This document shows, piece after piece, positions 1 through 49,633 of a stretch of 49,633 bases of DNA. Origin of the DNA: Leidyana gryllorum EB-2025a. Lineage: Eukaryota; Protista; Apicomplexa. Each line of letters opens with the position of its first letter. The stretch's first letter is position 1. Below the pieces are notes generated by a model. That model ran no database searches, was not told the origin of the DNA, and saw only the letters and a list, made by a program, of their open reading frames with translations. The stretch spans positions 1 to 49,633 of the forward strand of contig JBLWGC010000012.1 of the NCBI GenBank assembly GCA_048772705.1, given 5' to 3'. A program made the position numbers and the translations under genes.

Positions 1-2141
1 CAATTGTTTTCGTAGCTTCAATCCACTCAATTCACGCTGGGGAATATCTGACTCGAAGTTTGATGCCACTTCAGCGAACTGGGCGTCTTCCACATTCTTC
101 ACAGTTGGTTCTTGCTGATTCTTCACCAGCTTGTAGTACAGTCCATTGGGATTGGCCATGAGTTCGTCGTGGGTCCCTTTCTCAACCACAGTCGACCCAG
201 CATTGTCTGGGTTGTCGAGGACAACGATGAGATCTGCCTTGCGTACGGTGGTAAGTCGATGAGCAATAATGATGGTTGTTCTCTTTTGTTCCTCAACAAT
301 GCGATCTAGAGTGGTTTGAACGATCTTTTCCGACTCGTTGTCGAGCGCACTGGTGGCTTCGTCGAGGATGAGGACAGAAGGGTTCCGTACGACTGCTCGA
401 GCAATGGCGATTCTCTGTTTCTGGCCTCCACTGAGTTGACCTCCACCTTCGCCGGCGTAGGTGTCATAGCCATCTGGGAAGTCGACAATGAAGTTGTGAG
501 CATTGGCGTTCTTAGCTGCGAGAATGATCTCGTCATCCGTCACCGTGTCTCCACAGCCAGTTCTTCCGAGTCTGATATTCTCGCGGATGGTAGTTGCAAA
601 AAGTCGTGGCTCCTGGGAGACGAGAGCCATTTGGCCACGTATCCAGTTTGGATTGTAGTTCCGGAGGTCTTCACCATCGATGAGGACCTCTCCGGCATCG
701 GGGTCGTAGAAGCGTTCGACCAATTGAATGATGGTTGACTTTCCACACCCGCTTCCTCCAACGAGTGCTACACTTTTTCCGGCAGGAATGGTGAGAGTGA
801 GATTATTGAAAACGGGTTTGTCAGGTCGGGTTGGGTAGGCAAACTTGACATTGCGGAACTCGATATCTCCTTTGATACGTTGGCCGCCATTCACGGCATC
901 TTTGCGTCCTTGATGAGATCGACTATCGATCTGAGATATGCGTTTGGTGATATTCTCAATGTCGTCGACTGCGCCAGAGGCCTTTGTGAGGGCTGAGAGA
1001 TGTGGGCCGGCTTGTCCGACAGCGTATGCCCCAAAGACGACAGAGAAGAAGACTGAGAGAACAGTTCCCCCATCGTAACAACGGATACTGCTGTCCCCAG
1101 CGAGGCACGTCTCATAAGTGTATTCGTCAATATCATCCGCGACGAGTTTGCTGCCGTACCAGAAAGCGAGGGCGAAAGTGCAGAAGAAGACAACTTGCAT
1201 TAGGCCTTGGCCAACACCCGACAGGATGGATTCTCGATGACCAAAGCGGAAGCTGTCATCCAATCCCCTTTTGTATTCGTCTATCATCCGGTTTTCGAGG
1301 CCGAAGGCAGCGATAGAGCGGATTGTGGTGAAGGCTTCTTCCGCAATACTCCCGGCGCCCGCGTAAGCTTTGCGGGCCCCCCTTCCGGCTTGTCCCATAA
1401 AAACCATCATGGCGGCTCCACATAGGGCGATGGCAGGCAGTGTGGCGGTGACGACAGCAGCCAGTTTCCAGCCTTTGTAGAGTCCAACAGCGTAGCCTCC
1501 GACGAACATTCCCATACCAGGAAGATTTGCGCCAGTTTCAGGCCGATCCCGGACCGGATGACTTTGATGGACTCGTTGAGCTTTGAGGAGAGGACACCTC
1601 CATCGAAACAGTCGAACCAGCCCATCTCTTGTCGGGTGACCGCTTTGAGAAAAGTGCTGCGTATCGCTCGTTTCTGACGTTCAGCGGCCATCTCCATACA
1701 CGCGGCCCCGAGGCCGGCCAGGACAAAATTGATTCCGCCAAGGATTAGTTGGGCCGCGACGTACCAATTGAGACTACGTCTCCCGCCGCCACCGCCCCCG
1801 TAACACTGATGATATCCCCCATCAGTGACATGAAAACCGGCTGCAATAATGGAGCGATTATTGTGTGTGGAGGAGACTTGTTGACTCACCATTAGTATAC
1901 CGCTGCCAAAGTTTAATATTATTGAGGTGCCAATTAGAAAGTGGTCCAGCCGAGTGCAGTATCGGAACACTCTGAAGCTGAATTTGGCTTTGGGGGGCTT
2001 TCTCTCGTCGTCGTCGTTGTCATTATTATTATTCACCGTCACATCGGGTTTCAAGAAGCTCGCAGTGGTGGTCTTGTGTTGATCCCCATCTGTCGTCAGC
2101 GGTGTTGAGTCTTCAACCTTAGCAATCAGCTCGTCGCTCAT
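1..2141 (-). CDS. ABCB/MDR1-like P-glycoprotein, copy 1 (5' half only, runs off the window; about 3 apparent single-base frameshifts)
   Basis: Close paralogue of 7212..11320 (RSLNWYVAAQ, AERQKRAIR, Walker [25 protein letters not shown]). One 49-nt intron at 1841..1889. Frame breaks near 1795, 1518 and 1068, two of them in G runs, so either a pseudogene or sequencing error. Confidence 0.85.
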
Positions 2142-2154
2142 GTCGCGGTCCTAT

Positions 2155-2250
2155 AGTTAGTCAGTCAGTCGCAGTCCCTTTGTCAGTCAGTCAGTCGCGA
2201 TCAGGTTTGTCTGTCAGCCAGTCAGTCGCGATCCCTTTGTCAGTCAGTCC
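2155..2250. repeat. Degenerate (CAGT)n microsatellite with internal duplications, just upstream of the ABCB copy 1 start
   Basis: Repeated gtcagtcagtc units; the blocks cagtcagtcgcgatc and ccctttgtcagtcagtc each occur twice. Confidence 0.8.
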
Positions 2251-2655
2251 CTTTTTCTGGGGGTCAGAACTTCAATTCTTTGTGTTCCGCCTGTTGTGCC
2301 ACAAAAAAAGGCTAATTCAATACTGATCAGTGAAAAGGGTGTGCGTAGCCCTAGCTAGGTGTGACACAACCCTTAGGGTTAAACTACTGCTTTGGAAGAT
2401 TTTTTCGTTTTTGAACTGCATGCTATGATATGATCTAGTGTTCCGGCCGGGCTAACACGGAGACACCGGGTCGACAAACACGCACGCGTGCTTCGCACGG
2501 ATTAAATTCATTTCTTAGATTGAACCGCAGGATGGCTAGAGATGGACTCAGGAGCAAGTCTGGCGCTGATCCAGAGGATGATCAAAGCCCTTCTGTCGAC
2601 CTCCCAGCAGATCCGGCCGACGATCAGCCGGTACAACTGATACCGGTTCAAATAC

Positions 2656-5600
2656 TCAAATAGATCCTGAGGCCATAGCGATCTCGACCAATTTTCTGTA
2701 CACTCCCTCTGGTATCCTCATCAGCTCGTCGTGTTTGCCTTCTTCGACAACTTTGGAGCCTTTGAGGGGATCGGGTTGGAACACAACAATCTTGTCCGAG
2801 TTCTTGACAGTCGATAAACGATGTGCAATGGTGATGGAAGTCTTCTTAGATCCACTCTTTCCAGCGACGAGCTCATTCAATGTTCTCTGAACAATGGCTT
2901 CGCTCTCCGAGTCGAGGGCACTGGTGGCCTCGTCGAACAACAAAATATCGGGATTACGAATGAGTGCCCGAGCGATAGCTATGCGTTGCTTTTGTCCTCC
3001 GGACATCTGACCTCCCCCACGTCCGACCTCTGTGTCGTAGGCCTCAGGTAACTGCTCTATAAAGTCAGCAGCGTTGGCCATTCTGGCCGCCCGGCGTATT
3101 TCCTCTTCGGTGGCGTCCAACTTTCCGTTGCGAATGTTCTCCAGAATGGTTCCGGTGAAGAGGACGGGTTCCTGCGAGACGAGTCCCATTCGGGATCTCA
3201 GATAGTTGATATTGAAGCTGCGGATATCCTTCTGCTCAACTCTAACCTGACCGCTGAAGAAATCCGAAACTGAGGCGGCATTCGCCGGTCGAGCCTCAGT
3301 CGGCATATTTTCTATCAATACTCTAAAGTTGTCGCTCGGCCCCACATCATAGAATCGTTGCTGCAATGGACAGTGAGTGAGTGAAGGATTTCAATGCCGT
3401 CGCTCACCAGGAATTGGATTATTGTCGACTTTCCGCATCCGGAAGCTCCGACCAACGCTACAGATTGGCCCGGCTCCACTTTGAAAGAGACACCGTCTAA
3501 GATAGGCTGTTCGGGGCGGCCTGGATATCGGAAGGCGACATCTTCCAGACTCATTGACCCGGTTATGGGTGTGGAGGCGTCTCCTCGCGTGTGCCGCGCA
3601 TCGACTGCCGGGTGTCGATCCAAAATATAAAACATGTTGTGACAGGCTGCTTTGGTCTTCTTGGTGTCCGTAGCGAACGCAGTGGCTCTGCCGAGGCCCT
3701 GAGCAGCGATCATCAGAACCATCACCGTTCGCATCACCGTCTCCAATTCCAGCCCCTCTTCGTTCTTGATCAGGTATCCCGCGTACCAATAAGAGAGTCC
3801 GTTAGCGAAAGCCATCACTCCCGTTGCGAACCCGGAAGACAAACCAGTGACAATGGCATTCCGCGAGGCCCGAGAGAACTCTTTGGACAATGCGGTCGCG
3901 TACAGATTCTCCATTTGCTGTCGGTTGAAAGAATGGCTGTCTCAGGGGAGGAGAAATTTGTTTGTCTCACGTTCTGCATATTATAAGCTGCGATAGTCCG
4001 CAGATTGGTGACCACTTCGTTCAGCACAAAGTGGGTCGTCTGTTCAGAGATCAATGATAAATTCTTGACTCTTCCTCGACGACGACGACAACGACTCACC
4101 GTCTTATCAAAGAGGGTATCCTGCAGATCGTGGGCTTGGGGTCGACTGGGTTGGGTCTTTTTCATCTGGATGTACACAGCCGGAACCATCAACGAGTACG
4201 CGGCCAATGCGACGAGGGCCAGGAGCGCGTGGCCTGAGAAGGCGACCACCAGCGCGATGATGAGAGTGAAGGCGTTCTGAATGACTAAACTGAGATTCTC
4301 GCCCGTCATCCCTCGAGTCAGAGCGCAGTCGGCTGATAGCACAGCACTAATGTGGCCGGTGTTGTTCTCCGGATCGTCAAAGTACTCCATGTCTTGATAC
4401 ATCAGAGCTCCAAATATGTTGCGTCGCATAGTGGCCACTAACCGCTCGCCAATGGTCCCCCATCCATACTGCGCCAAGAAGAAGGCCACACCCGCGCCAC
4501 AGCCCAACCCCACCAATATCAATGCTCGATCACTCCCCGCTTGCCGCATAGCATCAAAGTCACCCCCTGGAGTAAAGAAGACACCGAGGAAACTCGTGAT
4601 AACAATCATCAACGAGGGGAACGTTGCACCTCCCGCAGCGGATCCTATCGCCCCAATGAGGGCATATGGCCAATCCGGTTTGGTATATTTCCACAATCTT
4701 CGCGTCTTTCCTTTCTGCAACGCCTCAAGCGGAGTGTCGTCCAGCAGCTTCACAATACTGCCAGAACCCTTCTTAGACGAAGAACCCTTCGAAACACTCC
4801 TGTGGATCACACTGGCCGACTTGGACACTGCACGGCGACGCCGACGGCGAGGGCGACATTTGACTGACTCTTCCCATACATCAATTTCTCACCTTTGCTC
4901 GGAATCCGTTGCATTGTGGAGGGAGTGGCATCTTTGCCTTCGCCTTTGCCTTCGCCTTTGTCGTCGTTGGCGACCATTTGTTGGGCGGTGACGAGGGAAT
5001 GGTATATTCCGTCTCGGTTTCTCATGAGCTCCTCGTGAGTACCAAACTCTGCCACTTTGGCTCCACGGCCATCAGAGTTCTCAAAGACAATGATTTTGTC
5101 TGCAGTTCGGATTGTGGTCAGCCGGTGGGCAATAATGATAGTGGTTCTGCGTTTCATCTTGATGAGATCGTCTAATGCTTTCTGAACGATCTTTTCGGAC
5201 TCATTGTCGAGAGCGCTGGTCGCTTCGTCCCCCAGAGAGGAGACCACCCGCTTGACCCACTTCGGTTTCGTATCCATCCGGGAAGGCTGCGATAAAGTCG
5301 TGGGCGTTGGCAGCCCGCGCGGCCTCAATCATCTGCCGGTCGGTGACCGTCGAGGGATCTTTCGCTCCGCAGATAATGTTCTCTCTCACTGAGGAACTGA
5401 ACAATTTTGGTTCCTGAGAGACCAGCGCGATTTGGCTGCGCAGCCACCGGATGTTGAGATTGCGTATGTCGGTCCCGTCGATTTCAACCGCACCCCCAGT
5501 GACATCGTAAAAGCGTTCGATTAGTTGGATAGCGGTGGATTTCCCGCAACCCGAGGCACCCACCAGCGCCACAGTCTCGCCAGCGGCAATGCTAAAGGTA

Positions 5601-6946
5601 ACCCCGTCATAGATCTGACGCTCAGTGCGCGTCGGATAGTGAAACTCGACTCGGTTAAACTTGATGGCCCCATCTATTTTGGAAGGGGTCTGCAGAGGAG
5701 AGAGACGTCGCAGTCACTCGGATCCGAGAACACAATCAGCAGCTCACCGCACCGCTCTCGTCAAAGGGATCGACTGCAGAGTGTCGGCCAATGAGTTGGA
5801 GGACCGCACCGACGGACCGGCTGCTTGAGATAACGAACTGAGATTGGGTCCGATCTGTCCCAGAGAGAAAGACGCCGCCATAATGGAAAAGAAGACAGTC
5901 ATCACTCTGCCGCCCATACTGAAGTCTCGGCCGTCGGTGGCCACGAGGCGGTCGACCACCAATTTGTTACCGTACCACCAACCGAGAGCGTAGGAGAGGA
6001 AGAGGACTCCAAAGATGCATCCGAACAGCACAGATCTAAAGACGTTATTCTTTCGATCCTGCGTCTCAGAGATACGGAGTTTAGCGTTAAACTTGTCGAT
6101 AAACAGCTCCTCCAAACCAAAAGCTGCAATGGTTCGCATCGCCGGGACAGCCTGCGATGGGGTGTCTGTTCGGGCCGGGGGGCGGTCGACTACCCGACTA
6201 CGATTACCTCCTCAGCGATGGATCCGGCCTGGGCGAAGGCTTCATCGGCCTTTTTGACAGCTTTGCGCATTTTGATGCCAAAGATACTCATTCCGGCCCC
6301 GAGGAGGGGTACAACGGATGTCATAACGAGGGCGAGCTGCCACCCACGGACGAGGGCAACAACGTATCCGATATGAATTGTGCACCAAACTGCCATACGA
6401 GGGCGAATTTGAGTCCGACGGCGTCTCTGAAGCGGATGGTGGACTGTTCTATGTCGGTGGCGAGCGATCCGGGATCTTTGGTATCGTAGAAAGCGACCTC
6501 TTGACGCAACACGCCGTGCACATAGGCCCGTTTCAGAGCTGCCGACTGCCGCTCTGCGCAGACTTCAAAGAGAGTGTGTCCAATGGTACCCAAAACGAAA
6601 GTGACGGCACCAATTACGGCAAAGTTACGCACAATGAGATACAGAGCGTCATCCAATTCTCCAACTCCCATTCGGTTAACCGAGTCACCCAAGACGAGCA
6701 TATTGAGAGGCTGAGAGAAACGGATGGACCGCCGGCGGGAAGAGAGGCCTGCCTTACGGGTGCAGTTCCTTGCCCCATACAGCACAGAACAGCCCAGAAT
6801 AACATGTGTTTGTCCTTTCTATCAGCAAAGGCAAACGCCTCTTTCAGAGAGGTCTTTGGTGCCTCTTCGCCGACAGAGTCGGACGCCCCATTAGCGGCCC
6901 CGGGCTGCTGCTGTGCCTCGCTAGCCTCTTCCACGGCGGAGTCCAT
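2656..6946 (-). pseudogene. ABCB/MDR1-like P-glycoprotein, copy 2 (full TMD-NBD-TMD-NBD layout, 7 introns, disrupted as sequenced)
   Basis: Two Walker A motifs (GASGCGKS); NBD2 has MSGGQKQR and FDEATSALD. Introns at about 6711-6757, 6152-6207, 5690-5747, 4828-4892, 4044-4099, 3918-3970, 3361-3407. Frameshifts near 6369 and 5815. In NBD1 LSGG joins DEATSALD out of frame at ~5229. Family is secure; pseudogene status depends on assembly accuracy. Confidence 0.75.
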
Positions 6947-6954
6947 ATGCGGCG

Positions 6955-6973
6955 TAGGGTTTAGGGTTTAGGG
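6955..6973. repeat. Short interstitial TTTAGGG telomere-type repeat / telo-box-like motif
   Basis: TAGGG-TTTAGGG-TTTAGGG, 8 nt upstream of the copy 2 ATG. Confidence 0.6.
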
Positions 6974-7211
6974 CGGGTAATGGTGGTGAGGGGAAAAAGG
7001 AGATCAGATGATGGGTGGTGGTTATCTCTCCCTTTGTGCTCACTGAGACTTGGAGTGTTGACATATGTACGTCATTCACATAGATGGCCGCCTAAGGGCC
7101 ATCTATTGAGACAGAAATAGAAAATTAAATTTCGCAAAGATAGACAACAACTGGAGTCACGATGACATTGTTTTGAGTCTGAGCGCTATATGTGAGTGTG
7201 TGTGTCCCTTC

Positions 7212-10200
7212 TCAAGATTTCTGGGGGCGGCCGCCCTCAGCGATTGTGACGAGACCGCGGTATACACCGCCTTCAATGGCCATCAACTGCTGATGAGTTC
7301 CCACCTCCACAACCTTTGACCCTTCTTGCTCTTCATTGACCAGTACAACAATCTTATCAGCGTTACGTACAGTCGATAACCTGTGAGCGATGACTATAGT
7401 ACTCCGCTTGTGTTGTTCCAACAGGTTATCCAAAGCCGCCTGTACAATCTTCTCACTTTCACTGTCCAGGGCGCTTGTCGCTTCGTCGAGAATCAGAAGA
7501 GACGGATTACGAATGAGAGCGCGGGCTATGGCGATTCTTTGTTTCTGACCTCCACTCAGCTTTCCACCCATCTTTCCGACGTTCGTCTCATAGCCTTCCG
7601 GGAACTCGCTGATGAAGTGGTGAGCGTTGGCCATCTTGCACGCCTCCTCCACTTCGGACAAACTCGCGCCTCCCTCCTTTCCGGCAGCAATGTTGTCAGC
7701 GATACTGTTGCTAAACAACACCGGCTCCTGGTTCACCAAACCAATCTTGCTGCGCAGAGACCGAACATTGATGTCCCGAATGTCCATCCCGTCAATCGTG
7801 ATACGCCCACCGCCCGGAACCCGCGGACTGTCAGCGCCGCCACCAACTTCCAACGCATAATCATCACTGACATCGTAGAAACGCTCAATCAGTTGAACAG
7901 CCGTCGACTTCCCGCAACCACTCGGACCCACCAAAGCTACAACTTCTCCGTGCTCCAAGGTGAAACTCAGATCGTTGTAGATCGGCACATCTGGTCGCTG
8001 AGGATAACGGAAATTCACCTTCTCGAACCTCAGTTCCTGCTTCAAACCGCCAATAGAACGACCCTCCAAACTTCGGGCGTCGATCTTTGGCTTCCTGTCC
8101 CGAACATACCAGATACGGTTGGCAGCCTTCTGCGCCGCAGCGTTGTCCACAGTAAAAATCATCGTCTGACCCATTCCCATCGCGGCCATCATCAAAGCAA
8201 AGATGGCACGCATCATAATTTGAATGTCAATTTCGCCCTTCTCCACCAATCGGCCACCGTACCACAGACATAGTGCTTGGACTGCGTATTGTGCAAATTG
8301 AGTCAAACCCCAAGCAAAACCAGCAATATACGCCTTCTTCCGTCCACCGTAGTATTCGCGATCGACAACAACGTCATACCGCCCACACATGTGGTCCTCA
8401 AGTGAGTACGCAGCCACAGTCCTCATGTTCACTATCGTCTCATTGATAATGAAACCAGCGGTTTCCTTCCCTTCACCACGAGCCTTGCTCTCCTCACTCA
8501 TTCCACCCTCGGCAAAAAACTTGGTTTCCAACATAACCGCGGGGGCCAACAAGCAACAAGCACCCAAACATACTCCTGCCAACTTGGCAGACGCCGTGAA
8601 GGAGATGATGACACCGGCAATCAGAGCCACCGCGTTCTGTAGATAGATGCCCAAGTTTTCGCCAACCCAACCCTTCACTGTCACCACATCACCACTCAGA
8701 ATTTCACTGAGGTTACCCGTAGCGTGCTCCGGACTGTCGAAGAACTCCATATCCTGATACATAATGTTCGAAAACGTTTGCTCGCGCAATTGCCGTGTGA
8801 GACGGGTACCCGCATAGCCGAACAAGTATTGTTGGCCGAGCATAGCTATGCCCACCACACAGGCGAATACGACGAAGATGATAGACCAGAAGCTTGCGTC
8901 CGAACGCACATCCTCAGGCTCGGTCTGGAAGAAAACGCCGACGAACTCCGACATGCAGATCGAGAAAACGGGCCACAAGCAGCCATTAACTGCGGCCGCA
9001 ATACAACCCATTGTGACATGCATCCACCAGGGCTTGAGTAGTTTGACCACTTGACGCCACTTGACCCGATTGGGATCCTTGGCACACATCTTGGAGGATT
9101 TGGCGGCATCGGGATCAGTCTTGCTTATGATGCTTGCAGTGCCACTGATGCGGCTCCTGCTGCCGTCCAGCGAATGCCGGCTCACACGTGAGAATCGGCT
9201 TCGGAGTTTGAGTCCGCTCAACTCGCGTTTTGGGATGTCGCCCGAGAAATTGGCAGCAACTTCGGCGAATTGGCGATCCTCCACATTTTTGACACCAGGA
9301 TCTTGCTGGTTGCGGACCAAGTTGTAGTACAGACCGTTAGGGATGGCCATGAGTTCATCGTGAGTTCCTTGTTCAACGACCACCGCTCCAGCATTATCGG
9401 GGTTGTCCAGAACCACAATGACATCAGCTTTGCGTACGGTGGTGAGCCTGTGAGCAATGATGATAGTGGTTCGCTTCTGTTGTTCGACAATCTGATCCAA
9501 AGTTTCTTGAACGATCTTTTCAGATTCATTGTCCAAAGCACTGGTGGCTTCGTCAAGGATGAGGATGGCGGGGTCGCGGACAATGGCGCGAGCGATGGCG
9601 ACACGTTGTTTTTGGCCACCACTGAGTTGTCCACCTCCCTCTCCAACATAGGTGTCATATTTTTTTGGGAAGTCCATGATGAAGTTGTGAGCGTTGGCAT
9701 TTTTAGCTGCTTGAACAAGTTGGTCGTTGGTGGTGTCCTGGCCACAACCTATCCGACCAGCTTTGATATTCTCTCGAATGCTGGCAGCGAAGAGTTTGGG
9801 CTCCTGCGAGACCAGAGCTATTTGACCGCGAATCCATTTAGGGTTGTAGTTGCGAAGATCTTGTCCATCGATGAGGATCTGACCTCCATCAGGATCATAG
9901 AAGCGCTCGACGAGCTGAATGATGGTGGATTTGCCGCATCCGCTGCCCCCGACGAGGGCGACGCTCTTTCCGGCGGGAATGGTGAGGTTCAGATTGCCAA
10001 AGATCGGTTTTTCCGTACGAGTTGGATAAGCGAATTTGACGTTTCGGAACTCGATGTGACCCTCAATTCGGCTGGCTCCACCGGGTGCTTGTTTGAACCC
10101 TTCGGTTGTCTCACTGTTGATGAGGGATTTGCGCGAGGTGAGTTTCTCAATGTCCCCGATGGCCCCGGAGGCTTTGCCCAAGGCCGAGATGTTGGGTCCC

Positions 10201-11320
10201 GCTTGCCCAACGGCGAAGGCACCGATGATGACGCAGAAGAAGACGGACATGACGGTACCTCCAGAGTAGCAGGAGATGTCATTGTCTCCATAGCAGCCCA
10301 GAATGCCGTGTTCTTCCAGATCGTCGGCAATGAGTTTGCTTCCGTACCAGAAGCCGAGAGCGTAGGTACAGAACATGGAGGCCATCATGGCGCCGAGCCC
10401 GAATCCAACTGAGAGCGCTTCTCTGCGGCCAAAGTTGAAACTTTCATTGAGGCCGGTGGTGTATTCTTGGATCATTCTGTTCTCGAGGCCGAAGGCGGCG
10501 ATGGAACGAATGGTAGAGAATGCTTCTTCAGCGATACTTCCAGCACCGGCGTAGGCTCGTCGGGCTCCGGCGCCAGCATCGGCCATAAACTTCATCATCA
10601 TCCAACCGCAGAACGCGATGACAGGAAGTGTCGCGGAGATAACCAAAGCAAGTTTCCATCCCTTGTAGATACCGACGACGTATCCGCCGACGAACATTCC
10701 CGCGAACATGAAAACTTGGCCGAGTTTGAGTCCAATGCCATCTCGAATGACTTTCACAGATTCGTTCAGCTTTGAGCTCAATTCGCCTCCATCAAATCGG
10801 TCAAACCACCCAATTTCTTGGCGAGTAATCGCCCGTACAAATCCACTTCGTATGGCTCGCTTTTGTCTTTCAGCAGCCAATTCTATAGTTGTCGCGCCGA
10901 TCCAGGAGAGAACAAAGGACATTCCTCCCATAACCAATTGGGCTGCGACGTACCAATTGAGGGATCTTCCTCCTGACGGAGCCCCAACGGTGTTCACCAA
11001 GTCACCGAACAGGGACATAAAAACCGGCTGCGGACGGGATGGAAAATGGGCTCACGGGCACAATGAACGAACAAACGTACCAGCAGAACGCCAGCGGCGA
11101 GGTTGGCTATCGCCGAGATGGCGATAAGAGTGTAATCTGTTGTGCCACCATATCGGAATACTCGCAAACTAAATCCAGATGGCGCTTCGGTTTCCTCCGT
11201 CTTAGCAGCAGCTACGGGAGAGTCGTCCGATATGCTACGATCTCTGCTATTATCTTCTGTGGTAGCGGGAGTGTCCAGATTCTTCCCGCCCGGTTCTTGC
11301 ACAGTAACCGGAGACCTCAT
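7212..11320 (-). CDS. ABCB/MDR1-like P-glycoprotein, copy 3 (intact full transporter)
   Basis: Exon 1 11320..11081 (MRSPVTV...AGVLL), 53-nt intron 11028..11080, then an uninterrupted frame to 7212 with two TMDs and two NBDs ([38 protein letters not shown]). Confidence 0.95.
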
Positions 11321-11574
11321 TGACAGAGAGTAGAATCGCCAATTTTTTTCTGCCACAAAATGCCGTCGACGGCACCCTGCACTAATGTCCCAAAAAGGTG
11401 ATGAGGAGACTGCTGGTCGACTTTTCTTCGGTGTGCGTTATCACACGTGGCTGTGTGGGTATCACACGCAGCTGAACCCAACCCTATCGCTTCAAAGCGC
11501 GATCTGAAGGGTCCTTCACCCTTCTCACAGCCGCCTCGCAGGTCGGGACTAAAAATGTTTTGGGCCAATGGGCC

Positions 11575-13068
11575 ATGAAAGGTTTAGCAATTTATGCCTC
11601 TCCACCATCGAGGGTTGAGTTCGATCCAAGCTGGGGACTACAATTCCTGAGGTCTGTTCGCCAAATATGGACTCACTACTGTGGGTCACCGGCCTCTCAC
11701 ATATTCGGATCGGTCCAGCTGCTCTTTCGAGACCTCAATGTGACAGATGAATACCTAATTTTCTCTCACTCTATCCTCGCCTATATCTTTTTCGGGGAGG
11801 GAGTCAGTAATGTCACAGTCCTCCCGATCGGTCGCCCAAAGACCGATACAGCGTGCCACCAGTTCTGGTACAACTTTCCGGTCCGACTTCTGACGGCTTT
11901 TGAGGCCATCGGCAATGTGGAGGAGTGCGAGTTGGACGCCGTAGTGACTCCCTTAACTCCCCCCACTGCAGAGGAACAGCGCCTCATAGAAGCCGCATAC
12001 CACGATGCGGTAGCCGCTCTCAAGGATAGCGTCCTTCCGACGCCTGGAAACAAATACAAAGGTGTGGCATTCGGTGGCTCGTTTGATGGTTTGCATTACG
12101 GCCACGTCTTGGCTCTGCTACGACTCGCCAAACTCTTTGAAACGGGTGCGGAGATGGCTGCCATTGGGGTCACCGTCGACGAAGTCATGGCCAAGAAACC
12201 GGCGGCCCCTATGGCAATGCGCGGCAGAGATCGGATGGACTGCTTGCAGCGCTGCATTTCATACATATTGGCCCTACGAGGCTTCTATCCCACAACCTCC
12301 TTCACCCAGACGCAACCCACTCACCACTTGCAAGAGATGCTGAGAGCTATCACCTGGGCTTCCTCCGTCTTTCCGTCCAACTGCTCCTACTGGGATGCCC
12401 CAGATGGCCACCACGTCCTCTGTGCAGTCTCAGAGCTCTACAAAGATGGGATCGGACACGCTGGAGCTATCAGGGATTTGGATGCCATCTTGGTCACCCC
12501 CGAGACTGTCACTGGTGGCAACGTCGTCAACAACTACAGAAAGGCGCGACACGACTATCGCACTCTCGATATCCTCGTCGCCCCCATCGTGTCGCCCGTG
12601 TCGGAAGTATTCGGCCCTCCAGCGGCCAGATCACCCAGCCGTATTGACGGGAAGGCCAGCAGCCGACACTTAAGGATCAAGCTGGAGAACGCTTGGTCCG
12701 ATAAGTCTTATATGGTCAAGTGTTACGATAAACTCGTCAGTCAGATTGGCCTCGATGCCGAATCGAACTCGATGCTCAAGCGCTTTATGGCCATCCCTCA
12801 CGTAACTGTCCATCGCGACCAATCTGAAGATGCATGGCGACTATTGTACAAAGAGCTGGATCAGTCCACCAACTACAATCCTATCGAAAAACTGGCAGAT
12901 ATCTTCATCGGTCGCCCTGCCACACAAGTGCTGCACTTCCTTCATGATCCTCAACTGGCGAACCATCCAGTCGCCTCGGAATGGATCTCCGTGGAGACCT
13001 TAGCCCGCCAGTGGGAAGTGAATGCCGACTATTTTGATGCCAAAGACACGCCAGATGACACTGCGTGA
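11575..13068 (+). CDS. Phosphopantetheine adenylyltransferase-like (HxGH cytidylyltransferase family) protein
   Basis: VAFGGSFDGLHYGH, IGVT, DAILVTPET..GG..VN..R and K.SS..LR motifs, typical of eukaryotic PPAT/COASY. Intronless ~500-aa ORF. Confidence 0.8.
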   Translation: MKGLAIYASPPSRVEFDPSWGLQFLRSVRQIWTHYCGSPASHIFGSVQLLFRDLNVTDEYLIFSHSILAYIFFGEGVSNVTVLPIGRPKTDTACHQFWYNFPVRLLTAFEAIGNVEECELDAVVTPLTPPTAEEQRLIEAAYHDAVAALKDSVLPTPGNKYKGVAFGGSFDGLHYGHVLALLRLAKLFETGAEMAAIGVTVDEVMAKKPAAPMAMRGRDRMDCLQRCISYILALRGFYPTTSFTQTQPTHHLQEMLRAITWASSVFPSNCSYWDAPDGHHVLCAVSELYKDGIGHAGAIRDLDAILVTPETVTGGNVVNNYRKARHDYRTLDILVAPIVSPVSEVFGPPAARSPSRIDGKASSRHLRIKLENAWSDKSYMVKCYDKLVSQIGLDAESNSMLKRFMAIPHVTVHRDQSEDAWRLLYKELDQSTNYNPIEKLADIFIGRPATQVLHFLHDPQLANHPVASEWISVETLARQWEVNADYFDAKDTPDDTA

Positions 13069-13294
13069 CAACGCTCTTTCTTGTTCCTAACCACAACCCA
13101 CGGCAACACAAACGACAGAGATCCGTGTCTCCGATGTGTGTGCGCGCACACACGGGCTCGAAATAATTCCAGATGCAAGCTACAACTGTGTGGCACTGCT
13201 TTCAGGTCACAGCTGATAATCTCAGGCACCTATCATGATAACGTCAAAGAACGGACCTTCAAATTCAGAAAGTGGCAGACAGATTTTTTAGCCG

Positions 13295-14125
13295 ATGAGC
13301 CGCCTGAGGGCGCGGTGGCTAGACGACAACACGGATTTGGAGGTTATAAAGGAGAACTCATGCCGCAGACGGATCTTGAGTTCTTCGCGTAAGACTCACA
13401 GGAAGCATTACACAGCGGCGATCCTCGAAGTCTTGACTCTTCATGTGCAATTGCTCATGGACTATGCCGAACCATTGAGAGTCTATATCTACTACGAGAA
13501 GTTCCTGGAGCAACGTCCCCGCAATGGGATGCATAGCGAGGTGAAGCGCTGGCTGAAAATGGCGAAGGAGAAGCTTCAGAGGAACATTCGAGACATAGAC
13601 CGCATATTGATAGAAATTCCCAAAACGGTTAATCAGCCACTGAAAGAATACAACAGAATCAACCAAGAGCTCAAGATGGCTCTCAATAGTCCCTGTACCA
13701 CATGCGACCCTCTGCTGCTGCCAAGACGGTCCGGGGACACTTCAAAGGATAGTTCGGAGATGCTGGTGGCAGCCACACGGTTGGCCAGATTGCGGGGTTC
13801 ACTTCCATTCATAAAAGCGACACTGCCCAGTTGTGTACCGCGAAGTTTGATCCGACTCGCGGGGTTGGAGGCGCGTGCTTGGGCCACGTTGAGGAAGATT
13901 TTGAAGGATCTGTCACATAGAATCAGCCACGCTATAGGCCTGGTGGAGTCAGTGCACCCCGATTTGATAAAGATAGTGAGGGTACTCAAGTCATCAGATG
14001 GGGCGCTGTCAGCAGGCCTCAGAGGGAACCGATTTAACTACGGGATCTTCGAGGCTGCTGGACGCTTGAGGACGATGAAGGAAGAGCAGTCGCAGCGGCG
14101 AATAGAGCCAAGTTTCGTAATGTAA
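13295..14125 (+). CDS. Hypothetical protein, 276 aa
   Basis: ATG-initiated ORF filling the gap and ending 7 nt from the convergent V-ATPase stop; no recognised motif. Confidence 0.55.
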   Translation: MSRLRARWLDDNTDLEVIKENSCRRRILSSSRKTHRKHYTAAILEVLTLHVQLLMDYAEPLRVYIYYEKFLEQRPRNGMHSEVKRWLKMAKEKLQRNIRDIDRILIEIPKTVNQPLKEYNRINQELKMALNSPCTTCDPLLLPRRSGDTSKDSSEMLVAATRLARLRGSLPFIKATLPSCVPRSLIRLAGLEARAWATLRKILKDLSHRISHAIGLVESVHPDLIKIVRVLKSSDGALSAGLRGNRFNYGIFEAAGRLRTMKEEQSQRRIEPSFVM

Positions 14126-14132
14126 TGACTGT

Positions 14133-17100
14133 TTACTCTGTGTCAGCACCGCTAAGGATTCTAAGGAAGCTAAAGGGAATGAACTTGTATCCGTCTGCCG
14201 CATAGAACTTATTCTGGAACTCTACCCACTGTAACCTCAACGCGTGCAGGAAGCACTCGAGTGTGTCCATGCACAGCATAATCGCAAAGGTGACACCTGC
14301 GAAAGCGCCGAATCCAAAGAATATGCAGATTGCCGGCAGGATCACAGTGCCCTGCGGCTTTACTGTGGCTTCGATGATCATCAGTAGTATATTTTCGAAG
14401 AACACCTAAGCGAGGTCGCATTTCCGTTCGGACTTTGCTTACCAGAGCTAGTTGTTGATGAGCGAGACTCAGCGCCCAGAGACGGAGGTACGAAGCAGTA
14501 TTAGAGATAACTCCCAATACATATTCAATGGTTTCAATCATCTGATGGATCATAATCTCGCCAAACTCGAATTCTTCTTCCTCCACCATACTCGCTTCAG
14601 TCGAGGGTTTCTGAGTTTCAGTGGGGCCAAGTGGTACGACCTCCTCGTTGGTGGAGGCGACGTTTGTGAGATCGCCTTTGGCGGACATTTGTTTCTTGTG
14701 AGCAGCCAGCAACAGGAGGGGCTTAGGTAGAAGCATCCAGGGGATGCAAATGACCATAACGGCTACCAGCACCGTCTGGATCGTCTTCTGGTGGGCAAAC
14801 AGCTGATCCTCCGGCTCGACGTCCTTGAGCATACACATTCCGATAAGAGTGGAAATGATAGAAGGCCGAGGTTGACCCGGTTCGACCTTTGCTGCCCATT
14901 TGAAAACGATCAGGAAATCCATATACCTAAACATAAGGTCCCAAGTCGACTCAGATCACCATTCAAATGAATCGCTCACCCGACCAATGCGATGAGAAAC
15001 AATATTTGGGGGATGAACTCAAAGTAGAGGGTGAGATGGTCCTTGAAATGAGCGGCGTTGAACGCCTTAAGTATCACTCCTGCTCCCATCTGGACGAATG
15101 CCACAATCACGGCGAACTTCATCTTGAACGAGTTGAAGAAATCCAACTCATTTGACGCGCCCTTCCAGACCGGATCGAACCCGAACGGGTACGGGAACCG
15201 CTTTTCAGGATCCTTCTCATACTGCAATCAGAAAAGCGCACGTGTGCTATGTTCGGAGACACCGGGTAGGAAGGAGCTGGGGGCGTGCGGGTGGCTGGGG
15301 ACGTGCGGGTGGCAGCTGGAAGTGAGGGAGAAGCAGCACAGAGGCGTTCTTGTGTGTGCATGACAGCTGTGTGTGTCACTGTACTCACCACGCCGGCTTC
15401 AGAGGTTTCGTGATACCGACTGCCAAACAAATCTACCCCAAGTGAGAAGAAGTCGTTGTAGATAAAACCAGCGAAGACGGCGAAGCATCCCATCATGAAG
15501 ATCATGTACCGTCCGTACACAATCATCTGAGTCATCTCCTCGTCAATTTTGCTTAGCTGCACAATAGGTCAGATAACGCCAGTAACCTCTCCCACGACTC
15601 ACCTTCTTGTAGGCCAAGCAAAGATAAAGCCCGAAAAGCATGACCAGCCCGCCGTGTCCGATATCACCATACATCACACCGAATAGGAACGGGAATGTGA
15701 CGATAGTTAGGAGCGCAGGATTGGCTTCGCGATATCGCGGGACACCATATGTATCCACCACGTTCTGGAAACATTCAGTAAAAGCAGTTGTTTTGATGTA
15801 CGTCGGAGGGTTGCGCCGGGTCGCTTCTCTATCGCTCAGTAGGAAGGCAGACACCTGATTGGGTCCACTGAAACTGCTCAGCAGTTGACGAGTTAATTCC
15901 TCTTCCTCAGCCGGATACCAACACTCAGCCCTCAGAGTCGCCTCTGTTTCCTCGAACAGATTGAGACATCCAAATACGGCTTTTTGCTTTTGGCAGAACA
16001 TCCGCCAGTCCTCGATAAGACTATTCCCGCCGGGTCGCACCGGCTCAAGCAATACAGCAACTTCGTCGAAGAAGAACTCTTCAAATGCCTCCAAGGCGCG
16101 GGTCTTGTCGTCAATGATCTCTTGGAGCACCTTGACCTTCTCTGCGGCGGCCCGTGCGTTCTTCGGCCTGGTTGTTCCGTCCATGCATCGACCCACTTCC
16201 CTCCACTCACCAGTCAAACACTTCAATTCCAAATGCTTGGCATATGCGACTGATTTTCTCGTGCATTGCCGATCCAACACCGCCTTGGTAGTAAATAACG
16301 AACACGTTGCGTTTGACGATGTTTCCAGCATCGTCGTTGGAGTAATATTCGTCCAGGTCCTCGATATGCGTATAAGCATTACCACGAGTAGCACGGAACA
16401 ATGTTCGTGCCAACTTCTCCTGGTCGCTTTGCAAAACCACTCCCGCAAAACTCGAGAAACCAGTTACTGTGGGCGCCGCCTCTGCATCACCCTGGAGCAG
16501 AGCTTGAGACGCTGTTTGAGCAGGCCTGACAAGATCAAGATCATCACACCGCTGATCGGCCTTACGTCTCCAGGCTCATACTGGTAGGATGCCGCGTGCT
16601 CAACGACTTGAACGCCACCTTTGCCACCGCTCGCTCCATTACCTACAGTACAAACGAATCAACCATCGACAACTGGGTCCCATCAGTGCTAATGAATGCG
16701 AAAACGGTCGGCGCAGCATTCAGCACACCCCCCAACCCGCCGCTGCCGGTCGCGCCAGCCGTTCAACAATATCACAATGGATAGCGAGGGCGTCATTCGA
16801 TATAATGACGGAGACGCCCAAGAGCACACACGTGTGCGGTGTTAATTTGATTCGCATATGTGCGTGACACTTACCGCGCGGTTCCGTTGCTTCAACAAAT
16901 CATCGTTATTCTCTCGGAAGCGAACGAATTGAGCGTACAGGGATTGTAGTGAGTCCTCTACGCCGTCCAGTAGAAAGTTGTCATTCTCAAGGAAGTCTTG
17001 ATAGTGTTTGCCCTCGATACGCGCGCCAGGTAGTTTATAGATCTCGTCCGTGAGGTATCTAATCGTTTTTGATCGCCATATTTGTGGGATGTAACTTACC

Positions 17101-17287
17101 GCAGCATCCGTTCCATTTCTTCTATACGTTGTATGTATCGGCGATATGGACGACGCATTGTTGCATGATTCATATCCTGGATCTGCAGGTTACCCTTGGT
17201 ACCCAGCAGGGTGACTATTTCCACAGCACGGTCCACTGGGATGACCAGCGTACCATGCTGCATCCGCTCGGAGCGCAGGATTCCCAT
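14133..17287 (-). CDS. VPH1: V-type H+-ATPase V0 subunit a (multi-exon)
   Basis: MGILRSE.M start; [60 protein letters not shown] (essential Arg), [16 protein letters not shown]. Confidence 0.96.
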
Positions 17288-17401
17288 GGTCCGATCCACC
17301 CAAAAAGTTTCGTTGGCTTTCGATTGCGGCTGGTTGCAATTAAGCGTCCGGCTTGATCATTAGTCAGTGAGTGGGGAGGCTCGAAAAAGTTAGTTTTTGG
17401 G

Positions 17402-18142
17402 ATGTGGAGCCAGGATATACAGGAATTCGAAGTGGACAATGACATCGAGGAGTACTTTGGGGACTTTGCGGGCATTGCGGACATTGAGAAAGAGTCTGTG
17501 GTGACGGGTGAGCAGAGTGACTATATGGTTCCCGGTCTGGAGTTGGTGCGGGGTAGCGGTGCTCTTCCTCAAACGGGCATATATATCCAGGACGGGACTG
17601 TCTACTCTGCGATAGCTGGTTCTCCCTCGGAATGGAGAGCTCACAAGCCGGCTCCTAAGCCAGGTTCTGAAGTATTGGCACGCGTGATTCGAGTTACTCC
17701 ACGTCACGTTGTGTGTGATATCTTTGCATTTGACGGCCAATTGGTGAAGAATACCTGCCGTGGACACATCAGGTGAGTTTGATTGAATATATATCACACT
17801 TGGAACCTGTGTGGGCAGACCTGCTGATATTCAGCCCGTTGGAATCGACAAATTATCCCTTTTGGACTGTTTCCGACCATTAGATATTATTAGGGCGCAG
17901 TTAGTGAGTGACAGAAGGTGCCCTTGTTCTTCCTATGATGACGGCGTTTGCAGCTCGCGACCGGCGTAGCAAGAAATTTCCTGCTAAGCACAGTCGGTAT
18001 TGATCAGGGGGTGATTAGGGCTCGTTCACAGACTTCAAATGAGGTTATGCAACCTGTCTGTTCCTACCTGCTCCGTTGTCCCAAAACGGGTGCATTGGAG
18101 CGTCGGAAGGTGGCTCGACCGCGCCATGAGAGTGAAAACTAA
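17402..18142 (+). CDS. CSL4: Exosome complex component CSL4 (2 introns)
   Basis: N-terminal VPG..L...G.GIY, S1 domain (PGSEVLARVIRV...G.IR; CFRP.DII.A), C-terminal GVI.ARS...CPKTG.E.RKVA. Confidence 0.88.
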
Positions 18143-18663
18143 CTATTTGGCTTCGACCGCAGTGAAACAATCGCGAACCTGCGGATGGTACATCAGTAAT
18201 GTGGTAGAATTGACTACAGCCAGATCTGTAATGTTGCGAATCGAAATCTCGGTTGCTTGAAGTCTCTTGAACTTACCGATATCGTCTCCTAACTCACATA
18301 TGGAGTGTTGTTCGGCTGAGTCCAAAGTGATTTGCTCTGAGCCTCCGGCTTGACCGATGATTTGACAGTATTTGCTGGAAACCCGCGGCAATGGGATTTT
18401 GACAAGACATTCCACCGTGCGATCTGCATCCGATGCAAACACACAAACTGTGTACACACACACACTCGGCATCTCACTGTCTGAGGTTTCCAGAACCATT
18501 TTTGTTCCGTCATTCGATATTACTTTGCCGATCAGAGATACTCGCTGACCAATGTGGCGTCCTAACATCTCGCCATTGACGCGACTGCATTGTATGTAAA
18601 CATGAATAGCCAATAGATGGAGGCCACTCACTGAGGAGCAGCCGTAGAGTCAGAGTAGTACAT
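18143..18663 (-). CDS. RPA3: Replication protein A 14 kDa subunit (3 introns)
   Basis: Spliced product MYYSDSTAAPHRVNGEMLGRHIGQRVSLIGKV...KYCQIIG...DLAVVN fits the small OB-fold RPA3 pattern. Confidence 0.8.
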
Positions 18664-18707
18664 TAAATGTGATGGGGGTGGGAGATTTTTTTGCCGAACA
18701 CCTCCTT

Positions 18708-21700
18708 ATGGCGAGTGACTCGGAGTCGGATGACGTCGTCGTCATTGAGGGAGAGGAGCTGCAGGCTCTTGTGAACTCCAATGAGAAGTCTCCTGGGCCC
18801 TCACGTTATATCCGTATGGTGGACGTCTTGGGACGACGGCAGCGTGGATGTGGAGACTGGGAGTTATTCGTCGAATGGGACTCTGTCTATGGCAAGTTCA
18901 AACTCTGGGAACCTATCAGTGTCTTTGGAGACCAAACTGAAGCCCTCCTGCGAGCCTTTGATCAGGAGACTGGCCGTTTGCGCGAGGACGGCACCCGGGG
19001 TCTCCCTATCATCGACCCATCCATCCCTGACTGGGATGCCGGGGAACGGCGTCAGATTCCGACACCTCCAGCTGGAGCCACTCTGACAGTCGAGAAGATT
19101 CTCGCCTATCGAGAAGTGGATAACAAACCAGAGGTGCTGATCAAATGGTTACACTATCCCATGACAGATAGCACCTGGGAACCGGTGTCAAATCTGGTCG
19201 ACTTTCTCTCTTTCTACAATGAAATTGACGACGCTCGACGCTTTTGGTCAGTTATCTCGAGACGCAAACATATAAATCTCACATCCAAACACTTGGCCCC
19301 CGCTTCCCCCGACGCTGCCTCTGCCGCCAAACTCTTCCGCGCTCCCGCCAATATCTCCGCCTCGCGGCCCTGCCCGCTCTCCACCGTACATAACTCGCGT
19401 CGGAGCTCCATCGAGGGGGGACGCGCAGCCCCCTCTCGGGGCCCTCAGCAGATCTCGTCGACCACTACGGCTGCCCCACCAGATGCCCCGTCTCCTCTCG
19501 ATAACGAAGTTGAACCCACAGCGTTCCCCAATCGCAAACGTCATTTGGACTCCAAAGACGTCGACGACCAAACTAAGCGACCGCGGACACAGCCGCCGCC
19601 CCCTCCACAGCGCTCCCCCAATGAAGCCGACTCTCTCCAGAGACCCTCTACTCAGGCTGCGGCCTTCAGTCGTCCTGAGTCACAGAAATCGAGTTCCCAG
19701 CCCCCACCTCGGCCCGAGACTTCGCAACGACCACCGATCCGTGAGGGGCCGCCGGCAGGGCGTTCGCCGACGCCAATTACAGCAGCAGCACCGACTGCCG
19801 CTACCGCTGCCACTGCTGCTGCTGGTGTCCAAGAAGAAGTGGCCACATCGTCTCGAGAGTCCGCTGTGGCTGCCACCGTCAATGCCCACCACCGGACTGG
19901 CGAAGAAGAAATTGAGGTTATAGAAGAGGACCGTATTGAGTCTATGAGTCTCGACACCTCGACGAGCAGTAAGAAGCGTCCAGTGTCGCTGTACGAACGT
20001 TTGAGAACCAAAAAGGTTAACGCCGCACCGTCGCTCGGTTCGGTGACCGAGTCACCACCGCCGAACGATGCGCGTATGCCACAAGAAGAAAATGTCGGCC
20101 TGGACGACAGTGACCTTCTCGCTGCAACAGAAGGCGGCAAACCACAGTGGCTGCAGTCCAGAGACGCCGTGGCAAAGACCCGGGCTCCGACTCAAAGCTC
20201 TACGACGGGCTATTCGGCCGCCTCTTCTTCCCCTCCGCAGGTTCTGCCTCCTCCTCCCACTACACTTCCCCCGCCTCTTCCAACCCCCAGACCGGTCGCT
20301 GACCTTCAGAATCAGCCGTCTCCCAGTCATCCTCTACCGGCCAACTATATGGAGTTGGCGGTAATACCAGGCGCGTCTCCGCCGGTTTCGAAAACCACTG
20401 CTGAAAGACAACGGAAGGCGTCGAGCGAAGCCCCGTCAAAACCAGCTGCTGCTCAAAGTAGCAGTCGATCAACTGGTGGTGGATCGCCTCGGCCATTGTT
20501 AAAGACCCCGAGAGGGCCTCTAGTACCCCTCCCGCTTCCGTCCCCCCCCACCCAGTCGTCCTCGTCTGCACCACCGAGACCCGTTCCCCCACCAAAGGCG
20601 GCGGCGGCGTACTCTCAGGAGGAAGAACAGTCCCAGCAGCACCCGCGTGCTCAGCCCCCTGCGATCATCACGCCGGCTGTGGCTGCTGTGCCACCTGCGC
20701 AACCCATTATGGTTCAAAATGTGGGACATCACAACGCCACCGCAGCGGTTTCACGCAGATCTTCGGTCGCGTCGCAGAGCGGAGGAACATCGATAAACTC
20801 TCGGGGAGTGACGAGTCCAATTTCCCCAAGGGGGACAACACAGTCCGACAAGCGAACCGCACAGCCGCAAAGAACCTCTCGTCAAGATGAGCGCCGCGGC
20901 TCGACCGCCAGCGTCAAGACATCACAGGATGACAGACTGCGTCGCACTCTAATGTTTGACGGACTCAGATCAGCAGTCAGAGGAGTCAAATCTTTATTCA
21001 AAGCTCGCGACTCGGCCCTCTTCAACGGTGTGCACTGTTTGTGTGCCGCTCAGGGACCAATGCAGGTATTGCCGAGTATTATAGAGGCGTTCAGACGCGC
21101 AGGATGGAACGATCCCTTAGGCTCAAAAGTTCCGGTGAGTCAGTCTGTCTCCTCCCACTCTCGGTATCCAAGTTTTTAGATACGATGCTATCTGTGCGAA
21201 TGTGACAGTCACCTCGCCTGCGCCATGAAGTCTATGGATTGGGAGTACGGGGAAGTCTGTCTCAAAAACAAGACCGATCCGGCGCTCGAACACTTCACAC
21301 CCGCCTATCTGCAACAGTGGTCTCGCAATTTCCTCTGTCTACCGTGTCGCCTCCTTCTGACAGTGAGTTTCTTACTGTCTCAAACACTTCAATTCCCCAA
21401 CAATAGGACCCTATATACCAAGTGGAAGAAATCATCGCGGGAGGCTGGCTCTCGCCAGCACCGGTCACCGACGAAGCCAAACTCAAACGGCTGCAAGCAT
21501 CCGACTTACCAAAGGCCTCACCCAGTGAGCTGCGCCTACGTGGATTCTTGAATAGACAGGATAGTAGCGATGTCCGAGGTGAGTTGACGACCCAAATAAT
21601 GACTGATCGGACATAATATGCGCTTCTGCAGCCGGAAAGAAACTGCTTCAAATCCGTTCATTCAAAATCCGATCGGATATGAGCAGCTTCGCACGCTTCC

Positions 21701-22532
21701 CCAACGATGAGGTCGAGATTTCTTGGAAACGACTCAACAGCGGTGCTCACGGAGTTCATAAACTGGCCAAACCGCCTCATTTCCGCATCCGTAAAGACAC
21801 TGTATATAATCTTCCCACCAGCGCTGGAGACGATAATGTGGCCCACTTTGAGATCAAAGTCCATGCGGCCTTCGAGAATATACTCGATGGCCCCTACTTT
21901 GTCGCTTTTGTTAAAGCCAAACCTGCCGCAACTGCCGACGACTTCTTCGCTACCATACAAAAGAAGGGCGTCGGCGACTATCGACAGTGTATGAGCCATG
22001 CCCTCGCCCTGCTACCTGCTCCCCCCTCCGCTGACAAGGACGGGACAGAGAGTGACGAAGAAATCGAGCTCGTCAACATGCGCCCAACCGTCAAACTCAC
22101 CTGCCCCTCCACTATGCTCAGAATGAATGTACCCGCACGGGGTGTCCTCTGCAAGTAAGATCGAAATACTCACACCCTCAAAAGCGCCCCCTTTGTAACA
22201 GACATGTGCAATGCTTCGATCTGCACTTCTTCCTTCAATCGCAAAATACCACTATCCATCAAGCTCGATGGAAGTGCCCCGTCTGCCGTATCAATTGCCG
22301 CCCCCATGAGATCATGATCGACTCGTGGCTCCTGAACGTGCTCAAATCCACTCCTGAAGATGTCGTCGAGGTAACACCCCCGACAATCCTCCCTGCAGTC
22401 AAATCCCGCTTTTAGGTTTTGATGGTAGCAGCACCCGATAACACCCTACAGTGGGAAGTGACCAAACGCACCAATGTCCCTGAACTCGGTGGTAAGGTGG
22501 GGGACAAAGAGCCTGTGTGTGTGGACCTATAA
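18708..22532 (+). CDS. SIZ/PIAS-like SUMO E3 ligase (PHD + SP-RING/MIZ) with two N-terminal chromodomain-like regions
   Basis: Chromo motifs FVEWD...LWEP and VEKIL...LIKW..YP..DSTWEP; PHD HCLC..RCYLCECDSHLAC..FLCLPCR; SP-RING LTCP....RM.VPARG..CKHVQCFD...WKCPVC...MIDSW. Five short GT-AG introns join these in frame; ends EPVCVDL*. Confidence 0.85.
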
Positions 22533-22589
22533 CCAACCAACTTTTCTGGAGAACCGACCCAGAAAGTGCTGAAGATCTGCTACAAACAA

Positions 22590-22811
22590 ATGGATCCCTG
22601 CTGTTACTATCAACGTCAAGAAGCTGCGGAGGCTAAGGCGGCGAGGGCAACCTTACAGCAGTTCATAGAAGGCCTATCTATGGAAGAACAAGATGCCTCC
22701 TTCGTTCAGGAGACTCAAAAGTGGCTCTCGGAAAATCCGGGAGCTGATGCTTCGGCCCTCAAACTCCGATTTCAAGAACTCCAGGCAGCATTAGATAACA
22801 GCAAGCAATGA
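22590..22811 (+). CDS. 73-aa protein resembling the C-terminal helical lid of Hsp70
   Basis: ATG in A-rich context; AARATLQQF...VQETQKWLSENPGA....K.RFQELQ resembles the Hsp70 lid pattern A.N.LE....E..WL..N..A.....K..ELE. Confidence 0.55.
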   Translation: MDPCCYYQRQEAAEAKAARATLQQFIEGLSMEEQDASFVQETQKWLSENPGADASALKLRFQELQAALDNSKQ

Positions 22812-22933
22812 TGACAGGAACATGATGGGTTCGTGAGTAAAGAAATTAGACTTGAGAATATGGCGCCTCCTGTGGCATTCCCTCTGTCAACCCGCTTGAT
22901 AGAACAGTGATCAAAGTACATAGCAAACATTGC

Positions 22934-23500
22934 TTACTCTTCGAAACGTAGAAAAGCAGTAGGATTCCCAGTCTGTGACAAGTCTCCACTGCTGCACACG
23001 TGTGTGTTCATCCAATGGGCAACCAATTGCTTACTTGACAACAGCGGCATTGAATTGGGCGGTGACGGCTGCGCCTTTGCGGCGATTAGCGTACCAGACC
23101 GCCCACCAAGCGGCTCCCGCTAGCCACATAGTGAGTCCGGAGGTTGCGCCCAGATTGCCCCATTCGGCCCCCATGACGAAGAGGCCGCAGCTGACAATAA
23201 TGACTGATGGGAGGGATGAAACCGGGAAGAAGCTCACGCGATATAGAACGCTGCGCGCCAAGTCATCTTCTTGAGTGCAGGCAGTTGGTCGAGGACAACG
23301 ACCGCTACTTGGGACGAAGCTTCTAGCCCCACTATAAGGAGGGCGGCGGCGAGGAGCCACAGCGCGAGAATGAAGTGGGTGAAGTCATGGGGACGGACAA
23401 TGGTGATGGCGCACAGAGCAGCTAGAGTGACGCCGCCCGAGAGGGAGATAGCTCGGGCAATGTTCGGTCCATGTGCGAATACAATGTCCTCCACCAACAT
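22934..23500 (-). CDS. COPI-associated / TVP15-like multi-pass membrane protein (2 introns)
   Basis: Several hydrophobic helices; LLIVGLE and L..MTWRAAFYIACGLF resemble the family GRG.FYIF.G motif. 3' end is tentative. Confidence 0.6.
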
Positions 23501-23545
23501 GAGCGACAAGAAAAAGGGTTTTGGTTCGTTCCCAAACACACTTTA

Positions 23546-23908
23546 CTAGCAGCAACCAGAAGATGGCTTGTTCTTGGTGACGATGGCTTGATCGAGTTCT
23601 CGGAGTTGCCAGCTGGAAATAGATGATCCTTCTCTCACCCAGACTTTCTCGCGGTCACAGCACTGTTTCCCACAATTGAAGCAATGGCAAGCGCCGGCTT
23701 TGGCTGACTTGCCAGGTCGTGATGGTCTGTCGAAGCAGCCGCCTCCGCAGCAGCACTCGTTGCAGGCGCCGCAGCAGCCTGGCGCTTGGTATTTGATCTT
23801 GTGTTTGGGTGAGCGTTGACGGGGGGCTGTGTAATGCCAGTGTTTTACAAGTTGGCCATTAGTATTGGGCTCTAGCGTAAGGTAAGGACGGTAGTATTCG
23901 GTGGTCAT
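23546..23908 (-). CDS. Small cysteine-rich protein ending in CC
   Basis: 120-aa ATG ORF containing GCCGACNECCCGGGC and CHCFNCGKQCC, ending SGCC. Confidence 0.6.
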   Translation of the reverse strand: MTTEYYRPYLTLEPNTNGQLVKHWHYTAPRQRSPKHKIKYQAPGCCGACNECCCGGGCFDRPSRPGKSAKAGACHCFNCGKQCCDREKVWVREGSSISSWQLRELDQAIVTKNKPSSGCC

Positions 23909-23929
23909 TGGGGGGTAAAAAAATCACGT

Positions 23930-24235
23930 TCAACGTCTTCTACGGCATCCGAGACAAGTCAGATATTCGGGGAAGTTGCGGTCGCGCTTGTCGACTTTGG
24001 CCAAGTAGCGGTTGTACTTCTCGAGTTGTTCGTTCCGGCAGTTGATCTCGGCGTCGGCTAATGCTTGTTGTTCGCGCAACTTTTTGAGTTGTCGTCTTTG
24101 TGCCACCAAGTTGTCCAGAGAGGTTTCATAACCCCCGAATAAATCGCCAGCAACCACAGAGGGTTTCTGTTCAACCTTTTCCGATGTCACGACCGGTGTT
24201 TCGACCATGTGAGCCTGAGGAGAGACGCTGTCCAT
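23930..24235 (-). CDS. Hypothetical coiled-coil protein, 101 aa
   Basis: ATG ORF with heptad-like stretch LDNLVAQRRQLKKLREQQ...EQLEKYN. Confidence 0.55.
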   Translation of the reverse strand: MDSVSPQAHMVETPVVTSEKVEQKPSVVAGDLFGGYETSLDNLVAQRRQLKKLREQQALADAEINCRNEQLEKYNRYLAKVDKRDRNFPEYLTCLGCRRRR

Positions 24236-24303
24236 TATGTACTGCTTCGTTGGTTGATCACTGCAAATGTGTAATATGTTGTTGTGTGCGCACGTGCAAC
24301 TAT

Positions 24304-24600
24304 CTAGAAGACACGGGTAGCATCAGTCGGTCGAGCAGCATCTGCTCGTGGGACCGGAGCTTCTGCTATTAATGATACAACTGACTCGCCTCGTAACATC
24401 GTCAGACCCAATACTCGCTTTACTTCTTGACGGGGACCCCCCGATTTCTTCTTACAGAGTCGGAACTCTTCAGTGTCCGCCAGGACAATATTCATATGAC
24501 GGTCGAAAGCCATCAACGTGCCAACCAACTGTCGACTGTCATGAAGACTCACACGGACTCTGTAGTTTATCCATTGTTGCAGCCTCGAATTCCGCCCCAT
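24304..24600 (-). CDS. SNRPB: Small nuclear ribonucleoprotein SmB
   Basis: INYRVRVSLHDSRQLVGTLMAFDRHMNIVLADTEEFR (Sm1) and KRVLGLTMLRGESVVS (Sm2), characteristic of SmB. Confidence 0.92.
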   Translation of the reverse strand: MGRNSRLQQWINYRVRVSLHDSRQLVGTLMAFDRHMNIVLADTEEFRLCKKKSGGPRQEVKRVLGLTMLRGESVVSLIAEAPVPRADAARPTDATRVF

Positions 24601-24644
24601 TTATCCTTCGCACCGTAGAGCAATTTTTGCACCCCAAAAACTCT

Positions 24645-26536
24645 ATGAAACCGCGCAAGTCCCTCCCATCGCGCTCGTCCTCAAAACCCTCATCCCACAA
24701 GGTCAAAAAGGAGCACAAACCCACACGACCCAAATCCAAACGGCCCGTGCCAAGCGGATTCCAAGAGGAAGCTTCAGAACCCTTCCAAGACCAGTCACCG
24801 CCTCAACGTCCCCAGTCTTCGTCCTATGCAGCTCATGCCCCTCGCTCATCCAGCGGACCAGCCAAAATCGACTATGGTGAGAAGGTGAAGAGACGCCGTC
24901 TGCAAGCCATCGCTGAAATGGACGAATCTCTATCCATCTCCAAACGAAGAAAGCTTGTCCTCCAACAAGAAGCTGAAGTCCGTCAGCCGGCCAAAGTTTT
25001 CGAAAGGGAATGTGGCAAAGGATATGATGCTCTATTGAGAACGATCAAACGTAGAGAAGAGGCCCAACCACGGGTTCAGGCTCTGTTGGATCTTATTTTT
25101 GGTCCCAATGCCCCTTTGGCCGCCGTTAAAGAGGATGCTGATGTGGAAGAAATTGACCGTATCTACAACAAGCATATTGTATCACGCGCCATTCAACAAT
25201 GCCTGCGGGCTGCTAATGCCGAGCAAAAGGAGTTCCTCCACGGCAAACTCACTCGTAAGTTCTGATTTACTAGTTATCTGACGTGGCCACGTCTCCTGTC
25301 GTGCGCGCGCGCACACACGTGTCTGATGGAATTGTATTCTTATGCTTCTTATTGACGATTCCAACTGCAGCTCGGTTCACCAAGTTGGCTCAAACCGCCA
25401 GAGGACACCATCTGTGCACCAAATTGTTGCGTTATGCTGACAAGAATAAGCGCGAGGCATTGATACATTTGCTGATGGAAGACCGCAAGTCTTTCTTCAC
25501 CAGATATGGAGCGGCAACATGGGACTTTGCATTGCGGTTGATGGGTGGAAAGGCTGCCTGGCGCAACAAGATGTTGATCAAGTTGTTCTTAGAGATCATA
25601 GCGGCGCCTGAGAACCCCACTGTTATGTCCGATACATTCGGTCAAGCCATTGACAAACTAAGCGACGCTGCTTTGGCAACATTGAAACGTAAGTGGTTCG
25701 AATGATTGGATCTTTGTGGTCATTTGGTGCCTTCAGTCAAGTTAATTGATCAAATGGATCGGATGGTTAAGAAAGAATTGTTGAGTAGTGAGATAGTACA
25801 TCAGCTATTGTGTCGAGTATGCGAGAACGACCGGTTGGCGAGTGACGAGAGTTTCGTTCGGTCACTTTGTGACTCGACATTCGATGGTTGTGAGTCATTG
25901 ATGAAGTCAAAGGAAGGCGTGTACGCATTATGCCGGATGTGCGGATACTGGAGCGCGCAACAGCGTCGTAACTACATGAAGACAATGAAGGATATGATGG
26001 CATTGGACAAGTCTGTGACTTGGGCCACTTATTTGACGAACGACGTTGACGCTGTATTTGTCGGTCGTCTGTTGGAGACTATTGACGATACGAAAGCGAG
26101 TGGCGAGAATATCTTATGCAGTGCTTTGGGTTTCAGACGGAGGAAGACTGGGCAGACGGAGATAAAGGATAAAGATCAATTGATGTCCGTCTTGCGTCAC
26201 TTCAAAGCATGCGCTGTATTGATTCGGGTAAGGATGAAGTTTGACGTCTGTTTTTTCAATATATCCCTTTGTCTGTTGCAGTTACTGAGTCCGGAGCAGT
26301 CAAAGCGGTATTTGACTCAACAGGAGATGCAAATGTTAGAGTTGCCAGCGCCGTCTAGCAAGAAAGACGCTGAGCTGAGAGCTAATGAGTTACGACTACA
26401 GTTCTTGGGTCCCTGTTTTGAGCAAGTAGACTTTGACTCGGAGGAGCTCAAACAAGATTTGTCAGACCGACATATCGAAATGCTAAAGACGCTGGCAGAT
26501 TTGAGACATGGTGCTTCGTCTTCTGATGCTGAGTGA
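24645..26536 (+). CDS. PUF6: PUF6/Puf-A (PUM3)-like Pumilio-repeat nucleolar protein (multi-exon)
   Basis: Basic N-terminus, HIVSRAIQQCLR and GHHLCTKLLRY repeats, CPL-domain motif SKKDAELRANEL. Confidence 0.75.
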
Positions 26537-26570
26537 ACAAATGTGCATCAACTACACACAATAAACGATA

Positions 26571-27779
26571 ATGAGTGGATTCACAGTACGACCTGAGGAC
26601 GCGCAAACCCCTATTTCCAGCTTGTATAAGCCATGGAAGATTCGAGATTTGGAGTTCCCTAACCGCATCATGGTGGCCCCTATGTGCACCTATACTGCTC
26701 CGGACGCAAAGATCAACGATTGGCATATAGCTCATTATGGGACTCTGGCCATGGGAGGAAGTGGAGCTGTCTGCGTGGAGGCAACGGCGGTGGAGTGGCG
26801 AGGACGAATCTCCACCCGTTGTTTGGGTATTTGGGACGACGACCAGATTGCGGGGTGGAAACGAGTGACGGATCTGGCCCATCAGTATACGGCCAGCAAG
26901 GTGGGTATACAGCTTGCCCATGCGGGACGCAAAGCTATGGAGAACCTCGAGAAGGGCGGCTTCCTCACAGAGGCCGATGGCCTCGAGATTCTGGCGCCTT
27001 CTGCCATCCCATACGATAAAGCCAGACCTATCAAAGCTGGTGCGACCGTGGAGACCATCAAGAAAACTGTTAAACTTTTCGCTGACGCCGCTGAGAGATC
27101 TGTGAAGGCGGGATTTGACTATATCGAACTTCACAGTGCTCACGGGTATTTGCTCCACGAGTTCTTATCGCCCCTTTCCAATGACAGAACTGACGACTAC
27201 GGAGGAAGTTTGGCCAATCGATGCCGAATGACTATTGAAACAGCCGCAGCCATCCGCCGTGTCATCCCCGATACAATGCCGTTGTTTGTCCGTATCTCAG
27301 CCACCGATTGGTATGAAGGCGGCTGGGATGTCCAGTCCTCAGTCTATCTGTCCAAAGAGTTGGCTAAGATCGGAGTTGATGCGATTCACGTGTCATCAGG
27401 AGGCCTGCATCCCGATCAGGACGTCTTGCTCGGATGGCACTATCAGCTCCCGTTCGCCACCGAAATTAAACGCGATGCTGGCATTCCAGTGATCTGCGTT
27501 GGGGGTATCAACGACGCCGTAGATGCAGCCGATATCCTCGACAAGAAACAGGCAGACTGCGTAGCCCTTGGACGAGTCCTACTTCGGGAACCCTACTGGC
27601 CCCGTAGTGAGGCTCTCCGCCTTGGCATGAGCATCCCGGTTCCACCCCAGGAGGCCAGAGGCTACGGCAAGACGGCTCGCGCGCGAGCAACTGAACAGCT
27701 CAAGAAACAAAAACAAGAGCTCGAAGCGGCTGCGGCCGCGGCCAACGCTGCTTCCGACAAGGATGGAAAGAAAGCGTGA
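26571..27779 (+). CDS. NADH:flavin oxidoreductase / Old Yellow Enzyme, YqjM(NamA)-like, copy 1
   Basis: NRIMVAPMCTY, VEATAV...GRIS, GIQLAHAGRK, ELHSAHGYLLHEFLSPLSN.RTD.YGGS, VRISATDW, LGR.LLR.PYWP; intronless. Confidence 0.95.
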   Translation: MSGFTVRPEDAQTPISSLYKPWKIRDLEFPNRIMVAPMCTYTAPDAKINDWHIAHYGTLAMGGSGAVCVEATAVEWRGRISTRCLGIWDDDQIAGWKRVTDLAHQYTASKVGIQLAHAGRKAMENLEKGGFLTEADGLEILAPSAIPYDKARPIKAGATVETIKKTVKLFADAAERSVKAGFDYIELHSAHGYLLHEFLSPLSNDRTDDYGGSLANRCRMTIETAAAIRRVIPDTMPLFVRISATDWYEGGWDVQSSVYLSKELAKIGVDAIHVSSGGLHPDQDVLLGWHYQLPFATEIKRDAGIPVICVGGINDAVDAADILDKKQADCVALGRVLLREPYWPRSEALRLGMSIPVPPQEARGYGKTARARATEQLKKQKQELEAAAAAANAASDKDGKKA

Positions 27780-27935
27780 CGAGGAGAAGATTTTGTATTT
27801 GGGCACTGCTGCCAGACCATAGTGTAACCACAAAGGATAATAACAAGTGTCCCGAAAAGTCCCACAACACCGACGACCTAATAATGTTGTCTTCCGGCTC
27901 ACTTCCACGCCAACCACCAAAAAACTCTCAGACCA

Positions 27936-29123
27936 ATGAGTGGCTTCACTCTCCGTCCACACGAGGTCAAAGCTCCGCTCTCCAGTCTGTATCAGCCATG
28001 GGATGTTCGAGGAGTCAAATTCCCCAATCACATAATGGTGGCTCCAATGTGTACTTACACTGCCCCCGACTCAACAATCACTGACTGGCACATTGCTCAC
28101 TATGGTGCGCTCGCCATCGGAGGAAACGGGGCAATTTGTGTCGAAGCCACAGCGATAGAGCCCCGAGGACGTATCTCAACCTCGTGTCTTGGCATATGGG
28201 ACGACGCTCAGATCGACGGATGGAAACGTTTGGTGGATCTCGTTCATACCCAAACTGCGAGTAAAATCGGAATTCAATTGGCACACAGCGGCCGCAAAGG
28301 GATACGCAATCTGGAAACAGGATCCTTCCTCACCGAAGCCGATGGATGCGAACTCTTGGCGCCCGGATCCATTCCATATTCTGACGATCTCCCGGTCAAA
28401 CCAGCTTCCCTGGAGACAATCAAGGCAACACTTGCTCTCTACAAAAACGCTGCCGAGCGAGCTGTAAAGGCGGGCTTCGACTTCATTGAAATTCACAGTG
28501 CCCATGGATACCTTTTGCATCAATTCCTCTCGCCTCTCTCCAACGATAGAACTGACGAATACGGGGGCACCCTGGACAACCGGTGTCGAATGACCGTTGA
28601 GGTGGCAGAAACCGTGCGTAGTGTCATACCCGACACCATGCCACTTTTTGTCCGCATCTCGGCCACCGACTGGTACGAGGGTGGCTGGGACGTGCCCAGC
28701 TCCGTATATCTCGCCAAGAAATTGGCAAACGTTGGGGTCGACGCACTCGATGTCTCCTCAGGTGGCTTACACCCTGATCAAGATATCGTCCGGGGATGGC
28801 ACTATCAATTGCCTTTCGCCACGGAGATCAAGAAGGAGGCCGGAATCCCCGTCATATGTGTTGGAGGCATCGAGGATGCTGCCGACGCCGCTAAGATCCT
28901 TGACAACAACGAAGCGGATGCAGTTGCAGTGGGTCGTGTGCTTCTCCGCAACCCCTACTGGCCAAGATCGGAGGCTGTGCGTCTAGGCATGATGATCCCG
29001 GTGCCTCGGCAGGAGGCCAGAGGCTACGGTGAGAGCCAGCGGGCGATGGAAGCGAGGGAGAAGAAAGAGCAAGAACTCCAAGCACAAGCTACGGAATCCA
29101 GACGGACAACAATCGAAACTTGA
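27936..29123 (+). CDS. NADH:flavin oxidoreductase / Old Yellow Enzyme, YqjM(NamA)-like, copy 2
   Basis: Tandem paralogue of 26571..27779 with the same motifs; intronless. Confidence 0.95.
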   Translation: MSGFTLRPHEVKAPLSSLYQPWDVRGVKFPNHIMVAPMCTYTAPDSTITDWHIAHYGALAIGGNGAICVEATAIEPRGRISTSCLGIWDDAQIDGWKRLVDLVHTQTASKIGIQLAHSGRKGIRNLETGSFLTEADGCELLAPGSIPYSDDLPVKPASLETIKATLALYKNAAERAVKAGFDFIEIHSAHGYLLHQFLSPLSNDRTDEYGGTLDNRCRMTVEVAETVRSVIPDTMPLFVRISATDWYEGGWDVPSSVYLAKKLANVGVDALDVSSGGLHPDQDIVRGWHYQLPFATEIKKEAGIPVICVGGIEDAADAAKILDNNEADAVAVGRVLLRNPYWPRSEAVRLGMMIPVPRQEARGYGESQRAMEAREKKEQELQAQATESRRTTIET

Positions 29124-29138
29124 GCCTTTTTGTGTAAC

Positions 29139-30295
29139 TCAAATTTGCTTCACTGAACGACCTCGCCACATCTTCCCATCTCTCCACGCAAACACCGAGC
29201 TGCTTTGCTGGCATCCAGCTTCCTTCAGATGTATATAGCACCATGACCCATGATTTTCATCTGCAGCCCACTGCCTCAGCATACTTTGTGGCACGTACTC
29301 TCCTTCGGAAAAGACGATATGATAGCCCTCTATACTATTATCACGAGCTCCCAGCATCTGCAGATAAACCCCCTTTTTCGTGCTGCAGACACGGTTGTTC
29401 CTCACCGGATCGTAACTAAGCCCGCAAGCCAGGCTACCAGCAAACTCCAACGCTTCTTCTATTCGATCGTCGTCCATCACCGCCGCGACGTCAAGGGTCG
29501 GAGTTTCGTATCGCTCCGGCAAGAAAGGATCTATCCCTTTCGGATACTTCACCTCGGCATTAGCCACTCCCACTCGCCATTCGCGGTGTTGCACTTTCAC
29601 TCCACTGCGTTCCACCCGGCCATCACAAGTGTTACGCAGATCCTTTTCAAGCCTTTCAAGCACCGTGGGACATTCGGCGCCTATAATGACATCAACCCGG
29701 GCAATGTCAGGGCTATCGCACACGTGTGCGCGCGTCTGGTCAGCCAACAGAGGATTACGCGGTAGTGCGAAATATGACAACGGCGTTACAATGGTGACTT
29801 GATCGGACAGATGCCTCATGCGGGAAGATTGGGGAGGCGATACGACGCGCCCAAAACCCAGTTGAGCTGATTGATGGCGATCCAACTGATAGTGATATAG
29901 TGGAGGATAGATACTTGATCGCTCACCTTCAAGATAACATCACCTTTGACGGTGTCACAATATAGATTTCCTGACGGGCTGTGGACAAAAAGGGAATTCG
30001 CACGGTGTTTCGAAACGATGGAAAGAAGTGGCTGCAGCTTTGCATTCGTGAGTTTGAGGGAGGTGAAGGATTGAGATTGGAGCTTGGTGGGCGGGTATTG
30101 CGAAATGAAGAGCGTCTGGCGTGGGTTTTGGACGGTGTAATTTGATTTGGTTACCTGTTGGGTAGTGACTGGCACGTCCTGAGGGAGGAAGTGTGCAATC
30201 AAGCGGTCGAGGGTAGCCTCTGTATGAGCAGGGCTGGTCTTAAGTTGTGGTGGGTTGCAGGGGGTGACGGATGTTCCTCTAATGGAGACAGACAT
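29139..30295 (-). CDS. Possible RNase P/MRP subunit Rpp40-like protein (1 intron ~29886-29925)
   Basis: Spliced KGDVILKLDRHQSAQLGF resembles Rpp40 GKLILSLDKDTYE.LGL; EALEFAGSL and a C-terminal W.YIH...AW pattern also fit. Similarity judged by eye only. Confidence 0.45.
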
Positions 30296-30305
30296 TGTTC
30301 AAAAA

Positions 30306-30731
30306 ATGGGAGTACGATGGGAGGAGTGCAGAGCAGTTGGAGTGGCTTTGTCCAAGTTGGAGTCTCTGGGTTCAATAGCACCAGAGTTGGAAGACTACAT
30401 GGTGTCTGAGGAGGGTGTTTGGGTCGCTGACTTGGGTCTGCCAGGGTTGCTATGCTACGAGCGGTCTGTGAAGAGGGCCAAGGTGACGGAGGTACGGCTT
30501 TCCGAGGGAGCGGTGGTGATTGTTCCGGTGCGGCCGATGTACCGATTGCCCTTGAGTAAGGTGGTGAGCGGGCAGGTTTTTCTCGCTATCATCACGAGCA
30601 CGAAACGGAGCATAGAAGTGAGCGATTTGGAGTTTTACAGAGTGCGGCCACGTGAAGATTTGAGAGCTGAACGGTATGAGGACGCAGGAAACATCATCTT
30701 TGCCGAGCCCCTCCCACTTCGTACCGGTTGA
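30306..30731 (+). CDS. Hypothetical protein
   Basis: Open frame with ATGs at 30282 and 30306; no recognised motif. Confidence 0.45.
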   Translation: MGVRWEECRAVGVALSKLESLGSIAPELEDYMVSEEGVWVADLGLPGLLCYERSVKRAKVTEVRLSEGAVVIVPVRPMYRLPLSKVVSGQVFLAIITSTKRSIEVSDLEFYRVRPREDLRAERYEDAGNIIFAEPLPLRTG

Positions 30732-30777
30732 ACCCGTCTTGATCCTGGCGGACGGTCCGCCTGAATGGGTTGACAAT

Positions 30778-31464
30778 ATGTGTATTCCCGCGGCAAAGCG
30801 CAAACGGTTACAAGATGACGGTGCTTGCTGTGGGTACTGGGACTTGCAGTGCGGTTTAGCGAGCAGCACGGTGGCGTTACTACGTTGTATCAATCGAAGT
30901 GTGACGGACCTTCAGGCCGCCATAGCGGGGCCACTGGCAAGTGCCCCTGAGGCCAGATGTGGGACACCGTCACCCGACGCCCGTCGCATAGAGGAGCTGA
31001 ACCGAGGAGTAGAGCACTTCACATTCCACGAAGGCCGTGATCACCCGGACGCCTTACATTTTCTACAATGTCAGGCGGAACAGGCGCGATTACTTAGGGA
31101 AATCAGCTCACGACTGAGCGACATTGTGGACCTCGCGCAGTTTGGTGGTGGAACAAATAGTAACAAAGTGAGGTGTATAACAGAAGAGGACACAGGCGGA
31201 GAAGAAGAAGAAGCAGATGCCGGAGACGACGCTTTGGCAGGCCCAAAAAGAAGATTAAAGATCGAACAACCGGCCGTCGAGATCACCGGTGACACTATTA
31301 CAAATGTTAATGATCGCGGGCGGAAACGAAGACGCATCCATTCCGCATCTCCGTTGTTATCGACTCCAAGTACTGTTGGGGACGACTCAGTTGCTGGACA
31401 TAGTTGCCTCGGTGGACTCGGTTTTGAGACGTGCCTCGACACCAGCGGCAATTCTGAAGAGTGA
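30778..31464 (+). CDS. Hypothetical protein with basic NLS-like patches
   Basis: MCIPAAKRKRL..., PKRRLK, GRKRRR and an acidic tract within a 262-codon open frame. Confidence 0.5.
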   Translation: MCIPAAKRKRLQDDGACCGYWDLQCGLASSTVALLRCINRSVTDLQAAIAGPLASAPEARCGTPSPDARRIEELNRGVEHFTFHEGRDHPDALHFLQCQAEQARLLREISSRLSDIVDLAQFGGGTNSNKVRCITEEDTGGEEEEADAGDDALAGPKRRLKIEQPAVEITGDTITNVNDRGRKRRRIHSASPLLSTPSTVGDDSVAGHSCLGGLGFETCLDTSGNSEE

Positions 31465-31931
31465 TGAACGCCAGAATGACTCGAAATTAGTCACTCACCG
31501 CCCCCATTTGGCACGAATCGCCGGCTCAGACCTGTGTGGGAGAGCTTCAAGGGCTCTGGGAATACCCCCGTCTGGACCTGTCATACTTTTGATAAGGAGC
31601 TGAACCTCGCTAGCTGGAAATATCACATCGCTTTCTAAGTGCATATTGGGACCTACGTCGCCAGGCTGTATTGAGCCACTGACCCCCGTTCACGTCCGCT
31701 GCATAAGTTGCCAGTACTCGGCCCTTCTCTGTTGTATATGTGTTCGTTTATATATTCTCAACTGAGTAGCCTCTCTCACGCACCCCAAACGTCCTTGGCA
31801 AAGGCCGCCAACAACATGATCTCCTCATTTGTGAGCAGTAAATCACTCATTTTCCACAAAGCCACGACACAACGAGGAGCACTGTTTTTTTGAGCCCTCA
31901 AAAAGCAATTTTTCCACCCAAGGCAGGCAAA

Positions 31932-32465
31932 ATGGTCAAGGGCAAGAGTAAGCGAAACACCCAAAATGACTCCACACTTTTCCCCCAACAGACTCCACCA
32001 AGGAACCCGCTACCTATGAGTACACCCTTCGCCTCTCTCATATGGTGAAGGACGTCGCTTTCAAAAAGCGCGCTCCCCGGGCCATCAGTGAGATAAAGAA
32101 GTTTGCGGCCAAGGTCATGAGCACTAAGGTAAACAGCATTCAATTGCGTCCTATGTGGTGGAGCTACTTTGCAAACACAAAAAGGCCAGTGTTTGTAGCA
32201 CACATGCGTGTGCTGGGCCTTCTATGACCTGCTTTCGGCGTTCATAATAAACATTTGGCTTCTTCAGGACGTGCGTATTGACACTGCGTTGAACGAGAAA
32301 GTCTGGGCGACCGGTATCCGCTACCTGCCGCGCCGGGTGCGTGTGCGTTTCTGCCGCAAGCGCAATGAGGCTGAGGACTCCACTGAACCCTTCTACACCC
32401 TTGTTGAAGTTGTTGAATGCTCCAAATTCAAGGGCCTGAAGCATCAGGTTGTCCACGAGGAGTAG
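31932..32465 (+). CDS. RPL31: 60S ribosomal protein L31 (eL31), 2 introns
   Basis: EYTLRL...[20 protein letters not shown]|DVRIDT.LN..VW..GIR..PRRVRVR..RKRNE; second intron 32129..32267. Confidence 0.96.
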
Positions 32466-32561
32466 TGCGTAGTCGCTGCCTTGTTGCCTCTGCCTGCCTG
32501 TGATGGATGGAACTCACACACCCAACTGAATACCATTGTGTGTCTCACATCAAATACTTCT

Positions 32562-33977
32562 TCATCTCAGCAAGCGGTCCAGCAGCTGGCCTCGCTGCTC
32601 GAGAATGAGGTCGCACAGCCTGCGGTCGCGCACTGTGGATTGTTCTAGGGGCTGCGAAGTGGGCTTGTGGGCTAGCTCAGTTGAATGCACTAAGTGGAAG
32701 TCTTCTTCTACCACCGGGGGGATCGGTTTGGCTGGGGTCTGACCGTTCCAACGTAGAGCAAGAGCGTCTAACAGCCCCGCCAGTAGGCTCAAAAGCGGTA
32801 AATGTTTCAGTAGCGATAGGAATTGTCGGAAGAGGACCAAAATGGTAAAGGTTGTAACTGATCGGGCGAGCTTGCGAATGCGTCGAGATGTTGGTACATG
32901 ACGTTTAGATGTCATGGTGACACTATGGCGAAGGTGTTGAGCGCCTCGGTTGAACAAAGCCGTCGAACGCTTCTTGATTGCTCGTTGGCAGTGCTCAACT
33001 AGTTCATTGACTGCGGATGACTCGTGCATCAAACTCAAAGGTCTGGCTGCAAGTGCGTTGACAATCTGCCACGGAAAGATTATAGAAACAAAGACGCTCC
33101 CCCAGATCGATCGTTGAATACTAAACAATCCCATAATGAGGGCTGCAAACGAACCGAAACCCGTGTAATAGATCCAACAGGTCTCAAATTCAAAGATTCT
33201 AGCCTCTGTGCTCCGGTTGAGCAGATCCCACCGGTATTCCACTGCGTAGTATGTAGTCAGCAGAGCTAACTGCACATGAGCGAAGAAGGACCCTGCGAAC
33301 CAGTGGGATATAGAGACCATTATCGTAAATAGTATAGTCAGAGCCACCCGATGCAACATCTGACTCAACGGAACAGTAATGCTCCGTAGAAAGGCCGCTG
33401 GGGTTCGATGTCGTGATGACGCTTTGCGACCGGTGCCCGCAGGCGCCGGCTGAAGGGCTGCAAAAGCCAACGTCGCCATCTCCCGGTACCACAGTGTGTT
33501 AAACGGCAGTGCCAGAACATATAGTGGGGACACTACTGTGGCTTGCGACACCCTCATGCACAGATCCCCCCAGGCATCTGCACTGGCAGGGCTGCTCGAT
33601 GAGTCCATTGATAAAATGGCTGTGGGAAGTCCTGCTCGACATACCAACCAGCTAAGAGAGAACAGGATCCAAAACAGGAAGACGCCGTTGAGAGCAGTGC
33701 ACTTGAGGAGTCGGCGGCGAAAGGGCGCGCAGGTCCGACTTACATTGAAAAAATTGAGGACCCGTAGTGAGTCAAGTACACCCAGGAGGTACAGACGGGC
33801 GCAATCGTGGGCCAGGTGGCAAAGCAGGACGAGGAGACGAACCTTCCCCAGACGAGGCGTTACGGTCTGCACGCGCTCTTGCGAAGAAGACGAACGCCGG
33901 TTCAGCGATCTGTAAGGACGAAGCGGAGATTCTGTACGCATTCTTGAACGCGCTGCGTGAAATCGGCTACGAGTCAT
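32562..33977 (-). CDS. EI24: EI24-like (etoposide-induced 2.4) membrane protein
   Basis: C..LNG.F, PLY.L....N.LWY.E.A, YAVEYRW, R...FE..W.YY.GFG motifs. Confidence 0.8.
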   Translation of the reverse strand: MTRSRFHAARSRMRTESPLRPYRSLNRRSSSSQERVQTVTPRLGKVRLLVLLCHLAHDCARLYLLGVLDSLRVLNFFNVSRTCAPFRRRLLKCTALNGVFLFWILFSLSWLVCRAGLPTAILSMDSSSSPASADAWGDLCMRVSQATVVSPLYVLALPFNTLWYREMATLAFAALQPAPAGTGRKASSRHRTPAAFLRSITVPLSQMLHRVALTILFTIMVSISHWFAGSFFAHVQLALLTTYYAVEYRWDLLNRSTEARIFEFETCWIYYTGFGSFAALIMGLFSIQRSIWGSVFVSIIFPWQIVNALAARPLSLMHESSAVNELVEHCQRAIKKRSTALFNRGAQHLRHSVTMTSKRHVPTSRRIRKLARSVTTFTILVLFRQFLSLLKHLPLLSLLAGLLDALALRWNGQTPAKPIPPVVEEDFHLVHSTELAHKPTSQPLEQSTVRDRRLCDLILEQRGQLLDRLLR

Positions 33978-34387
33978 GACGCGCACTTTGATGATTTTCC
34001 CTCATCAAGTCTGTGTCCCAGAAGCAACCTACACTGCCCTCTTCCACCCCGCCGACCGCTCTCCAACGGTCGTGCGCGTGAGCTGTGCCAATACGGCGGA
34101 TATTACCAGTATGCATCTCCGTGTCTCCCGTGTGCACACACTGAACAGTAACTCCGGAGGTGCAGGATGGGCTCGGCAACCCGCCATTCCCGCCGGAGAC
34201 AGTCTGGCTGTTTCGTCAATGTAGCAATCGTTGGTAAATGCACTCGCTGGAGCTTGATTCCCATTTGATCCCAGCCGCATCGTTACTTTCCCGAAGCTCC
34301 CAAAGGGCGCTAAAGCGACTTCTTTGACCATCTATCTGATGCTGCAGCTGGGGCCCGCTTGTGAAAGTGTGCTGAAGCTCAATATGA

Positions 34388-35365
34388 ATGACGCAGATGT
34401 GGTGGGTATGGTTGGGTGATTCAAAGCCGCATACACACGGCAAGTTCAGTAATGCTCAAGAAATGGCTTCGGGCAGCGTGGTAATCCAGCCTTTTCCCAA
34501 GGTGACTAGGCGCCTGCCAGTCTTGAGTGGAGAATACAAAGGTGATTTGGGTACTTGGGTTGATTGGAAAGGTGGTGATTTATCGGATCAGATCCATTCT
34601 TTGCGCTTCCTACGCCAGTGTTGAGTGAGAAAGGTAAACAGAACATAGCCAAGTTCGTCTCTTCAAGGCGGCCAGCGGTTCTGAAAGTTGTGAGTCCCAT
34701 GGCGGATCGATCTCTTCATTGATTCGGTGCAGTCATGGAATGAAGACGGAGACCGCATCGACGCTGAGCGATACGGATGGTCGCCGCCAAGTGAGCAATC
34801 GCGCTTTTCTTGTCCAGGACCCATGGATGACGACAGCGAAACTGGCGGAAACGATGACTCAAGGGCGAACGCCCAAGTTTTATGTGATTCGAGGTCCAGA
34901 TAGCGCAGCACTAATCGCTTTAACTACGTGGGAGATGCGAGCTGGACGTCCCCGAGACACCTTTGTCTCTTATCTGAGATATGTGAGTTCTGCTTTGGTC
35001 GACGCAGAGCATATGTGGTCTTCTTCCCCCAGACGGGGATACTGCGCGTACTACATGGCGCGTGCGAGGGAGGGTTACGAATAGCTCAGACGGTGAGAAG
35101 AACTTGAAAGTTGAGGGTCATTTCTGGGGTGGTGTCATATCAGAGACGGTACAGAGACTCCATCAATATGGAAGATCTGACCCACCTGTGCAATTCGGTG
35201 TACGCGGGTAGTGGAACTGACACGCCGATAACACTCTACCAAGCAAATGATGGGCTGGAACTGGATGAGGAAAGGGAAAGAATGATCGAGCAATGTGCAG
35301 TGATGGACTTTCAGCCAGTGTCTAGGCCTGTGATTTCCTCATGGGTCTTGGAGCAGGACACCTAA
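34388..35365 (+). CDS. Hypothetical multi-exon protein (5' end uncertain)
   Basis: GTGAG..AG introns at ~34983-35032 and ~35093-35143 join frames ...FVSYLRY|TGILRVLHG...AQT|RRYRDSINM...EQDT*. Confidence 0.4.
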
Positions 35366-35392
35366 ACTTTTAGTCTCAATAACTCCCCTGTT

Positions 35393-38300
35393 ATGTTTGC
35401 TGTCCCCCCCCCTGTGGCTGTGTTCGAATGCCGGTGCGACGAAACTGTTATAGGTCAAGCTGTGTTCGTTGTGGGAAATATCCCACAACTCGGGGAATGG
35501 AACACTAATCGCGCCACTTCTCTCATTACCAGTGACAAAGAATTCCCTCTCTGGCGCTCTTGCGTCATCAGACTCGACACCCAACAACCTGGAGACACTC
35601 TCGAGTTCAAGTTCTTCGTCGCCACATCCACAACGGATCCAAACCCACGCTGGGAAACCTGTTGCAATCGTCGCTTCCGCTGCCCCAAATCCGGACAGGT
35701 CGCACGAGTTGTGGCTCGATTCGGTAGGTATCCGTCCGCTCCTCAGCCCTCCCAACTTGGGTCGCTTGCCACGCAGGACGAAATAGCGATGTCGCTGTGA
35801 CCCTCTCCGATTCGGCTTCCACGGAACGCGTTTTCGAAACCACAACTGGAGATGAGGGTCTCGAGCAACCCTCCACCAACATCATCCTCCCTAACAACCT
35901 GCCGGAGGATCAGCTGAATGACAGACCGACGCCTCCGGCCAGATTTGAGCCAGTGGCTCAGTTCCTCCAACGTATGCAGAAGCTCGATGGACTCTCCTGT
36001 CCGGCGAAGCAAATCCTCGAGCAGAACGAACATGCTTGTGAGTTGAGGCACACAGCAGAGCACTGGTGGAATGTGCTGTTTCAGCCTCCATGCGGCAGAA
36101 GCTCATGCTGGCCCGCAATGTTCTATGGGAAGCCGTTCAGCAATTTGGCGAACAACCCGGAGTAGCGGCCTGGCGCAGCGATCGCAGCCGCCCGCTACTC
36201 CATGCTTTGGCTAGCGTATACACATATGTCAATTGGGTGGGCACCGGTGTCCTTCCTTGCAAAGAGGACGGAGGCCACCATCGTCCTAACCAGACGGCTT
36301 TGGTTGCCAAAGACATTATGAGTGTTTGTGAACAGATGCGCGACAACATCCAGGTGAGTGGATTGGTGCTCACACAAGGTGACAACGCAATATGGCGTCT
36401 CGCACACACGTTTGTCACCCTCGAGACATGAGCAAATTGAGTATCGTGAAGTGCTGATGACGCGCGCTACATCTACACATGACGACTGCCCTTTCAGGTC
36501 CTCCGTGGAGTCGTGGGAGAGCACATCTGGGAGGCTGATTTAGCTGAATACCTCACGCGGCAAATGCAGCCTTATCTCCCGTCGTTCAGTGCTGCTTTCA
36601 CATGGTACGATTGAGGATGTGTGGAGAGCCGGTCTGTCATTTGTGAATGCAGCGCTGTGCCTTTGACCAGAATCCGCGACATTGCCCATCGCAACGATAT
36701 CAATCAAGATCTCAAGCGAGAGATCAAGACGAGGCTTCAGAATAAGTTGCATCGTTGTGCTGGTCCGGAGGACCTCAAGACTTCGACAGAGCTCTTGCAG
36801 CGTTTCCATAGAAACCGAGATCATTATCCACACGACTTTATACGGGAATTTGAGATCTTTCACAACGAGTTGATTGACTTCTTCAATGCGGGAGGTCTCG
36901 TAGAGAGACTGGAGAAGATCAAAGGGAGCATCAGCAACACGATTCAAGTCAACGCCATCAAGTGAGTGTTCTGACTGCAGGTTTGATGAAAAATGGTCGT
37001 GCAGCCGCCTGCTTACTGTCAAGTTTCAAGTGGAGACGAGCGGGCAAAGGTCCGGTTTGGAGCGCGCCGAGAGCCTTCTGAGCCTCATTCGCACCTGTAC
37101 ACTCCTTCGAGCTGCATTTGCGCTGGACTTTGAGAAGGGGATGGCGTTCTTTGCTCAAGATCCTTCGCACACTCAGTCCCTGTGAGTCTCAAAACCTTCG
37201 GCCTTCTTATTTCACGTCTTGCAGACGTCTGGCGGACGTTCAGGTGGAGACGTATTTGTTCTCGCTGTTTTCACAAGTTGTGAATGAGGTCGAAAGTGTG
37301 ACACGCAATTCATTTGGAACGGCAGATTCTGAGTTCCAAGCTCGTGTCCTGTCCATTCTGATTACTCTGATGAGCGACGGGCTGACAAACTTGGGTCACT
37401 CTGGATTTGCAGCTCAGATCAGTCGTTTGATAGCGCGGGAAGCCCGGCTGTGTATGGAGGGCGGCCAGTTGGACCGTCGATATTTCCTGCTTCATACAGC
37501 TTCGTTGACCCGGCGTGTTCTACGTATTACTCAAGCTTTCAGCGATTTGGTGAGCGCGGTGATGCCCGTTCCGCAAACAGAGACGTTCGGGTGCGCGTTG
37601 GGGGTGAATCAAAACGCCGCTCGAATCTTCACGGAAGGCCAGATCCGCGGCTCACTTGTGTTCCAGTTGTCGCGAGCGGCCTCGTTGTCACTTCGTCTCG
37701 CCGAAGTTGAATGTCTCAAAGCTTCTCCCTACGCCACCGTGTGTGACGGTGAAGCGATTGGACTCTTTGTTCCCTCTGATACCCTGGAAACGATCGAGTT
37801 GAGCCTGCGAGACGCATTAGCTAACTTCAGATCTTCCAACTCTCCCATCTCCTTGGTACTTTATCTACGCCACGCCACTGGCGACGAAGAGATTGAAGGT
37901 TTGGGACAACGCTTGTCCGTTGCTCTCGAAACACCCATCCATTTGGGCGCTATCCTCCTCGCGCACGATTTGCCTGCCTTATCCCATCTCGGTAAGTGAC
38001 TGAACTGAAGTCGCTTTGGGGATGAGAGTGGTGGCGAAAGGGTCGCCAGTCTTGGCTACGCTCTCGACAACAGTCTCGTTTTCTTCGTCGTGTGCTGGTT
38101 GGCAGCTCCGATCTCATCCGTTGTGCTCTCAGGTGTCCGAGCGCGGCAGGGTCAGATTCCTTTCGTGGCAATTTCTGCGCCTGTGGTGGATCTGGCTGCC
38201 CTGGAGGGTCGTTACAAACACAAGTGGGTCAAGTTGAGTACGAAAGGCACAGCTGAGGTGCTTACGATTGTGGATGGCGGGCAGCAAGGGACCGGTTCAG

Positions 38301-39552
38301 ATGTCAAAGTGACGAGTCAGCAAGCACCATTGAAGCAAGGGAGTTTGAGCGCGGACCTCCGGCCTGTGATCAGTGATGATTTTACGGTGGTATCCGGATC
38401 ATTGATTACGTTGGAGACTTGCGGTGCCAAGGCTGCTGCTTGTCAAGAAATGCTATCGATTATAGCTCATGGCTCGATGACTGATTACAATGCGCCCGCG
38501 TGTGTGTGTCTCCCGTTTGGATGTTTTGAGGCTGCATTGGACTGGGACGACAACAGAGCGAGCACTTCGCGTCTTCGAGCTCTCATTGCGGGTTTGCCCA
38601 ACCTCAGTGGTTCTGCTTTGACTGTGGCTACAGAGGAATTGAAGTCTGTAGTTGTGAAGGGTATGGAGCTATCCAAGGAGGCTCAGAGCCTTCTGGCCAA
38701 GACTGTCATGGACAACTTTTTGCTGAGAGACCTGATGGGGCCGCGGAGACACGGAATTATCCATCTGATGGTCCGTTCGAGCAGCAATGTGGAAGACCTG
38801 CAAGGGGTGAGTGGAGCGGGTCTCTACGAGTCGCTTCCGGCTCAAGTGGTTGTTGATCTGGAGGGTAATTCTAGCCGTCCCTTGGTCGAGTCGATGGATG
38901 TTTCAAGTCTTTGGGAGGCCATAAAGCTGGTCTGGATCAGTCTCTACACCGATCGCGCGATTCTCGCCCGCCGAGCCGCCGGCATCCGCGGCGCGCGAAT
39001 GGCTGTCCTCATTCAGCCGCTGATCCCGGCCTCCTGGAGTTTCATCGCTCACACACGGTGCCCAGCGGGTGTTGTGCCAGAACTCAAAGGCAACGAAGAT
39101 AAGTATATTTATGTAGAATGTGCGAGAGGACTGGGAGAGGCCCTGGCGGGTGGTGGAGCGGGCTTGGGTGGTGGCCGTCCAACACGAATTGCAATAGCTG
39201 AAGACGGCTCAAGTATAGTGTGCGACTCAATCTGGGATCTGCACGGACGCTATCAAGCGACACATGGCCATCTCGAACGGGTATACACTGCTCTCGGACC
39301 AAATGAGAGTACACCACCCTTCTGGATGGCTTTGGCGAATCGGCTACAAGGACTCCGACGGTTGGAACAACAATTCGGCTGTCCTCAGGTGAGTCCAAGA
39401 TCTAATATTTGTGCCCATCTTGCCATCAGGACGTGGAGGGCTGCTTTGTTGAGCCTTTAGCAGCTCCTCAGACCCCAGCCGAAGCTGATCGAGTACCCTC
39501 GCCTCGCGATTTGGGACTATTTGTCCTCCAATCTCGGCCTCAAGCGATTTAG
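35393..39552 (+). CDS. PWD: Phosphoglucan, water dikinase (PWD/GWD3-like) with N-terminal CBM20 (multi-exon)
   Basis: CBM20 (GQAVFVVGNIPQLGEWN), EDGGHHRPN, VPLTRIRDIAHRND..LK.EIK..LQNKLHRCAGPEDL, phospho-His LSHLGVRARQ, GAKAAAC, VRSSSNVEDL.G.SGAGLYES, PQDVEG, LQSRPQ. Confidence 0.92.
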
Positions 39553-39611
39553 TTGACTGGATTTTTTACTTTTGTTCTCCCCCAGAAAGTCAACAAACTT
39601 CAAACCACGCA

Positions 39612-40258
39612 ATGCAAGGTTCTTTCCCCACCCTCATATACGTCCCCAGTAAGAACGAGAGTGTGTGTGTGCTTATTTTGACCTCCGCTGATAGTCGCCG
39701 ACCCCCTACCATTCGAAGAGATGCAATCGGCTCATAAGAACTGTCCGTCCGACATCCAATGGACCGATCCGGAAGCGGATGTTGCATTTCATATTTCGCT
39801 GTCAGGATCCCTGACACTGTGTGACTATCAGATCAAACCGTTCGTCAATACATTGAAGCGGGTGTGTACTGAGGAAGGATATCCGTAAGGCGTCACGTTT
39901 GACTACAACGCCCCTAAACATCCCACGGCGGTTCAGGTTGAGTATAGTGGTTGATCGATCTGACATTGACGTGCTCAAGTCACCAACTCGCAACTATCTG
40001 GCCGCGATGTGCAAGACAAACTCGGCACTAACCGATTTATTTGGGATCATCAAAAGCAGTTATGAAGAAGCTTTGGGTCAAAAGTACCCGCACGACACCT
40101 TTCGGCCCCATGTGACACTCGGTTGGTGGCCAGCCTCCTCCGATCCACGGCCCAGTGCTACTGATCAACTCAATGTGGCTCCGCTCAAAGTGTTTGTGAG
40201 CCGCATAATCCTGCGGATCGGATGCAAGGACTACCCTCTGGTTCTCGGAGGGGAGTGA
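39612..40258 (+). CDS. USB1: U6 snRNA phosphodiesterase USB1/Mpn1-like (2H phosphoesterase), 2 introns
   Basis: Spliced MQGSFPTLIYVP...FHISLSGSLTL..YQIKPFVNTLK...TRNYLA...PHVTLGW; two Hx(S/T) motifs in the USB1 context. Confidence 0.75.
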
Positions 40259-40503
40259 CGGGAAAACTTGAACTCGTCTCTGGCATTCTACATTACTGCC
40301 TTGGGGCCCGATACAAAGACGTGCGCGCGCGGGTCTTTCCGTTCTACCCGAACACGCGCTATTGCGCGTATACATTTCCGCGAGGTCTTTTCGTTGACGC
40401 AAACACATGCGCCTGTCCCGAAAGGAACTGTCATTCCCATTCGTCCGTCACATCTACACTGGACAACACACGGCATATCGCTTTCAGCATGTTGGTCGAA
40501 ACA

Positions 40504-41124
40504 ATGGCTTCCTCCACCAGTGTGTCGGACGGAGATGGCGAGAAGAGGGGCCTTTTCTCACGACGCAAGTGGACCACTTCGGCCTCGCAGAAGCCTCAAG
40601 CCAAGCAAATTGACCAGCCCGAAGAATCGCAATGGTCCCCCCCCATGGATGCCGGCCTTGATGTGAGACCTTTAACCCCGCCGCCTCACGACAGGCCGGC
40701 TGCTGACCGGAAGGATAAGAGAAAATCAATCAGAGACTTCTTCGGGACAAAGCGGTTTCACCCAATAAGCTCATGTCTTCCCCGTGGACGACATCAAGTG
40801 GTGGAAAAGACTGAGGAACCGACCATTGAGTCCAGTCCCTTCACCCCCTGCCTTCCGAGCTCCCGGCCTTCAAAGGAGCCCAGTGTCACCGACACTATAT
40901 ATCCTCGTGGACTAACCACTTCGGCTGGAGCCACTGGCTATAACTCTCAAGGCTTGGAGTCAATCCCTCTCAGTGACTTGGATCTTGATGAAGACCTCAA
41001 ATCTCATCCGAATCCCAACTCCAAGCGACAGAGGTTACGACTACACTTCCGTCAGCTGAAGCATAGTACCAAGTGTCACCTAATGCGATTTCTAGCCGTT
41101 TCAATGCGGGCTAAGGTGCACTGA
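40504..41124 (+). CDS. Hypothetical low-complexity protein
   Basis: Long open frame, Ser/Pro-rich, ends 7 nt from the convergent gene. Confidence 0.5.
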   Translation: MASSTSVSDGDGEKRGLFSRRKWTTSASQKPQAKQIDQPEESQWSPPMDAGLDVRPLTPPPHDRPAADRKDKRKSIRDFFGTKRFHPISSCLPRGRHQVVEKTEEPTIESSPFTPCLPSSRPSKEPSVTDTIYPRGLTTSAGATGYNSQGLESIPLSDLDLDEDLKSHPNPNSKRQRLRLHFRQLKHSTKCHLMRFLAVSMRAKVH

Positions 41125-41131
41125 GACGCTG

Positions 41132-43250
41132 TCATCTGAGGTCGCCGACCAAGTACAAGAAGGTCACGTGGAGGACCTCTGCGACGCGCCTGACAAATCG
41201 GCGGTCTTCGCTGGACTCATCAGCAACGAAAAGTCTCAATTTGCTCCACAACGAGAGTTCGCCCAGCGGTCCAATAATGTCTGCTCCTCTGGGTAGCAGC
41301 CCCAGAATGGCTGTTGCCATGATGGGTAAAGCTGAATGGGGCTCTTCATCATCTTCTTCTCCTTTCGAAGTCAATGGTGGCACATCGAGCTTCGGTGTAC
41401 GCCGGGCCAGACGGTTTGCTTCCCGCTGCGAACGCTCAACCTCACTCACAGCCAAAGTGGCGTCAGTATGAGTGCTCAGACACGCCAAGAGATTTATTAT
41501 CGCATTCACCTCGGTCGGGAGGTGTGTCATCGGAACCAATAACCGGCCTGGAAACGCGGGTTGCGCTTGGTAACGACGACCCCTCGGCAGCACCGTTCGG
41601 ATCCACAGATACAACAAACTCAAGAGACCGTCGCGTCCCAGATGGTCCTCCATTCGACGGCACAGATAGTGCAGCGTGTCCTCTTCCAGCCACACAGCAG
41701 GGGGTATATAATTCTCCGAAACTTGATTAGTCAGCAGCTGTTGGGAAACCTCCAGCAACTCTTCCGTGCGACTTCCACGGCCAAACAATACCGTAGCTAC
41801 AGACCATGGGTCATCCCCTGCGAAATCAACGTAGTCTCGAACAACACCTTGTAAGATCCGGATGTCAGTGACAACACCCCGCAAAACCCTCAAATCTGCC
41901 ACCGTCTTCTCATTGTCGGGGTCTGCATCCACATTCTGGGGCTCAACGGGAGTTGCCGGCAACTCAGCAAAGGCCTGCAAACTCGATCGCACACTCGGAG
42001 ACACGGTTAACCCCTCTGCTATTCGCAGATGATATATAGTCATTTGGGCTTCTAAGACCGATATAGAACCTATACAACTCGCCGCGTTCACCGCCACCTC
42101 CTCTGCGCGGATCTCGGAAGCTTTTGACACGGGCGTAGATTCAGTTGAAGGTACATCTGCTGCTACGGTATCTTTCCCCGGGGTGCTGGTGGTCAGTGGA
42201 GTGCCTGAGGAAGCTGAAGGAGTGGGTTCCACAAGTTCTGGACTTTCCGTGATCTCCGCATCCTTTCCTGCTGCCGGGGTCGCGGCCTGGGCTTCACTTG
42301 TGTTGGGTGTGCCCGGTGTTTCTCGCGGCCCTTCTTGACGCAAACCCCGCACGAAGGCAAATCGATTCACATTCCGATACTCAAGTGAGCGCAGCAAGCT
42401 GAGTGCCTCTGTGTGAGCCTTAGTTTCGGCTGCGACATATAGATAAAACTGAAGAGTGAGTGGCGAAGGTTCCTGAAGAGTTAGTTCACTGTGGTATGGG
42501 AGCGCTGGCACGGTGTGTGCTTACTCTGTCATCGAGAAGAATGGCTCGTTCCAGCTGTATGCGAGCTTCGCGACCTTCCGCGGGTGAGAGGGTGAGCACA
42601 TTACAATAGTCAGTGGAAGTTAATTCCTCGCGGACTTTGAGAAGGACTCGTAGCCACGCGTTGATTTCGGGTGCGTTCTCCCGCACCACCTTTGAGCTTG
42701 AGTAGACTTGACGACTGTTCGCGGAGCATTGGAAGAAGAAAAGCAATTGTTGTGCTTACTAACTATTTGTCTCCAGGACAGATGGGAGCCGGCCGTTTGC
42801 CAGACCTAGGAGGTGCAAAGGGTAGACGAGATCTCGCCTGAGGTTGGAGTTGTTGGAGTAGAGGGCCTCCAAGAGAGCTTTTTCGAAGTCATTGAAGAGC
42901 GCCAACTTGGCTCTGTCTTTTGGGAGCACAATAAGTGTTCGCGCTCGAATCAGAACTTGCTGGATAAGAGCGAAGGACTGGGAAGTGAGACACTCTCCAC
43001 TCGAAAGACAGCCCAACAAGGTCTCTATATATGGCACGAGTGCCGCTGGGTCAGTGTTGAGAGGCTCAGGAGTCTCAACAGGTGTGTCCGTTTGGGGCGA
43101 TGTTAGTTGGAAGGCTGCAAGCCGTAGCCATCGCCAGAAGAGGCGTCTCGTATGCAGCAGAACTGATGGTGGGGCTGCATAGCTTGTGTGTCCAATAGTA
43201 TCTGTGAGGGAGAGGGAAACATTTGAGAGATAATTACTCCTTCTGCGCAT
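41132..43250 (-). CDS. Hypothetical multi-exon protein (start uncertain)
   Basis: Three consecutive minus-strand frames (43262-42759, 42746-42486, 42511-41132) separated by short intron-like gaps. Confidence 0.55.
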
Positions 43251-43328
43251 ATGAAAGGGCACCCTTCAGTGCCCGAAAAAAAGCTTGTGGGGTTGATGAG
43301 GCTAGTGGGCTGACTTCATCTCGCCAAG

Positions 43329-46300
43329 ATGGCGTCATCACTGATAGTCTTCAGGGCCTCCTTCGAGACGGAGGACCATCAGCGATTCCTGGACACTCAA
43401 GGCAGTGCTATTTCAGTGGCGGAGGCCAAAATCCGGATTGCCAAGGAACTAGCTTTAGAGAAGGAGTTTGCGCGACGGTTCGATTTACTACTCAAGCTTA
43501 TTTCACCAGATGGCTCGGAACGAGAGCTCCGTGATGACTACGAGCTGGTTATGCCTGGCTCAAACTTAGTTGTGCAACGTACATTATGGCGACGCCTGGA
43601 AGACGTGGTTCACCGTGCGGAAGAACATGTTTTGGAATGGAAGCAGGAGCCCGAGGCTATCGTTCCTGCGGCAGAACCTCTGAAACCGAAAGTCAAAGAA
43701 CCTCTGCCTCAGAGATTCATCTGCATTGCTTGTGGAGGCGTCCTACGGTCAGCTATGGTGGTTCGTTGCGCGTCAAGCTGCAATGTCTCCGTATGTAAAG
43801 TGTGTGCGGAACGTTTGTTGGCGGAGACGCAACCGGCGCAATGTCCACAATGTAAGCAGGCTGTGAAGAACTTTATACCCAACAAAACGTTGATCGGCAT
43901 TATTACCAAATTAGACCTCTCCCACTACATCCTGCCGGACCGCCATGAGGCTGCTGAACCGCCCCCTACCCCCGTCGAAGCTCCAGCGTTCATGATTTTC
44001 CTACGACCGCAACAAATCCAAGTAGTACATGAAGAAAGCCACGTACTCATCCCCACAGCCAACTACGAGTTAGTGGACGAGATACTGCGGTCGACACAAG
44101 CTGTCACGCTGATTGTATTTGGTTCAAGTGGAGGCGGAACCAGTCTATTGGCTCCAGGTATTCTCAAGGTCACCCAGATAACTGGACTTCCCACCCCGGA
44201 TGTTCCAGCGAATTGCCACCCAGCGGCCGACGCGGCAGCTAAACCTTTGGAGAAGTCGTTAACTGCGGAGCAGGAGGCGGGCATTCGGAAGACTTGGGTT
44301 GAGGACGATGAGGTGGACAACAAGCGAGCGTATTTACTCTGTAAGTGCGCGTGGGAGCTTCGGTTTGACAGCGTTGCTCTATTGCCGGGGAAAGCACAGC
44401 CAATCGCTGGGATTTGGTCTGGAGCACGTCGTGTGTTCTCTACTCCCAACAAGCACTTTGAGTCCACCCGGTTGTCACCAGCGCACAAGCAGGGAATATC
44501 TACCCGTTTAGGTCAGGAGGCTCTATATTCACGTTCTGCGCGTAATACGGCCCCCCATCCAAGCAGCAATGGTCCCCCCCCGACGTTACCACCTCCACAG
44601 CAGCAGCCACAGCAAACGGCTCCTTCAATGGTCCACCCCGCTTCCACGCACATGGACAAAGACGCGGCTCCTCAAACTGGCGGTTTTGTGTTCAATCCGG
44701 CGGCTAACGCCTGGACCGGATCAAATCCCGTGGTCAAAGACCGTTTCAAGGGCACTTTGGTTCCGGCTAATTCCAAGTTTACAGCACTCAACGAAGAGTT
44801 AGCTGTCAATCCGTTGCTGCCGCTGGCTAGTTTGGTAACCAAACTCGACCGTCCGGCGTTTCTTTTACTGCAAAGAGTGCAAGAACTCTCGCTCCAGTTA
44901 CTGGCAGCAAAAGGACCTGTGAATCCTGATTTGATGAAGAATCTACGGGGCATCAAGGGGAACGTGTTTAACGAGCCGACCCCGCCTTCAAGTATGGGTC
45001 CGTCGGCTACATCTGCAGCCGGCGGTCGCGGAGGCCCAGCTGAGCCCCCAAAGGGTCGTCGGCAACGCAGTGCGCCTCGTCCGACGCCTTATGATATGAT
45101 GCCTCGGCCCCACGCGCCTATGAGGCCGCAGCAGCTGCCACCGCAGCAACAGCAGCAGCAGGCGGTGGTGGGGCCTGAGCGTCCTCAGCAGTCGGCTGTG
45201 CCCGGTCAGCCCTGGATGAACGTTCCTGTTATGCGGCGACGTCCCCAGCCCCAGCAGCCCCCGCAGCCGCGTCCTGTGTACCAAGTTCGTCCGTGGGTTG
45301 GTGCCCATGACCCCCTCCACCAACAGCAGCAGTATATGCCGCCCCCACGACAAATGATGCCCGTGCGTCCCTATCCTATTCCGCATCACATGGACGAAGG
45401 TATGCAACCCGCGCACGTTTGGGCTAAGCCCCGTATGATCCAAGCGCACGATCGCCCGCTGTATCCGCGGCCGGTCTTCACCCAGCAGTTACCCCCCACA
45501 GCTGTTATGCACAGCACGCCCCCTGGCGGATTCTACTCTGGAATTCAGTCATACGCCCGAGACGCTTACCTGTCGCCCGCTGGCGATCGACCGAGTTCGG
45601 AGCGTCCAAGTTTCGATTGGGATCCGAGCAGCAGCGACGTGGATCGATTCCCCGACGAACACCACCGAGACAGAGACCGCGACCGTGACAGAGAGCGGAG
45701 CGACAGAGAACGGGGCGACCGGGAGAGGAGTGATCGGGAGAGGAGCGACCGGGAGAGGAGCGACCGCGACCGCGACAGAGACAGATTCGATCGGGAACGA
45801 GAAAGAGTGGACCGCGAGAGGATTGATCGCGACCGCGGGGGGCGACGCGAGAGTCGGAGTCGCGACTCTCCACCTCCTCGATATCCGTCACGCCCGAATA
45901 CTCGGGACTTCTACACCTCGATGGAGGAGGAGAGACGGTCCTCCTCGAGGCAGTCTCCTCCATCGCCCAAAGACCGGTCTCGAACGTCGAGTAAACGTCG
46001 ATATGACGACCACGCGAATGGTCGGCGGGGCTCAGACTCGCAGCGGGCGAACGAGGGCGCCGGGAGCATTTCGAGTCGGTTCGTTGGCACCAGGAGAGGG
46101 TCCGGCGGAGGCGGAGGCGGAGGATCGGATCGTCGTCGCGGATCGGGCGGCGGGACGGGTCGCCGGGAGGAGTCTGCTGCGGCGGCGTCTAAGCCGTATT
46201 GGCGGGAGCACCACGAGGGCGGGGGCGGCGTTCCTCCGGCGTCTTCTGATACGTCGTGGCGTCGGGAGCGGCACTCAGACAGTAAACGCGACACCTCGCG

Positions 46301-46955
46301 ACCGTCTGGGAGTAGCGGCGGTGAGCGTAAGCCCGAAGACGAGGAGACGAGCAAACGTCTGGCGCGGCAGCAGCGTTTCGGGACTAATTCTGGTGGAGGT
46401 GTCCGGCAGCCGGGTGGTCCCCCGAGTCACCAGACGACAAACACGTCGTCGTCGACGACTACAGCTGGGAACAATGGCGGCGGTACTCAGGGCGGCGAGA
46501 AGAGAGTATTTCTAATGGTTGACGAGTTTCGGAAAGCGGCTGGGAAGCAACAGGAGAGGGAGGACCGGAAACGAACGCGGACTCAGCAGCAGGAAGGCGG
46601 CAGCGGATCGGCCGCGAACCCCGGAGAGGGAGGGAGTCATTCGGACAGTCATCATGAACCTTTGAAGCGGCGTCGTAAGGAAGACGAGCGGCGACGAGCG
46701 GTCCATTTGGAAGATCACTCGCCTGCACCCCCCGTGCGGCAAGCGCCGCCCGAACAGCCCGGCGGTGGGCGCAGAGAGGACGGTCTCGCCGCGGCTCGCT
46801 TACTTGTTGCCAGTTTGCCTCAGGATAGGCGTCATCGACAGTCATCGACAAACAGTTTAAGGCGGCGAAGGCGGCCGCGCAGTCCACAGCCCAATAATGG
46901 GTCCACTTCGCAGAGTAACTCTAAAAAGCGACCGAGGAATTCTCTTTACACGTGA
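43329..46955 (+). CDS. RBBP6/Mpe1-like protein (DWNN + RING), with possible degenerate YTH-like domain and RD/RS-rich tail
   Basis: DWNN-like N-terminus (ISVAEAKIRI...FDLLL...DDYELV.PGS.LVV.R), RING CIAC...C...C.VC...CPQC followed by IPNKTL, Pro/Gln-rich middle, RD/RE/RS repeats. Confidence 0.75.
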   Translation: MASSLIVFRASFETEDHQRFLDTQGSAISVAEAKIRIAKELALEKEFARRFDLLLKLISPDGSERELRDDYELVMPGSNLVVQRTLWRRLEDVVHRAEEHVLEWKQEPEAIVPAAEPLKPKVKEPLPQRFICIACGGVLRSAMVVRCASSCNVSVCKVCAERLLAETQPAQCPQCKQAVKNFIPNKTLIGIITKLDLSHYILPDRHEAAEPPPTPVEAPAFMIFLRPQQIQVVHEESHVLIPTANYELVDEILRSTQAVTLIVFGSSGGGTSLLAPGILKVTQITGLPTPDVPANCHPAADAAAKPLEKSLTAEQEAGIRKTWVEDDEVDNKRAYLLCKCAWELRFDSVALLPGKAQPIAGIWSGARRVFSTPNKHFESTRLSPAHKQGISTRLGQEALYSRSARNTAPHPSSNGPPPTLPPPQQQPQQTAPSMVHPASTHMDKDAAPQTGGFVFNPAANAWTGSNPVVKDRFKGTLVPANSKFTALNEELAVNPLLPLASLVTKLDRPAFLLLQRVQELSLQLLAAKGPVNPDLMKNLRGIKGNVFNEPTPPSSMGPSATSAAGGRGGPAEPPKGRRQRSAPRPTPYDMMPRPHAPMRPQQLPPQQQQQQAVVGPERPQQSAVPGQPWMNVPVMRRRPQPQQPPQPRPVYQVRPWVGAHDPLHQQQQYMPPPRQMMPVRPYPIPHHMDEGMQPAHVWAKPRMIQAHDRPLYPRPVFTQQLPPTAVMHSTPPGGFYSGIQSYARDAYLSPAGDRPSSERPSFDWDPSSSDVDRFPDEHHRDRDRDRDRERSDRERGDRERSDRERSDRERSDRDRDRDRFDRERERVDRERIDRDRGGRRESRSRDSPPPRYPSRPNTRDFYTSMEEERRSSSRQSPPSPKDRSRTSSKRRYDDHANGRRGSDSQRANEGAGSISSRFVGTRRGSGGGGGGGSDRRRGSGGGTGRREESAAAASKPYWREHHEGGGGVPPASSDTSWRRERHSDSKRDTSRPSGSSGGERKPEDEETSKRLARQQRFGTNSGGGVRQPGGPPSHQTTNTSSSTTTAGNNGGGTQGGEKRVFLMVDEFRKAAGKQQEREDRKRTRTQQQEGGSGSAANPGEGGSHSDSHHEPLKRRRKEDERRRAVHLEDHSPAPPVRQAPPEQPGGGRREDGLAAARLLVASLPQDRRHRQSSTNSLRRRRRPRSPQPNNGSTSQSNSKKRPRNSLYT
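45665..45835 (+). repeat. Coding RD/RE(S) dipeptide and 15-nt tandem repeats
   Basis: GA(C/T)CGGGAGAGGAG(C/T) units encoding DRERS repeats. Confidence 0.7.
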
Positions 46956-47044
46956 TCGGTGTGTATAGTACCACAATGCTGTCCTGCTCGCTACCAACCA
47001 ATCCATCCTTCTCTAACACACCTATAATTTTATTTTTTTAGCTC

Positions 47045-47545
47045 ATGGCAGACCTCGACGATGACTATGACCTCGGAGCAGACGACGACATATTCAACGA
47101 GAATGAGCTCGACGAAGAACAAGAGGGAGAAGACGAATTAGGCGAAAACGAAGACGGCAACAAAGAATCCACACCCGACGCCGATGGGCCCAGAACCCAT
47201 CGACCCGACTCCCGACCTGTGTAAGTCCAAACAAACAACTCACTCACTCCACAATCGCCTCAGCGAGGGTCCACGTCAAACCTCCCCATATATGACCAAA
47301 TTTGAACGTGCCCGTGTCATAGGCACACGCGCACTCCAAATCAGGTAGGGCCGCCCACCCGCTGCTCAACACGCTTTGTCATCAGTCAAGGTGCCCCAGT
47401 CACAGTTCCGATTGAAGGCGAAAACGATCCAATTGTATTAGCCGAAAAAGAGTTGGCTGCCAAAACTTTGCCCTTCATTGTTCGACGCTACTTGCCAAAT
47501 GGGGACTATGAGGACTGGTCAATCGAGGAACTCATTGTAGATTGA
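47045..47545 (+). CDS. RPB6: DNA-directed RNA polymerases I, II and III subunit RPB6 (2 introns)
   Basis: Acidic N-terminus; PYMTKFERARVIGTRALQIS.GAP, DP...AEKEL....LPFIVRRYLPNG.YEDWSIEEL. Not in the ORF track because the exons are short. Confidence 0.95.
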
Positions 47546-47600
47546 AAACAACAAAGTCGAACACGCGAGGCAGCAGCGGCACAGAGGCACTCAACAAAGC

Positions 47601-47628
47601 TATAATAATAATAACGATAATGATAATG
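47601..47628. repeat. Imperfect (AAT)n trinucleotide tract
   Basis: tataataataataacgataatgataat. Confidence 0.55.
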
Positions 47629-49633
47629 TCAGACCAGAGGTCCTCCACAAACTGAATGCGAAACGAATAAAACTGCCTCACGGCACCATCTAGTAAAAGG
47701 CGAGATGGTGATACGCTATGAGCCGTCCGCTATTTCACACAATTTTTCGCGAATTCGACAAACATTCAAAGGAGACACGACTCACAATTATCACAAAAAT
47801 AGTCAGTATATGGGCCACCGCCCAACAGACCCAACACCGCTGCAAACGCAATGTCGCCTCTCCGCCAATCACCCCGAGCCTCCAAACGCCTGGTGGGGTA
47901 ACTCCCCACTGTAATCCGGTCGGAAGGCACTATCATCGAACACAAACACGGAATGCCGAGTGGTCCCGTCCCCAGGGCCCAGCCTCCCCGCCGGTGGCGC
48001 CGGAAGGCACCCTCGGCGTGGAGACAACCGGGCGACCACACTAGGCCGGACACGGAGCGAGTCAGCCGCCCACTGGGATCCGGGGCCGGGAGAACCACCT
48101 CTGCAACCTTTTTCCACAATCGACCAAAGTTCATCCAATCAATCGGAATCAGAACTGCTCAGCTGCTTTTTAATCTAACTACTCTGCCCCACTCTAATCT
48201 GACGAAAAAATGGTCTATCGCCAACTTTGAGGCCCCTCCCGAGAAAAAGTCATCCGGTCGATGGTGACTTGGCCGGGGCTTCCGACCCTTCACCCTCTGT
48301 CCCGCCAAAATGGACATTTCAGGCGACATTCACAAAACTTGTCGCACACTCCAGGAGACACGACTGATACCTCCGATCAAACTTTGTATAAAACTCAACT
48401 TACCTGCGGGTTGCAGTGCCTGAATCAACAAGCGGGGACGCAGGGAGAGGAGCAACCACTGCACTCTGGTGAATGTAAGTCTCCCGGAAGGGTTACACAC
48501 AGTGTGATTCTCCCACCTGAGACTTTCTGACAGGGCGGACGAGGCTCGACTCGACGCCGACAAAAGCGGAGAAGTTCACTGAGGATTGAAGAAGAAAAGA
48601 TGGATACCGCCTCCTACGGACCGCCTCTCGACACCGCTCAGCTCAAAGCTCTCCTCTCTTCCAAAGAACCCCCCCGGCCCTCCGTTCGCCTCCCGGACTT
48701 CACGCGGTCGATACGACAGACGCCTGAGTCAAAGAGATGACCGGGACAGGCGCGAAGAGTCATTGGAGCTCTTTGGTTCAACTCGCTGTCTCCGACTGTC
48801 GCTGAATATAGTTAGTTAGACTCGCGAACGAGGTGACAACACAACGAGCACAGATGGCAACTCGAGAGATCACCAGTCTTTACTTCGCTCATCAGTGCTC
48901 AGTGACGGGGAGGAATACTGAACTGAATTGAACTCAACTGAATCGATGAAAGTAAACAACTTCGAGCCGCAAGCGGGTCAATGGCCCTCCCACGAACTTT
49001 CTTTAATCACATAAAAGTTCAATGATCGGAGTGAGCTTCCGAAAACACAACAATCCTCATAGGACGCACTGGATTTTGAGAGAGAGCTGCCAGCGATCGA
49101 GACCGCGAGTTCCCTTTTTAACCCGTCCCCTTTGTCTACTCTTAGTCGCTTGATACGGCTAGGCGAAACGTCCGAGGAGACTGTTTTTCAGCTTCCAGAA
49201 TCCACTCAGTCCCCGAGGGTGGGGTCCTCTGGGCAGCGCAGCACCATTGATCGTACTTCGATTGGATTGTGGCCAGCGGCCCTCCTACAATCGTCTCCTG
49301 GAGGGAAAGTTTCATCAACATCAACCGCAACGGCAGTCAGAGAGATGCCATCCATATGCTATGGAAGCCGATACAACCACCACAGATACCTCAGACAGAG
49401 TAGACATCCCTCGGTGGCCCTTCATCGCCATCCAAGGAGAACGGACCATATGGAAATCCACCGACCGGACACTCAAGTGTTCTACCACCTACAATATACC
49501 TCAGTCCTGGCATCTCACTTCCTTCACTCGTTCATCTCCCACCACGCCAACAAGATGAGTATCAGTAGTGAACCCTCCTTCCACACCCTCTGTCCTGATA
49601 AAGATGAGGAACTTCTACGCTTCACTTCGCCAT

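What the first reader, a model, noticed from the sequence alone, without database searches (positions are those of the whole stretch)
18708..22532. SIZ/PIAS-type SUMO E3 ligase fused to two chromodomains, with several SIM-like motifs
Seen in sequence: one spliced frame carries two chromodomain-like regions (~18805-18930, ~19080-19205), a long Pro/Ser disordered linker, a PHD finger ending CLPCRLLLTDPI (like plant SIZ1 CEICRL..ADPF) and an SP-RING. SIM-like motifs lie at both ends and inside (DDVVVIEGEE, EEIEVIEED, terminal PVCVDL). Known: SIZ/PIAS proteins normally start with a SAP domain, which I cannot see here. Inference: a histone-methyl-lysine reader that directs SUMOylation, combining HP1-like reading and ligase activity in one chain.
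Basis: partly seen in the sequence, partly recalled or inferred. Interest (0 to 1): 0.8.

Follow-up and report, generated by a model that had tools for sequence, protein, structure and literature searches.

The report
Chromodomain-bearing SIZ/PIAS SUMO ligase of gregarines
This is a real six-exon gene for a SIZ/PIAS-type SUMO ligase whose usual DNA-binding SAP head is replaced by two chromodomains, a layout shared by at least four other gregarine parasites and, as far as I could find, not described in the literature.

Summary
One + strand gene (18708-22532, six exons, five introns of 44-53 nt, 1196 codons) encodes these parts in order:
- a divergent chromodomain (CD1);
- a canonical chromodomain (CD2, Pfam E 1e-12);
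- a roughly 580-residue Pro/Ser/Ala-rich linker;
- a C4HC3 PHD-like finger of the plant-SIZ1 type;
- a PINIT domain;
- an SP-RING split by an intron;
- a hydrophobic C-terminal tail.

No SAP domain is present. A canonical SAP-PHD-PINIT-SP-RING gene lies elsewhere in the same 15.5-Mb genome.

No RNA run was listed for this organism. The single-chain reading therefore rests on three things:
- the unbroken 809-codon first exon, which ends inside the PHD finger;
- two full-length models from other gregarines whose names and source read as transcript-assembly products (Gregarina sp. Poly1, Blabericola migrator), with the same layout;
- two related genomic loci.

The Gregarina niphandrodes annotation is cut in two at an assembly gap.

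The functional inference is only partly supported. The aromatic cage is incomplete here (CD2 has Leu-Trp-Tyr), and only the Trp is conserved across species. Methyl-lysine reading is therefore unproven.

Best reading: a chromatin-tethered SUMO E3, a new architectural variant of a known enzyme family. Closest analogues are plant SIZ1, CBX4 and MPP8. Exons were never joined for any search.

The parts
18708..21134 (+). Exon 1 (809 codons): N-terminus, CD1, CD2, disordered linker and the first Cys pair of the PHD finger. An alternative ATG lies at 18672.
   Evidence: Unbroken ORF 18669-21179. Donor GTGAGT at 21135. The exon tail aligns to the orthologues. tblastn of P0001/P0007 is colinear.
18729..18758 (+). 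N-terminal SIM-like motif DDVVVIEGEE (aa 8-17)
   Evidence: SIM core with 7 acidic residues within 6 positions. Absent from the orthologue N-termini.
18807..18953 (+). CD1, a divergent chromodomain (aa 34-82)
   Evidence: 15.8 bits against the own-genome chromodomain HMM, 0 of 2000 shuffles above 6.0. hhalign probability 94.9%, E 4.5e-8. Strand-strand-strand-helix at pLDDT 70-82. Pfam Chromo hits the equivalent region of L048 weakly, 18 bits.
19083..19259 (+). CD2, a canonical chromodomain (aa 126-184; Pfam core 19086-19205)
   Evidence: Pfam PF00385 E 1.3e-12. PDB sequence hits Rhino 1.8e-7, CBX1, HP1. Fold matches HP1/Rhino/MPP8/CBX at Z 6.2-7.3 over whole domains.
19305..21030 (+). Low-complexity linker of about 580 residues (Pro 15%, Ser 14%, Ala 13%) with basic NLS-like clusters
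   Evidence: Composition. No Pfam hit. Orthologues have unalignable linkers of comparable length.
19905..19931 (+). Internal SIM-like motif EEIEVIEED (aa 400-408)
   Evidence: Not conserved in position in the orthologues.
21036..21347 (+). PHD-like C4HC3 finger of SIZ1 type, interrupted by intron 1. The following D-P-I-Y lies in exon 3.
   Evidence: Pattern CxC-x31-CxxC-x4-HxxC-x36-CxxC with all eight ligands conserved in five species. No Pfam PHD hit. The best ESM Atlas structural match is the plant SIZ1 cluster with PHD.
21135..21179 (+). Intron 1, 45 nt, GTGAGT...TTTTTAG
   Evidence: Exon 2 starts exactly where tblastn of three orthologues starts, at 21180.
21180..21362 (+). Exon 2 (61 codons), the rest of the PHD finger
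21363..21406 (+). Intron 2, 44 nt
   Evidence: GTGAGT...AATAG. The frame continues into D-P-I-Y, as in the orthologues' D-P-F-F.
21407..21930 (+). PINIT domain (exon 3 and the first ~100 codons of exon 4; intron 3 = 21579-21631, 53 nt)
   Evidence: Not seen by Pfam or BLASTP. Exon 4 is 46% identical to P0001. The AlphaFold model of that region of P0001 matches the PINIT domains of Siz1 5JNE/3I2D at Z 12.5/12.3, PIAS3 12.2 and PIAS2 12.0, with unrelated hits at 9.3 or below.
22090..22292 (+). SP-RING (zf-MIZ), split by intron 4 (22155-22201, 47 nt). It has the Cys-x-His ... Cys-x-x-Cys pattern.
   Evidence: Pfam halves 18.6 + 30.8 bits. 38.8 bits in the genome search. Family profile against PDB: Siz1 E 5.8e-19, Siz2, PIAS2, PIAS3. 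Orthologue SP-RINGs score 53-63 bits in one piece.
22293..22532 (+). SP-CTD-like tail (end of exon 5, intron 5 = 22371-22415, exon 6 22416-22532 with stop TAA)
   Evidence: The profile alignment to Siz1/Siz2 runs on past the RING. Exons 5 and 6 are colinear with the orthologues.
22512..22529 (+). C-terminal SIM-like PVCVDL
   Evidence: G. niphandrodes ends in EIIDL and the L048 protein in a VILDIDD motif plus an acidic tail. The other orthologues are weaker.

Best explanation
The gene encodes a Siz/PIAS-family SUMO E3 ligase of the PHD-bearing, plant-SIZ1-like type. The N-terminal SAP domain of the family has been exchanged for a tandem pair of chromodomains.

Shown by tool results:
- the domain order CD1-CD2-linker-PHD-PINIT-SP-RING-tail;
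- its conservation in five gregarine-related sources;
- a separate canonical SAP-bearing paralogue in the same genome.

Inferred from established knowledge of Siz1/PIAS (Yunus and Lima 2009; Streich and Lima 2016):
- the SP-RING binds the charged E2 (Ubc9~SUMO);
- the PINIT domain positions the substrate;
- the tail with its SIM-like end holds the donor SUMO.

Also inferred: the chromodomain pair, on a long flexible linker, tethers the enzyme to chromatin, so that nearby chromatin proteins are SUMOylated. The ligand of the chromodomains is open. It could be a methylated histone tail in this species, or another protein or nucleic-acid partner, because the aromatic cage is not conserved in the family.
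For: - Gene model: GT-AG introns of 44-53 nt with all frames fitting. tblastn of full-length orthologues hits the exons in order.
- Domains: Chromo E 1e-12. CD1 by HMM, shuffles, hhalign and fold topology. CD2 fold Z 6-7.3 to HP1-class chromodomains. PINIT fold Z 12.0-12.5 to Siz1/PIAS2/PIAS3. SP-RING profile E 5.8e-19 to Siz1. The best Atlas structural match is plant SIZ1 with SAP and PHD, and no listed cluster has Chromo.
- One chain: the first Cys pair of the PHD finger lies in the same 809-codon exon as the chromodomains. In L048 the chromodomains and the whole PHD lie in one 661-codon ORF. P0001 (1269 aa; its source name reads like a transcript-assembly contig) and P0007 (1117 aa) carry both Chromo and zf-MIZ.
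- Paralogue: the genome has only two zf-MIZ loci. The other encodes SAP (23.2 bits), PHD, PINIT (23.9 bits) and zf-MIZ (58.6 bits).
Against: - No RNA data for this organism, so the transcript is inferred.
- The spliced protein itself was never scanned or folded in one piece. The ligase core was modelled on orthologue P0001, and there the SP-RING came out at pLDDT below 40.
- The alignments are shallow (5 and 12 rows).
- The aromatic cage is incomplete and unconserved.
- Pfam does not recognise the PHD or PINIT of this protein.
- No biochemical evidence for E3 activity or chromatin binding.
Confidence: 0.8

Rival explanations
1. The chromodomain pair is not a methyl-lysine reader. It is a protein- or nucleic-acid-binding module, as in CHD remodellers, cpSRP43 or chromo-shadow domains, that recruits the ligase to a partner rather than to a histone mark. 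This rivals the reader's mechanism but fits within my best explanation.
For: - Only the central Trp of the cage is conserved in either domain across five species. The first cage position of CD2 is Leu/Leu/Met/Val/Asn and the third is Tyr/Leu/Leu/Val/Asn.
- In G. niphandrodes and L048 the W-E-P motif of CD2 is degenerate, and Pfam no longer recognises CD2 there.
- Tandem-chromodomain structures (CHD4/5, cpSRP43) appear among the fold hits, though weakly.
Against: - In this genome CD1 has Tyr-Trp-Tyr and CD2 has two of three aromatics.
- The best sequence and fold matches of CD2 are H3K9me3 readers: Rhino, HP1, CBX1, MPP8.
Confidence: 0.45
2. There are two separate genes, a small double-chromodomain protein and a SAP-less SP-RING ligase, joined only by reading through a long spurious ORF.
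For: - No RNA evidence here.
- The G. niphandrodes annotation has two gene models.
Against: - An 809-codon stop-free frame is not expected by chance, and it ends inside the PHD finger, whose other half is in exon 2.
- The G. niphandrodes split coincides with a run of N in the assembly.
- P0001 and P0007 are single full-length models.
- L048 has the chromodomains and the PHD in one ORF.
Confidence: 0.04
3. This is a recent chimera: a chromodomain captured from one of the genome's many chromovirus retrotransposons and fused to a PIAS gene in this species only.
For: The genome holds at least 113 chromodomain matches, most of them in ORFs of about 1200 codons. CD2, like many chromoviral chromodomains, lacks the first cage aromatic.
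Against: - The tandem module is conserved in register in five sources that are only 26-30% identical to the window over it, so it is old.
- The best in-genome match of CD2 is only 35% identical, lies in a 439-codon open frame and has its chromodomain at the very N-terminus, which looks like a host gene (by eye, not tested); the next best lies in a 984-codon frame.
- None of the ORFs listed in or beside the gene looked retroelement-like by eye, and exon 1 has no Pfam hit besides Chromo; the flanks were not scanned.
Confidence: 0.05
4. It is a catalytically dead, PIAS-derived scaffold, comparable to MPP8, whose PINIT-like domain only docks partners.
For: - MPP8 shows that chromodomain plus PINIT-like without ligase activity exists (PMC7618375).
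- The SP-RING was poorly modelled.
Against: - The SP-RING is present with the Cys-x-His...Cys-x-x-Cys pattern conserved in all orthologues.
- It is strongly similar to active Siz1/Siz2/PIAS2/PIAS3.
Confidence: 0.08

Closest known systems
Plant SIZ1 (SAP-PHD-PINIT-SP-RING-SIM), and the canonical SIZ1-like paralogue in this same genome (contig C104, about 594300-597500, minus strand)
   Same: - PHD finger starting CxC and ending CxxC followed by D-P-F/I-aromatic, then PINIT, SP-RING and a tail with a SIM-like end.
- The best Atlas structural match is the Streptophyta SIZ1 cluster.
- Profile hits to Siz1/Siz2/PIAS2/PIAS3.
   Different: - No SAP; two chromodomains and a linker of about 580 residues stand in its place.
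- The PHD has much longer inserts and is missed by Pfam.
- The PINIT sequence is too diverged for Pfam or BLASTP against the paralogue.
Human MPP8 of the HUSH complex (PMC7618375)
   Same: - A chromodomain at the N-terminus and a PINIT-fold domain towards the C-terminus in one chain.
- The MPP8 C-terminal domain appears among the fold hits at Z 9.3, and the MPP8 chromodomain among the CD2 hits at Z about 7.
   Different: - MPP8 has one chromodomain, ankyrin repeats, no PHD and no RING, and is stated not to be an E3 ligase.
- Here the SP-RING is intact.
- Common descent is not shown.
CBX4 / Polycomb 2 (PMC2808386)
   Same: A chromodomain protein that promotes SUMO conjugation and uses SIMs, so the idea of a chromatin reader with SUMO E3 activity already exists.
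   Different: CBX4 has no SP-RING, PINIT or PHD. Its E3 activity rests on SIMs and Ubc9 binding. The two are unrelated outside the chromodomain.
Yeast Siz1/Siz2 and animal PIAS1-4
   Same: The PINIT fold and SP-RING sequence, including the acidic strand that precedes the RING.
   Different: They carry an N-terminal SAP and no PHD or chromodomain.

Membership tests
Siz/PIAS SUMO E3 ligases | SP-RING (zf-MIZ) with the Cys-x-His ... Cys-x-x-Cys zinc site | tested here: met
   Pfam halves 18.6 + 30.8 bits on either side of intron 4; 38.8 bits in the genome search; family profile against Siz1 E 5.8e-19. The ligand pattern is read from the alignment. The identity of Siz1's ligands is from memory of Yunus and Lima 2009.
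Siz/PIAS SUMO E3 ligases | PINIT beta-barrel directly upstream of the SP-RING | tested here: met
   Tested on orthologue P0001, which is 46% identical over exon 4: Z 12.0-12.5 to Siz1, PIAS2 and PIAS3 PINIT domains, well above unrelated hits. The window's own PINIT was not folded, because it spans two exons. Pfam PINIT is not hit.
Siz/PIAS SUMO E3 ligases | N-terminal SAP domain | tested here: not met
   No SAP hit at E <= 1 in exon 1 or in P0001/P0007. The paralogue on C104 does have SAP at 23.2 bits, just under the 23.9 cut-off.
Siz/PIAS SUMO E3 ligases | SIM C-terminal to the SP-RING/SP-CTD | tested here: inconclusive
   The protein ends in PVCVDL. Two orthologues end in clear SIM-like cores (EIIDL; a VILDIDD motif plus acidic tail) and three are weak.
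Siz/PIAS SUMO E3 ligases | Stimulates Ubc9-dependent SUMO transfer | not testable with these tools
   Needs an in vitro SUMOylation assay.
Plant-type SIZ1 subfamily | PHD finger between the N-terminal targeting domain and PINIT | tested here: inconclusive
   The C4HC3 pattern is conserved in five species and is followed by a D-P-F/I-aromatic motif as in the paralogue. There is no Pfam PHD hit, and the AlphaFold model of this part is largely helical.
Chromodomain (Pfam PF00385, HP1/Polycomb class) | Three-stranded sheet plus C-terminal helix, with a profile match | tested here: met
   CD2: Pfam E 1.3e-12, fold Z 6.2-7.3. CD1: hhalign probability 94.9%, HMM 15.8 bits against a shuffle maximum of 6.0, same topology.
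Chromodomain (Pfam PF00385, HP1/Polycomb class) | Three-residue aromatic cage for methyl-lysine | tested here: not met
   CD2 has Leu126-Trp147-Tyr150 against the HP1/CBX1 alignment. CD1 has Tyr34-Trp57-Tyr61 with altered spacing. Only the Trp is conserved in the orthologues.
Chromodomain (Pfam PF00385, HP1/Polycomb class) | Binds methylated histone tails | not testable with these tools
   Needs peptide arrays or ITC.
MPP8-like (chromodomain + ankyrin + PINIT-like, HUSH) | Ankyrin repeats and no RING | tested here: not met
   No ankyrin hit and an SP-RING is present. It resembles MPP8 in layout only.

The most novel reading that the evidence does not exclude
The gregarine protein is a self-contained read-and-write enzyme. 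Its chromodomains would recognise a heterochromatin mark, or a heterochromatin protein, on the abundant chromovirus-type retroelements of these genomes, and its SP-RING would then SUMOylate local silencing factors. That is the reaction that animals split between separate proteins, such as HP1 or MPP8 on one side and PIAS or Su(var)2-10 on the other. As an active chromodomain-PINIT-RING chain, it could also show what kind of ancestor gave rise to the RING-less chromodomain + PINIT-like layout of MPP8.
Probability: 0.2. Interest if true: 0.75.

Novelty: new variant of a known kind. Interest (0 to 1): 0.5.

Why it matters
SUMO and heterochromatin are linked in many organisms. Examples I cite from memory are PIAS/Su(var)2-10 in piRNA silencing, Pli1 in fission yeast and SUV39H1-promoted HP1 SUMOylation. 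CBX4 and the PINIT-like domain of the H3K9me3 reader MPP8 are documented in PMC2808386 and PMC7618375.

A natural fusion conserved across a lineage is 'Rosetta-stone' evidence that the two activities work on the same substrate neighbourhood. It also shows that the SAP targeting head of Siz/PIAS ligases can be exchanged for another chromatin-targeting module.

On the practical side, it corrects the G. niphandrodes annotation, where XP_011133579.1 is an N-terminally truncated model. It also gives gregarine and apicomplexan chromatin biology a defined candidate. The impact is limited because gregarines are hard to manipulate and the ligand of the chromodomains is unknown.

Tried and rejected
- Word-index protein searches found nothing useful. 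Exon 1 whole was swamped by low-complexity words. Residues 1-215 gave no hit. P0001 residues 860-1235 found only itself.
- RNA runs: none was listed.
- Metagenome contigs: no relative with exon 4.
- Exon 4 against PDB sequences gave only noise.
- BLASTP of the PHD and PINIT exons against the canonical paralogue was not significant, E 0.3-0.4. The gene is therefore not a recent duplicate.
- My first donor for intron 1 (21066, giving a 114-nt intron) was rejected. The 23 extra codons up to 21134 align with the orthologues, and the 45-nt intron fits the other four.
- The idea that the acidic 'EEIELV' stretch before the SP-RING is a new SIM was rejected. It aligns with Siz1's and Siz2's own acidic strand.
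- MAFFT misplaced short exon fragments in alignments A2 and A3. They were dropped from A4 before folding.
- Atlas feature searches gave only generic Chromo or zf-MIZ clusters below 0.9.
All searches were made exon by exon or on orthologue proteins returned by the tools.
Full report
**What is there**

The region 18669-21179 is one stop-free frame of 836 codons on the + strand. Reading the DNA with the translations gives a six-exon gene:

| Part | Coordinates |
|---|---|
| Exon 1 | 18708-21134 |
| Exon 2 | 21180-21362 |
| Exon 3 | 21407-21578 |
| Exon 4 | 21632-22154 |
| Exon 5 | 22202-22370 |
| Exon 6 | 22416-22532 (stop TAA) |

The five introns are 45, 44, 53, 47 and 45 nt long. All begin GTGAGT, GTAAG or GTAAC and end YAG. 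The coding sequence is 3591 nt, or 1196 codons.

I first placed the donor of intron 1 at 21066. I moved it to 21135 because the 23 codons in between align with the orthologues and the intron then has the same size as the others.

tblastn of three orthologous proteins hits the exons in order. Exon 2 starts exactly at 21180 in all three.

**Domains**

- Pfam finds one chromodomain (CD2, aa 127-166, E 1.3e-12) and a zf-MIZ/SP-RING cut by intron 4 into 18.6 and 30.8 bits. The six-frame search of the genome gave 38.8 bits, over the family cut-off.
  - It scores 15.8 bits against an HMM built from 23 chromodomains of this genome, while 2000 shuffles never exceeded 6.0.
  - The five-species CD1 profile matches that chromodomain profile with hhalign probability 94.9%, E 4.5e-8.
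  - Pfam Chromo weakly hits the equivalent region in one relative (18 bits).
  - AlphaFold2 on the five-sequence alignment gives two strand-strand-strand-helix modules (35-82 and 128-184) at pLDDT 70-86.
- CD2 superposes on Rhino, HP1, MPP8, Chp1 and CBX chromodomains at Z 6.2-7.3 over the whole target domains.
- Between linker and PINIT lies a C4HC3 pattern (CxC-x31-CxxC-x4-HxxC-x36-CxxC) followed by D-P-I-Y. All eight ligands are conserved in five species. The same frame of motifs occurs in the canonical paralogue. Pfam does not score it as PHD, and the model of this part is largely helical, so I call it PHD-like.
- The stretch from exon 3 into exon 4 has no Pfam, BLASTP or PDB sequence match. 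The AlphaFold model of the same region in orthologue P0001 matches the PINIT domains of Siz1 (Z 12.5 and 12.3), PIAS3 (12.2), PIAS2 (12.0) and Siz2 (11.5). The next hits are at 9.3 and 7.4.
- A profile of the family's ligase core hits Siz1 (E 5.8e-19), Siz2, PIAS2 and PIAS3 in the PDB.
- Its best structural match among ESM Atlas clusters is plant SIZ1 (zf-MIZ, SAP, PHD). No listed cluster carries Chromo.

**One chain or two?**

No RNA run was listed for this organism, so the transcript is inferred. The inference is nevertheless strong.

- The chromodomains, the linker of about 580 residues and the first Cys pair of the PHD finger lie in one exon. The rest of the finger is in exon 2.
- An exhaustive HMMER search of 1.84 billion representatives with exon 4 returned five true relatives.
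- The four whose source names a species are gregarines:
  - Gregarina sp. Poly1 (P0001, 1269 aa; its source name reads like a transcript-assembly contig of 8372 nt);
  - Blabericola migrator (fragment P0002 and its full-length cluster member P0007, 1117 aa);
  - G. niphandrodes (P0004).
- The other two have no species label: a Logan contig (P0003, locus L048) and an EukProt fragment (P0005).
- P0001 and P0007 each carry Pfam Chromo and zf-MIZ and the same CD1.
- In L048 the two chromodomains and the complete PHD lie in a single 661-codon ORF.
- In G. niphandrodes the upstream ORF has both chromodomain-like modules. A run of N then separates it from the ORF annotated as 'MIZ/SP-ring zinc finger protein', so that annotation is truncated.

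**Context in the genome**

- The assembly is 15.5 Mb, and the gene is single-copy.
- There are only two zf-MIZ loci. The other, on contig C104, encodes SAP (23.2 bits), PHD (18.2), PINIT (23.9), zf-MIZ (58.6) and an acidic SIM-rich tail.
- The chromodomain form is therefore an additional, old paralogue and not a replacement. The two share 36% identity over the SP-RING half and nothing detectable elsewhere.
- The genome also holds at least 113 chromodomain matches, most in ORFs of about 1200 codons, typical of chromoviral pol genes.

**How it probably works**

By analogy with Siz1 and PIAS (established structural work, cited from memory):

- the SP-RING engages Ubc9~SUMO;
- PINIT positions the substrate;
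- the C-terminal part with its SIM-like end (PVCVDL here; clearer in two orthologues) holds the donor SUMO.

The SAP domain normally gives DNA and nuclear-scaffold targeting. Here a chromodomain pair on a long flexible linker is the obvious substitute, which implies chromatin-tethered SUMOylation.

I do not endorse 'HP1-like methyl-lysine reader' as shown:

- Against HP1/CBX1, CD2 has Leu-Trp-Tyr at the cage positions.
- CD1 has Tyr-Trp-Tyr with different spacing.
- Across the orthologues only the Trp is kept.

The ligand may be a methylated tail in this species, or a different protein or nucleic-acid partner for the family as a whole.

The two strong SIM-like motifs in exon 1 are real but not positionally conserved. 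Ligases of this family are often SUMOylated and SUMO-binding themselves, so these motifs are plausible but unproven.

**Comparison with what is known**

[quoted passage not shown] It fails the SAP criterion.
- It works most like plant SIZ1.
- In concept it resembles CBX4, a chromodomain protein with SIM-dependent SUMO E3 activity (PMC2808386).
- In layout it resembles human MPP8, which has a chromodomain plus a PINIT-fold domain but no RING and no ligase activity (PMC7618375).
- Five full-text searches and a 2020 review of ubiquitin-like modifiers in protozoan parasites, checked by term search for its PIAS/Siz/E3 passages (PMC7600729), turned up no description of a chromodomain-SP-RING protein.
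- The architecture is nevertheless present, unremarked, in public data (precomputed Pfam of P0001). I could not run a domain-architecture query over all eukaryotes.

**Limits**

- The exons were never joined for any search or fold. The ligase core was therefore tested exon by exon and through orthologue P0001.
- In that model the SP-RING itself was poorly predicted (pLDDT below 40).
- The alignments are shallow.
- That the organism is a gregarine is an inference from the nearest relatives of this one gene.

**Verdict**

The architectural reading is supported and extended, by the PINIT domain, conservation across gregarines and the canonical paralogue. The methyl-lysine mechanism is unproven and is not a conserved property of the family. 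This is a new variant of a known kind, of moderate interest.

Noticed in passing
G000 contig C104, about 594300-597500, minus strand (L001 / L046:1300-4480): The canonical SIZ1-type SUMO ligase of the same genome: SAP, PHD, PINIT, SP-RING, then an acidic tail with several SIM-like cores (for example IDLVEL, VAVITV). It is the only other zf-MIZ locus found.
   Followed up: partly
L047:5954-9431 (G. niphandrodes KK211521.1, reversed): The public annotation XP_011133579.1 (441 aa) looks N-terminally truncated. An assembly gap (run of N) splits the gene. The upstream 228-aa 'hypothetical' model lies over the ORF that carries the two chromodomain-like modules.
   Followed up: partly
L048:1468-8822 (Logan SRR11177099 contig), compared with window about 13000-22532: Possible conserved gene order. 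A small gene lies between the two in L048, and a small minus-strand ORF between them in the window.
   Followed up: partly
whole genome G000 (for example C201:27699-81343, C96, C55, C230): At least 113 Pfam Chromo matches in 15.5 Mb, many identical in score and lying in ORFs of about 1100-1270 codons in clusters. This fits several chromovirus-type LTR retrotransposon families, some in nests.
   Followed up: no
window 18143-18708 and 22532-22590: Very tight gene spacing. A minus-strand ORF ends (at its start codon) at 18631, under 80 nt from this gene's ATG. The next + strand ORF has an ATG 58 nt after this gene's stop codon.
   Followed up: no
model of P0001:850-1269 against PDB 8qfb_B: The C-terminal domain of human MPP8 (ankyrin plus PINIT-like) is the best non-PIAS structural match (Z 9.3, 157 residues, rmsd 4.8). 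It covers the helical PHD-like region as well as the PINIT barrel.
   Followed up: partly
window 19980-20000 and 19530-19600; P0001:170-200; P0007:165-215: Basic clusters of the K-R-P-R / K-K-R-x-R type follow CD2 in the window protein and in both full-length orthologues. They look like nuclear localisation signals (by eye only).
   Followed up: no
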